From Candidatus Hermodarchaeota archaeon (lineage in GTDB: Archaea > Asgardarchaeota > Lokiarchaeia > Sigyniarchaeales > SOKP01): 64,000 bases of DNA. Positions 1 to 64,000 of this stretch are shown here, in pieces (the first letter of the stretch is position 1; every line of letters starts with the position of its first letter). Both the position numbers and the translations under genes were made by a program. Below the pieces are notes generated by a model. It saw only the letters and a list, made by a program, of their open reading frames with translations, ran no database searches and was not told the origin of the DNA. The stretch is from positions 20,643 to 84,642 of the forward strand of contig JBHLLP010000013.1 of assembly GCA_048885525.1 (NCBI GenBank), given 5' to 3'.

Positions 1-1185
1 AGAGATGGAAACCTAGGAGGAATTATCTATTATGATACCAACATCGACGATGCTAGATTAACTATTGAAATATTAAAAGAAGCTGTTATAAGGGGAGCTG
101 ATGTACTAAATTACTGTAAAGTAAATGGATATATCAAAAAAGATAACATAATTATAGGAGTTAAATGTAAAGATATAGAAAATAATAACGATTTTGAAAT
201 CAAAGGGACTTTGGTTGTTAATGCAACAGGAATTTGGACAGATGAATTGCTTGAGCTTTATCCTGATGACATACCAAAACCTCTCATCCGTCCTACTAAG
301 GGGGTTCATTTACAATATAGACGTAAATGTATCCGGAATAATATGGCTGATGTATGTTATTCACCAATTGATGGTCGTATCTATTTTGTCCTGCCTAGAG
401 ATAAAGATTTTACCATAATTGGTACTACTGATACTGATTTTGACGGAGATTTAGCTAATCCTTATTGTACAAAAGAAGATGCTGACTATTTAATTGAATC
501 AACTCAAAAATTCTTCCCAAATGCACAATTAGGATATGAAAATATCATTTCAACTTATGCCGGAATAAGGCCATTAGTAATGCAGAAGGGTAAATCTGAA
601 AGTGAAATTTCCCGAGATCATATTGTATTTTTCTCTGATGATGGATTATTAACTATAACTGGTGGTAAATTTACAGAATGGCGTGCTATGGCAGAGGACT
701 TATTCATAAAAATAGAAAAAAAAGGACTATTCTCAAATATTAAAAGAGACAAACATTTTAGTAGACGACCATTTATAATTACTCTTGAAAAAGAAATCTG
801 GGCAGAAAAATTAAAAGAATTTGATCTTAATCTAGATAATGATATTGCGGACCACTTATATCAACAATATGGTAAGGGAGCTTTTAAAATTCTTGAAATG
901 ATTAAGCAAGAACCTTCTCTAAGAGAAAAAATAATTGAAGAGAATAATTTCATTAAAGCAGAAATTCTATATTCTCTAAGATATGAACCAACTCCGCACC
1001 TAATTGATGTTTTTTGTAGACGAACTGAAATGTCGCTATGGATTGATCATAAAAAAGCTTCCAACGCAGCTAGTAAAGTCGCTGAAATAATGGCTAATGA
1101 ATACTCATGGGATGAAAACAAAAAAAATCAAGAAATTGAGATCTATATGGAGTACATTAAAAAAACTGTTTCTTTTATAACTTAA
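1..1185 (+). CDS. glpD: FAD-dependent glycerol-3-phosphate dehydrogenase/oxidase, 5'-truncated by the window edge
   Basis: Frame is open from base 1 (RDGNLGGIIYYDTNIDDARL...). Motifs VVNATGIW, RPTKGVHL, IIGTTD, YAGIRPL, SRDH, ITGGKFT and C-terminal DVFCRRT. Confidence 0.9.
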   Translation, partial: RDGNLGGIIYYDTNIDDARLTIEILKEAVIRGADVLNYCKVNGYIKKDNIIIGVKCKDIENNNDFEIKGTLVVNATGIWTDELLELYPDDIPKPLIRPTKGVHLQYRRKCIRNNMADVCYSPIDGRIYFVLPRDKDFTIIGTTDTDFDGDLANPYCTKEDADYLIESTQKFFPNAQLGYENIISTYAGIRPLVMQKGKSESEISRDHIVFFSDDGLLTITGGKFTEWRAMAEDLFIKIEKKGLFSNIKRDKHFSRRPFIITLEKEIWAEKLKEFDLNLDNDIADHLYQQYGKGAFKILEMIKQEPSLREKIIEENNFIKAEILYSLRYEPTPHLIDVFCRRTEMSLWIDHKKASNAASKVAEIMANEYSWDENKKNQEIEIYMEYIKKTVSFIT

Positions 1186-1294
1186 ATCTTTCAAACTCTA
1201 ATTTTGAATTATTGGACTCCCTTTGAAATATATTTTTAAGTTTGTATATACAATATAATAACAAAATTAAATTTACATTTAAGAGTGAACATAT

Positions 1295-1966
1295 TTGATT
1301 TTCCAATTTGATTTTACGGAACATATTTTAAAACCACTAGGAAAACTTGGTGGCTGGATAATGCTTCTTTTAGGGATAATGTGGTTAATCTATGCGGTTT
1401 ATGAGACAAAAAGGAGACAATCCTTTAAGAAAAGAAAAGTGGAAGACTGGGATTTTGATGTTACAAAATTCTTGAAAGCAATAACTTACATAGGATTCAT
1501 ACTAGGGTTACTAGCTTTAATCTCTGGTTTTTCTGGATTAATGTTTGATATTCCACCTAGTGTAGCTTATGCTACAACTACCGAGAATAGTCGAAATCTA
1601 TTTACATCTATACTCTTAATTATATTTGGGATTTTAACATTTGTAAAACCAGCAAACGATTTACCACTAGCAAGTATAATTGGTGTTTTAGCTGCAACTC
1701 TTGTGGTAATTATTTTAACTTTAGCAATCCCTCAGCAACTTGTTGATGTAATTGCTGTCTTTGTTAATCCTAAGATTTTGTTGGCTATAATCTTCCTAAT
1801 AATTTTTGCTATAGTGGCTCTTACAGCTAAATTTTATGTAAAAGTGTTCATGACCATATCGAAAGCAATTTCTTGGCCCCCTTTAGCAGTTATTTTTGCG
1901 ATCTTTTGTTTCATTCAAGGATTTCTACTATTAGCTGTTGGTGTTAGTATTTCAGGTTATTTCTAA
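1295..1966 (+). CDS. Hypothetical multi-pass membrane protein
   Basis: 223-aa ORF with about 6 hydrophobic segments, followed by a T-rich tract. Confidence 0.75.
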   Translation: MIFQFDFTEHILKPLGKLGGWIMLLLGIMWLIYAVYETKRRQSFKKRKVEDWDFDVTKFLKAITYIGFILGLLALISGFSGLMFDIPPSVAYATTTENSRNLFTSILLIIFGILTFVKPANDLPLASIIGVLAATLVVIILTLAIPQQLVDVIAVFVNPKILLAIIFLIIFAIVALTAKFYVKVFMTISKAISWPPLAVIFAIFCFIQGFLLLAVGVSISGYF

Positions 1967-2075
1967 TTCTTTTTAATTTTTTTTATATTTTGTAAGATTT
2001 TAAAGATAGATCATCTAATTTTTTATTAAAATAATCAAAATAAAGGTTTTTATCCCTACATACTTTTTTTAAATT

Positions 2076-2561
2076 ATGAAGGCTCTAATTGCTTATTTCA
2101 CAATGGGAGGAAGAACGAAGAAAACTGCCGAAGCAATCGCAACTGCTTTGACCAAATATGAAGTAAGTTATTTTCCAATAGAATTAAAGGGGAAATTTAT
2201 TGAAAAGATAAAAATGCTCGATAAATTCGAAAATAAAGATTTTTCAACAATACAAAATAAATTAAAAAATCTTGATGCTCAACCTTATGATTTAATTTTC
2301 TTTGGTATGCCTACATATGGTAATTTTCCACCAAAAGTTTTTGATGAAATCTTGGTAAGAATGAGCAATCTTAATGGGAAAAGAGTAGTTGTATTCAATA
2401 CAGCTCGTTTTACTGGTGGAAAGGCACTAAATTATATGAAAATAAAAGTTGAGGAAGCCGCTGCTGTAGTGGTTGAACAATCCAAATTCAGAAAATTATT
2501 TTGGATTGGTACAAAAAATGCCACTAAGTTTGGGAAGCGAATCAATGAAAGTCAGGAGTAA
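2076..2561 (+). CDS. Flavodoxin-like protein
   Basis: N-terminal YFTMGGRTKKTAEAI FMN-binding loop; YDLIFFGMPTYG; GKRVVVFNT. Confidence 0.85.
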   Translation: MKALIAYFTMGGRTKKTAEAIATALTKYEVSYFPIELKGKFIEKIKMLDKFENKDFSTIQNKLKNLDAQPYDLIFFGMPTYGNFPPKVFDEILVRMSNLNGKRVVVFNTARFTGGKALNYMKIKVEEAAAVVVEQSKFRKLFWIGTKNATKFGKRINESQE

Positions 2562-2624
2562 AGATGCAAATTAGAAAATATATATAAAAATGGTTATTTT
2601 TTCATGTTTTTTTTAACACACCAG

Positions 2625-3737
2625 TCAAAAAAAACTAAATCTATGCGAAGGTTGCTTATTAATTTCACCAATAATATCATTTTCTAATTTATAAGAGCAA
2701 TTGGGACATTTTTGATCATCTGTAATATCGATTTTTTTAAAGCTATATCCTCTTCTTTCGAATAGTAAATAGTTACAGCTGGGACAATAAGTATTGCCTC
2801 CCTTCTCATGAGAGATGTTACCTACATATGGAAAATATAATCCTGATCCTTTAGCGATGCTATAAGCCATATCTAATGTTTCATAAGGAGTCCGTTTCAT
2901 TGAGGGCATTTTGAAATCAGGATGATATGCAGAAAAGTGGACAGGGGTATTACTACCTAAATTATCCACTATCCACAAGCACAATTTCTGAATATCTTCT
3001 TTACTATCGTTTAAATCAGGTATAATTAAATTAGTGATTTCTACATGAATCCCATTAGATTTAAATCGTTTAGCAGTTTTCAAAACTGGTTGAACTGACG
3101 TGACACCACATATCTTTTTATAAAAATCATCTGTCATTGCCTTAATATCTATATTTGCAGCATCAATTCCAATATCAATTAACTCTTTAGATGCTTCTGG
3201 AGTAGAATATCCATTTGTAACTAAAATAGTCTTAATATCATGCTTTTTCAGAAGGGGCACTGTATCTATTATCCATTCATGCCATATTAATGGTTCATTG
3301 TATGTATAAGCAAGAGTTTTTGCTCCACTCTTAACAACTCTTTTTTCTAATTGCTCAGGGATCATTTCAACTAATGACATTCCTCGACCCTCATATCCCT
3401 GAAGGTCATAAAATCCATTTTTTCCGTTATCTGTTGGATTTGCTTGGCTTATAGACCAGTTTTGGCAATTTTGACACTTAAAAGAACATCCAATAGATGC
3501 GATTGAATAAGCTGTAGCTCCAGGCCAAAAATTATATAGTGGTTTCTTCTCAATAGGATCTAAACTGCCAGATGATATCATTGAACCATAAATTAATGTG
3601 TATAATTCTCCATCAAAATTCTTTCTTGTTCTACATATCCCTACCTTCTCTGGAAGAATTGTGCATTCATTGGCACATACATGACATTTAACCTTCTTAT
3701 CTTCTAGTTTATCGAATAATCTCGCTTTTAATTTCAT
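2625..3737 (-). CDS. amrS: AmmeMemoRadiSam-system radical SAM enzyme (PflA-like)
   Basis: N-terminal CHVCANEC..GICRTR; DPIEKKPLYNFWPG; CSFKCQNC cluster motif; YTYNEP; C-terminal YVGN..TYCPSC..CPNC. Confidence 0.88.
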   Translation of the reverse strand: MKLKARLFDKLEDKKVKCHVCANECTILPEKVGICRTRKNFDGELYTLIYGSMISSGSLDPIEKKPLYNFWPGATAYSIASIGCSFKCQNCQNWSISQANPTDNGKNGFYDLQGYEGRGMSLVEMIPEQLEKRVVKSGAKTLAYTYNEPLIWHEWIIDTVPLLKKHDIKTILVTNGYSTPEASKELIDIGIDAANIDIKAMTDDFYKKICGVTSVQPVLKTAKRFKSNGIHVEITNLIIPDLNDSKEDIQKLCLWIVDNLGSNTPVHFSAYHPDFKMPSMKRTPYETLDMAYSIAKGSGLYFPYVGNISHEKGGNTYCPSCNYLLFERRGYSFKKIDITDDQKCPNCSYKLENDIIGEINKQPSHRFSFF

Positions 3738-3857
3738 ATCGCCACCTTAATTCAATAATTTTTTGCTTATCTTATCACTAGATATATAATAGATATGAAA
3801 TTTTATATTTCTTATACCTTTAAAATGTAAAATTAATAAAATAAGGAAATATTCAAT

Positions 3858-4292
3858 ATGTCGGGAATTGAAAAAGTTATTTCTTCTTTTAGAGGAAATT
3901 TTAATTGTGCTCAATCAATATTTAGAACGTATGCTACTCAATACGGCTTAGATGAAGACACAGCCTTAAAATTAGCTACAGGGTTTGGAGGTGGTATGGG
4001 TCGTATGCAAAAAACATGTGGTGCAATATCTGGGGCTTTTATGGCTATTGGTTTAAAATATGGAATGGGGCTTAATGGTGATATCGAAGCAAGAGATAAG
4101 ACTTATCAGCTAATAAGAGAATTTACAAATCGATTTCAAGAAATTCATGGATCAATAAACTGTAAGGAATTGCTTGGTTGTGATATTAGTACTCCTGAAG
4201 GAAGAGAATACTATGATCAAAATGATTTTTTTGAAAAGAAATGCTTTGAGTATGTAAAGGATTCAGCGAAGATCTTAGAAGAATTATTGTAA
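3858..4292 (+). CDS. C_GCAxxG_C_C family putative redox-active protein
   Basis: NCAQS, GFGGGMG, TCGAISG, INCKELLG and terminal KC. Confidence 0.88.
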   Translation: MSGIEKVISSFRGNFNCAQSIFRTYATQYGLDEDTALKLATGFGGGMGRMQKTCGAISGAFMAIGLKYGMGLNGDIEARDKTYQLIREFTNRFQEIHGSINCKELLGCDISTPEGREYYDQNDFFEKKCFEYVKDSAKILEELL

Positions 4293-4331
4293 AGGAATCG
4301 AATAAAGGATATACATTTTATTTTTATTTTT

Positions 4332-5249
4332 ATGACAGAGAATGAAATTGAGTTTAAAAAAGAGGAATTAGAGCAATTATTAAATAAAAAACTGGAAAAT
4401 TTAAAAGAATTAGAAAATTTTGGTAAAAATTCGAACTATATTAAAGAATTAAGCGATATTGCTCTAATCCAATTACAATTGGAGAAATTTAGGGACTCAG
4501 AAAAAAATTATTTAATCTGTTTAAAACATTTTAAAAAACAAAAAGATCGATTAGGTCAAGCAGCAGTATTTGGTGTTTTGGGTACTCTATATTATAAAGA
4601 AGGCAATTACAATAAATCTATTGAATCTTATGAAAAAGCATATAATATTTATGAAGAATTAAGACAAGTTCAAGAACAAATTACTTGTCTAAAAGGAATA
4701 GGGAACAGTTATATAAAACTAAATCAAAATGATGAGGCATGCGATATTTTCTTAGATTGCAGTGCGATCTGTTCAGATAACAATGATATTTATAATTTAT
4801 TAGACTGTTTAGGAAATCTTATTTACATTCATGAAACCAATGAAAACTGGGATATTGTATTTGAAGTATACAAAAAAGTATTAAAAGCCTTTAAAAAAAT
4901 TAATGATAATAAAGGAATTATCACTTCTTATTTCAACCTAGGCATTCTTCAAAAGAAAGAAAATAACTTAGAGGAAGCAGTAAGATATTTTAAGAAAGGA
5001 ACTAATCAAGCAATTGATACAAACTTTCCTGAATTTATTATCAAAGGTCTTGGTTACATTGGTGAAGTTTCATTTTATATGGGAAGAATTAAGGAAGCAA
5101 AGAATCAATTTATTCGAGCATTGCATCTTGCCAAAAAAATAGGGGCAAATAATGCAATTATTCAACTTAAAGTTCTTTTAAAATCACTGGGATTGCAGGA
5201 TAAAAAAATAATTGAAGAACTTGGGAGTTTTGAAAATACCCAAAATTGA
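4332..5249 (+). CDS. Tetratricopeptide repeat protein
   Basis: Repeated LG.LY...G.Y..A...Y.KA helical repeats. Confidence 0.85.
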   Translation: MTENEIEFKKEELEQLLNKKLENLKELENFGKNSNYIKELSDIALIQLQLEKFRDSEKNYLICLKHFKKQKDRLGQAAVFGVLGTLYYKEGNYNKSIESYEKAYNIYEELRQVQEQITCLKGIGNSYIKLNQNDEACDIFLDCSAICSDNNDIYNLLDCLGNLIYIHETNENWDIVFEVYKKVLKAFKKINDNKGIITSYFNLGILQKKENNLEEAVRYFKKGTNQAIDTNFPEFIIKGLGYIGEVSFYMGRIKEAKNQFIRALHLAKKIGANNAIIQLKVLLKSLGLQDKKIIEELGSFENTQN

Positions 5250-5299
5250 ATAAATATGAATGAGAAACTAGACAAAACTCTTTGATTAAAACAATACCA

Positions 5300-5470
5300 T
5301 TATTTCTTCTTAGAGTTTTTATGATTTTTATAATCTTCTTTTTTAGCTTTTCTTAAAGCCGGCTCACCACATTTATCACAAAAATCATAGACTGTGTGAG
5401 CAAATTCTCCACAATTCTCACATATATATGGATATGTTACTTTAAATAATTTGATGTCCAATATACTCAA
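5300..5470 (-). CDS. Small zinc-ribbon protein (about 56 aa), absent from the ORF track
   Basis: Hand translation from TTG: MSILDIKLFKVTYPYICENCGEFAHTVYDFCDKCGEPALRKAKKEDYKNHKNSKKK*; two CxxCG knuckles and a basic tail. Confidence 0.75.
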   Translation of the reverse strand: MSILDIKLFKVTYPYICENCGEFAHTVYDFCDKCGEPALRKAKKEDYKNHKNSKKK

Positions 5471-5545
5471 CTGATTTATTATTATTTTTTGTTAAATTCA
5501 AAGCTAACTTAATCCCTTATATTTATTTTTCTTTAAAGATTTATA

Positions 5546-5574
5546 TGTCAAGGTTTATTTACTTGTCAAGGTTT
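5546..5574. repeat. 11-bp perfect direct repeat TGTCAAGGTTT x2 (18-bp period) in a divergent intergenic region
   Basis: Copies at 5546-5556 and 5564-5574. Confidence 0.6.
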
Positions 5575-5856
5575 CTCGAAAGATAAATGATATTATCACA
5601 AATCATCTTGTAGTAATTCTGAATTTAAATTTAATATAAATAAAATGGTAGTTTATGTTGAAAATTTATTTGATAAAATGTTGATGCATTAAACCTCTAA
5701 TTTTTAGATAATCTTTTTAAATAATCATTTGTTGAAAATACATAGAATATTGTTGGATCAACATAGCGTTTTTTTGTTAATTTACAATCCAGTAAATAGT
5801 TATATTAAATCAATTTAGGTAAAAAATAGAAAATTTCAATTAGGTCAAAAAAAAAA

Positions 5857-7245
5857 ATGAAGATTTTACTGATTTATCCTCCTTTTCAGGTAGATAAAGG
5901 TATGGGAAAGGTTATGTGTAGCCCTCCTTTGTCTCTTCTAACACTTGCGGGCTCAGTTAGTAATCTTGATCACGAAATTGAAATACTTGATATGAATGTG
6001 GACTATTCTTATGATATTGAAAAGTTCTCCCAAAAGATACTTAAGTTTGATTTAGTAGGAATTACCTGTATGACTAATACATTTAAAATCGTATTAAATT
6101 TGTGCAGGATTGCTAAAAGAAATCGGATTCCTACAATTTTGGGTGGATTCCATCCAACTTTGGTTCCTAATATTATTGAACAATTCGATTGTATTGATAT
6201 GATCTGTCGTGGAGAAGGTGAAATTACTTTTAGAGAATTACTGGAAGGTAAACCAAAACATCAAATCCTAGGGCTTTCATATAGAGAAAATGGTACTGTG
6301 ATTCATAATCCTGATAGGCCATTTATTGAAAATCTAAACAGGCTTCCATTCCCAAATAATGATCTAGTTGATCCTCACCCCTATCATTATATTTGGGTTC
6401 GATCATGGGTTTGTGAAACATCCAGAGGGTGTCCATTTAATTGTAATTTTTGTTGTGTCACTCAATTTCATAAAGGTAAGTATCGTACAAAATCTCCTGA
6501 AAGAATAATAGAAGAACTTTTAAAAGTACCAGAAAAAACAAAACTTATATTTTTCACTGATGATAATTTCAGTCTAAATAAGAAACGGACTATGAAGATT
6601 TGTGAGCTATTAGAAAAAACAAAACTAAATAAGCGATTAATGTTTGTATGTCAATCTAGAGTTGATGATATTGCCAATAATCCAGATATGGTTAAAGCCA
6701 TGTCTAAGGCTGGTTTTATTTGCTTTTTTTTAGGATTTGAAAGTTTCAAACAAATATCATTAAATAATATGCAAAAACAATATACTCTCGATAAAGTTCG
6801 AAAATGCGTGGAAATTTGTCATAAGAATGGTATAATGGTTTTTGGTTCATTTATTATAGGAAACATTGGAGAAACCATTAAAGATACATGGAGAACATTT
6901 AAATTAATGAAAGATTTAGAACTTGATATGATGATGACTAATCCGATAACTCCTTTTCCAGGAACACCACTCTATGACGATGCTGTTGATAAGGGATGGA
7001 TCCCAAAAGACTTTAAATGGGAAAAATGGGATATTTCACCAGTTATGAATACACCAGATATGACAATTGATGAAATCCAAGATCTATTAGACGAGAGTTA
7101 TAGATTTTTCTATAATGATATTGGCTTTTTTCTTTTTGGAAAGAAATTGTTGAGAATTTTATTTAATCCTAAGTTTTGGTGGTATAGACACGTTGCTTTT
7201 TCAGTATTGACGAATGGATTAACAAAATTCTTAATGAAATTATAG
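5857..7245 (+). CDS. Cobalamin-binding (class B) radical SAM protein
   Basis: N-terminal B12-binding region (ILLIYPP, PPLSLLTLA, ILGGFHPT, RGEGE); TSRGCPFNCNFC; FTDDNF; GFES; TPFPGTPLY. Confidence 0.9.
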   Translation: MKILLIYPPFQVDKGMGKVMCSPPLSLLTLAGSVSNLDHEIEILDMNVDYSYDIEKFSQKILKFDLVGITCMTNTFKIVLNLCRIAKRNRIPTILGGFHPTLVPNIIEQFDCIDMICRGEGEITFRELLEGKPKHQILGLSYRENGTVIHNPDRPFIENLNRLPFPNNDLVDPHPYHYIWVRSWVCETSRGCPFNCNFCCVTQFHKGKYRTKSPERIIEELLKVPEKTKLIFFTDDNFSLNKKRTMKICELLEKTKLNKRLMFVCQSRVDDIANNPDMVKAMSKAGFICFFLGFESFKQISLNNMQKQYTLDKVRKCVEICHKNGIMVFGSFIIGNIGETIKDTWRTFKLMKDLELDMMMTNPITPFPGTPLYDDAVDKGWIPKDFKWEKWDISPVMNTPDMTIDEIQDLLDESYRFFYNDIGFFLFGKKLLRILFNPKFWWYRHVAFSVLTNGLTKFLMKL

Positions 7246-7319
7246 AAATATTTTGAAAATATCGAAAAAATAGTCAATTAAAAAAATAATTAAAATGCAA
7301 ATTATTTTAGTAGTTTGAT

Positions 7320-8030
7320 ATGATTCAAGCAATTACATTCGATCTCTGGAATACAATATTTACTAATAAATTTTATACAGAAATACGAATAAATTGGTTT
7401 ACCCAATTTTTAAAAGAAAGAGATATTTTCTTTTCTTTAATTGATATAAAGAATGCTTTTAATATAGCTTTTAATTTGCCAGAAGGTTATTTTAAGAAGA
7501 ATAATCATATTTTTACAGAAGATCGACTATTAATAATGCTAAATATCCTTAAATTGGATTTTTCTGAAAATGATAAAGATTTGATCAAGAATAAATTCGA
7601 AGCAGTAATGCTTGATGATCCTCCTTCTTTGAAGAAAGGAGTTAAACGAACCTTAGAAGAACTTTCTTTAACTTATAAAATTGGACTCATTTCAAATACT
7701 GGTATAACACCAGGAAGGATTATAATTAAGGTTTTTGAAGAATATAATATTCTCCAATATTTTCAAGTAATGATCTTCTCTGATGAGATTGGGTATTATA
7801 AACCACATACACTTTTATTCAATACAGCATTAAAAGAGCTTGAATGTGACCCAAGATATGCAATTCATATTGGAGATAGGTTAGACACAGATATTAAAGG
7901 AGCTAAAGAATGTAAAATGTATACAATCTGGGTTAATGACTCTTTTCCGCAAAATTTAAAGGATATCAAACCTGATTACGAGATTCAAGAAATATCTGAA
8001 GCAATACCAATTATTAAAAATCTACGCTAA
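7320..8030 (+). CDS. HAD-superfamily hydrolase
   Basis: ITFDLWNT motif I, LISNT, YKPH, HIGDRLDTDIKGA. Confidence 0.88.
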   Translation: MIQAITFDLWNTIFTNKFYTEIRINWFTQFLKERDIFFSLIDIKNAFNIAFNLPEGYFKKNNHIFTEDRLLIMLNILKLDFSENDKDLIKNKFEAVMLDDPPSLKKGVKRTLEELSLTYKIGLISNTGITPGRIIIKVFEEYNILQYFQVMIFSDEIGYYKPHTLLFNTALKELECDPRYAIHIGDRLDTDIKGAKECKMYTIWVNDSFPQNLKDIKPDYEIQEISEAIPIIKNLR

Positions 8031-8146
8031 TAAAAATTTAAAGAGATCTTGAACCTTGATTTTTATAATTTTCAGAATTATTATCAAATAATTATAAATA
8101 AAGTCATTTTCTTTTTAATTTTAAAAAGCTTAAATTTCATATACTA

Positions 8147-9568
8147 ATGAAAAATTGCCCTTATTGTAAGTTCCCAATTGAAGAACATTGGGCTTATTGT
8201 AGGAATTGCAATAAACCTTTAATTACTAATCTAGAAGATATATTAGACAGAAATGTGAAATTCCCCTATAATGAACCAGAGATTTATCATTTAGAATCGG
8301 AAGAAGAGAGCGAAACTTTTGATGATTTTATTATTAAAGATGAAGAAATTGATCAAAAAATAAAAAAAATTGATGAGATTTTAGAAAGTAAAGAAACTCT
8401 GGGAGAACCAATACCTGGAGCATTGCTATTGGAGAAGTCAAGTTTATATTACAAAAAAAGAGATTTAACTAAATCCTTGAAAAACCTAGAATTAGCTGTA
8501 AAAAATTTTAAAGAAGAAAATGATTTACTTAACACTGCTATATGCTACAATGAATTAGGAATAATCCGAGAAGATAATGGTTTTTTTGATCAAGCAATAT
8601 ATGATTTTAATAGATCTCTTGAAATTCTTAAAGATCTAAATGATAAAAACAAAATAATTAAGGTATTAAACAATCTGGGGAATGTACATTTTATAATTAA
8701 AGAAATAGAACAATCATATAATTATTATCAAGAAGCATTTCAACTTGCTCAACAAGAAAACTTAATTTTTGAGGAAATTAAATCTTCTAGCAATTTGGTA
8801 GAAGTTCTTTATTTATTGAATGATTATGACCGAATTAAGAAAATTTTAGCAAAAAATTTGGAATTTTTTAAAGAAAATGAGGATATTTATGGGATTATTC
8901 AAACAGAAATAAAATATGGAAAGTTATATTATATAATTGGTGATAACTATCATGAATCTTACCAACATCTTACAGAGGCGTTAGATTTAATTAAAAGAAT
9001 AGAACAAGATGTCTCTTTATATATTAAGGCAAAATTGGAATGGGAATGTTATTTATACCTTGGAAAAATTTATCTTTTATGGGATAATAATACTAAAGCA
9101 GAGAGTTTATTATTCCAAAGCCTAGAAGCTATTCGTATTTTCGAATTAAGTGATAATATCAAAGAGGGTGAAATATTGGAAACCTTAGCAGAAGTTAATA
9201 TTTCTAAGGGAGATATTGAAAGAGCAATTGATTATTACGATCTAGCTCGTGAAATTTCTTTTAAATTTGGAGATAACGCCAAAAATGCCGAAATTAAGTT
9301 TAAAATGGGAAAGATTTACCTAGAGTTTAAAGAAGATACAATTAAAGCGATAAATCTGTTAGAAGACGCATTAGAAATTTATGAAGATTTAGAATCTATT
9401 AAAGATTGTGCTTTAATTTTACATAAGTTAGGAGATATTTATCTTAATAAGAGAATGGTAGAAATAGCAGTCTCTTACTTTGAAAAAGCACGAAATTATT
9501 ATCGGATTATGAGAGATAAATATAGCGCAGAATTATTAAATGAGAAAATAAAATCATTAACTTTTTAA
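8147..9568 (+). CDS. Zinc-ribbon plus TPR repeat protein
   Basis: N-terminal CPYC...CRNC, acidic linker, then multiple TPR repeats. Confidence 0.85.
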   Translation: MKNCPYCKFPIEEHWAYCRNCNKPLITNLEDILDRNVKFPYNEPEIYHLESEEESETFDDFIIKDEEIDQKIKKIDEILESKETLGEPIPGALLLEKSSLYYKKRDLTKSLKNLELAVKNFKEENDLLNTAICYNELGIIREDNGFFDQAIYDFNRSLEILKDLNDKNKIIKVLNNLGNVHFIIKEIEQSYNYYQEAFQLAQQENLIFEEIKSSSNLVEVLYLLNDYDRIKKILAKNLEFFKENEDIYGIIQTEIKYGKLYYIIGDNYHESYQHLTEALDLIKRIEQDVSLYIKAKLEWECYLYLGKIYLLWDNNTKAESLLFQSLEAIRIFELSDNIKEGEILETLAEVNISKGDIERAIDYYDLAREISFKFGDNAKNAEIKFKMGKIYLEFKEDTIKAINLLEDALEIYEDLESIKDCALILHKLGDIYLNKRMVEIAVSYFEKARNYYRIMRDKYSAELLNEKIKSLTF

Positions 9569-9617
9569 ACCAGAAGTTATATGTGTAGAAATGGTTTCTT
9601 TCTTTGAAAAAAGACTT

Positions 9618-10301
9618 TTATTCATTTGATATTTCGAAATCTTCCTTCTTATAAACCTTTTTGCCAAATTCTTCAAAACCAATTCCTTTAATGAAAGAAT
9701 ATGAAACCTTGTTATCTTTATATACCTCCGCTCTTACTTCTTTAACATTACTATAATTCTCTTTTAAAAAATTCCATGCTGCCGTTCCCATAATAGTACC
9801 AACCCCTTTTCTTTGGAAACGCGGGATAACAGCTAAAGCAGCTATTACAGCAATTTCTTTATTCTCCCCTTCAAAATCTAAAAGTACAAATCCCGCATCA
9901 ATACCATATACTTTTGCAATAAGAAAAACAGTATCAGGATAATCAAGGATTTTCTTCAAATCATTTTTAGTTATGGGTCTGTAAGGGGTATTTGAAAGTA
10001 ACCATGCACGGTTATATATATTTTTTAGAATTTCTAAATCAGTTTCTGTTGCCTTTCTGATTTTCGCTTTAATAATGTTATGTTCTATTTTATCTTTTAA
10101 TCTATTTTCGAATTCTTGAGTAATTCTTTCTACTGGAAGCCTCATTTGGATATAAACCATCCCATCTTGATAAATCTCTTCTACAACTTCATCAACTTCC
10201 TGCTTATTCTTCTTTTTTGTTTCAATAGATAAAAAAAAAGCTCGTATTTTTCTCTTTTTGAGATCTAATCTTCTTTTACGTTCTATATTTGATTGTGACA
10301 T
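9618..10301 (-). CDS. GNAT family N-acetyltransferase with N-terminal extension
   Basis: LAVIPRFQRKGVG acetyl-CoA motif A; VYKDNKVSYSFIKGIGF motif B. Confidence 0.88.
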   Translation of the reverse strand: MSQSNIERKRRLDLKKRKIRAFFLSIETKKKNKQEVDEVVEEIYQDGMVYIQMRLPVERITQEFENRLKDKIEHNIIKAKIRKATETDLEILKNIYNRAWLLSNTPYRPITKNDLKKILDYPDTVFLIAKVYGIDAGFVLLDFEGENKEIAVIAALAVIPRFQRKGVGTIMGTAAWNFLKENYSNVKEVRAEVYKDNKVSYSFIKGIGFEEFGKKVYKKEDFEISNE

Positions 10302-10324
10302 GATAAAATGATAGATCTATAATA

Positions 10325-11959
10325 TTATTCTAAAACATTTAATTTTTCCCGGATTATTCCTTCCATCGCTTCATTAATAAGTAATTTTTCTCTTAATTTT
10401 GAAACTCCTAACTGAAGTCTCTTTTTAAAGTTGGGATCTTTTATCAAATTTTTACGTTCAGATGAAAATTCAAAATTTGATCTTATAGCCATATCACTTT
10501 CGACCCTTTCCTTTAGAATGTTTTTTAAATTATAAAAATTCTCTGAAATATTTACATATATAGCGTCAGGGTCATTAATAATATAGCCTGGGAATACGAT
10601 ATTCATAGATTCTTCCATATTTGCCTCATCTTCAACAAACATTGTATAAATAGGCATATAAATCCATTGTATTGGTCTTGAAAATAAATCTGATTGATTA
10701 TCAGTGAGAGACCATTCTATTAATTTTTGAGCTTCATATAGACAATTATTATGTTTTATTTCTATAATACTCTTAATTTTTGTAAACAGTTGTTCTATTT
10801 GAGTTTTTAAATTATCTAACTCAGAAATCTTTGCTTGTTTTTCGCTCTCAATTTCAGTTAGTAATTTATTCCTGTCTTTAAGTTTTAAATCTAAAGAATC
10901 CTTAAATTTTGCTAATTTTTGTTTTGCTTCATCATTAATTTGTAAAGATCGTTTCTTCAACTCATTATATTTTTGAAATAACCCTTCAAGAGATTCCAAA
11001 AAATTTTTACCTTCTTGTTTTAAATAATCAAACTGTGTTTCAAAATGAGGTATGAGATCTTCAAAAACTCTACTTTTTAAAGAATCATCGCTCGTAAAGA
11101 ATTTATTTTTCTTAATAATTTCTTCAAGGTGTCTTTCAGATGTTTTAAATAAAGTAGACATGCTTTCAATTATCTTTTTCTTCTCATCAACATTCCATTG
11201 ATCGATTTTATCTTGTTCTAGTTTTATTTGCTCATCTACTTGATAGGTATCTATTGAAGAAGAAGTTTTACTGATTTGACTTGAATACCTTGAATCTATA
11301 TCTTTTAATTGAACATTTATATCTATAAGCCATTTGCTTACTTCTTTATCTATTAATTCAATTTGAGTTTTCCATCTTAACGCATTTCCCTTCATTGTAT
11401 TAATAATATTTCGATATTCTTCCGAAATATTTAGCGCATCTTCAGTAGAAATACTAGTATCTAAAACAGTATAATCTGTAATTGGTTTATATTCTATTAA
11501 TGGGATAATTTTAATTAGCGATTGAAGAAATTCAGGATTAATCAGACCATCAATTTTAAGAGTGTGAAATTCTGATTCCTCTCCTTCCCCGATCTCTTCT
11601 GCTTCTATATCTCTATATGATAATATATCAATTAATATATTTAATTGTTCAATTTTAGTTCTATTGTCAACATTTCTTAGTATATGACCGATTAACGGTT
11701 GACGAGGGGGATTCGAGAACTTATCAATTTTATTAAATAGATTCAATCCATCTAGCATTATATGAGTGGAAATTACTCCTTGAATACTTAAGATAGGCCA
11801 AAGAAGCCTAGAAAAAGATATAATCTTAGTATCTTTATTTAAATCTTTTGTTAATAGATAAAATGCTAGAGCTAATTCATCATTTCCTTGAATTGAAAGG
11901 GGATGTGCATCTTTTCTAATAAAAAAAGGTAATAAGTATTGATTTCCGTGGACAGACAT
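10325..11959 (-). CDS. Hypothetical protein with a long central coiled coil
   Basis: 544 aa; E/K/L-rich heptad core flanked by globular-looking termini. Confidence 0.75.
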   Translation of the reverse strand: MSVHGNQYLLPFFIRKDAHPLSIQGNDELALAFYLLTKDLNKDTKIISFSRLLWPILSIQGVISTHIMLDGLNLFNKIDKFSNPPRQPLIGHILRNVDNRTKIEQLNILIDILSYRDIEAEEIGEGEESEFHTLKIDGLINPEFLQSLIKIIPLIEYKPITDYTVLDTSISTEDALNISEEYRNIINTMKGNALRWKTQIELIDKEVSKWLIDINVQLKDIDSRYSSQISKTSSSIDTYQVDEQIKLEQDKIDQWNVDEKKKIIESMSTLFKTSERHLEEIIKKNKFFTSDDSLKSRVFEDLIPHFETQFDYLKQEGKNFLESLEGLFQKYNELKKRSLQINDEAKQKLAKFKDSLDLKLKDRNKLLTEIESEKQAKISELDNLKTQIEQLFTKIKSIIEIKHNNCLYEAQKLIEWSLTDNQSDLFSRPIQWIYMPIYTMFVEDEANMEESMNIVFPGYIINDPDAIYVNISENFYNLKNILKERVESDMAIRSNFEFSSERKNLIKDPNFKKRLQLGVSKLREKLLINEAMEGIIREKLNVLE

Positions 11960-12158
11960 GGACCATTCTTAAATTTTTAATTACATTCACATTATATATT
12001 TCAAATATATTAAATTTAAAGAGATTCAATTTTAAATTTTTAATCTTTTTTTGAGTAGTTATTTAAAAATTTACTTTTTTAAACTTCCTATTACTATCTG
12101 AAATCGGTTTTAGATAAATAATAATAAAAAATTGGAAAGAATGAAAAGTAGAATTGTT

Positions 12159-13016
12159 TTATTTAAGTTGTTCATAATTATTTGCAATTACCAAAATAAG
12201 AAGTGCTAATAATATTAGTAATGGGGGCATTACAGCTCTTAAATGGGGTAATGTAGCTACATCAAGTGCACCTTGCAGTATTCGCCCTCCAACAAAATAA
12301 AGTAAGAATCCAATTGCGTTTAAGGCATAAGACCTTCTTAAGACTCCAAACGTTTTATAAGCAAGATATAGAAAGATAAAAGGAATTAAAACAAGGAATA
12401 ATGGCATAAAAATAAAATTAAACAGAAATCTACCAAGAGGATATTCCCATGAACCAAATCTAATTAAAACTAAATCAACAGTAATACCTGGATAATCGTC
12501 TTCAAAATCGGGGTCCATAAATAGTCCATCTGATAATGTTAAAGCGAGAATGCCTATAATTATGGGGAGAACAAATAATCCTATCCGAATAAGTAATTTA
12601 ATATTCTTTTGATGTTTAAACCATGCTTTCAAAGACTTTTCTTCCCTTTTCTCCTCTTTTGTTTCAGGCGGAAATAAGAGGATTCCTAAAACTCCAACAG
12701 CACATGCTACACCTATCCAAGTAAAAAATGTAGCTAAACGAAAATTTAACATTAAAAATTCAACAACTTCAGTACTATTCCCTCCATCGAATAGTTCTGG
12801 TGCGAAAAAATAATATACAATGAAAAATACTCTCGCAATACCAAAACACAGGAAAAATAAACTAAAAAATAGCCAATATAACTTCCGTGAAGTTCTATAT
12901 CGCATGAATAAGAAGTAAAAAAATAAGAGGAAGAAGTAACCTACAATTACAAAATAGAGACCCATTTCTATCGCGTCCCAAAATCCAAAATACTGATAAG
13001 TGTCTTGAAACAACAT
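12159..13016 (-). CDS. Hypothetical seven-transmembrane protein
   Basis: Seven hydrophobic segments visible in 285 aa. Confidence 0.75.
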   Translation of the reverse strand: MLFQDTYQYFGFWDAIEMGLYFVIVGYFFLLFFYFLFMRYRTSRKLYWLFFSLFFLCFGIARVFFIVYYFFAPELFDGGNSTEVVEFLMLNFRLATFFTWIGVACAVGVLGILLFPPETKEEKREEKSLKAWFKHQKNIKLLIRIGLFVLPIIIGILALTLSDGLFMDPDFEDDYPGITVDLVLIRFGSWEYPLGRFLFNFIFMPLFLVLIPFIFLYLAYKTFGVLRRSYALNAIGFLLYFVGGRILQGALDVATLPHLRAVMPPLLILLALLILVIANNYEQLK

Positions 13017-13135
13017 AATAAGTCAATTTTTTTTATTACTTTAAATAATATTATTATCTTTTAGTTGTATAAAAATTTATTTCAATTTGAGTAATTCTTA
13101 AAATACAAATATTATCAATTACTTTTAAAATCTAT

Positions 13136-14629
13136 ATGAAAATCGAGAATAACATTGAGACGTTTAATTCATTACTAAAAAGAAGAGGATTCATATGGGG
13201 ACCTTCTCCTGAAATATATGGGGGATTTGCAGGTTTCTATTCCTATGGTCCAGCAGGGATGGCTCTTAAAAATAATATTTTAGATTTATTTAGGAAAGAA
13301 TGTCGTTATTTTGGATTTGGCGAGGTTGAATGCCCTACAATCATGCCAAGTATTGTTTGGGAAGCTTCAGGGCACTTAGAGAGGTTTATTGACCCTGTAA
13401 TGAGATGTAATAAATGTAATACATTATATAGAGCTGATCAATTTCTTCAAGAAAATTTACCAGACCTTGTAATTGATGGGTTATCATTTAAACAAATGGA
13501 GAATTTAATTAAAAAACACGAGTTGAAATGTCCAAAATGCGAAACTCCATTTCAGAAAATAGAAGAATATAATCTTATGTTAAAAACATCTGTAGGAAAT
13601 AATATTACTGCTTTTTTACGTCCAGAAACAGCTACCACCACTTATTTATTATTTAATCGTTTAGATCAAGATGCACGACGACAATATCCAATTAAAATTT
13701 TTCAATTCGGTAAAGCTTATCGGAATGAGATATCTCCTAGGCAAGGAGTTCTTAGAATGAGAGCATTTGATCAATTTGAACTCCAATTATTTATTAGTAA
13801 ACAGCAAGAAATGTCATTTGAGGATTATGAGGAAATTAAAATGAACGCACTACCGTTATTGGATTGGCAACTCCAAAAAAAAAATATTGATAAACCTCAG
13901 ACAATCTCACTTGAGAACGCAATTAAAACAAAACTTCTTAAAAAGCCAGCCTATGCATATTGTCTTTATATTACATACTATTTAACTAAAATATTAGGAA
14001 TGCCAGAAGAACTAATTAGATTTAGGCAACATTCTATAAATGAGCGTGCTCACTATGCTGATGATGCTTGGGATTTGGAAATAAAAACTAAACAATTTGG
14101 ATGGGTTGAAATTTGTGGAGTACATGACAGAACTGATTATGATTTAAGAAGACACGCAGAATATTCTAAACAAAATTTTGAAGTATCCATGGGGTCTGAT
14201 CCAAATATTAAAGAAATTCCTCAAGTTCTTGAAATCGCATTTGGGATCGATAGAATTATATATACTCTGCTTGAGACTACTTTTAAGGTTGAGGAAGGTA
14301 GAATAAATTTGAAACTCCATCCTAAATTAGCTCCTAATACAGTAGCAGTCTTTCCACTTGTTAAAAATAAAGAAAATATAAGAAAGTTGGCATTAAAAGT
14401 TCATAGAGAATTGTTAGAAAATCGGATTAGTTCATTTTTTGATGTTGCGGGTTCTATAGGAAAACGGTATAGGAGACAAGATGAGTTAGGAACTAAATGG
14501 TGTATAACTATAGATTATGAATCTTTAGATGATAATACTGTAACAATCAGAGAGCGTGATTCAATGGATCAACTAAGAGTTAGTATCTCAGATCTTGCTG
14601 CAATTATAAAAAAGAAGCAAGAAGAGTAA
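13136..14629 (+). CDS. glyS: Glycine--tRNA ligase (alpha2, archaeal/eukaryotic type)
   Basis: KRRGF, EIYGG, WEASGH, LRPETA, GKAYRNEISPRQG, AHYA, AFGIDR, SIGKRYRRQDELG. Confidence 0.97.
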   Translation: MKIENNIETFNSLLKRRGFIWGPSPEIYGGFAGFYSYGPAGMALKNNILDLFRKECRYFGFGEVECPTIMPSIVWEASGHLERFIDPVMRCNKCNTLYRADQFLQENLPDLVIDGLSFKQMENLIKKHELKCPKCETPFQKIEEYNLMLKTSVGNNITAFLRPETATTTYLLFNRLDQDARRQYPIKIFQFGKAYRNEISPRQGVLRMRAFDQFELQLFISKQQEMSFEDYEEIKMNALPLLDWQLQKKNIDKPQTISLENAIKTKLLKKPAYAYCLYITYYLTKILGMPEELIRFRQHSINERAHYADDAWDLEIKTKQFGWVEICGVHDRTDYDLRRHAEYSKQNFEVSMGSDPNIKEIPQVLEIAFGIDRIIYTLLETTFKVEEGRINLKLHPKLAPNTVAVFPLVKNKENIRKLALKVHRELLENRISSFFDVAGSIGKRYRRQDELGTKWCITIDYESLDDNTVTIRERDSMDQLRVSISDLAAIIKKKQEE

Positions 14630-14765
14630 ATACTTAAACTTTTGCTAAATATTACGATCCAATTGATATACTCCAAAAAAATTTTAAAGAGAAGCATTTT
14701 TTACAAATATAATTTATGAAATATACTTTGGTAACTACAATTTTAATTGCTTTATTTAGGTTATA

Positions 14766-17531
14766 ATGAGATTCTTGACTTTATTCAATACTAGAAAAAA
14801 AAGAAATCAGAAGAATCAATGGAGAAAAGTATTATTATGTCTTTTTTTTACAGTGATAATCTCAGTTAATTTTATACAAATTACTGAAAATTATTTTAAA
14901 TCAAAAAACTCTAACGAAATTTTACTAAAAAATGAAGATAATTACCAAGATAATATTCTAAATAATCTGAAAACATCTACTGACACTTCTATGCTTCAAA
15001 ACCCTTTTACTAAAAATTTTGACCTTCTTCTTGAATTTTTTGAAAGTAAATATCAATCAAGCTTACAATTTAACGTACCTACGTATTATAGATATGGAGA
15101 TAACCTAGGTGATATAATCGATGATACAATTTTTTCGGAAGACAATTTACTTTTCTATAAGTCACTATTAACCGATATTGGCAGTTTTGAAACTTTTGAT
15201 ACATACTTAAAACTAAAAGAGACTACATTATGGTATAAAGGTAATACTAATCAATTTGAATATGGTTTTGTAAAGTCAATTGATAATACAACAGGACAAA
15301 TAACGGATGACAAAAGATATCTTGTTGATAATCTGCTACCGATCTTTTTACTAATTGAAAACATCGGAGATGAAATAGATGATATATTTATTAATGGTAT
15401 ATATCCAGAAGATAGTATTAATGAAATGTTCAATCTAGTTAATTCTACTGAATTTTGGGATGATATAAATAAAGGATTTTATCACCATAATTCAACCACA
15501 AATAAAAATTCTGAAAGTAATTTTTATGCTATATTAGCCAATCTCTTAATTCATAGAACTGGTAATTTAGACATTTCAATTCGGGATAGAGCATATGATT
15601 TAGCAAATCAAACTATGATTGCGTTGAAGGCTAGTATGTGGGATACACCAAATAAAGCTTTTTATTATCAAGCGAATAGTAATTGGAATGCAGCTGCAGT
15701 TATAGGGGGTACTAATTATCATTTAAGCACAAATTCTTTAGGAATATTCACTCTTTTGGAATTTTGGATTGAAACAGGCATGGAAAATGATTCCTTATTT
15801 TATCAAAATGCTAAAGATCTTTATGAAAGTCTAGAATTTTTATGGAATGGGAGTCTTTACAGTAATATTGCTGATCCTGGTTGGGGAGGATTTTTTGATT
15901 CTAGTTTTAATCTTAAGTCTAATGCTATGATGATGAGCGCCTGTTTGAAGCTATTCGAAGTTACAGGTAATAAAACTTATTATGAAAGAGCTTTAAGAAT
16001 TTTTGAGTCCTTAGAATTATATTTTTATGACAATAATTCTTATAAGTTTAGTTCCGTAAATTCTAATAAAAATTTTCATTCGAATCTAAAATTAAGTGAA
16101 GCTTATTTGGATGCTTTTAGTATTTATAATAATACAGTACTGATTGCTAATTATAATTTATCAAACCCAGTTCCAGATTTTATTTTTAATCAAGATGTTA
16201 TGAATTTAACATCTGTTTATTCATATAAAAAAACAAGTGAATATTTTGATCCAGAAAGTAAATCTTATTTGCCTTTCACTGTACAATATAATATTACCAA
16301 TGCCACTATTAATTATCTATTTAAATATCCAAATGGAACTTTCCTAAAACTATATAAAAATCAGATTAATAGTCCAGCAATATCTCATACTTTATTATAC
16401 GGTATAGAAGATTCTTTACCTATAGGTGATGGTTATTTTATTTATGTGTGGGCTAATACAACGTATTTTAAAATGGCAGATGTGTTAAAGCGTTTTAATG
16501 TTGTTTCGGGATTAATAAATAAAACTATTGAAGGATTATTAAGTACTTTATATCAAGGACCAATTGTAAATGTAACTCTTATTATTAATTATACCCGTAG
16601 TGATAACTTAACATTAACAGCAACTTTGGAAGGGGAGGATATAATCAATTTTCCTTCTCAAGAGATTAATTTTACAGCTTCTCAAGAAATTCGAGTATCC
16701 TTCAACCTTACAGCCAAATTTGGAGCAATACCTGGTCCTAGTGAAATCTTTTTTAAAATTAAGCAAGGTAATGTGCTATATCTCTTAATTAAAAGGGTGA
16801 TCCAAATTGGCAATTCATTTGATTACAGTAATTTAATCTATGAAAATAAGATAGTACGAGGAGATAAAATATTTGTATCAATGAATTTAAAGAATTTTCT
16901 CCCAAATGCAACTCAAACCTTAAATGTGAGTTTTACAGGAATTTTTGAAAACTCTATTGAAGATTTTATTAAAGAAGAGATACTAAACGAACAAGAAACT
17001 AAAACAGTAACATATAATTTAAAATCTTTAGAATCTGTAATAAATGATACTATTAAGATAAAAATGAGCATACTAATTAATACTACAGAATATTATTCGG
17101 AAATTCTTACAGTAGAATTATTAAATAAATTTGAGATATTAAGTATAAGTTTTCCGGAAAAAATACAACAAGGAACTCATGCTTATTTAGTAATTGTAAT
17201 CAAAAACAATCAAGAAAACTCTGAAGGATTTTCATTGCAGATAAATGGAAAGTCTATTAGAACTAATATTGCTTTATTAACTTCTGGAGAGAATAGAATA
17301 GTAGCAGAAATTATACCCTCTCTCAATCCCTATGAATTTGGGATAAAGAGATATAGAGTTGTATTAAGAGATAGTTTAAATGAAGAAATAGCACGATTCT
17401 ATTTTGAAATTAATTTGGATCTATCGACTTTAAATTTGATTTTATTTTATGTATTACCAGTAGTGGTACCTATAGGTATTATACTATTTTTTAAGAATAA
17501 AGATATAAAACATAAGAAATTAAGAAGATGA
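14766..17531 (+). CDS. Large membrane-anchored exported protein with six-hairpin glycosidase-like and beta-sandwich regions
   Basis: N-terminal basic plus hydrophobic signal; (alpha/alpha)6-type repeats such as LKLFEVTGNKTYYERA; many NxS/T sequons; C-terminal TM helix and basic tail. Confidence 0.7.
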   Translation: MRFLTLFNTRKKRNQKNQWRKVLLCLFFTVIISVNFIQITENYFKSKNSNEILLKNEDNYQDNILNNLKTSTDTSMLQNPFTKNFDLLLEFFESKYQSSLQFNVPTYYRYGDNLGDIIDDTIFSEDNLLFYKSLLTDIGSFETFDTYLKLKETTLWYKGNTNQFEYGFVKSIDNTTGQITDDKRYLVDNLLPIFLLIENIGDEIDDIFINGIYPEDSINEMFNLVNSTEFWDDINKGFYHHNSTTNKNSESNFYAILANLLIHRTGNLDISIRDRAYDLANQTMIALKASMWDTPNKAFYYQANSNWNAAAVIGGTNYHLSTNSLGIFTLLEFWIETGMENDSLFYQNAKDLYESLEFLWNGSLYSNIADPGWGGFFDSSFNLKSNAMMMSACLKLFEVTGNKTYYERALRIFESLELYFYDNNSYKFSSVNSNKNFHSNLKLSEAYLDAFSIYNNTVLIANYNLSNPVPDFIFNQDVMNLTSVYSYKKTSEYFDPESKSYLPFTVQYNITNATINYLFKYPNGTFLKLYKNQINSPAISHTLLYGIEDSLPIGDGYFIYVWANTTYFKMADVLKRFNVVSGLINKTIEGLLSTLYQGPIVNVTLIINYTRSDNLTLTATLEGEDIINFPSQEINFTASQEIRVSFNLTAKFGAIPGPSEIFFKIKQGNVLYLLIKRVIQIGNSFDYSNLIYENKIVRGDKIFVSMNLKNFLPNATQTLNVSFTGIFENSIEDFIKEEILNEQETKTVTYNLKSLESVINDTIKIKMSILINTTEYYSEILTVELLNKFEILSISFPEKIQQGTHAYLVIVIKNNQENSEGFSLQINGKSIRTNIALLTSGENRIVAEIIPSLNPYEFGIKRYRVVLRDSLNEEIARFYFEINLDLSTLNLILFYVLPVVVPIGIILFFKNKDIKHKKLRR

Positions 17532-17538
17532 GTTAAAC

Positions 17539-19230
17539 TTGATAAAGAATCAACACAGAAAAACATTAATTACTATTTTTATTTTATTTGGTTATTTTGT
17601 TAGTTTACTTGTTTATACCTCTATCCCTCCACAAGATCAAACACTTGAGTTTTATAATGATGAAAAGTTCAATATGCCGAATACAGCATTAGCTTTAAAA
17701 TATTCTGATATTGAAAAAAATGACACCTATGTATATAGATTATTCGAAACTGTTAATTTCACTGTTAATTATTCTAATTTTCAGGAAGTAGATCACGTAG
17801 TAATGGAAATTTCCTTTAAAAATGGAAGTGTTGTAAATTACGATATGCTTTCTGGGGGTGTTAATGAAAGTTATTATGAGTTCAAGCCAGGATATAGAGC
17901 AGCATTGGGATTACATAATGTTAGTTTTTTAATTTATGATATAAACAACACTCTTTTAAATGATCATACAACATACACAAATTTCACCATTAATACAAAC
18001 TATGGAGCAACTTTTCTTCCAAAACCTGAATATTATATAGGAGATACATTATCTGCCGATATATTTTTAAGTAATTTTAGTAGTTCTAATAGAGATTACG
18101 ATTTCGAACAATGGGATATCACCATTGTTGATGGAGTAAATGAGATTACACAACAAAATTTATTAGATCTTGAGGCAAATACCAATTATATTAGATTTAT
18201 AGTAGATAACGAAACTTTTAGAGAGGTCAATAAAGTTTATTATTTAAAAGTTAATATGACTGAGCTTAATAGCGGTATGATAAGAGCTGCTTATTTTCCT
18301 TTCAATATAATAAATACTAATCCAGTAATTACTTCCATTGTAAATCTTTCTCATAGTGAGTTGTTTAGAACAGATGAGTGCATTGTTACATTAAATTCTA
18401 CAGATCTTGAGACTGCACCTGAAAATCTTACTCTTACTATGTATATTAAAGATTCTGAAGGCGATGAGGTTCTTCAAGAAGTTTTACAATATGAAGGTGG
18501 GAATTCTTTTTCTGATAAATTTATCATTCCATGGTACAGACCTGTAGGAGAATATAGAATTAATGTTGTAGCACGTGATGAACATGGAGGGACAGTTTCA
18601 AAAGAAGAATTCTTCACAGTAAAAAATAACGCTCCTGAAATTCATGGTTATAAGATTAATGGACAATCCATGACTCAAAGTATTGCCGTACCATATGGTA
18701 GAAATTTAATTTTTTCATTTAATGTATCTGATACTGAAGGAGTTTCCTATATAATGGTTGCTCTTTTAGATCAAAATAACAATTGGTTTAATATTACAAA
18801 AGCTTATACGGGAGAAGATACTGAAATTACCATAAGAACTATTGATTTAATAACTGGGACTTGGTTTGCTTATATTTATGTTATTGATTCTGATGGTGCA
18901 GTTACAAGTCTTATTGATGATTATAATATGGCTCCCCAAGGAATAACCATAATCCCAGATGTTTTAAGCAATTTTGTACCTTGGATAGTGTTTTTCTTCG
19001 GTATAGGTATTGGGGCACTATTGGGTGTGGGTAGCATATATAAATATTTTAGATCAAAATATGGAGAATCTCAATTAAGTTCACCGAAGAAGAAAGAAAT
19101 TCCTATTAAGAAAAAAGAAAAAGTTAAACCAATTAAGAAGGAACTCGAAAACGAAGAAATTCAAGAAATAAAATCTGAAGAGGAAGAAAAAGAGGAAGTT
19201 CCTAAACGCAAAATAAAAAGAAAATTATAA
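17539..19230 (+). CDS. Membrane-anchored exported protein with Ig-like domains
   Basis: Signal anchor; NTNPVI / NNAPEI Ig-repeat starts; GEYRINVVARDEHGG; C-terminal TM helix and K/E-rich tail. Confidence 0.72.
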   Translation: MIKNQHRKTLITIFILFGYFVSLLVYTSIPPQDQTLEFYNDEKFNMPNTALALKYSDIEKNDTYVYRLFETVNFTVNYSNFQEVDHVVMEISFKNGSVVNYDMLSGGVNESYYEFKPGYRAALGLHNVSFLIYDINNTLLNDHTTYTNFTINTNYGATFLPKPEYYIGDTLSADIFLSNFSSSNRDYDFEQWDITIVDGVNEITQQNLLDLEANTNYIRFIVDNETFREVNKVYYLKVNMTELNSGMIRAAYFPFNIINTNPVITSIVNLSHSELFRTDECIVTLNSTDLETAPENLTLTMYIKDSEGDEVLQEVLQYEGGNSFSDKFIIPWYRPVGEYRINVVARDEHGGTVSKEEFFTVKNNAPEIHGYKINGQSMTQSIAVPYGRNLIFSFNVSDTEGVSYIMVALLDQNNNWFNITKAYTGEDTEITIRTIDLITGTWFAYIYVIDSDGAVTSLIDDYNMAPQGITIIPDVLSNFVPWIVFFFGIGIGALLGVGSIYKYFRSKYGESQLSSPKKKEIPIKKKEKVKPIKKELENEEIQEIKSEEEEKEEVPKRKIKRKL

Positions 19231-19279
19231 AAAGAAAAATATTTTTTTATATATTAATTTTAAACATATCAATTTCTTT

Positions 19280-20191
19280 TTAACTTAAAATTTCATAAAG
19301 TCTATATTTAAATTTACCAAGATTTCCACCATAATTCCCTGCAGATATTCGATTTATCCCTGGAACTTTAATTGCGGCTTCAATTCCCAATTTCATTGCT
19401 GTCTTAATAGGTTCTTCAGTAGCTCCATCAAAAATGATTTCATAAACACAATTATCTCCTTCTTTTAATTGGGAATTGTCTATTTTCTCTCTTAAGCTAG
19501 GACAAAGTGGATCATTAGTAGAGGCATTAAGAAAACTATACTTTGAACCAACTTTCGAACCAGAACGTACAATTCCTCCTGGAAATGGAGCAATCACGTT
19601 AGGAATGTCTTTGACAGCTTCTATAGCCTTCTGGGCAGCTTCTAATGTAGAATCTTGATCTCTTCCGATTATTAAAAAGTTCCCTCCAGCAATACCTTTC
19701 CCAACTTTGGCAACACTTTGAACAATAAATTCTCCTTCCATAACTGGAATTGACCATGTTTCAAAAGGATATTTTCCTTCAATTTTTTCCTGAAAACCAT
19801 CTCCAAAAAATTTTAGATTTGCCCCTAATTTTATTTCGAACTCTTTTACAGGATCTAAAGAATTATCTAATGCATCAAAACACGCTGTTGTAGGACATGT
19901 AAAAACACACTGTCCAACACGATTCATAACAACATTACTCATCTCTTCTTTTTTGTTTTTGAAGAACATTAGAATTACACCTGGACGCTTATCAGGAGTT
20001 TTTTCACCGGAAACGAATATGTCAATTCCTGCCTCTGCATCGCAATGAATAGTTGATGTTCCATATCCAGTGGTTGTTTGAGCAGCAATTTTAGCCCATC
20101 TCTCATTTTTTGCAGTAACCAATATTCTGGTGAACCATGCTCCAAAAGCTTCACAGAAGGTATCTTCAATCTCTACACCATTTATCTCCAT
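19280..20191 (-). CDS. ftr: Formylmethanofuran--tetrahydromethanopterin N-formyltransferase
   Basis: MEINGVEIEDTFCEAF, TPDKRPG, RVGQCVFTCPTT, PFPGGIVRSGSKVGSKY, ISAGNYGGNLG. Confidence 0.96.
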   Translation of the reverse strand: MEINGVEIEDTFCEAFGAWFTRILVTAKNERWAKIAAQTTTGYGTSTIHCDAEAGIDIFVSGEKTPDKRPGVILMFFKNKKEEMSNVVMNRVGQCVFTCPTTACFDALDNSLDPVKEFEIKLGANLKFFGDGFQEKIEGKYPFETWSIPVMEGEFIVQSVAKVGKGIAGGNFLIIGRDQDSTLEAAQKAIEAVKDIPNVIAPFPGGIVRSGSKVGSKYSFLNASTNDPLCPSLREKIDNSQLKEGDNCVYEIIFDGATEEPIKTAMKLGIEAAIKVPGINRISAGNYGGNLGKFKYRLYEILS

Positions 20192-20360
20192 TTTAAATAC
20201 TTCACCTTGAAGCTATAAATTTTCTTTTTTTTTATAATTTTTATTTACTAATAGATTTCCTTGTTTTATAAAATTTAAAATAAAAAATAAAAACATTGAA
20301 AAATTGATAGGAATTATATTTTTAAATTTAAATTTGAAATTAAAACTAAGTATGTGAAAA

Positions 20361-21197
20361 ATGAGTGAAAAAGTGCTAAAGATAGGAATTTTAAAAAATG
20401 GAACTATCGGATCCTCATTACTCCTCGCATTTCTATTAGATGAACGTGCTGAGTCTACGAGAATTAATGTCTATGAGGTAACTTCTGGAGCAAAAATGCA
20501 TCCTCCGGAAATCTGCACAAGAACTATGGAAGAATTATTAAAATGGGAACCTGAATTAATAATTATGTCAAGTCCAAATGCAGCTTTACCAGGACCAAAA
20601 GCAGCGAGAGAAATGGTTAGAAATATTCCAACAATAGTTATTTCTGATTCCCCTGCAAAAAAAGCTGTTGATGAAATTAAAGAGAAAAATATGGGCTATA
20701 TCTTAGTAAATTGTGATAGCATGATCGGAGCACGCAGACCTTTTCTTGATCCCATTGAAATGAGTATATTCAACTCAGATTTATTAAAAGTATTAGCTAT
20801 TACTGGTGCCCTACAGGTAATAGCAGAAGAATTAAACAGGGTTATTATGGATATGCTTGAAGGTAGATCACCTGTCTTACCACAACGTATTATTGATGCA
20901 GATAGTGCAACTGAAGCGGCACAATTCTCAAATCCTTATGCAAGGGCAAAAGCAATTGCAGCCTTTGAGCTAGCAGCTTCGGTATCTAGAGTTACAGGAA
21001 AAGCATGTTTCCAATTAAAAGAAAGGTCTGAATATATGCCATTATTAGCTGCAGCTCATGAAATGATGAGAACTGCTGCTTTAATGTGCGATAAAGCAAG
21101 AGAAATTGAAAAATCCAACGATAAAGTTATCAGAAGACCACATCATGCAAAACAGCATTTCTTAACTAAGATTGGACTATATGATAAAGAAGAATAA
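20361..21197 (+). CDS. mtd: F420-dependent methylene-H4MPT dehydrogenase
   Basis: LLDERA, SGAKM, SPNAALPGPKAARE, DSMIGARRPFLDPIEM, FSNPYARAKA, AAHEMMR. Confidence 0.95.
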   Translation: MSEKVLKIGILKNGTIGSSLLLAFLLDERAESTRINVYEVTSGAKMHPPEICTRTMEELLKWEPELIIMSSPNAALPGPKAAREMVRNIPTIVISDSPAKKAVDEIKEKNMGYILVNCDSMIGARRPFLDPIEMSIFNSDLLKVLAITGALQVIAEELNRVIMDMLEGRSPVLPQRIIDADSATEAAQFSNPYARAKAIAAFELAASVSRVTGKACFQLKERSEYMPLLAAAHEMMRTAALMCDKAREIEKSNDKVIRRPHHAKQHFLTKIGLYDKEE

Positions 21198-21257
21198 TTA
21201 AAAAGAAATTAATTAAACCTTACTAATTTTTTATTTAAAATTTTTGAATGGAATTTT

Positions 21258-22229
21258 TTAAAAATCAGATGATTTTAAATAAAGCTTTAGATTTTTGAAT
21301 GTATCACCATTTAATGCATTCATGACACTTGAAAAAACTTCAGGTTGTTTATTTCTTGTTACAGCCATTAAAACTGCTCCATTACTAACTTCTTTCACCA
21401 AAATCCAACAATGATCTGATTCATAAACAATAGTAGATAATGATAAAGGAGATAAATTTACTATATTTTGAAATTCCATAATCTGTTGATAAATACTATA
21501 AATATTAGAATCTAAAGTCCCAATTTCAAATTTCATAAATTGTAATGGTTTTAATTCAAATTTACCAAATGTGGATGAAATTAGCAACCCATCAGGTTGA
21601 TTGAATAAAAGATATTCTGACAATGTATTTAGTTTCAACTCATCTAATAAATATCGAATTTTTCCTAAACGTTGCATTGACAATGTATTCTTTTGAATTT
21701 CATAATCAAGAATTTCAATTAACCTATGTTGTGCGCTACCTTCTTTTACTGATACTGGTGTAAAGGAAAGTTTCTCTAATAACCCACCATTTAAATTTTT
21801 TGTTAGAATTTCATAGAATTCGTCTTCCTTCGATTCTTCTAAATCAATTTTGTTTAATAGAACATAGACCATATCGATTTTAGGAGAAAATTCAAAGGTA
21901 TATGTCAAAAATTTATCAAAAATATTGCGTACCTCGGGATCAATTGCAGCAGAATCAACCATAAATACCGCTGTAGTTGCCTCTGAAAATATCAATTCTC
22001 GTTGGGATTCAGAAAAGTATCTCTCCAAGTATCTTTCCTGTCCACCTAAATCCCAAACATTCAGCTCCATAATACCACGAAAGATAAAGTTTTCCCTTGA
22101 AACTCCTTTAGTCGGTTTTAAGTTTAAAACTTTCATAAAATTATATCCTAAACAAGTTGTCCGCATCAAAGATGTCTTACCCGCACCAGCAGGTCCAAAT
22201 AAAAGAATTTTCATTTCAATGCAACCCAA
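21258..22229 (-). CDS. Rag/Gtr-like small GTPase with C-terminal roadblock/longin-like domain
   Basis: GPAGAGKTS, PT, WDLGGQ, NKID; LFNQPDGLLISS-type C-terminal domain. Confidence 0.85.
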   Translation of the reverse strand: MGCIEMKILLFGPAGAGKTSLMRTTCLGYNFMKVLNLKPTKGVSRENFIFRGIMELNVWDLGGQERYLERYFSESQRELIFSEATTAVFMVDSAAIDPEVRNIFDKFLTYTFEFSPKIDMVYVLLNKIDLEESKEDEFYEILTKNLNGGLLEKLSFTPVSVKEGSAQHRLIEILDYEIQKNTLSMQRLGKIRYLLDELKLNTLSEYLLFNQPDGLLISSTFGKFELKPLQFMKFEIGTLDSNIYSIYQQIMEFQNIVNLSPLSLSTIVYESDHCWILVKEVSNGAVLMAVTRNKQPEVFSSVMNALNGDTFKNLKLYLKSSDF

Positions 22230-22444
22230 ATTTGATTTTATTTTTTATTTATTTTCAATATATTTTTTATACTTTAATTTTTATTTAATTTTTTCTAATT
22301 ATTCAAAGAAAATACTTTTATTTGAAATTAATCTCATAAAGATTTGTATAAATTATTGAAAAAAATAAGAAAAAAACAAAAATAAAATATCACTTTTAAT
22401 TAAAAAATTTATATTAAGAAATAAATAATTGGAATGATTAAAAA

Positions 22445-22978
22445 ATGGAAGATTCGCTTTTGAAACATATAAGAAATGTTCCAGATTGGCCAAAACCTGG
22501 AATTCAATTTAAAGATATTACTACGTTATGTAAAACTCACGCACCGTTTAAAGAATCTTGTGATAGAATTATAAAATTCTATCAAGATAAAGGAATTACT
22601 AAGGTAGCAGCCATTGAAGCACGTGGATACGTTTGGGGCGGAGTGTTAGCATATCAATTGGGTGTTGGATTTGTTCTTATAAGAAAACCAGGTAAATTGC
22701 CTTACAAAACTCTAAGTGAAACTTATGAACTTGAATATGGGACAGATAGTATTGAAATGCATATTGATGCGATTGAAGAAGGAGACAAAGTTTTGATTTT
22801 TGATGATTTATTAGCAACTGGAGGGACTGCTAAAGCAGCTTGTAATTTAGTTGAAAAAGCTGGTGGTATAGTGGTAGGCATTGCTTTTGTAATTGAATTA
22901 ACAGGAAGTTTGCACGGAAGAGATAAATTAGAGGGTTATAATGTACTATCATTAGTAGAAATACCTGTTGAAGAATAA
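22445..22978 (+). CDS. apt: Adenine phosphoribosyltransferase
   Basis: IRNVPDWPKPGIQFKDITTL, EARG, RKPGKLP, YELEYGTD, DDLLATGGT. Confidence 0.96.
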   Translation: MEDSLLKHIRNVPDWPKPGIQFKDITTLCKTHAPFKESCDRIIKFYQDKGITKVAAIEARGYVWGGVLAYQLGVGFVLIRKPGKLPYKTLSETYELEYGTDSIEMHIDAIEEGDKVLIFDDLLATGGTAKAACNLVEKAGGIVVGIAFVIELTGSLHGRDKLEGYNVLSLVEIPVEE

Positions 22979-23006
22979 AATTATTCTCTTAAAAACTATT
23001 TATTTA

Positions 23007-24011
23007 TTATTTTTTTAATCTTTCTAATTCTGGAGGTATATAGCCAAAAGTATTAAAAAATCTTTTCCGTACTTTATTAATATCAAACTTTTGTGTTTGA
23101 GCACCTCTAGTTTCCACTACAAATGATCCAATTATAGCACCTAATCTGCATGAATCCAACAAACTCATATCTAAAGTTATTCCTGTTAAAATTGCTGCCC
23201 GATATCCATCACCCGCTCCAGTAGTATCTTCTATTTTTTCTGGAGTCGCGATGGGTATATTGATTCTAAAGATTTTATTATTTTTGTCTTTATAAATCAA
23301 TACAGAACCTTCAGATCCTCTTGTTATTATTATTGCTTTAACATATTCAAGAATATTTTCTTCATTTAGTTCGGATTTTTCCTTTATTTGCTTTATCTCA
23401 TGGGTATTACCAATTAAAATATCTGATTTCTTAATTATATTTATTAAGTTTTCTTTCTCAAAAAGTGGGGTTACTTGACCAGGATCAAATATAGATGGTA
23501 TTTTTAAATCACTTAATTGTGTAGCAAAATGAACCATAGCCTCAACGCTTTGAGTTGAATTTATTGCGCAAATAAATTCTTCTGGATTTGAAATTTTTTC
23601 CTTTAAATTTATATCCTTACATTTATCTAAAGCACCACCATGAAAAATAATCATTTGATTTGCTTTAATGTCATTTACTATATAACAAGCAGCAGTGAAA
23701 AGATCTTCATACACATCAACTAGCAAATCTATACTTTGAAATTGATTTATATGATCCTTGTATCCCAGTCTCTCGAAATCATGTCCAACAGAACCCAATA
23801 TAGTGACTTTAGCAATATCTAAAAGTCCTAGGTTATAAGCAACATTACCGGCAGTTCCTCCAAAAAATTGAAGGCGGCTATTTGCTGTAACAGTACTTTG
23901 ATATTCCTCTTTATCATGATCGATCGAAACTGCATTTATAAAATTTTCTTTAAAACCCATAATATAATCAAAAGCTAATGATCCAAGAACAAGAACTTTA
24001 TTTTTTTGCAT
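23007..24011 (-). CDS. PfkB/ribokinase family nucleoside (adenosine) kinase
   Basis: GSLAFDYI, GGTAGNVAY, FDPGQ, DTTGAGDGYRA. Confidence 0.88.
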   Translation of the reverse strand: MQKNKVLVLGSLAFDYIMGFKENFINAVSIDHDKEEYQSTVTANSRLQFFGGTAGNVAYNLGLLDIAKVTILGSVGHDFERLGYKDHINQFQSIDLLVDVYEDLFTAACYIVNDIKANQMIIFHGGALDKCKDINLKEKISNPEEFICAINSTQSVEAMVHFATQLSDLKIPSIFDPGQVTPLFEKENLINIIKKSDILIGNTHEIKQIKEKSELNEENILEYVKAIIITRGSEGSVLIYKDKNNKIFRINIPIATPEKIEDTTGAGDGYRAAILTGITLDMSLLDSCRLGAIIGSFVVETRGAQTQKFDINKVRKRFFNTFGYIPPELERLKK

Positions 24012-24182
24012 AACAGATTATATTTAATTTTAGAAATATATATTAAATAAATCAATATTATGTTAAAATTTTATAGAATTTGGGAGTAGCTTGTAATTTT
24101 TTGAAAAATAATTTATAAAATTTTATATTTTATATTTTAAACACCCTATATATGCTAGATTATAATAGAGAGGAGAAAAACG

Positions 24183-24932
24183 TTGGTAAAAATAGGAATT
24201 ATTGGGGGTTCGGGATTAGATAATCCGGACATTTTAAAGGAAGCCAAGGATATTGAAGTTAATACTTCATATGGGAAACCTAGTTCTCCATTAAAACTAG
24301 GGAAGATTCATGATGTTGATGTAGTTCTTATTGCAAGACATGGAAGAGAACATAGAATTCCACCAACACAAGTAAATTATAGAGCTAACATACAAGCATT
24401 AAAAGATCAAGGATGTTCACATATTCTCGCGACGACAGCTTGCGGGAGTTTGAGAGAAAAGATAGATAGAGGAGATCTAGTGATTCTTAATCAATTTATA
24501 GACTTCACTAGACTCAGAAAAATATCTTTTTTCGAAGAATTTGCTCCTGGAGATATGAAACATACACCAATGGCAGATCCTTTTTCAGAAGAGCTAAGAA
24601 AATTACTTATTGAAACTGCAAAGGAACTGAATCTTAAGCATCATGAAACTGGAACGGTCGTTACCATTGAAGGACCAAGATTTTCCACAAGAGCAGAATC
24701 AAATATGTTTCGGATTTGGGGAGCTGATGTAATAAATATGAGCATAGCTCCTGAAACTATTTTGGCAAATGAAGCTGGAATTCCATACGCAGCCGTTGCT
24801 ATGTCTACAGATTATGATTGTTGGAAAGTTGATGAAACTCCCGTTACTTGGGAAGAGATATTAGAAATATTTGGTAAAAATGTTAATAATGTTGTAGCTT
24901 TATTAACAAATACTATAAAAAAATTAAAGTAA
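24183..24932 (+). CDS. mtnP: S-methyl-5'-thioadenosine phosphorylase
   Basis: IGIIGGSG, ARHG, VNYRANI, ACGSL, EGPRFSTRAES, STDYDCW. Confidence 0.93.
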   Translation: MVKIGIIGGSGLDNPDILKEAKDIEVNTSYGKPSSPLKLGKIHDVDVVLIARHGREHRIPPTQVNYRANIQALKDQGCSHILATTACGSLREKIDRGDLVILNQFIDFTRLRKISFFEEFAPGDMKHTPMADPFSEELRKLLIETAKELNLKHHETGTVVTIEGPRFSTRAESNMFRIWGADVINMSIAPETILANEAGIPYAAVAMSTDYDCWKVDETPVTWEEILEIFGKNVNNVVALLTNTIKKLK

Positions 24933-25111
24933 CATTCTTTTTTCTTATTAGCTTCTTCTTTTTCCATAAGAGATTATTTATCACATAAAAATACATATAT
25001 AATTGTCTAATACTTTACATTTCAAAATTTGATAAAATTATTATTTTTTTTATATTTACACAAGGTAAGAAAATGATTTAAAGCTAATAATATTCTTAAA
25101 GACCTTTAAAA

Positions 25112-26419
25112 ATGGTTACTATCTCTTTTCTCGGTGGATGTAGAGAAATTGGACGAAGTGCGATACTAATAGAATCTCAAAATGGTGCTAAATGCATTTT
25201 AGATTATGGGATTCGATTCAGTGGAGAAGAAAGACTCCCTAATAACACAAATTTAGAAAATTTGAAGGCTGTCGCTCTAAGCCATAGTCATATTGATCAT
25301 TCAGGTGGATTACCTTTATTATATAAGAAAGATAAAGTTCCATTTTATACAAATTCTATTTCTCTAGCAACAGCAGAAATTTTAATTAAAGATATGATAA
25401 AAATTTCAAATTATCCATTTCCTTTTGGGTATCGAGAAGTAGATTATCTAAAAAATAACTCCTATTTTCTTGAAAATGGAACTCGTCAAAAAATTTTTGA
25501 TAATTTCTTTATAACATTTCTAGATGCTGGACATATTCCTGGAAGTGTATCAATTTTAATCGAAGTAGATCATAAAATAATTTTATATACTGGTGATATT
25601 AATACACAAGTTACTAATTTGATAAATCCAGCTAATTGTGCTAATATTCCTGAGATAGATGCTTTAATCATAGAATCTACTTATGCCCTCAGAGAGCATC
25701 CCCCCCGAAGACAACTTGAAGCGAAATTTGTAGAAAAAATTATTGAAATAACAACTAATGGGGGGAATGTATTAATCCCAGCTTTCGGAGTGGCACGATC
25801 TCAAGAAGCTTTATTGATTTTAGAGAAATATAATTATAATGGAAAAATCTTTATTGATGGATTAGCAAGAAAAATATCTATGTTATATTTAGATTATCCT
25901 AATTATATAAAAAATATCAATTTCTTTAAGAAAGCATTAAAGAAAACACAGTTTGTGTCTAGACCTAAAATTAGGGCAAATATAAAAAACTCCCATGGAG
26001 TAATAATTGCTCCATCAGGGATGTTAAAGGGAGGTGCAGCAATTGATTACATCCAATCAATATTACTAGATCCCTTATCAGCTGTCTATTTAGTAGGATA
26101 TCAAGTAGAAGGAACACCAGGTAGAAATTTATTAGATCAAGGGATTTTTGAATACAAAGACTCAAGACGAAAGCGTAATCACCTTACAGATTTAAGAATT
26201 GAAGCAAAATGTGATTATGATTATTTTGATTTTTCGAGTCATGTTGATAATGTTCACTTACATGATTATATTGAGAACTTAAATTTCCAAAGTATTTCAA
26301 ATAGGGATGTTTTCTGTATTCATGGAGATAATAAGTCAACAACAAGTTTAGCAAGTGAATTGGTGAAAAAGGGATATAATTCAGTAGCTCCAGAAACTGG
26401 AGAAATTTATCGGATATAA
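25112..26419 (+). CDS. Metallo-beta-lactamase/beta-CASP ribonuclease (no KH domains)
   Basis: FLGGCREIGRS, HSHIDH, AGHIPGS, YTGD, ESTY, IPAFGVARSQE, FSSH, IHGD. Confidence 0.9.
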   Translation: MVTISFLGGCREIGRSAILIESQNGAKCILDYGIRFSGEERLPNNTNLENLKAVALSHSHIDHSGGLPLLYKKDKVPFYTNSISLATAEILIKDMIKISNYPFPFGYREVDYLKNNSYFLENGTRQKIFDNFFITFLDAGHIPGSVSILIEVDHKIILYTGDINTQVTNLINPANCANIPEIDALIIESTYALREHPPRRQLEAKFVEKIIEITTNGGNVLIPAFGVARSQEALLILEKYNYNGKIFIDGLARKISMLYLDYPNYIKNINFFKKALKKTQFVSRPKIRANIKNSHGVIIAPSGMLKGGAAIDYIQSILLDPLSAVYLVGYQVEGTPGRNLLDQGIFEYKDSRRKRNHLTDLRIEAKCDYDYFDFSSHVDNVHLHDYIENLNFQSISNRDVFCIHGDNKSTTSLASELVKKGYNSVAPETGEIYRI

Positions 26420-26438
26420 ATTTTTTGAATAAATCAAA

Positions 26439-27965
26439 CTATTTTTTATGCAGTTGATTTCGAACTGCTATGTTGCATTTTTCTAAAAATAATTCTATTT
26501 TTCCAATGGGGATTTTTGTTCCTGCTGCTGGAGGATGACCCCCACCTAGTACATCTAAATTTGATTGTTGGCAAGCATCTCTAATTACTTGTGAAAGGTT
26601 TACTCCTCTATTCACAATATATTCATGGGCTCTCGCAGACACTTTATACATATTCTCATCCTTTCTTATTGCTAAACCAAATATTGGCTTTGATTTATCA
26701 AATCCTTCACTATTTTCAAAAACTAGCATTGATGCAATGGTTCCAACTATGTTTTCTGGAATCACATCCTCTCCAAAAAAATATTGAATATAATCCTTTT
26801 GCTGAATTTTTTGGTTATCATTTAACCATTTAAGACTCGTTACTAACGACTTTTTATAATTTAAAAGTATTTCTTGAGATTTCTTATATGCGATTTTTCG
26901 ATCTCCCATTGCTATAGCGATTCCTAATGAGGCACTGTTTGTTCGTCCACAGGCATTTAACAGATTGGAAAATTCAGCCGCATCATGCAATTCTGAACCA
27001 ACTAATTCATTTTTTAATAAATATCTGTTTATAATTAATTTTTCTACAATTTCACTTGGTTCAATATCAAGTTTTATTGATGCATATTCAATTATTGCTG
27101 AAGAAATCTTTTGTTTTTCATCTTTATTAAGTTCATTCAGTGATTTTATATCTCCAGTAGAATTTTCCATTAAAATTCCTAAAGTTTGTAGAAATATTAA
27201 AGATCTATTAACATCACCTGTTAAGCCGGGTAAATTAATTTCTTTAGAATATGCAATTGCTTCATTTAAAGGTTTTATTGAAGAAAAATTTAAATCATTT
27301 TTAACTTCTATAAGATTCATATTTATAGCATCTTCAAGTATTAATGAATTTAAACTGGAAAAGGATTTATTTGGACCTTGATTTTGAATATCTCCAATAG
27401 CACCTATAAGTGCAATTACTGACAGATCAATATTGTTTTTATTTAGACATTTAGTAAAAAAATAACTTAAACCAGCGCCGGAGATCTCAATACTACCATC
27501 AAATCCATAAAAATATGGATTAATATGCCAATGATATGATTTTTTATAAATTTCGTCGATTAAATCAAGATCTTCCATAGATGGTACATTCTGAGGAAGA
27601 TGATGGTCTAGTATAATAAAAGAATTAAAATTTTCCTTCAAGATCAATTGATTTTGAAGTTCAGCATATTGTCCACTTCCGAAATCAGTAAAAATTAAAA
27701 AATTTTTGAATTCTTTTATATTATTAGAGATTTTTGTAATTTCTTCCCTTTCTAATTGGCGCAAAACAGTAATTTGGAATGGAATTTTTTCTCTAAATAA
27801 AGCTTTACCTAGTATTGCACCTGCGCTTAATCCATCAGCGTCTAAATGAGTATATATGTGAATTGGTGAACTAATTTTATTTAGACTATTAAGAAAGTTG
27901 TTTTTAACAACCTTTATTGCATCAAAAAGCTTTTCTAAATTTTCTTTGAAACGATTCATCTTCAA
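26439..27965 (-). CDS. DHH-family (RecJ/Cdc45-like) phosphoesterase with DHHA1 domain
   Basis: HLDADG, DFGSG, LDHH, GAIGD, LLNACGR, VSAR, GGGHPPAAG. Confidence 0.9.
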   Translation of the reverse strand: MKMNRFKENLEKLFDAIKVVKNNFLNSLNKISSPIHIYTHLDADGLSAGAILGKALFREKIPFQITVLRQLEREEITKISNNIKEFKNFLIFTDFGSGQYAELQNQLILKENFNSFIILDHHLPQNVPSMEDLDLIDEIYKKSYHWHINPYFYGFDGSIEISGAGLSYFFTKCLNKNNIDLSVIALIGAIGDIQNQGPNKSFSSLNSLILEDAINMNLIEVKNDLNFSSIKPLNEAIAYSKEINLPGLTGDVNRSLIFLQTLGILMENSTGDIKSLNELNKDEKQKISSAIIEYASIKLDIEPSEIVEKLIINRYLLKNELVGSELHDAAEFSNLLNACGRTNSASLGIAIAMGDRKIAYKKSQEILLNYKKSLVTSLKWLNDNQKIQQKDYIQYFFGEDVIPENIVGTIASMLVFENSEGFDKSKPIFGLAIRKDENMYKVSARAHEYIVNRGVNLSQVIRDACQQSNLDVLGGGHPPAAGTKIPIGKIELFLEKCNIAVRNQLHKK

Positions 27966-28067
27966 TGGAAGTAGATTGTCATAAATGCAAAATTAATATT
28001 ATATTAAATTATCAAAATAATAATATATACTCAATTAAAAAAAGTAATTGCAATAAGGTGAAAATAA

Positions 28068-29063
28068 ATGCATCATTTAAAAATTAATGAATTAGCTAAA
28101 ATTATCGTTGAGAAAATAATAAAGAATAAGGAAATCTACAATGCAGAGATTCATATATTAGATAATGGTGCTACTATCCTTGATATGAGTAAGGCATCTT
28201 GGATTGGAGGAAAATTAGTTAGTGAAATATGTATGGGAGGTTTAGCTAGTGTTAAATTTTCTTCCTACAATTTAGATGGGCACTTCATACCTAGTGTTAA
28301 TGTTTATACTTCTGAACCAATAATCTCATGCATAGCTTCTCAGTTAGCTGGTTGGAATGTTAAATTAAAAAAAGAAGTAGAAAAAGAAGGACAAATAAAA
28401 AAGAAAATAATATTTCAATCTTTAGGCTCGGGACCAGCTCGAGCTAAGAGTAAAGTAGAAAAAGTATATGAAGAATTAGATTATACAGACAACTCAAACT
28501 GTGCAGTTATTGTTTTTGAGACTTCAAAATTGCCAAATGAAGAAGTTATGGATATTGTGGCTAATAAGTGTGGAGTTAATCCAAATAATACCTATTCAGT
28601 ATGTGCTCCAACTGCATGTTTGACGGGTTCTATTCAAGTAGCCGCTAGGATAGTAGAAACAGGAATCCATAAACTACATGAAATTAAATTTCCAATAGAT
28701 GTAATAAATGATGGTTTCGGAACGACAACGATTGCTCCAATAGCCAAAGATGATCTTGGGGCAATGGGACGTACAAATGATTCGATAAGTGCAGCAGGTT
28801 TAACGTATTATACTGTTAATATAGAAAAAGAAAAAGAAGAAGAGTATTTTGAACTTCTTAAAAAAGCACCCGCAAGTACGTCTTCGAGTTATGGAAAACC
28901 CTTTATAGAAACCTTTGAAGCAGCCAATTATAACTTTTACGATATAGATCCGGGATTATTTGCCCCAGCAGTTTATACAGTAAATAATATCAAAACCGGG
29001 AAAAGTGTAACAGTTGGAAAAGTAAATCACGAACTATTACGTCAATCTTATGGATTAATATAA
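28068..29063 (+). CDS. mch: Methenyltetrahydromethanopterin cyclohydrolase
   Basis: EICMGGL, SQLAGW, GSGPARA, GSIQVAARIVETGIHKL, MGRTND, FYDIDPGLFAPA. Confidence 0.95.
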   Translation: MHHLKINELAKIIVEKIIKNKEIYNAEIHILDNGATILDMSKASWIGGKLVSEICMGGLASVKFSSYNLDGHFIPSVNVYTSEPIISCIASQLAGWNVKLKKEVEKEGQIKKKIIFQSLGSGPARAKSKVEKVYEELDYTDNSNCAVIVFETSKLPNEEVMDIVANKCGVNPNNTYSVCAPTACLTGSIQVAARIVETGIHKLHEIKFPIDVINDGFGTTTIAPIAKDDLGAMGRTNDSISAAGLTYYTVNIEKEKEEEYFELLKKAPASTSSSYGKPFIETFEAANYNFYDIDPGLFAPAVYTVNNIKTGKSVTVGKVNHELLRQSYGLI

Positions 29064-29138
29064 TAATTAAAAAAAATATACTCTATTTTTAATTTTCAAG
29101 AATTTTTTTTAAAAAAAACTCGAAATAAAAAAATTATA

Positions 29139-30275
29139 TTACATGTTTGTTAATTCCTCTTTATACCTGAGAACCTCAGCATCAGAAATATCTCGATCAT
29201 ATTTTATCTTTTTCTGGATTCCCAAGTATGCACAAGCGAGCTTAGCAGCAGCAACAACTTCGGCTTTTTTAAGAGTAATAGAATATTCATCTTGTAGGAT
29301 TTGATCTTCCTGATATTGGTTTCTTTGAAGTGTTTTATCTTGAAATCTAGTGGCTCTATCATTTTTCATTTTATATAATAAAGAAGCCATTTTATGAGCC
29401 ACTTTAAAAGGTAATTGATTTTTAACTATTAACCGTATTATATTGTTTACATCAAAATAATTTAAAGTCTCAAATTTTGCTCGAAGATAACTTTTAAGAT
29501 TCTCTGAGTTTCGTTCACATTCAATTTCTGTCCAATCATGTATTGCTAGTTTTCTTCTAAAAAATACTAATTCCCAATCAATATCTAATTCTTTAAATAA
29601 TTCAAACAATTTAGCGTCATTTGCTTTTCGAGATTCTATAATTATGTAAAGTTGAAGGCCATAATATTTATGTTCCTGTTGAAGAAAAAAACCTCTTTGT
29701 TGCATAGAAGAAAGAATTAACACTTTTAATGAAATTATATTATCAGATAAGTTTTTTTTTCCACAGCTCAAATATATGACATTTCCTTCTTCACTTATAT
29801 ATTCACTATCTAGGAATCCCAAAATACTTTCTTTATTTTCTTTTATTAATTTTAATAATCCACTAAGAGTTGGCTTAACTTCATATTTAATTAAATCTTT
29901 TTCACCAATTGTGACATAATCATTGTAATTACTGCCAATAGCTAACTTAATTGAATTTAATTTAAGTTCTTTATCTGAACCGAATACTTTTTGAAAAGCC
30001 CTATTTATTGGGAATACCTCGTCCTCTAAAATTTTCAAATCAGCCATTGAACTTTCATATGGCTCAGGATCATTCAACATTTTATTTAAGATAGGAGCTT
30101 CAGAAGCATCTACCTCTATCTCATATGATTTTGCTAAATCTTTTCTTATGATATAAAATGATCTTTTCTTTTTATTAAAGATTGAAAGCGATGTATATTC
30201 ATTAAGGACAGCCCTAAATTTTTCAATGAATTTACTTTCTGTACTATCTGAACCAATCCTTCTCCGACGAATTAT
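29139..30275 (-). CDS. Hypothetical protein, probably longer than the ORF track call (non-ATG start near 30275)
   Basis: Frame stays open for 66 codons upstream of ATG 30080, to a TGA at 30279-30281, with protein-like sequence (IIRRRRIGSDSTESKFIEKFRAVLNEY...). Confidence 0.6.
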   Translation of the reverse strand: MIRRRRIGSDSTESKFIEKFRAVLNEYTSLSIFNKKKRSFYIIRKDLAKSYEIEVDASEAPILNKMLNDPEPYESSMADLKILEDEVFPINRAFQKVFGSDKELKLNSIKLAIGSNYNDYVTIGEKDLIKYEVKPTLSGLLKLIKENKESILGFLDSEYISEEGNVIYLSCGKKNLSDNIISLKVLILSSMQQRGFFLQQEHKYYGLQLYIIIESRKANDAKLFELFKELDIDWELVFFRRKLAIHDWTEIECERNSENLKSYLRAKFETLNYFDVNNIIRLIVKNQLPFKVAHKMASLLYKMKNDRATRFQDKTLQRNQYQEDQILQDEYSITLKKAEVVAAAKLACAYLGIQKKIKYDRDISDAEVLRYKEELTNM

Positions 30276-30454
30276 TAATCAACTGATTATTAATAATATT
30301 TTATTAAATGCCTTAATTAACTTATAAAATTTTTATCTTAAATTCTTATCTAAAATATACTATAACTTCTTTTTTTATAGATTAAAAAATAATATACCTT
30401 AAGAAGTAAGTGATTTTTAATAATTCATTTTTAGACTTAAAATCTTACGAAATT

Positions 30455-30634
30455 TCATTGTAGTTCTTCTTCAGCGAAAAAATTCTCACCTTTTTTCACA
30501 TATGTAATTGTGGAACCAAAATTATTACGTATTGTATATTTATCCCCTTGTACTTCCAATATTTCAATAGAATATGATAACCTTCTTTGATTTAGAATTT
30601 CTTCAATGATTTTCTTTTCTTCTTTTAAGTCCAT
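30455..30634 (-). CDS. Small hypothetical protein (59 aa), absent from the ORF track
   Basis: MDLKEEKKIIEEILNQRRLSYSIEILEVQGDKYTIRNNFGSTITYVKKGENFFAEEELQ*; genome-like codon and amino-acid usage. Confidence 0.7.
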   Translation of the reverse strand: MDLKEEKKIIEEILNQRRLSYSIEILEVQGDKYTIRNNFGSTITYVKKGENFFAEEELQ

Positions 30635-30821
30635 AATTTATGGTTATTTTGCTATCAAAAAAAATTTATTATTATTCTTTATAAATTAAAATTTAATAAA
30701 CCTATCTAATAAAACATTTTTTAATAACCTATTTACTCACAATTTAAAACTAAAGGTAAGGATGATTATAAAAAAACCTTAAAAGATAATAATCGAATAA
30801 AACCCGACTAACACGAGAATA

Positions 30822-30911
30822 ATGCCTGATCTTGACAAACTGACAAAAGTTTATTATATTATTAGAGAAAAATCTTTGATAGAATACGTAGAAAAAGTTC
30901 TAACAAAATAA
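30822..30911 (+). CDS. Possible 29-aa microprotein
   Basis: MPDLDKLTKVYYIIREKSLIEYVEKVLTK* followed directly by a T-tract. Confidence 0.35.
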   Translation: MPDLDKLTKVYYIIREKSLIEYVEKVLTK

Positions 30912-31197
30912 CTTTTTTGCTATATTCACGGAACCATTATTTCGATAAGATAAATCTTTTTTTATTGAATTCCTCATAATATTACAAATTTTTTATTCAT
31001 TAAATTTGATATTTATATGAATAGCTTCAAATTTATTCATTTTAAACCTTTGTCTCTTATTAAAAAATTGAATTTTTTTTATTAAATATAACATCTTTTT
31101 ATATAAATAAGTGTTTAATTAACTTAATTAACAAAAACCACTATTTTTTCACTTAAAAATTTGTCTAAAAAACTATAGCTTTATTTTTTGATGCAGG

Positions 31198-32448
31198 ATG
31201 GCAAAACAAAAACTTGATATCGGATTCTTCACTTCTATGTATTCTCAAGTTAATGGTACTGCAATTGCTTGTAGAAATCTTGCTGAAGCTATTGCTAAAT
31301 ATACTGGACATAATGTTCATGTATTTGCACCTGGAATTGAAAAACCGAAAACTATAACTAAAAATTTATATCTCCATAACTTCTTTGGAGCAAAAATTTC
31401 TCCCAAAACTGGTTTTGTCCTCAGTTTCCCTCTACATAGATACTTTTTCTGTAACCATGATTACCTTGATATTGCTCATATTCACACCCATGCATCATTT
31501 GGTTCGATGGCTATTAATTGGGCAAAATATTTAGGTATTCCAATGACAGGAACGCATAATTCCCCACTTTCGTTTTATACAGCACAATATATACCAATTT
31601 TAGGCAAACTTTTAGCAAGAATGGATTGGGTTTGGCGCTATGAAAGACATGTACTTGATAAATATGATCTTGTCTCAGTACCAACGAAATCCAAAAAAGA
31701 TTTACTTAGAGATCAAAGATTTAAAGAACCTATTGTGTGTTTAACTAATGGAATCTCAGATTTATATTTTACAGATGTAAAAGAAAATGGAATACGAGAT
31801 AAATATAATTTAGATAGTAAAAAGATTCTGTTGTACGCATCACGATTATCTCCTGAAAAACATCAATTAAGCATAATTAAAACTTTTAAGAGTATACAAA
31901 AAGAAGTTCCAAATTCACATTTGGTTCTTGTCGGAAGTGATGGACCATCAAGTTCACATGTTAAAAAATTGATTAAAAAGAGGCAATACAGAGATAATGT
32001 CTCGTATCTTGGTAGAGTGCCATTTACAGACCTACTTAAATTATACAATACAGCCGACCTAGCTTGTCTTTGGTCTTGGATTGAAGCAGAAGGTTTAGTG
32101 TTGATTGAAGCAATGGCACAAGGTACTACTTGTATAGGAGCAAATGCAACTGGAATTTCAAATGTAATTCAACATGGCAAAACAGGATATCTTGCTAATA
32201 ATCTTTATGATTTCAAGGATAGAGTAGTGGAATTATTTAAAGATGACGACTTACGAACAGAAATGGGTATGAATGCTAAAATGATTGCTAGGAATTATCG
32301 GATTAGCAAAGTAGCCAAAACCTGGATAAAAATTTATAAATTCGTAATTAATGAACTTTATCCTCTCAGATATTATAAACAAGAACGAAAAAACCGCGTA
32401 GAATTAGTGAAGGAATTTATCCGCAAATTGCCTATTGTTTCTTTTTAA
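31198..32448 (+). CDS. GT4 glycosyltransferase (resembles monoglucosyl-diacylglycerol synthase type)
   Basis: YSQVNGT, HIHT, YASRLSPEK, EAEGLVLIEAMAQG. Confidence 0.88.
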   Translation: MAKQKLDIGFFTSMYSQVNGTAIACRNLAEAIAKYTGHNVHVFAPGIEKPKTITKNLYLHNFFGAKISPKTGFVLSFPLHRYFFCNHDYLDIAHIHTHASFGSMAINWAKYLGIPMTGTHNSPLSFYTAQYIPILGKLLARMDWVWRYERHVLDKYDLVSVPTKSKKDLLRDQRFKEPIVCLTNGISDLYFTDVKENGIRDKYNLDSKKILLYASRLSPEKHQLSIIKTFKSIQKEVPNSHLVLVGSDGPSSSHVKKLIKKRQYRDNVSYLGRVPFTDLLKLYNTADLACLWSWIEAEGLVLIEAMAQGTTCIGANATGISNVIQHGKTGYLANNLYDFKDRVVELFKDDDLRTEMGMNAKMIARNYRISKVAKTWIKIYKFVINELYPLRYYKQERKNRVELVKEFIRKLPIVSF

Positions 32449-32461
32449 AAATTTATAAATT

Positions 32462-33208
32462 TTAAAAATTATATTTCTTTCTAATCTCATTTAGTTTATT
32501 TTTACAATTGATGCAAAATCTATTTGATTTATTATCAATTCCATCTATTTCATTAGAAAATCGCATAATGCATAAATCATCATTACAGTGGCGGGATCCC
32601 AATATTAAATGGCCTACTTCATGGCATATTTCTTTAAGAACTCGATTTTCAAAAAGATCTATATTTTCTGGTCTATTATAATATTCTTCTTTTAACTTAA
32701 ATGAGGAAATTACACCACACCTATGTTTTAAATGAGTTTCGCCATATAAAAATAAAATATTATCATTACTACTTGAATATATTGGAAGATTAGTAATTGC
32801 AATTATCATTCCAAGATTTTCTTGAATCCTTTTATCTATTAAGATTTGGTAAAATTTGTTAGTTGGATGCATTTTAATTTTATTAGATGATTTTTTCATT
32901 TCTTTGTATTCCTTTTTTAATCCTTTGGAAAAAAGTTCATTAGAAAAATTATAATCGCCAAGATTTCTAATATCGAAGAAGAAAGAATCAAATACTTCAT
33001 TTAAATGAGCTTTAATTTTTTTAAAAAAAGTATTATTAAACTCTCCAAAGAAAAGAATTCCTAAATGACATGGTAGTAATATTTTTTCTGATACGACATC
33101 TAATAATTCAAATTCTTTTGGATAAGAAATTCCTATTCGCAGAATTACTTTTTTTAATTTTTCTTTATATTTCCGGATTTTTTGCTCATATTTTTGAAGT
33201 TTTGGCAT
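32462..33208 (-). CDS. amzA: Archaemetzincin (M54) zinc metallopeptidase
   Basis: KEICHEVGHLILGSRHCNDDLCIMRFS...FCINC. Confidence 0.85.
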   Translation of the reverse strand: MPKLQKYEQKIRKYKEKLKKVILRIGISYPKEFELLDVVSEKILLPCHLGILFFGEFNNTFFKKIKAHLNEVFDSFFFDIRNLGDYNFSNELFSKGLKKEYKEMKKSSNKIKMHPTNKFYQILIDKRIQENLGMIIAITNLPIYSSSNDNILFLYGETHLKHRCGVISSFKLKEEYYNRPENIDLFENRVLKEICHEVGHLILGSRHCNDDLCIMRFSNEIDGIDNKSNRFCINCKNKLNEIRKKYNF

Positions 33209-33362
33209 TATCAGAATAATAAAAGTTACATATTATAATAAATTTCTTGCAACTATAAAAATATCAGAAGAATGGAGTTTAAATCGTTTTTTATACGATT
33301 TGAGAAATTATTAATAATTTAATTTGGAAAAATATATTTTATTTAAATAATTATTCGAGATT

Positions 33363-34346
33363 ATGGAAGATCTACCTAAGGAAAAGCAAATTATCAAAAA
33401 GGATTTTATTCCTCACTTTTTTCCAACTTATAGAGTTAAAAGAAAATTGTATCCAATACCGATTATTCTCGTAGTCGCTATAGCAGGAATTTTAGCATAC
33501 TTAACTTATATTGAAGCCGAAATTCGGATAGATGGTGGATACTTTTCTGAAAGTGAGTTGGGCGCATTAGGAGGGCTTTTAAATGGTTTAATTTATACTG
33601 GATTAGCAGTAGTCTCAGCATTTATAATAATTTTTATTATTAAAAGAAAGGGTATAAATGTTTTAATGTACATCTTTGGCTTTAGCTTTGGATTAATTGG
33701 ATTTTTTCAAACATATTTTTTTGGATATATAATAATATACTTGTTATTTAATAGATTACCTTACTTTTTCTATTTATTTTACTACGAGTTAATCATTCTC
33801 GCAGCAGCTTTTACAATTCTAATGCTTTATCTCTATTTCACTTCAACATCAATAAAAATTAAGAATTTTATTGTCCTTTATATTGGACTGTTAATTGGGG
33901 CATCGATGGGTGTTTTAATGCCTCTTTGGACTACTTTGGCAATCCTAATAGGGATTTCGTGTTGGGATATTTTCGCTGTGTTTTATAAACATGGACCAAT
34001 CAAGCAACTGATCGATATCGCTTCAAATCCCCAGGAAGGAGATGTTTTATCAGAACCAGAATTAAAACTAAAAATAGAAACTGGAGAATATGAGTATGAT
34101 ACTTCGAAACTAGAGATTGGAATTGGTGATTTAGCTTTTTATAGTATGCTTACTTCTAGCGCGCTTGTTCAATCCAATAATGTAATTGTGATGTTTTTAA
34201 CTTCCTTAGCAATAATTATTGGGACAGGGATTACAATTTCAGGATTAAAACGAAATAAACTTTTACCCGGACTCCCTATTTCAATTTTTTTAGGAATAGG
34301 AATAATGTTACTCTCGTGGTATTTAATCTCAACTTTTTTCATTTAA
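33363..34346 (+). CDS. Presenilin-family intramembrane aspartyl protease (A22)
   Basis: WD (YD-equivalent) in ISCWDIFAV, GIGDLAFYS, LPGLPISI; about 9 TM segments. Confidence 0.9.
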   Translation: MEDLPKEKQIIKKDFIPHFFPTYRVKRKLYPIPIILVVAIAGILAYLTYIEAEIRIDGGYFSESELGALGGLLNGLIYTGLAVVSAFIIIFIIKRKGINVLMYIFGFSFGLIGFFQTYFFGYIIIYLLFNRLPYFFYLFYYELIILAAAFTILMLYLYFTSTSIKIKNFIVLYIGLLIGASMGVLMPLWTTLAILIGISCWDIFAVFYKHGPIKQLIDIASNPQEGDVLSEPELKLKIETGEYEYDTSKLEIGIGDLAFYSMLTSSALVQSNNVIVMFLTSLAIIIGTGITISGLKRNKLLPGLPISIFLGIGIMLLSWYLISTFFI

Positions 34347-34427
34347 TAGGTATCATTTTTCTTAGAATTAAATTTTAATTTTATGTTTAAATTAAAATTA
34401 TTGGTAGATATATCGAGAATTAAAATT

Positions 34428-35615
34428 ATGATTGATATAAATAATATAAAAACGGTTGCGGTAATAGGAGCTGGGACAATGGGTCATGAAATTGCTCAAG
34501 TCGCTTTAATGGGCGGCTTTAATCCAGTAATACTAAATGATCTAAACAATGATATTCTTAAGAGAGCAGCAAACAAAATTGAAAGTGGTTTAAGAAGATT
34601 GGAAGTTAAAGGAAAGCTAAAAGAAAGCTTTACAGCTTCTAACCTAATGGAACATTTGATAATAGAAGAAGATCTAAAAAAAGCTGTATCAAACGCAGAC
34701 TTTGTTTTTGAAGCAATTCCAGAAATCATGGAACTTAAGCAAGAACTTTTTAAGAAATTAGGAATTCTTACCCCCGAACATACTATTTTGGCAACAAATA
34801 CATCAACAATGAGTATTACGGAGATTGCTTCCCGCTCTGGCCGCCATAATAAAGTAATTGGATGCCATTTTTTCACACCTATAGTTGTACTCAGATTAAT
34901 TGAAATCACTAAGGGTGATAAAACTTCAATAGAAACTGTTGAAATTACTAGAAAGGTTTGTCAAAGATTCCCTGCCCTTAAAGGAAAGAGATTCCTACCC
35001 GTTCTTGAGAAAGAAAGTCCAGGTTTTATTGTCAATCGACTTACAATAGGAAACAGTGCTTATTTGAATTGGTTACTTGATTATGCAATTGAAAACAATA
35101 TTCCTTTAGAACAAATAGATGCAGATACAAAAGAGTTTATGGAGATTGGACCTTTTGCAAGATGGGACTATTTAGGTCTTGATATTATTTATAATGTCAT
35201 GAAATATTTTGAAGAAGTTTTGTCTCCTCAATTTGCACCAGGAAAAACTTTAACTAAATTAGTGCATGAAGGGCATTTAGGAAGGAAAAATGGGAAAGGA
35301 CTTTTTGAATGGAAGGATGGAAAACCAATTATAAATAAGGATATTAAGGCTGGACTTTATAATCTTGATCTTTCAATGGCTATTCAATTGAATGAAGGAT
35401 GTAAACTTTTAGAAGAGGGTATAGTCTCGAATTATAAATTAATTGATGATTCAATGATTGCTGGAATGGATATGCCGGGACCATTTAGCTCAGGAAAAAG
35501 AAATTATAAGAAATGGAGTAAATTATTAGAAGATTTTGTAGAAAAATCAGGATTAACTTATTTATCTCCTTGTGAGTTAATGAAGTCAGGTAAATTTATT
35601 CAAATGCGGAAATAA
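34428..35615 (+). CDS. 3-hydroxyacyl-CoA dehydrogenase family protein
   Basis: VIGAGTMGHEIA, EAIPE, ATNTST, GCHFF, PGFIVNR, GHLGRKNGKG; start placed at the internal ATG (MIDINNIK). Confidence 0.9.
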   Translation: MIDINNIKTVAVIGAGTMGHEIAQVALMGGFNPVILNDLNNDILKRAANKIESGLRRLEVKGKLKESFTASNLMEHLIIEEDLKKAVSNADFVFEAIPEIMELKQELFKKLGILTPEHTILATNTSTMSITEIASRSGRHNKVIGCHFFTPIVVLRLIEITKGDKTSIETVEITRKVCQRFPALKGKRFLPVLEKESPGFIVNRLTIGNSAYLNWLLDYAIENNIPLEQIDADTKEFMEIGPFARWDYLGLDIIYNVMKYFEEVLSPQFAPGKTLTKLVHEGHLGRKNGKGLFEWKDGKPIINKDIKAGLYNLDLSMAIQLNEGCKLLEEGIVSNYKLIDDSMIAGMDMPGPFSSGKRNYKKWSKLLEDFVEKSGLTYLSPCELMKSGKFIQMRK

Positions 35616-35635
35616 TAGAATAATAAAGATTGGGA

Positions 35636-36901
35636 TTAAACCCATAAATTTAACCCAGAATCTTTAATAAATTCGGGTATTGCTCTTATTTTATTTTCTC
35701 CTAAGTCCAAAAACTCTAAAAATTCTAATTCTTTTATTGATTTGGGAATAAATTTAACATTATTCCTCCTTAAATCTAAATGTTTTAACGCAAGAAGATC
35801 TTTGATATAAATTGGAATTTTTGTTATATTCTGATCCCTTAGAACGAGTTCTTCAAGATTTTTTAAAAAACATAATTGTTTTGGAATATAATTTATCTGG
35901 AAACTGTGATATCCGTATAAGTAAATCCCAACAATGTTTCCATCCGCATTTAGTTTATACTCACAGGCATATAATTTAAATTTCTTTTCTTTTTTTTTTA
36001 CTTTATTTAATTTTATTCCCGTTAGAACTTCTAAAAAGCCTAGAATTGGAGCTTCATTAAAAATAACTCCTTCATTTATATATTTATCAGCAAAATTTTG
36101 TCTAATTAATTTGAAGAATGATTTAGGAATCTCCTCCATTAGAGTATTATTAGTATAACTTAATCTTTCTAATGACTTTAGCTTGTCCCATTGTATGTCT
36201 GGGAACTTTTCAAAATTATTCCAATCTAAGTATAAATATTTTAAAGCAGAGAGGGATTCAATTGAATCTGGTATTGTTGTTAAACTATTATCCCATAAAT
36301 TTAGGTGCTCTAAATGTGATAAAGCTCCAATAGAAGATGGTAATTTAATAAGCTTTTTTCCAGCAAAATCTAAAGCTGTTATATGTTTATTTTTTTTCAC
36401 AGGTTTAAAAAAACCAACCTCTAAATTAGGACTTAATATACTTTCTATTTCTAATAAAAAATCTGCTTCTTTTGGATTAACTTCATAAATATTCGAAATC
36501 CTTTCTTGTAGAGTTTTTTCTAAGCGTTCAAAAATTTGTTTTCTAGAATGTTTCAATAAATTAAAAAGAGTACTTAATACTAAAATTGATTTATCATTTT
36601 GAATTATCCAATTCAATGGATTAATACATATTTTTGGGAATTGATAAAAGAGGATTTTAGCAGCAACACTTCGCATTAATGGATTTTCATCTGAGATTAA
36701 ATAATTTTCAACAATTTTGTAATTTTCTTCATTTTTAATAATAATTTTTCCCAATACTTCCATACATTTAACTCTATTATCAAGATTATCGCTACTCTCG
36801 ATTAACGAAATGAGTAGTCCATTAGCTTCCACTTTACTTAATTTGTTCTTATTTAGATCAATAATAATTTGTTCTAATGTCTTGGATTTACTCATAATCA
36901 T
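35636..36901 (-). CDS. HEAT-like plus leucine-rich repeat protein
   Basis: LISDENPLMRSVAA HEAT-like segment; LxxLxLxxNxL repeats. Confidence 0.85.
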   Translation of the reverse strand: MIMSKSKTLEQIIIDLNKNKLSKVEANGLLISLIESSDNLDNRVKCMEVLGKIIIKNEENYKIVENYLISDENPLMRSVAAKILFYQFPKICINPLNWIIQNDKSILVLSTLFNLLKHSRKQIFERLEKTLQERISNIYEVNPKEADFLLEIESILSPNLEVGFFKPVKKNKHITALDFAGKKLIKLPSSIGALSHLEHLNLWDNSLTTIPDSIESLSALKYLYLDWNNFEKFPDIQWDKLKSLERLSYTNNTLMEEIPKSFFKLIRQNFADKYINEGVIFNEAPILGFLEVLTGIKLNKVKKKEKKFKLYACEYKLNADGNIVGIYLYGYHSFQINYIPKQLCFLKNLEELVLRDQNITKIPIYIKDLLALKHLDLRRNNVKFIPKSIKELEFLEFLDLGENKIRAIPEFIKDSGLNLWV

Positions 36902-36942
36902 ATTTCATAGATTTGGATAATTAGTAATGTTAACTCAAGCTC

Positions 36943-36985
36943 AAACAAACATTAATCAATAATAACAAATTATAAATGTTTGTTT
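36943..36985. promoter_or_regulatory. 11-bp inverted repeat (AAACAAACATT-N21-AATGTTTGTTT) in a divergent promoter; candidate operator
   Basis: Arms at 36943-36953 and 36975-36985, between the LRR gene and the wHTH gene. Confidence 0.5.
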
Positions 36986-37037
36986 TTTAAAAGAAAAAAG
37001 ATTATATGAATAATAAGCTCATTAAACTTTAACTATT

Positions 37038-37316
37038 ATGACTGAAGAAGAAAGTTCTCCTAAAACGGGCTTCGAAAAAATAATTGAGTATTTTAATAAA
37101 AATCTTGACTTAAACCACCCTATTGCCATCGCAAAAATTGTTGAAGATACAGGTTTTTCTTGGAGTTTTGTTAAAAAGACTTTAGCAAAAATAAAGGAAC
37201 AATATGATGGATTCCATTTTGAAAAATCTGGAAATACATGGATTATATGGAAAGATCGTAATCATCTTATAAAAAAATTGGATGAAACTTGTTCTAGTTT
37301 ATTAGATGAGACTTAA
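37038..37316 (+). CDS. Small winged helix-turn-helix protein
   Basis: IAIAKIVEDTGFSWSFVKKTL HTH-like segment followed by a beta wing (EKSGNTWIIW). Confidence 0.7.
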   Translation: MTEEESSPKTGFEKIIEYFNKNLDLNHPIAIAKIVEDTGFSWSFVKKTLAKIKEQYDGFHFEKSGNTWIIWKDRNHLIKKLDETCSSLLDET

Positions 37317-37455
37317 AAACGCCTGTTAAAAATATTTATCTTTTTCTAAATTCTATAAAAGATGAATCTAAAAGTCTTTCTTAAAAATTAGACTGTTGAT
37401 TGTTAATATACAATGTTGGCAAAATTTTTAGTAATAAATTTAAATTAAAAATGAA

Positions 37456-39435
37456 TTGATATATATTATGAAATTCAATCAAAAAAACCTTGTAGAATTA
37501 ATTATTGCAATAGTATTTTTTATGTCTTCATCCACTATCCTAATCTCCTCTAATAATATTCACGCAAATAATTTCAAGGATGAAAATACCTTAACAGATC
37601 AACCAATCTTATCTGATTATGAGCAATTTATACAAGGAAATTTTTCTGGATATGAATTCTCAAATTATAATCTATCTGTATATCTTGATGAAGACACATC
37701 TACGGTTGCGGGGAATTTAACTCTTGATTATTATAATGACGATCCAGTAAATTTTACTCGGATTCCATTTCATATTTATGCTTCTGGAATGGAATATGAC
37801 GTTAGACCGGGATATATCGAAATATTGAATGTAACCACCTTAGAAGCTCCTAAAGAACAATTAGATTATGATTTCTATTCTAATATTCAATTAATGTGGG
37901 TTAATTTAACAGAGACACTAGAACCGGGGAACCGTACTTCTTTTATTATATCATTCAATACAACTCTTCCTGATGGGGGAATAGATCGTGCAAATGAACA
38001 TGGTTGGGATCATAATGAAACTCGTATTTTCAAGTTTGCAAATTGTTATCCCCAACCTTGTGTGTATGATGAATTTGATGGCTGGAACATTGATCCTTAT
38101 ATCTTGACTGGTGATCCTTTCTATTTTGACATGGCTTATTATGATTTAATCGTTAATGTACCTGAGAATATGACAGTAGCTGCTACAGGAGAACTGATAG
38201 AAAATAAAACTATAGGAGAGAGAACAATTCACCACTTCAATCCACATCTCCCAGTTCGAGAAATAACATTTTCAGCATCCCGCTATTTTATAGTAGAATC
38301 TAGGATCATTCCTGAAATCAATGTAACTGTTTCTAGTTATTTTCTTCCAAAATCGAATTGGTTGTGGCATAAATTAGCATTAGACGTAGCAATTAATTCT
38401 GGTTCGCTATTCCATACGACATTCGGAAATTATTGTTATTCAACTTTTAACATTGTTCAAGAATATACACATCATGGAGGTATGGAATACCCATTACAAG
38501 TATATGCTGCAGAAGCAGCAGATTATCGTTCTGATGCTTTCTGGTTTCTTGAGACCGTTATATCTCATGAAACAGCACATCAATGGTTTTATAATCTCCT
38601 AGGTGTTGATGAAGTTGATTGGGGGTTTCTTGATGAAGGAATAGTATGTTGGGTTACAGATTGGTATAAAGATGTTTTTCATCCAGATTGGTACATATTT
38701 AGTCCTTACTGGGGCTTAGAAAGCGTTAGACATTACTCGTTGGACCATGGGTTACCAAATAAAATTAATCAATCAATTCCCGATTGTTTAGCAAGTGGTA
38801 CTAATTATTGGTATTTAGGTTATACAAAAACAAATACTATTCTCGAAAAACTAAGGTGTACATTAGGTCATGAAAAATTTATAGAGGGACTTGCATTATT
38901 CTTCCAGGAGTATTATTTTGACATAGCTGATTTATCAGATTTTCAAAATGCATTTGAAACAGTTACAGGTGACTCTCTTGATTGGTTCTTCAATCCTTGG
39001 TTTGATAATCCTTACCTTCCTAAATATAGTTTCACTAACATTATATACGATGCTGCTAGTAATTTAATTAATATTACAATTGAAGATGTTAATGAAAATC
39101 TAAACCCGTTCAGTTATTCACAACTTATTCCTATCACGATCTATAGTAGTGGTTCAGCTATAGAATATTCTAGTTATAATTGGATTAACGGAACGACTTC
39201 CATAATTATTCCTATTCAAAATAAACCCATAAAGGTAAGATTAAATTATACAGATTTTGTTCTTGTACAATTTTCAGACTATAATTTAGATTATTTAGAG
39301 ACTACAGTTATTACCATTATAAACGAAAGACGACCAAGAATTACCGGTTATAACATTTGGATTATCATAATTGCTTTTGGAGTTTTAGGACTAATAATTC
39401 TCTACAAAAAACCTAATTTTCTCAAAAATAAATAA
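37456..39435 (+). CDS. M1 family aminopeptidase, exported, with C-terminal Loki-CTERM-like anchor
   Basis: GGMEYP, HETAHQWF..WGFLDEG; signal peptide; ITGY followed by TM helix and KK. Confidence 0.9.
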   Translation: MIYIMKFNQKNLVELIIAIVFFMSSSTILISSNNIHANNFKDENTLTDQPILSDYEQFIQGNFSGYEFSNYNLSVYLDEDTSTVAGNLTLDYYNDDPVNFTRIPFHIYASGMEYDVRPGYIEILNVTTLEAPKEQLDYDFYSNIQLMWVNLTETLEPGNRTSFIISFNTTLPDGGIDRANEHGWDHNETRIFKFANCYPQPCVYDEFDGWNIDPYILTGDPFYFDMAYYDLIVNVPENMTVAATGELIENKTIGERTIHHFNPHLPVREITFSASRYFIVESRIIPEINVTVSSYFLPKSNWLWHKLALDVAINSGSLFHTTFGNYCYSTFNIVQEYTHHGGMEYPLQVYAAEAADYRSDAFWFLETVISHETAHQWFYNLLGVDEVDWGFLDEGIVCWVTDWYKDVFHPDWYIFSPYWGLESVRHYSLDHGLPNKINQSIPDCLASGTNYWYLGYTKTNTILEKLRCTLGHEKFIEGLALFFQEYYFDIADLSDFQNAFETVTGDSLDWFFNPWFDNPYLPKYSFTNIIYDAASNLINITIEDVNENLNPFSYSQLIPITIYSSGSAIEYSSYNWINGTTSIIIPIQNKPIKVRLNYTDFVLVQFSDYNLDYLETTVITIINERRPRITGYNIWIIIIAFGVLGLIILYKKPNFLKNK

Positions 39436-39437
39436 TA

Positions 39438-39602
39438 CTACTTTTTTTTTTCTAATTTAGTTTGAATATATTTGTATAAACTGAGTAGTTCTTCAAGGCT
39501 ACATCTATCTATTAAATCCAATAGATTTTCTGACCATGATTCTGTACATTGCTCACATTCAAATACAAAATCAAGCTTATCTTTTTTTTCTTTACTTTTC
39601 AT
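39438..39602 (-). CDS. Small CxxC protein (54 aa), absent from the ORF track
   Basis: MKSKEKKDKLDFVFECEQCTESWSENLLDLIDRCSLEELLSLYKYIQTKLEKKK*. Confidence 0.6.
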   Translation of the reverse strand: MKSKEKKDKLDFVFECEQCTESWSENLLDLIDRCSLEELLSLYKYIQTKLEKKK

Positions 39603-39646
39603 TTCACACGACTTTTATCTATTTGGTATTTTAAGTAGGAATTCTA

Positions 39647-39877
39647 TTAGAAATATAACCTACAACGGATATTCAAAAGATCTTCTCTTTTTGTTGAAAA
39701 GACATTAACTCCTTGTTTTCTTCTAAAATTTCTCTTATTTAGAGGATTAATTTCTACAACTCTAAAAAATAATTGATTAGCTTTTACCCATAAGCGATCT
39801 ATCATAACATTTATTTTATCTTCTGTTCCAGTGCTATACATTTGAAACGCTGAAAGTATTTGTAAATTCGACTCCAT
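39647..39877 (-). CDS. Small hypothetical protein (76 aa)
   Basis: ATG-initiated ORF in a gap, co-oriented with the 54-aa ORF. Confidence 0.6.
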   Translation of the reverse strand: MESNLQILSAFQMYSTGTEDKINVMIDRLWVKANQLFFRVVEINPLNKRNFRRKQGVNVFSTKREDLLNIRCRLYF

Positions 39878-40080
39878 ACTTTTTTATTTATATATACCAA
39901 TTTAAACTACTGTTTTTAAAGAAAAAAAATTGATTAATTTGAAATTGTAATTGGCTTAATCGAAAATTTAATTTTAGAAAGGATTCATGTAATACAAAAA
40001 CCTTATTTGTCACCCTCCTCCCATCGGTATCTATATCACAGAAACTAACCTTACTATATTTTTATTGCAGAATTTTTGAA

Positions 40081-40130
40081 TCAATTGAAAATTTATCATC
40101 TACCTTTATAGATGATTATAATTCAATTGA
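40081..40130. repeat. 50-bp imperfect palindrome TCAATTGA-N6-ATCATCTA-N6-TAGATGAT-N6-TCAATTGA
   Basis: Read directly from the sequence; upstream of the FrhB-like gene. Confidence 0.6.
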
Positions 40131-40371
40131 AATTATTTTATTTAAAATCCACAAATTTTTTGAAAAATTAGCAAAGGTATAAAAAAAGGTCCTACTTAAA
40201 TTATTAGGGATATTTACCAAATTCTCTAATTACTTCAACATGAAAGATTATTGTATTAAACACTACTAATCATATTATTGTAGTTTTCATTGTATCTATT
40301 CATATATTGAAGAGTGTGAAATTTCAAACTTTAAAAACTTTGAAAAATTGATCTAATTATTAAAAACAAAT

Positions 40372-41331
40372 TTGGTTCAAAATTCTATGAAAATTGAAAA
40401 ATCAAGTCAAGATCTTGAAAATGAAGTAATTTATGCTGGGCTTTGTATTCATTGTGGCTCTTGTAATGCTTTCTGTCCACATATGGATTTTAATAAAGAA
40501 ACTGGAGAAGCTTATGTTGTAGATGAATGTGCTGAGACCGTAGGGCTCTGTTATAATTCCTGTCCACGAAGTTTCCTACCTGTATCAGAAATTGAACAAA
40601 AACTATTTGGGAAAACCCGTATAGATTTAGCTGTAGGAGTATATAATGATATAATTCAAGTAAAATCAAAAAATAAAAATGAAATTTTATACAACCTTGT
40701 GGTTGCTGCTTTTGAAGCAGGAATTGTAAAACATATGGTTCTAAGTGAAGTTAAAAGTAAAAAACCACCGGTAGCATTCCCAGTTGTAGTAGATACTGCA
40801 AAGGATGCTCAGCAATATATTCCAAAAGCAACAATGGATAATGCTGGTCCCTTAGTAACGGGAATAGGACAAGCCTATAAAGACTATAAGCGTGATATTG
40901 GAATTCTTGGCAACCCTTGCCATATTCAAGGTCTTGCCAAAATCTTGGTTTCTGATTTTAATACTGGAGCAGAGCGTACATCATTAAGAATTGCTTATGC
41001 GTGTTCTTCTGGAGGTATGACTGGTTGCAAATATTGTACAGATTTCTCTGGGGAATTTTCAGATATTTCATACTCCCCATGGGGTGCACCAAAAGATTCT
41101 GGAGAAGCATTTCTTATAATCAGAACAAATGTTGGACAAAAATTAGTAGATACAGCGGTTAAAAAAAAATTAATCGAAATTACTAATCCAAATCCAGATT
41201 TATCTGAAATGAAAAAATTTCTTAATAAGAAACGTAAAAAGAACTTCTTAACTCTTCTTGGTAAAGATTTGATAACAGCTAAATACTTAGATCTTAATGT
41301 TGATGAGTTAAAAGATATTCTTGAAGATTAA
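40372..41331 (+). CDS. Coenzyme F420 hydrogenase/dehydrogenase beta-subunit-like protein with N-terminal ferredoxin (divergent)
   Basis: CIHCGSCNAFCP, GLCYNSCPR, GNPCHIQGL, GCKYCTDFSGEFSDIS, IRTNVG. Confidence 0.8.
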   Translation: MVQNSMKIEKSSQDLENEVIYAGLCIHCGSCNAFCPHMDFNKETGEAYVVDECAETVGLCYNSCPRSFLPVSEIEQKLFGKTRIDLAVGVYNDIIQVKSKNKNEILYNLVVAAFEAGIVKHMVLSEVKSKKPPVAFPVVVDTAKDAQQYIPKATMDNAGPLVTGIGQAYKDYKRDIGILGNPCHIQGLAKILVSDFNTGAERTSLRIAYACSSGGMTGCKYCTDFSGEFSDISYSPWGAPKDSGEAFLIIRTNVGQKLVDTAVKKKLIEITNPNPDLSEMKKFLNKKRKKNFLTLLGKDLITAKYLDLNVDELKDILED

Positions 41332-41393
41332 TATATTTTTTTTATTATCTTTTAAACATTTTTCTGTTTTTTTCTAATCTAAAAGGATCAAGA

Positions 41394-41927
41394 TTATTTT
41401 ATAAATTCCTTTTTTCTCAAAATCGAGCGAGTCAAGGTTTCAAAAATTATTTTGTTATTTTCCCCACTCTTTGAAGAAGTTTCAAAAAAATGGACGATAT
41501 TGTATCTTTTTTTAAATTCTTCAGCATTTTCATATTTTACACTTCTTCTAATATCTGCTAAATCAAGTTTTTCTCCTACGAGAATAAATATAGGATTATC
41601 AGCATTATCATTTACAATTTTATACCACTCTTCCAAAGAATCAAAACTTGTTCTTCTAGTAATATCGTAACATAACAAACATCCTGTTGCTCCTCTACAA
41701 TAATTTGGTAAAAAAAGTCTAAAGCGTCTTTCTCCTGCAAAATCCCATATCTGGAGTCTGATATCATATTTATCGTCGATTTGGACATCAAAGGTCGCTA
41801 GATCTGTCCCAATTGTAATTTTCATAGGAATAAACTGCCCAGTAATTAATCTCTGCACCATGGTGCTTTTACCTACACCTCCATCTCCCACTATAACGAT
41901 TTTAAAGAGCATTTTTCGCTGAGCCAT
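41394..41927 (-). CDS. Rab-like small GTPase
   Basis: GDGGVGKS, TIGTD, LQIWDFAG, YCRGA, YDIT, ETSSK. Confidence 0.9.
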   Translation of the reverse strand: MAQRKMLFKIVIVGDGGVGKSTMVQRLITGQFIPMKITIGTDLATFDVQIDDKYDIRLQIWDFAGERRFRLFLPNYCRGATGCLLCYDITRRTSFDSLEEWYKIVNDNADNPIFILVGEKLDLADIRRSVKYENAEEFKKRYNIVHFFETSSKSGENNKIIFETLTRSILRKKEFIK

Positions 41928-41992
41928 ATTCCAGAATCTAATTTTTTTTGAGAGATAATTAATATTAATATAAATGACAGTTTAATAAATTT

Positions 41993-42868
41993 TTATTCAC
42001 TTTGCAATTTTTCTTTAATTTTGTTACTCAAAGATTTAAGATTCTCAATAATTTTAATTTGTATATTTCTAGGTAGTGGTTCGATAAATTTTTCCAATTT
42101 TTCTTCACTGAAATTGTTAATAGCTTTATAATTTAAAAAGAGAGCAAGAATTGTTAAAGTAGGTGAAATAAAAAGAATTCCGAATAACAAATATGAGAAA
42201 GATATTAGCTGTGAACCAGGGAGATATATCTGTATTCCTAAAAATAGATTATTATTTAACAGAAGTATAACAATCAAATTAATAATGTTCAAAATTATAA
42301 AAACTAAAAAGTGTATAATGGAAATTATCTTAAAATCTGATAACTTTAAAAAAGATATAATATTTTTCGAATCACTCGAAATTTGAGAATCTAATTTCCC
42401 TTCAAACTCATTAATTACAATTTCAAAACGTGTATATTTCCATAAATCAATAAAAATCCAAAAAAAAGTAAACGTGTATGAGAAGACAAGAATCCCTACA
42501 AAATAAGAATAATAATTATTAACTATATGAGGATTATATAGTGATTCAGCACCAAACCAGAATATTAAAATCAATTGAATCTGTGTGGAAAAAAAAAACC
42601 GATTAGCATTTTTTACTTCAGACCCTAATGGATTATAAATTATGTTACTTTTTTCAAATTCTGTTCGCTTTTTATTAGTACTGAGAATTCTAAAAAAAAG
42701 TGAAAAAGAAAATGTTATTAATGGGAAAAGAAAAAAGATAATGTTATTCCACACTTGAGAAATGATTAATACAAAAGAAAAGGTGAATAAAATCAAATCT
42801 CGGAAAAAACCTTCAGAGATTATATCTTTTAATGTTAAAAAATGATTCTGATTATTTTTTTCATTCAT
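41993..42868 (-). CDS. Hypothetical multi-pass membrane protein
   Basis: About 6 hydrophobic segments. Confidence 0.72.
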   Translation of the reverse strand: MNEKNNQNHFLTLKDIISEGFFRDLILFTFSFVLIISQVWNNIIFFLFPLITFSFSLFFRILSTNKKRTEFEKSNIIYNPLGSEVKNANRFFFSTQIQLILIFWFGAESLYNPHIVNNYYSYFVGILVFSYTFTFFWIFIDLWKYTRFEIVINEFEGKLDSQISSDSKNIISFLKLSDFKIISIIHFLVFIILNIINLIVILLLNNNLFLGIQIYLPGSQLISFSYLLFGILFISPTLTILALFLNYKAINNFSEEKLEKFIEPLPRNIQIKIIENLKSLSNKIKEKLQSE

Positions 42869-43028
42869 TTTTTTATTAAAATATACGTAACAAATAAATT
42901 TTTACGATTTTAATTTAGAATATCAAAATCAAGAATGAAAACCTTTGACTCTTAAATGAAAGTCAAAAAATTTTAATTAAGCATATAATTTTTATTTCAC
43001 AATATATCTCAAACACATTAATTCTGTA

Positions 43029-44141
43029 GTGTGTGTAGAAATTATGAGTTCTAACATGAATGAAAGTAAGAAAACAGCACTCCACGATGTTCATTTAAAA
43101 CATGGCGCACGGATGGTTAGTTTTGCTGGATGGCAGATGCCCGTCCAATATAAAAGTATAATTAAGGAACATGAAGCTGTTCGTTCCTACGCAGGTATAT
43201 TTGATATTTCACATATGGGTGAATTTTTCCTCAAAGGTAAAGATATATTCGATTTTCTTCAATATATAATGATAAACGATTTAAATTTATTGGAACCATC
43301 TAAAGGTCAATATTCATGCATGTGTTATGATAATGGAACTGTTGTAGATGATCTGGTGTATTATGAGGAGACACCCGAACGTTTTAGAATGATTGTCAAT
43401 GCAAGTAACATTGAAAAAGACTTATTATGGTTAAATGATCATATAGGAGAATTTGATGTTAAAATCACAAATCTATCAACAAAAAGATCTCGAATAGCAT
43501 TTCAAGGGCCTAAAGCGGATGAATATCTTCAACCTCTTGTAGATGTTGATCTTTCTCAAATTAACCGTTTTTATTTTGCCCATTGCACTATTAAAGATAA
43601 TCCTATCTTTATAGCAAGAACAGGATACACAGGTGAGCGTGGGTTTGAAATTTCCTTTGAAAATCAATTCGCAGAAAAAATATGGAATTTACTAATAAAT
43701 ACTGGAGCCAGTCCCGCAGGTCTTGGAGCTAGGGATTCATTAAGATTAGAAGCTTGTTATTCATTATATGGGCATGAGATAAGTAATACTATAACTCCTA
43801 TTGAAGCAGGACTTAGTTGGTTAGTAAAGCCAAAAGAAGGAATTGATTACATCGGGAAATATGTATTAATGAAACAAAAATCTGAAGGAACAAAAAGAAT
43901 AATAGTTGGTCTTGGTTTAATCGATAAAGGTATTATTAGGGAAAATTATAAAATCTATAAAGATGGTATTGAAATTGGATTTGTTACTTCTGGAGGATAT
44001 TCTCCTACCCTAAAAAAGACCATTGGTTTAGGACTTGTGAATAAACTATATAAAGAGATAGGAACTGAAATTGAGATAGAAATACGGAATAAGCTTTTAA
44101 GAGGAGTAATAGTTTCTACACCTTTTTACAGGAATGTTTAA
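43029..44141 (+). CDS. gcvT: Glycine cleavage system aminomethyltransferase T
   Basis: FAGWQMPVQY, FDISHMGE, ARTGYTGERGFE, GLGARDSLRLEA; true start may be a slightly downstream ATG. Confidence 0.96.
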   Translation: MCVEIMSSNMNESKKTALHDVHLKHGARMVSFAGWQMPVQYKSIIKEHEAVRSYAGIFDISHMGEFFLKGKDIFDFLQYIMINDLNLLEPSKGQYSCMCYDNGTVVDDLVYYEETPERFRMIVNASNIEKDLLWLNDHIGEFDVKITNLSTKRSRIAFQGPKADEYLQPLVDVDLSQINRFYFAHCTIKDNPIFIARTGYTGERGFEISFENQFAEKIWNLLINTGASPAGLGARDSLRLEACYSLYGHEISNTITPIEAGLSWLVKPKEGIDYIGKYVLMKQKSEGTKRIIVGLGLIDKGIIRENYKIYKDGIEIGFVTSGGYSPTLKKTIGLGLVNKLYKEIGTEIEIEIRNKLLRGVIVSTPFYRNV

Positions 44142-44158
44142 TAAGACAATATAAATAT

Positions 44159-44563
44159 GTGAAAATTATGGATTACGATTTTCCTAACAGTTTAAAATAC
44201 ACGCCCACTCATGAGTGGATTAGAATTGAAAATTCAATTGCCACTATTGGAATTACTGATTTTGCTCAACATCAATTGGGTGATATTGTATTCGTAGAAC
44301 TTCCCGAAGTTGGTATGGTCTTTGAAAAAGGAAGTAACGCAGCAGAGATTGAATCAGTAAAAGCTGTTGGTGATTTAATAATGCCATTATCGGGAGAAAT
44401 TATTGAAATTAACCAAAACCTTGCTGATAATCCAGGAGTTATAAATTCTTCGCCATTTTCAGATGGATGGATTATAAAGATTAAATATTCCCACCCAATT
44501 GAAATTGATGAGCTTTTATCCGTAGAAAAATACAAACAAATAATCCAAAACGAACAACATTAA
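44159..44563 (+). CDS. gcvH: Glycine cleavage system H protein
   Basis: THEWI, GITDFAQHQLGDIVFVELP, lipoyl-lysine motif IESVKA. Confidence 0.96.
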   Translation: MKIMDYDFPNSLKYTPTHEWIRIENSIATIGITDFAQHQLGDIVFVELPEVGMVFEKGSNAAEIESVKAVGDLIMPLSGEIIEINQNLADNPGVINSSPFSDGWIIKIKYSHPIEIDELLSVEKYKQIIQNEQH

Positions 44564-44621
44564 TATTTTTTTCTTTATTGTTTTAATTAATTTTTTATAA
44601 ACTCTTAAGAGGAGAGATAAT

Positions 44622-45962
44622 TTGGACTTTATTCCTCATGATAATAAAACAATTATGGACATGTTGAATGTAATTGGAGTAAAATCTTTACAAGAACTCT
44701 TTCAAGATATCCCAAATGATTTATTTATTGAAGAAATAAATTTACCCTCTGGTCTTTCTGAATCAGATCTTTTACGTCAATTAGAGAAAATTTCTCATAA
44801 GAATAAAGTATATTCAAATTCTTTCTTAGGAGCAGGGTGTTACTATCATTATATCCCCTCACTTGTTGATTTTGTTATTTCTCGATCAGAATTTTATACT
44901 TCTTACACTCCATATCAAGCTGAAGCTAGTCAAGGCTTTTTGCAGGCTATTTATGAATATCAAACAATAATATCTCGATTAACAAAAATGGATGTATCTA
45001 ATGCTAGTATGTATGATGGATCAACTGCTCTTGCTGAAGCAGCAATTATGGCTACAATTATTACTGGTATAAAAAGAATAGTAATATTTGAAGGACTTCA
45101 CCCAGAATATGAAGATGTTGTTCAAACTTACTGCTGGGGGCAGAATATTAAGTTAGAAAAAGTTAATGAAGAGACTCTAAAAAATAAATTGCAAGAAGAT
45201 TTAGCAGCTCTAATTTTTCAAAGTCCTAATTTTTTTGGGGATATTGAAGATGGTGCAAAAATTTCAAAAATAGTGCGAAATAATTGTCCTAAATGCCTTA
45301 TAATACAAGTTATGACAGATCCAACATGTTTAGGAGTTTTAAAACCTCCTGGCACAACGGATATAGATATTTTTGTTGCTGAAGGACAAGCATTCGGATT
45401 AAATCCTTCATTTGGTGGACCTAGTCTAGGAATCTTTACTGTTAAACAGAAATATTTAAGAAAAATGCCAGGAAGACTGATTGGAAAAACTAAAGAAATT
45501 AATGGGCAAAATCGGGGATTTATTTTAACTTTACAAGCACGTGAACAACATATTCGCAGGGAAAAAGCTAGTTCTAACATTTGTACTAATCAAGCTTTAT
45601 GTTCATTAGCAGCATTGACTTATTTATTAGCTTTAGGAAGAACAGGTCTTAAAGAAGTGGCTATACAGAATATTGAAAAAACTCATTACCTAAAAACTAA
45701 ACTTAGCAAAATTCCTGGTTTTAAAATATTAAATAAGAAACCAACCTACAATGAGTTTTTAGTGAAAATTCCTAAAATTGATTTCTTTATTGAGAAGTGT
45801 AAACAATATAATCTCCAACCTCCTTTAAAAATTTCAAAGTATTATCCTAAAATGAAAAACATAGCATTAGTATGTGTAACTGAAATGAACTCTAAAGAAT
45901 CAATCGATAATTTTCTTAAGGCAGCTCTTTCAATCTCAAATAGTAAAAAGGAGGAAAAATGA
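44622..45962 (+). CDS. gcvPA: Glycine dehydrogenase subunit 1
   Basis: SFLGAGCY, YTPYQAEASQG, NASMYDG, REQHIRREKASSNICTNQ. Confidence 0.96.
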   Translation: MDFIPHDNKTIMDMLNVIGVKSLQELFQDIPNDLFIEEINLPSGLSESDLLRQLEKISHKNKVYSNSFLGAGCYYHYIPSLVDFVISRSEFYTSYTPYQAEASQGFLQAIYEYQTIISRLTKMDVSNASMYDGSTALAEAAIMATIITGIKRIVIFEGLHPEYEDVVQTYCWGQNIKLEKVNEETLKNKLQEDLAALIFQSPNFFGDIEDGAKISKIVRNNCPKCLIIQVMTDPTCLGVLKPPGTTDIDIFVAEGQAFGLNPSFGGPSLGIFTVKQKYLRKMPGRLIGKTKEINGQNRGFILTLQAREQHIRREKASSNICTNQALCSLAALTYLLALGRTGLKEVAIQNIEKTHYLKTKLSKIPGFKILNKKPTYNEFLVKIPKIDFFIEKCKQYNLQPPLKISKYYPKMKNIALVCVTEMNSKESIDNFLKAALSISNSKKEEK

Positions 45963-47401
45963 TTATGAATTCTAATGATCAATTAATTCTTGAAAAAGGA
46001 AACGATACTGAGCATCAGAATTTTGTTCCTAAAATGGATATTGATGAGATTGGCCTTGAAAAAATCATACCAGAACAATTCCTAAGAGAAAAATTACCAA
46101 TTCCTAATGTTCCAGAAGTAGAGATTGTTCGTCATTTCATAAAATTAAGCAATACAAATTATGGTGTAGATACCGGGATATATCCATTAGGTTCCTGCAC
46201 CATGAAGTATAATCCTAAAATAAATGAAAATATTGTGAGATTACCGGGATTTACCAATATTCATCCTTTACAAGAAGAGAATGAAGGCTCACTTGAATTA
46301 ATTCATCATCTCTCAATACTATTAGGAGAAATAACTGGTATGGATGGTTTTACTTTGCAACCGGCAGCAGGAGCTCATGGAGAATTAGTAGGCTTATTAA
46401 TAATGAAAAAATATTTTGAAAGTAATCATGCTACAAAACAAAAAATTATTATTCCAGATTCCGCCCATGGAACTAACCCTGCATCGGCAAAAATGGCAGG
46501 ATTTTCGATTATAGAACTACAATCAAATAATTCTGGAGAAGTTCCATTAGACCAATTAAAATTTGCTATGCAGGAGGGTGATGTTGCTGGTATTATGCTT
46601 ACAAATCCCAATACGCTTGGTGTTTTTGACAGACAAATTAAGGAGATAACGAGAATTGTTCACGAGCATGGAGGATTATGTTATTATGATGGAGCAAATT
46701 TGAACCCAATGCTAGGAATCTGCCGTCCTCGAGATATGGGATTTGATATTATTCATTTGAATTTACATAAAACTTTTTCAACTCCGCATGGAGGTGGTGG
46801 ACCTGGGTCTGGACCTATTGGTGTTATAAATGAACTCATCCCTTTTCTTCCTGAACCCTGTTTAATTTCCACTAAACAAGGACTTATATGTAGAAATCAC
46901 AACGATAAATCAATAGGGAGAATAAGAGCTTTTTGGGGAAATTTCGGAGTGATTATTAGAGCTTACGCTTATATTCTAGCCTTAGGTGCAGAAGGTTTAA
47001 AAAAGGTTGGTCAAATTGCTGTCTTAAATGCAAATTATCTAAGAGTTCTTTTACAAAAAAACTATCATCTCCCTTACAAACGAATATGTCAACATGAGTT
47101 TGTAATTTCAGATCGATACATGCCTAATGAAATCACAACCGAAGATATAGCAAAACGTATTCTTGATTATGGGATATATGCCCCTACAATTTACTTTCCG
47201 TTAATAGTTTCAGGAGCTATGATGATTGAACCTACTGAAACCGAATCAAAGCAATCTTTAGACTATTTTGTTGAAATAATGAATAAAATCTTTGAAGAAG
47301 CAAAGCTAAATCCTCAAATTCTAAAAAATGCCCCTCTTAATACACCTGTTAAGCGTTTGGATGCAGTTTTGGCAGCAAGAAACCCGATCTTACACGATTA
47401 A
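45959..47401 (+). CDS. gcvPB: Glycine dehydrogenase subunit 2
   Basis: PLGSCTMKYNP, QPAAGAHGE, HLNLHKTFSTPHGGGGPG, IEPTETES. Confidence 0.96.
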   Translation: MIMNSNDQLILEKGNDTEHQNFVPKMDIDEIGLEKIIPEQFLREKLPIPNVPEVEIVRHFIKLSNTNYGVDTGIYPLGSCTMKYNPKINENIVRLPGFTNIHPLQEENEGSLELIHHLSILLGEITGMDGFTLQPAAGAHGELVGLLIMKKYFESNHATKQKIIIPDSAHGTNPASAKMAGFSIIELQSNNSGEVPLDQLKFAMQEGDVAGIMLTNPNTLGVFDRQIKEITRIVHEHGGLCYYDGANLNPMLGICRPRDMGFDIIHLNLHKTFSTPHGGGGPGSGPIGVINELIPFLPEPCLISTKQGLICRNHNDKSIGRIRAFWGNFGVIIRAYAYILALGAEGLKKVGQIAVLNANYLRVLLQKNYHLPYKRICQHEFVISDRYMPNEITTEDIAKRILDYGIYAPTIYFPLIVSGAMMIEPTETESKQSLDYFVEIMNKIFEEAKLNPQILKNAPLNTPVKRLDAVLAARNPILHD

Positions 47402-47500
47402 TATTTAAATTCCTTTATTAATAAATAAATTTTAATAGTCCATAGCAATATAAGTTCTAAAGTAGTATAAAATTTATAATTCAGATTTTGGTGTACAAAA

Positions 47501-49465
47501 ATAAATTATTTATCTTTTTTTCCTTACGAGCAATTTAGAAAAAATCAAGAAAACATCATTAAGCAGATTGAATTAAGTTCGAAATCAAGAAAAATCTCTT
47601 TATTATCAGCACCTAACGGAACAGGTAAAACTATTATTGCCTTATCTAGTTTACTCCCCTTAGCTTTTGAAAAAAATTTAAAAATTATTTATATGTGTAG
47701 GACACATTCTCAAAATCGACGAATCATCAAAGAATTGATAAAAATCTCACAAAAAATAATCAATGATAAATTGGGAGTAAATCTTAATGGTGTTTCGATA
47801 AGAGGTAGAAATGAAATGTGTCTAAACGATACATTATTATCTCTCAAGTTAAATCCAAGAGAAGCTATGTCAGTTTGTACAGATTTAAGGAAAAATAGAA
47901 ACTGCATTTATTTTCTGAACTTGTTAAAAAGAAGAGGACAAACTGATAATGTAATATCAATTGCTCCAGAACTCTTTAATAAACCTTTTGATGCTGATGA
48001 TCTTATATTATTTTGTAAAGAAAAGAGATTTTGTCCTTATTTCTTAAGTAAATTTTTACTTGAATCAATGAAAGTTATTATATGCAATTATCAATGGATT
48101 TTTAACCCATTTATTCGAGATTCGTTTTTAGAATTCATTGGTCAAGAACTTCAAAGTTGTATTTTAGTTATAGATGAATGTCATAATATTATCGACGTTG
48201 CAACTGAAGTAATTTCACAAAAAATCACCCCTTATTCATTAAGACTCTGTTTAAAAGATCTTGAAATGTATCGATCTCCTATTTTGATGCAGAGTTTTAT
48301 AAAAATCTTGTTAGATCAGTTAAATGATAAAAAGAATAACTTAGGAGTCAAAGAAAAAGCAGTTCAACCAGACAAACAGTTAGAATTAATGTATAAAAAG
48401 TTAGGACTTCATGATCTAATTGGATTTAAGAATTTTATTGAAGAACTTCATGATTTCAGCTTATCTATTCATGACGAAAAGATTGCAAATGGAGAAATTT
48501 CGCGAGATTTCGTTGGGTCTTTAGCAGAATTTTGGTTAAAATGGTTAAAAACATATACATTGGAGAATTATTTTTTTTGCTATAATATCAACGAAATCAA
48601 AGAAAAGCGTTCAATTTCTCTTGAAATTGTAGCTTTAGATCCTAGAGAAATTTCAATTCCTATTTTGAAAAAAGGATATACTTGTTTGAATCTCTCTGGA
48701 ACTGTGAACCCATATGTCTATAATAATTTAATGGGATTAAATGAGTGTGGTAAGAGCTATAAGGGAATTATTGCGGACTCACCTTTCAATAAAAATAATA
48801 TCAAGGCTATTATCATTGACGGCGTAGATACAAAAAGAGATAATAGAACCCCAGAAATGCTTAAAAAAATGATTGGAAAAATTAATGAAGTTTTAACTTG
48901 TACACCCGCAAATGTTGGTATTTTTTGTGCATCCTATAAAATTCTTAAAGGATTGTTGGTGAATGGAATGGAAGCTATAGCAAAAGAGAATAATAAAAAA
49001 TTGTTTGTTGAGGAACCAAGATTATCAGCTACTGAAAATGCGATGCTAGTGGATGATTTTAAAAGCATGGCTTCAAATAGTGGAGCTGTCTTATTAGGAG
49101 TATGTGGAGGGAGAAATTCAGAAGGAGAAGATTATCCAGGCGATTATATGAATTCTGTAATTATTGCTGGATATCCTTATCATCTTCCTACTCCCCGTGT
49201 AGAAGCAAAAATTAAATATTATGATAGAGTTTTTAAAAAACAAGGCTGGAATTTCGCTTATTTATACCCTGCTGCTCAGCGAGCAAATCAAGCTTCGGGA
49301 AGACCAATAAGAAAAATATCTGATAGAGGGGCAATAATTTTCATGGATCGCCGATTTAAAGCAAAATATAAATGGATTTCAGAATGGTTAAGAAAAGAAT
49401 TAGAAATAATTCCTGATAAACCTAATGCAATAATTCAGAATCTCTCCCCTTTTTGGAAGAAATAG
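47501..49465 (+). CDS. xpd: XPD/Rad3-like FeS-cluster DNA helicase (probable ATA start)
   Basis: The Q motif (FPYEQFRKNQ) and Walker A (APNGTGKT) lie in frame upstream of the ORF-track start. Also RTHSQ, four FeS Cys, DECH, SEGEDY and QASGRPIR. Confidence 0.9.
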   Translation: MNYLSFFPYEQFRKNQENIIKQIELSSKSRKISLLSAPNGTGKTIIALSSLLPLAFEKNLKIIYMCRTHSQNRRIIKELIKISQKIINDKLGVNLNGVSIRGRNEMCLNDTLLSLKLNPREAMSVCTDLRKNRNCIYFLNLLKRRGQTDNVISIAPELFNKPFDADDLILFCKEKRFCPYFLSKFLLESMKVIICNYQWIFNPFIRDSFLEFIGQELQSCILVIDECHNIIDVATEVISQKITPYSLRLCLKDLEMYRSPILMQSFIKILLDQLNDKKNNLGVKEKAVQPDKQLELMYKKLGLHDLIGFKNFIEELHDFSLSIHDEKIANGEISRDFVGSLAEFWLKWLKTYTLENYFFCYNINEIKEKRSISLEIVALDPREISIPILKKGYTCLNLSGTVNPYVYNNLMGLNECGKSYKGIIADSPFNKNNIKAIIIDGVDTKRDNRTPEMLKKMIGKINEVLTCTPANVGIFCASYKILKGLLVNGMEAIAKENNKKLFVEEPRLSATENAMLVDDFKSMASNSGAVLLGVCGGRNSEGEDYPGDYMNSVIIAGYPYHLPTPRVEAKIKYYDRVFKKQGWNFAYLYPAAQRANQASGRPIRKISDRGAIIFMDRRFKAKYKWISEWLRKELEIIPDKPNAIIQNLSPFWKK

Positions 49466-50645
49466 TTAAATTTTGATTTGGTTTAAATTTAAGAAAAACT
49501 ATAATAGTAGAAATTACTGGAAATATTATCATAAAATACATAACTATATAATAATCAGAGTTAAATACTGATAATAACAAACTGAATAAGATTCCTCCTA
49601 TGAAACTTCCTGAAAATACACTAGAATTAGCATAACCGATAAATTTACCTTTATTTTTAGGCGTAGTATTTTGAGCTATATATGTGATAGTTGCTCCCCA
49701 ATGCATTGAATAACTAAAAGAAACTAGAACTTGAAAAAGTAAATAACTCCAAAAATTAGATGAAATTATGTATCCAAAAATAGAAATTGAACTTAATAAA
49801 TAACCAATTATCATGAAAGATTTAATATTTTTAAGAGTGATTATCTTTCCTACTAATAACATCTGAAAAAATTGTAATAAAAAGTTAATTCCAATTAAAA
49901 ATCCAATTTCTGAATCACTGCCCAAGTGAAAATTCATGATAATAGCAAGTATAGGCATAATTGGTTTGATACTGAAATTTCTAAAAAATAATCCATAAAA
50001 AATTGAGTTAGAAATTGAAATCTCATCTTCAATATTAATTAAAATAAGATCATTGGAGTTTTTCTCGACTACTTTATTATACCTTTCTAAAATCAACGCT
50101 CTCTCTTCTCTAATAAAAATGACTAAAAATATATTTGGTAAAGATATTAGTAAAATTAATAAAAATATGTGTTCAATTGTATAAAAATCAATAAAAATTC
50201 CGCCGGATTGGGCTCCTACAAACCAACCAGCTACAATTGAAGCGTTAATATAAGAAATGAATGTTTTATCATCTTCTACTAATTCTGCAAATAGCGTCAT
50301 TAATAAGTTAGATGATGCCATAAAAAAACCAAAAAGAAATAATAGTAGCACTATTAATATCAAATTCTGCGTTAGAAATAAAAAGAAATATGAAAAAGTC
50401 ATACCAATAGTTCCAAATAAAATGAAAATATATCTATTTTGAATTTTATCTGAATAATAACCATATAAAGGAGGAAAAACAAAAGCAGTAAAGGGAAAAA
50501 TTGTAATTATGAATTGCATTAATGGTTTTTCCATCCCTAAAAATAATAAGTATCTTGGAATATAAGTATAAACAATAATTGCTGCTGTATTAACAATAAA
50601 CACAGATAATAAGATTAAAATAATGGATTTTTTTGATATTATCAA
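49422..50645 (-). CDS. MFS transporter
   Basis: GYYSDKIQNR motif A; about 12 TM helices; NKGKFIG. Confidence 0.88.
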   Translation of the reverse strand: MIISKKSIILILLSVFIVNTAAIIVYTYIPRYLLFLGMEKPLMQFIITIFPFTAFVFPPLYGYYSDKIQNRYIFILFGTIGMTFSYFFLFLTQNLILIVLLLFLFGFFMASSNLLMTLFAELVEDDKTFISYINASIVAGWFVGAQSGGIFIDFYTIEHIFLLILLISLPNIFLVIFIREERALILERYNKVVEKNSNDLILINIEDEISISNSIFYGLFFRNFSIKPIMPILAIIMNFHLGSDSEIGFLIGINFLLQFFQMLLVGKIITLKNIKSFMIIGYLLSSISIFGYIISSNFWSYLLFQVLVSFSYSMHWGATITYIAQNTTPKNKGKFIGYANSSVFSGSFIGGILFSLLLSVFNSDYYIVMYFMIIFPVISTIIVFLKFKPNQNLTISSKKGRDSELLH

Positions 50646-50779
50646 ATATTCTTCCTCATTACATAAAATTGCTTAAAAGTACCCAGTAAAATATTGTTCA
50701 ATTTATTTAGTTTTCTATAAAATTATGTATTAAAGTTATATCTACTGAATTATTTGCTAATTTATTCAGAATTGGATAA

Positions 50780-51949
50780 CTAATCACTCTTAAATTTCAT
50801 AAGTATACTTAATGTAGAAATTAAGGGAAAAAAGAGCATTATCCACATAAAAGCATAATAATCTGGATTAAATGATAATAATAGGCTAAAAAATATTCCT
50901 CCTATGAAACCCCCAGAAAAGAAACTTGAATTTGCATATCCAAGATATTTACCTTTGTTTTTTGGATTTGTTTTCTGGGCAATGTAGATTTGTGTGGCAT
51001 TCCAAAATAATGCATAAGAACTTGAAATCATAATTTGACTAAACAAAAATCCAATAAAATCATTCGATAATATATAACCAATAATAGCAGCAGTGCTTAA
51101 GAAAAAACCTATCATCATAATATACTTTTCATTCTTTTTTGAAATAATTTTCCCCGTTAACAACATTAGGAAAAATTGAAGTAATGGATTAAATCCTAAT
51201 AGGAATCCAATCTGTGTATCGTTACTTAAATGAAAAGACATTAAAATTGCAAGTATAGTAATAATAGGTCTAACACCAAAATGACGAGTGAAGAGAGCTA
51301 TATAAATTGATTTTGAAATAGGACTATTTTTTTCTTCATTGTTAGTTCCGCTAAGATGAGATATTTCAACTACATTATCATAGTACTTTAATATATCATC
51401 TCGATTTTCTCTTACAAAAATAATTACTGAGAAATTAATCAATGAAATGATAAATAAAAATATAAAGATCTGTGAAATTTCATATATTTCAATAAAAACA
51501 CCTCCAAATTGAGATCCAAGAAACCATCCAAAAACAGAGACAGCATTATAAAAACTAACAAACTTAGGATTGTTTTTTGTCAATTCCTGATATAAAGTAA
51601 AACTTAATCTGTAAGAAACGCCACACATACTATAAATAATTAAAATAACTGTAATTAATATTAAATCTTTTGTAAACAATAATACAAAATATAATATACT
51701 TGCCCCTATTGAACCAAATAAGAAAAATAAATATCTATTTTGTATTTTATCTGAATATCTGCCGAAAATTTGAGGCAAAAATATTGCACTAAATGGATAT
51801 AATGTAGTAACTAATTGTATTATAGCTAAATCAAAACCCAAATAGTCTCGTAAATATCGAGGGAGATAGTAAATTAGGGCCATAGCCGCTGTACCATAAG
51901 TTAGAACAGAAATTAAAAGCAGAACTACAGATCTTTTTGAAATTATCAA
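50780..51949 (-). CDS. MFS transporter (paralog of the neighbour)
   Basis: GRYSDKIQNR; NKGKYLGYANSS; clearly alignable to 49422-50645. Confidence 0.88.
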   Translation of the reverse strand: MIISKRSVVLLLISVLTYGTAAMALIYYLPRYLRDYLGFDLAIIQLVTTLYPFSAIFLPQIFGRYSDKIQNRYLFFLFGSIGASILYFVLLFTKDLILITVILIIYSMCGVSYRLSFTLYQELTKNNPKFVSFYNAVSVFGWFLGSQFGGVFIEIYEISQIFIFLFIISLINFSVIIFVRENRDDILKYYDNVVEISHLSGTNNEEKNSPISKSIYIALFTRHFGVRPIITILAILMSFHLSNDTQIGFLLGFNPLLQFFLMLLTGKIISKKNEKYIMMIGFFLSTAAIIGYILSNDFIGFLFSQIMISSSYALFWNATQIYIAQKTNPKNKGKYLGYANSSFFSGGFIGGIFFSLLLSFNPDYYAFMWIMLFFPLISTLSILMKFKSD

Positions 51950-51961
51950 AATGATAGCTCC

Positions 51962-53761
51962 TTATGCGTATGATGACCGAAGATTTTTTATCAATGTATA
52001 CAACTCGATTAGCTTCTTAGAGACAATACTCCATCTAAAATTTTTTTCTACTCTCTTATAGCAATTCTCTTTAATCTTATTGTAAAAATTTGGATCTAAT
52101 AACACTAACGATTTTATTATTTTATCAGGAATCTGATTGACCAGTTGGAAATTTTCAGTTTCATAGATTGCTTCCTTATCTCTTACTTTCTCGGAAATTT
52201 CCTTTAATTTAAAGAGAGAGATTAGGGCATCAGCAAATTGAACAGGATTATCTTTATCAATTAAAATTCCTGTACCTATTTCTGGAAAACTTCGAACGTC
52301 TATTATAGTTTCCTGAAAACCTCCTATTTTTGTTGCGATTACTGGTAATTTTACGGACATTGCCTCTAATGCAATGATACCAAAAGGCTCCCATCGAGAT
52401 AAAGAGCAATAAACATCCGAAGATATATGTGCCAAATAAAAAATGTCTGTAGCCACTCCAAAAATAATTCTTAGGTTATTTGGATACTTTTTAACATATT
52501 GGGCATATATCTTTATTTCATTCAAACTATATTCTGTCGGTAATATTAGAAATAAGAATTTTGTATTAGGAATAACCTCTATTACTTTTGGTATTGCTTC
52601 AAAAATAGTTTCAAATCCTTTCTGAGGAGATATTCTCCCAGTTGTGATTACTAATGGACCAGATTCATCAAAAGCTTTAATATATCCGTTTGTAACAAAT
52701 TCATTACCATTTGAAATCTCATTAATCACTCTTAATATTTTTTCTGATCGAATTAGTGGACTCCTATCTAAATGAGCTATTTTATGAGTTAATAAATATT
52801 CTTTCATATCAGATAATTTTAAATCTTTCTCTAAGGACAAGTGTAAAGTTTCTTTTATTTCACTTTCATGATTTTTTAATACATGCTCAAGGATGTCATC
52901 ATAATCCCAATCACATCCATCCCAGATAAAGTTAGATTTGAATTCGATTAAATCTTTACCGCAATTTGGTATAATATCTGATTTTAAATAGGATTGACTT
53001 ACTGTGGTTACAATATCACTTACAAAAGACCCAATCATCTCAACAGTTGGGGAATGATAACCTTCACTTCTCTTTAAACAAATTGTGAAAATCTCATTTA
53101 GAGTAAATGTTTTAAGTCCTTCTTTTACATGAATGGTAATGGGGGTTTGATCAATTCCACATGCCCTATAAAAATCAATTGTGTATCGTGGCCAAGTTAA
53201 TAAATGAATTGTAATAATTGAGGCAACATCTAATCCATTTTTGGCTAATATTTGTTTTATTCCTATAAATGGTATAACGGCATGATAATCATGAATATGA
53301 ATCATATCTGGTAGTTCATATTTATGATAATCAATTAAAAAATCAATATAACAACGCATTCCTATGCTAAATAGAATAATCTTTCCGTCAAGTGTATCTG
53401 GATTATAAACAATTTTATCGTCTAAAAATCTATTAGTAAAAGGATTCTCCCCGTGTAATAATACAATATCAACATTATTGATTTTTGATTTATAAAATGA
53501 AATATTATAAGTAGTTTCTGGTTCATTTATTCCGGATTGAGAGGGATTCATTTGGCCTACACAGTTAAATGGTAGTTTTTCCCATTCAAGAGTTTTATCT
53601 AAATCTTGCAGTTGACCATGGGAAGGAATAAACACGGTAATATTATAATCATTTGCTAGGTGCTTGGCTTGATTTGCGGGTACTTCTCCAAGACCACCTA
53701 CTTTCACAATTCCAGCGTATTCAAAAGTAAATATCCAAATATTATCTTTTTTTTCTTTCAA
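51962..53761 (-). CDS. glgA: Glycogen synthase (GT5)
   Basis: KVGGLGEV, HIHDYH, TTVS, GRISPQKG, SRWEPFGIIALEAM, GGFQETI. Confidence 0.88.
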   Translation of the reverse strand: MKEKKDNIWIFTFEYAGIVKVGGLGEVPANQAKHLANDYNITVFIPSHGQLQDLDKTLEWEKLPFNCVGQMNPSQSGINEPETTYNISFYKSKINNVDIVLLHGENPFTNRFLDDKIVYNPDTLDGKIILFSIGMRCYIDFLIDYHKYELPDMIHIHDYHAVIPFIGIKQILAKNGLDVASIITIHLLTWPRYTIDFYRACGIDQTPITIHVKEGLKTFTLNEIFTICLKRSEGYHSPTVEMIGSFVSDIVTTVSQSYLKSDIIPNCGKDLIEFKSNFIWDGCDWDYDDILEHVLKNHESEIKETLHLSLEKDLKLSDMKEYLLTHKIAHLDRSPLIRSEKILRVINEISNGNEFVTNGYIKAFDESGPLVITTGRISPQKGFETIFEAIPKVIEVIPNTKFLFLILPTEYSLNEIKIYAQYVKKYPNNLRIIFGVATDIFYLAHISSDVYCSLSRWEPFGIIALEAMSVKLPVIATKIGGFQETIIDVRSFPEIGTGILIDKDNPVQFADALISLFKLKEISEKVRDKEAIYETENFQLVNQIPDKIIKSLVLLDPNFYNKIKENCYKRVEKNFRWSIVSKKLIELYTLIKNLRSSYA

Positions 53762-54001
53762 GATCTTTCAATCTTTTTAAAACGCATTTACTTGTTTAAA
53801 ACCAAAAAACTGTGTAAAACTTTAATTATAATTAAGTCTAATTCGTTAAAAAAAGAATTTTATTAAAACTTAATTAAATTTAGATTTGTCTAATTCAATA
53901 CAGCAATAAGTAAATTTTATAACCTTCGCTTAATCGTAATTATCATTATTCAATAATAATTAACTTAAAATATAATAATAATACATGCTTGGTGATATTA
54001 A

Positions 54002-54376
54002 ATGGTAAATATTGAAGTTATTGATGTTGATATTCCTAAAGCTGGACCTTATAATCTTGGTATAAAAGCAGGTAATCTCATTTTTATATCAGGGCAAGTA
54101 ACCACTCCAAATGCCAGAGATATTAAAGAACAAACTTTTGCTGCCTTTGGTAAAATTAAAAAGGTATTAGAAGCTGCGGGAGCTAGTGTCTCCAATATAG
54201 TGAAAGTTTCTGTTTTCTTAAAAAATATAGCTGATTTTAAAGAAATGAATCAGGCTTATAAAGAATTTTTTGAGCAAAATGGTGTATCTGAAAATTTCCC
54301 TGCGAGAACCACAATTGAAGCAGTTTGTCCACTTCCATATGGATTAGTTGAAATTGATGCAATTGCAATACTATAA
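54002..54376 (+). CDS. ridA: RidA/YjgF reactive intermediate deaminase
   Basis: GPY, IFISGQ, MNQAY, FPART, LVEIDAIA. Confidence 0.9.
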   Translation: MVNIEVIDVDIPKAGPYNLGIKAGNLIFISGQVTTPNARDIKEQTFAAFGKIKKVLEAAGASVSNIVKVSVFLKNIADFKEMNQAYKEFFEQNGVSENFPARTTIEAVCPLPYGLVEIDAIAIL

Positions 54377-54530
54377 TTTAAATTCAAATAGTTCTCTTTA
54401 TACTTTTATTTCCTTATTTTTTTTTAGAAGATATATATAGATAATAACCTTATTAAGCTGACTTAATTATAGTTAATATTACTTTTTTATTAGAAAAATA
54501 TCTAAATTTCAACTTTTAATAGGTGTAATT

Positions 54531-55727
54531 ATGTGTGATACTTATGTAGCTTTAAAATCATCAACAAAGGATGGAAATGTAATATTTGGGAAAAATAGTG
54601 ATAGAATTATTTCTGAAAATCAATTAATTACATATACTCCTCGAAAAGAATATGAATCTGGTGAAAAATTAAAATGTACTTACATAGAAATTCCACAAGT
54701 TCGAGAAACTTATGCAGTTTTATTAAGCCAACCATACTGGATTTGGGGCGCTGAGATGGGTGCTAATGAATTTGGTGTTGTTATTGGGAATGAAGCTGTG
54801 TGGTCAAAAGAAAATTTAGAGGATAATGGATTACTAGGGATGGATCTACTTCGATTAGGCCTTGAAAGAAGTAAGAATTCGAGAGAAGCATTAAATATTA
54901 TTACAAAATTATTAGAGGAATTTGGTCAAGGTGGAGTTCATCTTCCTAATGGTTTGAACTACCATAATTCTCTTTTAATTGCTGATCCAGAAAGCGCTAT
55001 CGTCGTAGAAATGGTTGGAAAGTGGTGGATTGCTGAAGAAGTAAAGGATTTTCGTTCAATTTCTAATGATCTTACTATTAGAGGGAAAGGGGATATAAGA
55101 AGGGAAGGTATTATAGAACATGCAATTAAAATGGGATATTGTAGGGATGATAATGACTTTGATTTTGCACTAACATTTGCTGCAGATCAACCTATGCCTA
55201 GTTATGTAGAATGCTCAATGGGCCAATTAACTGAAAAAAAAGGAGATATTACGCCAAAATTGATGATGGATTTTTTAAAAGAACATGAAGGTAATATTTG
55301 CAGACATAAGCGTAAAGATATTACAGCTGGTTCTCAAGTTTCTCACTTAAGGAAAGGAAAAAAATCAATTCATTGGCTTACGGGAAGTATCCTACCATGT
55401 TTAAGTATTTTCAAACCTTACATGTTTCCAATAGAAGGTCAACAAGTGTTAGAACCAGGACCATATTCTGAAGTTATTCCTGATTGGTATTGGAATAGAC
55501 ATATGAAATTTATGAAACCTAATATCCTAAATCCAACGAAGGAAAATCCTGAAAGAAAATTAATCAAAGATTCTATAGAACTAACTCAAAGACAATTATT
55601 GGAAAGTATGGATGATTTTTTTTATTTAGAGAATACATCAGATGATTATACAGAAGAAGAATTCATAAATAAGATTATAACTATGAATAATTTAGCTTGG
55701 AAAGAATCTGAAGATTTGATTAGTTAA
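54531..55727 (+). CDS. Secernin-like / C69 family Ntn hydrolase
   Basis: MCDT N-terminal Cys, FGKNSDR, WGAEMGANE, GNEAV, LLGMDLLRLGLER, YHNS. Confidence 0.9.
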   Translation: MCDTYVALKSSTKDGNVIFGKNSDRIISENQLITYTPRKEYESGEKLKCTYIEIPQVRETYAVLLSQPYWIWGAEMGANEFGVVIGNEAVWSKENLEDNGLLGMDLLRLGLERSKNSREALNIITKLLEEFGQGGVHLPNGLNYHNSLLIADPESAIVVEMVGKWWIAEEVKDFRSISNDLTIRGKGDIRREGIIEHAIKMGYCRDDNDFDFALTFAADQPMPSYVECSMGQLTEKKGDITPKLMMDFLKEHEGNICRHKRKDITAGSQVSHLRKGKKSIHWLTGSILPCLSIFKPYMFPIEGQQVLEPGPYSEVIPDWYWNRHMKFMKPNILNPTKENPERKLIKDSIELTQRQLLESMDDFFYLENTSDDYTEEEFINKIITMNNLAWKESEDLIS

Positions 55728-56893
55728 TGTGTGATACTTTAATAGCATTAGGAAATTCAACTGAAGATGGAAATATAATTTTTGGTAAGAATTCGGATCG
55801 TCCATTTAATGAAGTACAGTTGATAACATATTCTCCCAGAATGAGCTATGCAAAAGGAGATACGTTAAAATGTACTTATATAGAAATTCCTCAAGTTTCT
55901 GAAACATATGCAATTTTAATAAGCCAGCCATTTTGGATGTGGGGAGCAGAAATGGGTACTAATGAGTATGGAGTTGTAATTGGTAATGAAGCAGTTTACA
56001 CACACGAGCCTTTAAGGAGCACTGGACTATTAGGAATGGATTTATTACGTTTAGGTCTTGAGAGAGGCAAAACTGCAGGAGGAGCAATGGAAGTGATGAT
56101 AGATTTATTAGAAAAATATGGTCAAGGAGGTGGCTGTGCATTTGAGGATCCGAGTTGGATGTATCATAATTCTTTCATAATTGCCGATCCTAAAGAAGCT
56201 TATGTCTTAGAAACTGCAGATAAATGGTGGATTATAGAAAAAGTTAAGGATGTTCGATCTATATCAAATGATATTAGCATTAGAGGCAAAGGGGATTTTA
56301 GGAAAAATGGAATAATTGAATATGCCATTGAAAAAGGATATTGCAAAAATGAAGAAGAATTCGATTTCGCTGAAACCTTTTCTGGAGCTCCTGTTTCTAC
56401 TGTTCCTTCACCATATTCAAGAGGAGGAAAATCTTCAATTTTATTGAATGAGTATATGGGAAAAATAACTCCTATGTTAATGATGGAATTTTTAAGGGAA
56501 CATGAAGCGGGAATTTGTATGCATGGTGGTTTTGAGTCAACTGGATCTCAAGTCTCCCATTTAAGAAATGGAAAAAAATCGATTCACTGGTTTACTGGAA
56601 CTAGTCTTCCCTGTATCAGTATATATAAACCCTATGTTTTTCCTATAGAAGGTCAAAAATATTATGATTCTGGACCATATCCCACGATTGATTCTGATTG
56701 GTTTTGGATAAAGTATGCACGATCTAAACCTGTAAATAAAAAAGCGGACATAAGTAAAATTGAAGGATCAATAATCTCGAGAGTAGATGATCTTATAATT
56801 CAAGAAGGTAAAATTACTGAAGAAAATTTCCTTAAAAATATGCAAATGTTAAACTTAGAAGCATGGAATAAATCCTATGAGATGATAAACTAA
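55727..56893 (+). CDS. Secernin-like / C69 family Ntn hydrolase (tandem paralog)
   Basis: Same motifs; TAATG stop/start overlap with the upstream paralog. Confidence 0.9.
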   Translation: MCDTLIALGNSTEDGNIIFGKNSDRPFNEVQLITYSPRMSYAKGDTLKCTYIEIPQVSETYAILISQPFWMWGAEMGTNEYGVVIGNEAVYTHEPLRSTGLLGMDLLRLGLERGKTAGGAMEVMIDLLEKYGQGGGCAFEDPSWMYHNSFIIADPKEAYVLETADKWWIIEKVKDVRSISNDISIRGKGDFRKNGIIEYAIEKGYCKNEEEFDFAETFSGAPVSTVPSPYSRGGKSSILLNEYMGKITPMLMMEFLREHEAGICMHGGFESTGSQVSHLRNGKKSIHWFTGTSLPCISIYKPYVFPIEGQKYYDSGPYPTIDSDWFWIKYARSKPVNKKADISKIEGSIISRVDDLIIQEGKITEENFLKNMQMLNLEAWNKSYEMIN

Positions 56894-56899
56894 GTCATT

Positions 56900-58300
56900 T
56901 TAGTTATTTTTGTTTTTTATTTCTTTAAAGAGTTCAAACATCTTGTTTTCAATAAAATACCCACAGATAGGGCTAAAACTAGCAAGGGGTTCATATCCCC
57001 CTTCTTTAATATAATCTTTGGCAGGAAATAAATACGATATCCAATCATTAGAATTTTGAAATATAAAGGAATTATTTTTACCTGTGGGTGATTTTTTTAG
57101 AAACAAATCACCATATTCCTCAAAAAGTTCCCCTGGCACAGCCATAATACAAAATGATTGTGATTTTTTTTCATCATTAAAATTGAATTTGATAAATTGT
57201 ATTACGGTTTTCCCATGAATCTTTAATCCTTTTCGTTTTATAGAGAAAGTAGGAAAATTTGCGTCGTTTAAAATTATTTTAGCAACCTTCAGTAAAAGAT
57301 ATTTTTTAATCGCATAATTAAATTTATTCCTAAACCAAGTTTTCGAAAAATATTTAAAATCTTTCATAGGGATCCAGAAGATATTTAGATAGAATTGAAA
57401 TTCTAATTCATCCATATAATCATCTTTAGCTAACGATTTTGCTAAATTTAATGCTTCCTCAGCAATTATATATCCAATTTTTTTTGTGTGATTGTAAGTA
57501 CCTAACTGACCATAAATCAATGATTTATCAAGATCTAGTTTTTTGTAATCTGTTCCACATGTAGTAATTGGATTTAAGTCCCCTGAAGTACCATTAAAAA
57601 AAATTACACCAACATTATTATTTGTTAGTTGCGAAACTCTTTCTATAACTTTTCCTGGATAATCAGCCGATAGCTTGTTGTTTTGAAAGGATAATGTTGT
57701 TGGATGGCAAGAATAATTAATAATCAATCCAATTAAATTATTATTGTCTATATTAATGAAATTAATTACTCCCAATTCTGGAATTGACCGACGAATTGGA
57801 TGTCTTCTATTAACTACAATATCAGGATTAAACTTTTTTTTGGTCCATGCCATTTTACATGGAATTAAATTGTTTTTCAAATGTCCAACCATTTTAACTA
57901 TCTGATATACAAACCAGACAATGTAATCATCACTACAATTACTACCAAACATTATCCCTTTCATTACATTGAATAAACCACCCGGCCAATGAAATTCACC
58001 AGTAAGATCAGGCGCAGAATGAGTATGAGTACAATGAATTAAAATTTGGTCAGCTTCCAGAGATGGATCTTTTTTTTTAATTTTTCTCTTAATATAATCG
58101 CACAATGCGATTGGAATCTTTAATAAATCTAGTGATATTAATAATAATTCACTTCTTTCACTTTTTCCTACAATAAGAACTCCATATGCAAAAATATCAT
58201 CTAATTTACCCAAACATGGATGTTTTCGGGTATAACCCGCCATTGGTCTACCAATAAAATCTTTAGGTGTAATTTTAATTTTACTGAAAGAAACTCTCAT
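56900..58300 (-). CDS. Neutral/alkaline ceramidase-like amidohydrolase
   Basis: KITP..MAGY, THTHSAP, YSCHPT, SADYPG, GDLNP, VPGELF, GGYE. Confidence 0.82.
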   Translation of the reverse strand: MRVSFSKIKITPKDFIGRPMAGYTRKHPCLGKLDDIFAYGVLIVGKSERSELLLISLDLLKIPIALCDYIKRKIKKKDPSLEADQILIHCTHTHSAPDLTGEFHWPGGLFNVMKGIMFGSNCSDDYIVWFVYQIVKMVGHLKNNLIPCKMAWTKKKFNPDIVVNRRHPIRRSIPELGVINFINIDNNNLIGLIINYSCHPTTLSFQNNKLSADYPGKVIERVSQLTNNNVGVIFFNGTSGDLNPITTCGTDYKKLDLDKSLIYGQLGTYNHTKKIGYIIAEEALNLAKSLAKDDYMDELEFQFYLNIFWIPMKDFKYFSKTWFRNKFNYAIKKYLLLKVAKIILNDANFPTFSIKRKGLKIHGKTVIQFIKFNFNDEKKSQSFCIMAVPGELFEEYGDLFLKKSPTGKNNSFIFQNSNDWISYLFPAKDYIKEGGYEPLASFSPICGYFIENKMFELFKEIKNKNN

Positions 58301-58452
58301 TGGTTATTATTAAAAGTAAACTAAAACAAAAATCTTTTTTAAATAGACGAAATTAAAAAGTCAGCATGAAATTACATTTAAAAAAACTTAATAGTTTTGA
58401 ACTATTTTTCCTATTAATTTTTTAAGATTAAAATGCTTTTTAGTATTCATCT

Positions 58453-58746
58453 ATGTCATTAAACAAACTAGATATTCTGGGTATGGAAGGAGTTATTTCA
58501 AATTATAAACGTGGACGTCACACAATTCATCAGAGGCACTGTATTTTAGTTTTTCCGAACATAAAAACAAGAAAAGATGCTAACAATCTTATAGGAAGAA
58601 CTGTTGTTTGGATTACTCCTACTGGTAAAGAATTAAAAGGAATTATTTCTCGGGCTCATGGAAATAATGGAGCTGTAAGAGCTCATTTTAAGAAAGCAGG
58701 AGTTCCAGGTCAAGCGCTTGGTAAAAAAGTAAAAATTGTTAAATAA
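58453..58746 (+). CDS. rpl35ae: 50S ribosomal protein L35Ae (eL33)
   Basis: YKRGRHT, GIISRAHGNNGAVRAHF, PGQALG. Confidence 0.95.
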   Translation: MSLNKLDILGMEGVISNYKRGRHTIHQRHCILVFPNIKTRKDANNLIGRTVVWITPTGKELKGIISRAHGNNGAVRAHFKKAGVPGQALGKKVKIVK

Positions 58747-58907
58747 TTCTATTGGATCTTTATTGATTCTTCTTCCCATTTTTACCGGTCTAGTACATGA
58801 TACACCCATATTATAATCTTTTTTTATATCTCGGAATTTCTTATTCTTCTGATAAAGCGATTTTAAACGAAATTTTTACTTTATTAGGTTGGGTTTAAGT
58901 ATTAAAA

Positions 58908-60893
58908 ATGTCAGAACAAGTTTGTCGTTTTTGCCATAGTTATGTTAAGTTAGCTTATTATTGTGAAGAATGTGGCTCTAGTTGTTGTTCTGATTGTCTC
59001 CACGAAAAAAAAGTCAATTTTTATATTTGTCAAGATTGTAAATCTAAAAATATTAGGGTATTAGACTCTGAAAATAAGAAAGTTTGCCTGGATTGTGGCA
59101 AAACGAATATAGCTAAATCGAATCAACTTCTAAAAGCATGTCCTAAATGTAAATCTCACCAAATTATAAATATCTATGAGAAAAAGGAAGAACTGGAAAA
59201 AAACTTTTTAGAATTAATTAAAAGTACACGCTCTTTTGTTAATCCATTAAAAGAAATTATTGATAATCTATATAAATTTCAATCGAAAATCAGAGAGGTA
59301 AGAGATCCTCCAAATAAATGTTATCACTTTCCTAAAATGGAATCTGACTTGTTAGCTCTTTTTAAACTTTTTCTTTATATCCAGAATACTTTATTGGAAA
59401 AAATAAATGTTCACTTTCATCAATTAAATCAAAATAAAGAATATTTTTTTGATATATACTCTCAACCTAATTCAAATATAACAATTATTGAAGGAATTTT
59501 TGAAAATTTATTCAGAAGTTATTCTGCAATTGATGAGTTTATAACTACAAATCTACAAACATTCAATGATAGTTTTGAAACCTTTGAGAAAAATTTACAA
59601 TTTATCGCGAAGATAAGTTATTATTTTAGTTCATACAAGAAATTAATAAGACTTGCAGAAGGGGAAAAACCTGTTTATGCTATTTTTGCTAAATTAACTA
59701 ATGGATTAAATACTCAGGAAAAGTATAAGAAAGATAAAGGAATTTTATTTATCACCAATTATGATCTCTCATTTATCCATGAGTATGGTATATTTAAAAA
59801 GAAACAAGAATTAGTTTTTAAAGCTCCTGTTGAAGATTTAACACGAATAAAAGAAAAAGGTAAAATATTCAAAAAATTATATATTGAATTTGAATATGGA
59901 AAATATGAGTTTACATTGCCCCCCAAAGCTGTTTCTAGAGTAATTGAATACATTCTTTTAGCCAGATCTTTTGACGAAACTACAATCTATGACGAAAAAA
60001 CAGCGAAGAAACTTCAACAAATTAATATTGATTTAAATGAACTCATCAACTTTATTGAGGAATGTATTAATTCCTTCTTTAGTATAAAATGTCAGTATAA
60101 TAAAAGCTATGAAAATGTATATAATATTAATAAGGATTTAGCTAATTCCTTTAATTTTTACCCCAACCAAATAAATAATATTGCCTCTCCGGCATCAACT
60201 CGATTCATTTATCCACAAAATATGCTTCAACCTTGGCTGAAGGAAAAATATAGACCATATCCAAAAAGCCATAATTTTCTGGGAAATCCACAAAATATTC
60301 ATCCTTCTTCAATTCAAACACCTCAATTTATGCCAAACTATCCTCAAAGTAATAATGAAAATCATAGATTCTTCTTACAAAACGCTCATGAACAAAATCG
60401 CTTTCAAAATTATAATCCACAAAGATTGAATTCTGATAATGAATTACTTAACAAATTAAATCCTTATATTCCAAACCAAGGAGGAAGCATAACAAATCCT
60501 TACAATGAAGAGGAATATTTGCTAAATAGAGATAGTTTGTTCCAAGAATTTAATAGAAATCATTTAACGGATTTGTTTAATTCAGATTATTATCAACCGA
60601 TTAATTCTTACAAGTATAAGCGAAAATTATTCAAATTAGATAAAGAAAAACATGAAAAGATGATTGAACTAAACAAAGAAAGATATAGTTTGAAAGAAAC
60701 TCTAAAAAAATTAGATGCCAAATTCGATCAAGGAATTATATCTGAAGTAGATTATTTTAAAACCTTTAAGAACCTACAAAAAGAAATTTATTTAATCGAG
60801 AAAAAAATTCAAAAACTTCAGGAAAATATCGAAGAGGTTGAAGAACTAAAAAGAAGTAGCAGAAATTTTGATAAAAAACGATTTTATTCATAA
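58908..60893 (+). CDS. Multi-domain protein: Zn fingers, helical region, PH/GRAM-like domain, disordered linker, steadiness-box-like C-terminus (ESCRT-I-like)
   Basis: Six CxxC pairs; KGILFITNYDLSF PH-like strands; P/Q/N-rich tract; ERYSLKETLKKLDAKFDQGIISEVDYFKTFKNLQKEIY matches the Vps23/TSG101 SB pattern. Confidence 0.7.
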   Translation: MSEQVCRFCHSYVKLAYYCEECGSSCCSDCLHEKKVNFYICQDCKSKNIRVLDSENKKVCLDCGKTNIAKSNQLLKACPKCKSHQIINIYEKKEELEKNFLELIKSTRSFVNPLKEIIDNLYKFQSKIREVRDPPNKCYHFPKMESDLLALFKLFLYIQNTLLEKINVHFHQLNQNKEYFFDIYSQPNSNITIIEGIFENLFRSYSAIDEFITTNLQTFNDSFETFEKNLQFIAKISYYFSSYKKLIRLAEGEKPVYAIFAKLTNGLNTQEKYKKDKGILFITNYDLSFIHEYGIFKKKQELVFKAPVEDLTRIKEKGKIFKKLYIEFEYGKYEFTLPPKAVSRVIEYILLARSFDETTIYDEKTAKKLQQINIDLNELINFIEECINSFFSIKCQYNKSYENVYNINKDLANSFNFYPNQINNIASPASTRFIYPQNMLQPWLKEKYRPYPKSHNFLGNPQNIHPSSIQTPQFMPNYPQSNNENHRFFLQNAHEQNRFQNYNPQRLNSDNELLNKLNPYIPNQGGSITNPYNEEEYLLNRDSLFQEFNRNHLTDLFNSDYYQPINSYKYKRKLFKLDKEKHEKMIELNKERYSLKETLKKLDAKFDQGIISEVDYFKTFKNLQKEIYLIEKKIQKLQENIEEVEELKRSSRNFDKKRFYS

Positions 60894-60935
60894 AAAATTT
60901 TTTTAGGATTTTTATGCTAAATCTGCATATTTATT

Positions 60936-61976
60936 TTGTTTTATATTTATATTTTTTTTATTATTCTATCTCATATGGATACCACAGTCGTCGGAAGCTG
61001 GCCTTTAGGTAATAATCATAAAAATATGCTAAGAATTTTTTCAGATTTAATTCAAATAGGTATTGATTTTCCATGCTACCCACAACTCTTATCAATGACA
61101 CACCAATTCTTAAATCCTTTATCTGAAATAATTCCTCAAATAAAAAAATTAGAAGAAAAATTTTATTTATATGAGGATTTTGAATTACCTAAACAACCAA
61201 TTGCCTTGGAATATGGAAAATTTATTATTGATTTTTTTAATGAACACCCTGATCTTAAAACATTAATTAAAGGTACAAAAGCTTGCCTAACTGGACCATT
61301 CACCTTAACATTTGAGACAATCCTGAAAAATGATCTTGCTAAAGATTTAAAACCAATAATGTTCGAAGAACCAAGAGCAGTTATGGTAGATTGGATTGTG
61401 GATAAATTTGCTGAAATTATAAAGCAAGTAGCTTTTGCCTATAACGATATGGGAATAGATATTATTTCTTGCGATGAACCTATACTTGGCTTATTAGTAG
61501 GCAGGAAGATTTTATTCCATTCAGAAGATTTTATAATCAGTACTATTAATAAAGCAATATCAGGGATAAAAGGCTTGTCATCTATACATGTATGTGGAAG
61601 TATTAGTCCTAATTTACGCGATCTTCTTTTAAAAACAAATGTGAAGATTTTGGATCATGAATTCAGTACTAATGAGCAAAATTTTAAGATTTTTGAACAG
61701 AAACATTTCCAAGAAGCTGATAAATACTTAGCTTTGGGAACAGTTGAATCAAAATTTACTCCTCTTCCTAATAAAAAAATATATGATTATGTAGAAAAAG
61801 TCGAGTTTCTTAAAGCATTTATAAGGAGAGGCATAGAAAAATATGGGAGAGAGAATTTAATTATTAAACCTGATTGTGGATTTTACCCATTAAAGGTTTT
61901 CGGAGAACAAGATGGTTACGAAATAGCAATTAAAAAAGTGAAAAATATGGTTCTCGCCTTAAATGAATTAAAATAG
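60936..61976 (+). CDS. Single-barrel (core) cobalamin-independent methionine synthase-like protein
   Basis: TTVVGSWP, YPQL, KACLTGPFTL, DEP, Zn ligands HVCG / HEF / KPDCGF; probable start at the internal MDTTVVGS. Confidence 0.8.
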   Translation: MFYIYIFFIILSHMDTTVVGSWPLGNNHKNMLRIFSDLIQIGIDFPCYPQLLSMTHQFLNPLSEIIPQIKKLEEKFYLYEDFELPKQPIALEYGKFIIDFFNEHPDLKTLIKGTKACLTGPFTLTFETILKNDLAKDLKPIMFEEPRAVMVDWIVDKFAEIIKQVAFAYNDMGIDIISCDEPILGLLVGRKILFHSEDFIISTINKAISGIKGLSSIHVCGSISPNLRDLLLKTNVKILDHEFSTNEQNFKIFEQKHFQEADKYLALGTVESKFTPLPNKKIYDYVEKVEFLKAFIRRGIEKYGRENLIIKPDCGFYPLKVFGEQDGYEIAIKKVKNMVLALNELK

Positions 61977-62040
61977 ATAAATTAAATTTAAGGTTGGCAA
62001 AGATTAATATTAAAAATTAAAATTAATTTACAAAAAATAT

Positions 62041-62691
62041 TTATCCTTGTAATTCCTTGCGAAGTTTTTCGATCTCATCTTTTAATTGATCTTTAGATTT
62101 AACTTCAGCTTCTTCCTCTAATTCGTCAAACTCAGGTATATATTGCAAATCATCTGAAGGAATTTCAGGCATTGCCCCTCCTTGATCTAGAAGCATTTCG
62201 GTTTCAAGTTGATTTAATTCATCTGTTACATCAATAGCAAAGTCAATCTCTGGATCACCAGCTAAAATGTCTGCAGCTTCTTCAATTTCAGCAACATATG
62301 CTTCAGAATCCTCTGCAATTTCAGCTACTTTAGTGGGTGATGCTTTAGTTGCTATATATTCAAGCTCATCTCTTATACCTCCCATAACATCGCCTGTTTG
62401 AGAGATAAGCATACCTTCTTCTATCGCTTGAATCTGTCTTTCTATTTTTAATCTGATATTATTAGATCGATCAACCTTCGCTTGATAGGCTTTATATTGA
62501 ACAAGATAATTTTTAGCTCGATCTTTTTCTCCCCGTTTTAAAGCAATTTTTGCATTTTTCCGACTGATCTCAGCACGTTTAGTGTAATTTTTGTTCATCA
62601 TATTTAATTTGTGTATATGTCCTTTTGCTTTTGCCACTAAATCATCCTTTTCTTTACCTTTACGAGGAAAAAGTTTCTTTTTTAGACCCAT
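62041..62691 (-). CDS. snf7: Snf7-family ESCRT-III subunit (Vps20/32/60, CHMP4-7-like)
   Basis: Basic N-terminal half (AKIALKRGEKDRAKNYL...QIQAIE), acidic C-terminal half (EIEEAADILAG..DELNQLE), MPEIP and EIEKLRKEL tail motifs. Confidence 0.88.
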   Translation of the reverse strand: MGLKKKLFPRKGKEKDDLVAKAKGHIHKLNMMNKNYTKRAEISRKNAKIALKRGEKDRAKNYLVQYKAYQAKVDRSNNIRLKIERQIQAIEEGMLISQTGDVMGGIRDELEYIATKASPTKVAEIAEDSEAYVAEIEEAADILAGDPEIDFAIDVTDELNQLETEMLLDQGGAMPEIPSDDLQYIPEFDELEEEAEVKSKDQLKDEIEKLRKELQG

Positions 62692-62832
62692 TTTAAGATT
62701 ACTCCTTATAGAGGTTTAATATTATTATTTCTGATTATGAATTATATGATTTTTCTAACTTAAAAATTTAATATTATTTGCTATAATATAATAAAATAAT
62801 TCTTATCAAAAAAGTTTAGCCTAGACCAATAT

Positions 62833-63957
62833 TTGATTACGATGAAAAAAATTATATTAGATTTTGAATCCAAGCGTGAAAATTTCAAAGAATTGATTCA
62901 CGAAGCACTCAATAATAACTTTATACATTTCTTAATTTCTAAAGAGACAGTAAAAGAATTTGAAAAGATTGAAAGATCACAGTTATATTCTAGGGATCTT
63001 AACATCCCTTCTAAATATTTGATTTATGCTGATAAGAAAAAATTCGAAGAAAATCTGAATAAGGTGAAATATAGATATAAAAACTCTGGCTTTTTCATTA
63101 ATTTAAACAGGAAAGATGATGAGAAGGAAATAATTGAATTATCAAAAACTGGAAATTTCGATTTCATATTAGTTTCTGCTAAGGATTGGATGATAATTCC
63201 CTTTGAAAATCTTATAGCTGAGATGCATTCAAACGATACAGATTTAATCGCATTAGTTGATTCTATTAAGGAAGCTAAATTAGTCTTTAATATCTTAGAA
63301 ATTGGAGTTGATGGTATTCTCTTCAAGCCAAATGATATAGATGATATTAGTAAGTTGAAAAATATGCTACAAACAGAAATTCATATTGACTTAACTATAG
63401 CTAAAATTACAAATATTCAACATATTCCTGAAGCTGAGAGAGTCTGTGTCGATTCCACCTCCCTCCTTAATATTGGAGAGGGATTTTTAGTAGGTTCTAC
63501 TGCAAAGGGATTTTGTTTGATTCATTCTGAAACAATTGATACAGAATTTGTTTCTCCAAGACCATTTCGAGTAAATGCTGGAGATGTCTCATCTTATATT
63601 TTAGTACCTGATGATGATCTTGAAAGAATTTATTGTACAAAGTATCTTAGTGAATTAAAAGGGGGAGATCGAGTTTTAGCTGTTACCTATAACGGTGAAG
63701 CGAGAATAGTTTCAATTGGTAGAGTGAAAATTGAAACAAGACCTATGCTTAGATTTGAATTAGAAGTTTTACACGATATTAACAAATTAAACTTAAGCTG
63801 TATATGCCAAAATGCTGAAACCATTAGATTAGTTGATTCTAATGGAAAAGCTAAATCTGTTGTTGATGTAAACGTAGGAGATAATGTATTAGTACATATT
63901 GGACGTGGTGCTACCCATTTTGGCAAATTAATTACAGAATCTATTATTGAAAAGTAA
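62833..63957 (+). CDS. 3-dehydroquinate synthase II
   Basis: DWMIIPFENLIA, LEIGVDG, RVCVDST, GEGFLVGS, RPFRVNAG, GRVKIETRP, QNAETIRL, ATHFG. Confidence 0.93.
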   Translation: MITMKKIILDFESKRENFKELIHEALNNNFIHFLISKETVKEFEKIERSQLYSRDLNIPSKYLIYADKKKFEENLNKVKYRYKNSGFFINLNRKDDEKEIIELSKTGNFDFILVSAKDWMIIPFENLIAEMHSNDTDLIALVDSIKEAKLVFNILEIGVDGILFKPNDIDDISKLKNMLQTEIHIDLTIAKITNIQHIPEAERVCVDSTSLLNIGEGFLVGSTAKGFCLIHSETIDTEFVSPRPFRVNAGDVSSYILVPDDDLERIYCTKYLSELKGGDRVLAVTYNGEARIVSIGRVKIETRPMLRFELEVLHDINKLNLSCICQNAETIRLVDSNGKAKSVVDVNVGDNVLVHIGRGATHFGKLITESIIEK

Positions 63958-64000
63958 GAAGATTTAAAGCTTTTCAATTCAATGAAAATTCTCTTGAAAA

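Follow-up and report, generated by a model that had tools for sequence, protein, structure and literature searches.

The closest described relatives of the locus reported here belong to an Asgard-specific protein family named Znr_CC_PH_SB or Znr_PH_CC_SB (asCOG cog.011556), in which zinc modules, a helical region, a PH domain and a steadiness box (SB) follow one another in a single polypeptide, and which was inferred to be a putative ESCRT-I-like, membrane-sensing adaptor (Makarova et al., 2024, mBio, PMC10936438, section 6). The zinc region of the family was read there as three zinc ribbons, and the member from Lokiarchaeum GC14_75 is tabulated (Table S2, cog.011556; 11247..13199, As_004-p_01543) in the gene order PepD, L35Ae, Znr_CC_PH_SB, MetE, Vps20(-), DHQS. 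Two ESCRT-III classes are distinguished in these archaea, ESCRT-IIIA and ESCRT-IIIB, the latter with an initiator role (PMC11804906), and a CHMP4-7 filament of Loki GC14_75 has been solved (9fn1; PMC11791191). The texts of three ESCRT-III papers, PMC11791191 included, make no mention of a Znr_CC_PH_SB neighbour.

A further member of the Znr_CC_PH_SB family

The window (the whole stretch of 64,000 nucleotides analysed) holds the following features at this locus:

58908..60893, + strand: Znr_CC_PH_SB gene (661 aa), ATG start, assigned to asCOG cog.011556
58908..59171, + strand: three Cys4 zinc modules, residues 1-88, with six CxxC knuckles
59172..59633, + strand: helical bundle at residues 89-242 (AF2), to which the "CC" in the family name refers
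59664..59969, + strand: PH-superfold domain, GRAM/GLUE-like, residues 253-354 (domain model pLDDT 90.9)
59970..60146, + strand: post-PH helices, residues 355-413 (AF2 H355-358, H363-371, H377-413)
60147..60614, + strand: disordered N/Q/P/S/Y-rich linker, residues 414-569 (AF2 pLDDT <50)
60639..60815, + strand: steadiness-box-like helical hairpin, Pfam Vps23_core match at residues 578-636 within helices 565-658
60858..60890, + strand: conserved C-terminal tail, SRNFDxKRF[YF][ST]-like, shared by the closer (Lokiarchaeial) sequences in the alignment and missing from distant ones
60936..61976, + strand: metE-like gene between the Znr_CC_PH_SB and ESCRT-IIIB genes (Pfam Meth_synt_2, E 4.2e-10), context only
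62041..62691, - strand: ESCRT-IIIB gene, B-type (Vps20/32/60 = CHMP4-7; Pfam Snf7, E 8.8e-11)

The initiator methionine of the 661-aa protein is invariant in a 40-sequence alignment, and more than 260 full-length homologues with 50-85% identity were found in Promethearchaeota/Lokiarchaeia MAGs. The 650-aa LCGC14_0616310 protein (labelled "SB domain-containing protein" in UniRef) is 56% identical over 100% of the query, and its length and gene order are those of the Table S2 entry; from length, source and synteny we infer that it is the same protein as As_004-p_01543. Because of this full-length homology and of the matching length and gene order, the 661-aa protein is, as judged from its sequence, a member of cog.011556 and thus of the published family. 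The domain order is that of the family, and the flanks in common comprise PepD, L35Ae, MetE (at the same place in Lokiarchaeum GC14_75), a minus-strand Vps20-family ESCRT-III and DHQS, the metE-like and L35Ae neighbours being as an earlier note on this DNA had stated (Pfam). An additional ceramidase-like ORF lies between PepD and L35Ae in this genome compared with the Lokiarchaeum GC14_75 locus, and the zinc region may correspond to a B-box-like finger plus a ribbon as opposed to three ribbons, but no essential difference from the published proteins was found.

Architecture and locus were therefore already published in 2024 (PMC10936438), and the window adds one more member; the merger of Zn, PH and SB elements that the earlier note had pointed out is not new. 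Its domain calls (the ORF, Zn modules, helical bundle, PH/GRAM-like fold, disordered linker and SB hairpin, with no UEV) were all upheld by AF2, Pfam, profile and fold searches, and its idea of a membrane-sensing adaptor of ESCRT-I type agrees with what was inferred for the family.

Domains of the 661-residue protein

In the AF2 model, most 10-residue blocks between residues 11 and 400 have a pLDDT of 81-97, with 74 at residues 1-10 and 58 at 401-410. The six CxxC pairs named beforehand are all present (C6/C9, C19/C22, C27/C30, C41/C44, C60/C63 and C78/C81) and make up the three N-terminal zinc modules of the family; 12/12 Cys are invariant in 38-40 aligned homologues, down to 16% identity, and beta hairpins are modelled across residues 1-88. 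Pfam matches in this region vary from member to member (DZR 25/38, zf-B_box 21/38, ANCHR-like B-box 11/38, FYVE 6/38 with a best E of 9.6e-4), and the zinc-region profile matches RING/B-box proteins in the PDB over the first eight Cys and zinc ribbons over the later ones. These matches bear on an alternative that we regard as unlikely, namely that Cys 1-8 form a cross-braced RING/B-box-type finger recognising or transferring ubiquitin-like modifiers, by which tagged cargo would be passed to ESCRT. The profile over Cys 1-8 does retrieve RNF4 (1.1e-5), RING1B, the B-boxes of TRIM2/TRIM21/KAP1 and MID1 B-box1, and several homologues are named "B-box zinc finger protein" by NCBI; however, DZR is the commoner Pfam match, and ligands 4 and 5 are spaced by 4 residues as against 2-3 in RING fingers. 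The three-ribbon reading of PMC10936438 also argues against it.

The helical bundle, announced as roughly 160 aa, measures 154 aa and consists of H89-110, H112-132, H144-175, H177-181 and H188-242 (pLDDT 88-97 per 10-residue block), with R132 and H140 invariant in the alignment; its profile retrieved only generic coiled coils from the PDB, such as viral HR1 and MCP. A second helical stretch follows the PH domain, with pLDDT 86-96 up to residue 400, so that the coiled-coil/helical part of the family architecture is represented by AF2 helices 89-242 and 355-413.

Between them, the strand set predicted at 253-352 as PH/GRAM-like proved to be seven strands plus a helix, contiguous over residues 255-353, and the PH fold was confirmed by fold search. 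Such a search was required to identify the domain, since its sequence profile gave only chance-level kinase matches in the PDB (E 0.23). Foldseek retrieved the Lam6 PH-like domain (5yqr, E 4.8e-5), the Vps36 GLUE domain in second place (2cay, E 1.1e-4) and the MTMR2 PH-GRAM; VIA gave Z 13.2 for 5yqr (Lam6) and 13.1 for 1lw3 (MTMR2 PH-GRAM), the top of its 50 listed matches consisting of PH-superfold domains (PH, PTB, GRAM, FERM-C, Ran-binding). The PH domain of the published architecture is thus present here, and Pfam recognises bPH_3 in 12/40 members and GRAM in 6/40 over the same region. All 40 members carry a net positive charge in the PH core (median +7.5), the conserved basic residues being K262, K297-299, K322-323 and R353. 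DH-PH tandems of RhoGEFs headed the full-length Foldseek list (E about 1e-6) but were rejected as homologues (TM <=0.36 in either normalisation, rmsd about 20 Å), and the match is read as one of long modelled helices plus a PH domain, not of DH homology.

The linker, expected at about residues 401-571, has pLDDT <50 over 413-569. Among 40 members it measures between 92 and 402 aa; most members are N/Q/P/S/Y-rich here and a few distant ones G/A/R/D-rich. P[ST]xP late-domain motifs are not enriched in the linkers (10 observed, 10.6 expected from shuffled sequences), and NPY and YPx(1-3)[LIMV] stand only about 2-2.7 SD above the shuffled expectation, for which reason neither was called as a late-domain motif.

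The C-terminus folds in the AF2 model into a hairpin of two helices (H565-607/H613-658, pLDDT about 90). Its top Pfam match is Vps23_core, covering residues 578-636 and profile positions 6-64 of 64, although sub-threshold (E 0.0073; 16.7 bits against a gathering score of 26.8), and on this and the profile matches that follow the hairpin was taken as the SB of the published family; the same model reaches E<=0.01 in 10/40 members (best 8.5e-4). The family SB profile retrieved yeast Vps23 (2p22_A 1.3e-4, 2f66_A 1.7e-3, 2caz_A 8.3e-3), TSG101 (6vme_B 0.06) and VPS37B (6vme_C 0.19), the alignment to 2p22_A being gapless over 56 residues and spanning both helices. Designed coiled coils head the PDB list and score as well against helix 1, helical hairpins carrying little information. 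The earlier assignment of this segment to the SB nevertheless holds, the SBs of Vps23, TSG101 and VPS37B being the best natural matches, and SHOCT gave no Pfam match at E<=1 and none in the family-wide matches. No UEV was matched in the 661-aa protein (Pfam, E<=1) or in a Pfam search of the whole genome; control genomes being likewise silent, the latter search has no bearing on the presence of a Vps23-UEV gene.

The ESCRT-III neighbour and its linkage

The ESCRT-IIIB gene is convergent with the Znr_CC_PH_SB gene and lies 1147 bp downstream, in line with the distance of about 1.15 kb given beforehand. Its product matches 9fn1_U ("Vps20/32/60-like protein", E 4.2e-104) and, over the Snf7 core, the Heimdall ESCRT-IIIB 9ftl_A (1.5e-6); by sequence, it is orthologous to 9fn1 and of B-type, closer to CHMP4-7 than to CHMP1-3. 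Only two Snf7 genes were found in the genome. The other copy is of A-type, matching CHMP2A, CHMP1B and Vps24, and is clustered with Vps22, Vps25 and Vps4 on another contig (C26:26343-29965), while Vps28 is on contig C8 (C8:57052-57600) and the SB-fused Vps22 occupies C26:26343-26999. Accordingly, the neighbour is the sole B-type (initiator-type) ESCRT-III of this genome, partnering the A-type copy on C26, and the locus belongs to the one ESCRT system of the genome, whose genes are dispersed; the earlier proposal of a second ESCRT module is wrong.

The linkage of the two genes, which the earlier note had put forward as a check, is strongly conserved. They are convergent within 3 kb in 75/86 Asgard genomes from 10 GTDB families, counted over genomes in which both genes were located (70/81 in nine families and 5/5 in the tenth). 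Within the same GTDB family the pair is 69-171 bp apart in 18 genomes and separated by a spacer of about 1.2 kb in 14, and in one family the genes are about 30 kb apart. This conservation weighs on the possibility that the protein is not an ESCRT component at all, its C-terminus being just a coiled-coil hairpin of generic kind and its place beside snf7 inherited synteny without function. The sub-threshold SB score, the designed coiled coils at the top of the PDB list and the housekeeping genes around the locus (L35Ae, metE, DHQS) would fit such a view, which we nonetheless consider very improbable, given that the natural top PDB matches over both helices are all ESCRT-I steadiness boxes and that the adjacency persists across the 10 families, where protein identity is down to 20-30%, and has withstood the insertion of a gene between the two. 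The linkage and the basic PH core in all 40 members are what the present analysis adds to the published family, and both agree with a putative membrane adaptor that would act ahead of the initiating ESCRT-III and be coupled to it. Since convergent genes do not share a transcript, their adjacency speaks only indirectly for a link in function.

A candidate membrane adaptor of a single ESCRT pathway

Compared with ESCRT-I, the C-terminal SB hairpin is held in common with Vps23/TSG101 and Vps37, including the gapless alignment to 2p22, the ESCRT-I core structure with yeast Vps23; unlike Vps23/TSG101, Znr_CC_PH_SB has no UEV, carrying zinc modules and a PH domain instead, and has a disordered linker in the place of the ESCRT-I stalk coiled coil. 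With Vps36 (ESCRT-II) it shares a PH fold and zinc fingers in one ESCRT-related polypeptide, whereas its PH domain is contiguous and not split by NZF inserts, its zinc modules are N-terminal, winged-helix domains are lacking (no EAP30/wH match) and the closest folds found for it are of GRAM type (Lam6, MTMR2). Hrs/Vps27 (ESCRT-0) is more distant, since no VHS was matched, FYVE appears in few members and P[ST]xP stays at its shuffled expectation.

We favour the reading, with a probability of about 0.6, that Znr_CC_PH_SB is a candidate ESCRT-I-like membrane adaptor upstream of the single ESCRT pathway of this genome. The basic PH domain would bring the protein to anionic membrane, and the SB hairpin would dock on ESCRT-I/II subunits that carry an SB themselves (Vps28, free SB proteins and SB-fused Vps22), as Vps23, Vps28 and Vps37 do when they make up the ESCRT-I headpiece. 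Cargo or partners may be engaged by the zinc modules and the linker. The product of the tail-to-tail partner gene, ESCRT-IIIB (CHMP4-7), is the first subunit to bind flat membrane and thereafter recruits ESCRT-IIIA. Recruitment of ESCRT-III by the adaptor and condensate formation through its linker, both suggested in the earlier note, would be putative functions. Against the adaptor reading stand the sub-threshold SB match, the indirect nature of the linkage evidence, the family in which the pair is about 30 kb apart, and a published two-hybrid link of ESCRT-IIIB to Vps25 (PMC9192718).

It is also possible, although we hold it doubtful, that the protein nucleates ESCRT-IIIB directly, with its PH domain on the membrane and a contact of its own with ESCRT-IIIB, bypassing ESCRT-I/II; its function would then be analogous to that of Thermoproteota CdvA or of the eukaryotic Bro1/ALIX and Vps25. 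The near phylum-wide tail-to-tail adjacency is with the B-type subunit specifically and never with the A-type, and the need of Asgard ESCRT-IIIB for at least 40% DOPS to nucleate in vitro suggests a cellular nucleator (PMC11804906). Similarity of the SB hairpin to CdvA by HHpred and Zn-ribbon/coiled-coil/CdvA-like proteins in Thermoproteales have also been reported (PMC10936438). CdvA, the recruiter of cell-division ESCRT-III, has in common with Znr_CC_PH_SB a membrane-binding module (predicted here) and a helical hairpin beside an ESCRT-III gene; unlike CdvA, however, Znr_CC_PH_SB lacks both a PRC barrel and an E3B peptide, and the ESCRT-IIIB here has no wH to receive one, so that the resemblance would be functional only. 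Against direct nucleation, a published yeast two-hybrid assay, from which Znr_CC_PH_SB was left out, already links ESCRT-IIIB to Vps25 (PMC9192718), the convergent pair forms no operon, and no wH, Bro1 or E3B-like element was matched in the 661-aa protein (Pfam, family-wide). A dedicated membrane-bound nucleator of this kind might have been an upstream factor of ancestral origin that eukaryotes have since lost or replaced, in the role of CdvA, Bro1 or Vps25; this tentative suggestion draws on the retention of the tail-to-tail pairing in 10 GTDB families.

The wider interest lies in the question of how, in the archaea related to eukaryotes, ESCRT-III polymers are directed to their membranes; purified Asgard ESCRT-IIIB nucleates only on unphysiologically anionic bilayers (PMC11804906). 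Znr_CC_PH_SB stands alone among ESCRT-linked proteins of Asgard archaea in having an evident, predicted membrane-binding domain, and, its gene being nearly always paired with that of the initiator subunit, it would be an obvious candidate for the existing reconstitution assays.

A known family and its locus

The window genes that matter here are as follows.
56900-58300, minus strand: ceramidase-like ORF, 466 aa, between PepD and L35Ae
58908..60893, plus strand: adaptor gene, ATG-started ORF, 661 aa
60936-61976, plus strand: metE-like ORF, between the adaptor gene and the Snf7 gene
62041..62691, minus strand: Snf7 gene (ESCRT-IIIB), convergent with the adaptor gene and 1147 bp downstream

The adaptor is an ordinary member of an already known family. 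The same architecture was published as Znr_PH_CC_SB / Znr_CC_PH_SB (asCOG cog.011556) by Makarova et al. (2024, mBio, PMC10936438), who regard it as a likely ESCRT-I component, probably already present in the ancestor of Asgardarchaeota, and who expect its PH domain to associate with membranes. The Lokiarchaeum GC14_75 member (650 aa) lies in the order PepD, L35Ae, Znr_CC_PH_SB, MetE, Vps20-family ESCRT-III (minus) and 3-dehydroquinate synthase (Table S2, PMC10936438); the window repeats this order save for the additional ceramidase-like ORF, which has no counterpart at that position in GC14_75. A 650-aa LCGC14 protein shares 56% identity with the adaptor over its full length. The present work has thus rediscovered, independently, a family and a locus that were already in print. 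Full-length homologues number more than 260 in Promethearchaeota/Lokiarchaeia assemblies, and 177 of the 201 Asgard genomes sampled contain detectable relatives.

The 466-aa ORF matches the Pfam neutral/alkaline ceramidase N-terminal domain below threshold (E 3.4e-6, 26.4 bits; cut-off 32.1). The metE-like ORF was called from TTG, giving an odd hydrophobic leader; an ATG 13 codons downstream (MDTTVVGSW...) seems a better candidate for the start.

Domain set of the adaptor

All six CxxC pairs listed in the earlier note are present in the ORF, and the 12 cysteines and M1 are invariant across 40 aligned homologues with identities down to 16%, so the zinc sites and the start codon are real. In the AlphaFold2 model built from this alignment, the folded N-terminal half is confident (residues 11-400, where most 10-residue blocks have pLDDT 81-97), 413-569 is disordered (pLDDT <50) and a helical hairpin (H565-607/H613-658) is again confident; the segment limits agree to within a few residues with the coordinates of the earlier note. 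The helical bundle and PH tandem retrieves DH-PH RhoGEF structures as top Foldseek matches (E 1.7e-6) with low TM scores, a likeness of the full-length model that is probably architectural only.

The fold class of the zinc region is ambiguous between ribbon and RING/B-box. Double-zinc-ribbon and B-box models each match many family members, and the published account reads the cysteine modules as zinc ribbons (PMC10936438). The first eight cysteines (window 58908-59050, plus strand) have a B-box1-like spacing, C-x2-C-x9-C-x2-C-x4-C-x2-C-x10-C-x2-C, over which RING/B-box E3 proteins match the region's profile at E about 1e-5; a ubiquitin-linked role of this type is a smaller possibility.

The middle domain, proposed as PH/GRAM-like, adopts the PH superfold. 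Modelled by itself (pLDDT 90.9), it retrieves the Lam6 PH-like domain (5yqr), Vps36 GLUE (2cay) and MTMR2 PH-GRAM at the top Foldseek ranks, and PH-superfold domains occupy the top of an exhaustive VIA search (best 50 rows; Z 13.2 for 5yqr, 13.1 for 1lw3). Single members match Pfam bPH_3 (12/40) or GRAM (6/40). Its surface is basic: the net charge of the PH core is positive in 40/40 members and has a median of +7.5, basic residues are conserved at K262, K297-299, K322-323 and R353, and the other domains are near neutral.

Linker length ranges between 92 and 402 aa among the members, most of which have a linker rich in N/Q/P/S/Y, with no enrichment in P[ST]xP motifs. For the hairpin the top Pfam match is Vps23_core; the match takes in almost all of the profile at a score under the gathering threshold, and 10/40 members match it at E<=0.01. 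Against the PDB, the hairpin profile finds yeast Vps23 in three ESCRT-I core structures (E 1.3e-4 to 8e-3), TSG101 (E 0.06) and VPS37B (E 0.19), the best alignment running without gaps through the two helices. Designed coiled coils reach similar scores, but over helix 1 only. SHOCT, an alternative to the steadiness box (SB) named in the earlier note, has no Pfam match in the adaptor or among family members. The extreme C-terminus, SRNFDxKRF[YF][ST] (window 60858-60890, plus strand), is shared only by the closer homologues, which are Lokiarchaeial (alignment A2, of adaptor homologues), and could be a short docking motif; it is not known to resemble the MIM1 or MIM2 consensus.

Pairing with the ESCRT-IIIB gene

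The adaptor and ESCRT-IIIB genes form a conserved pair. The 201 Asgard genomes were searched with the family profile and the window Snf7 protein, and linkage was counted among the 81 with both genes listed. In 70 of these, from nine GTDB families, the adaptor gene is followed within 3 kb by the ESCRT-III gene in convergent orientation, with a gap of at most 600 bp in 52; in 8 of the 11 others the two genes fall on separate contigs. The convergent pairing is also present in 5/5 genomes of a tenth family, which the Snf7 protein query did not pick up but a Pfam Snf7 search did. The convergent Snf7 gene, noted earlier at about 1.15 kb, is a conserved neighbour. The linked partner is always the copy best matching the B-type query (for the tenth family, the one of its two Pfam Snf7 copies with the lower score). 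Within the window's own GTDB family, 14 of 32 linked genomes have the metE-like gene between the pair, a spacer of about 1.2 kb, and the 18 that lack it there have the pair 69-171 bp apart; in one family (f5) the genes are about 30 kb apart. The literature texts searched contain no discussion of the pairing, though it is visible in Table S2 (PMC10936438).

One dispersed ESCRT system

The observation in the earlier note is confirmed and its interpretation partly supported: the domains were right, but the locus, put forward there as a candidate second ESCRT module, is one part of a single system. Only two Snf7 genes occur in the genome, which is 99% complete. One of them, on contig C26 and adjoining Vps22, Vps25 and Vps4, resembles CHMP2A, CHMP1B and Vps24 and is therefore the A-type subunit. 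The other, in the window, encodes an orthologue of the Loki CHMP4-7 protein whose structure is PDB 9fn1 (E 4e-104; PMC11791191), with Heimdall ESCRT-IIIB as second-closest match. With the Vps28 gene on a third contig, the two Snf7 genes indicate one dispersed system. On contig C70, an 807-aa ORF carries the C-terminal half only of the VPS28 profile (1511-1786, minus strand; E 1.5e-5); it probably belongs to the multidomain Vps28_C proteins that have been reported from Lokiarchaeia.

In current nomenclature B-type ESCRT-III comprises Vps20/32/60, the first to bind flat membrane, which recruits ESCRT-IIIA (PMC11804906). In the proposed role, the PH domain would bind anionic membrane, the SB hairpin would join further subunits that bear an SB (Vps28, free SB proteins, SB-fused Vps22) and the adaptor would work upstream of ESCRT-IIIB. 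The main rival reading is that the adaptor nucleates ESCRT-IIIB directly, in the fashion of CdvA or Bro1. What is added to the published family is modest, a quantified pairing of the adaptor and ESCRT-IIIB genes.
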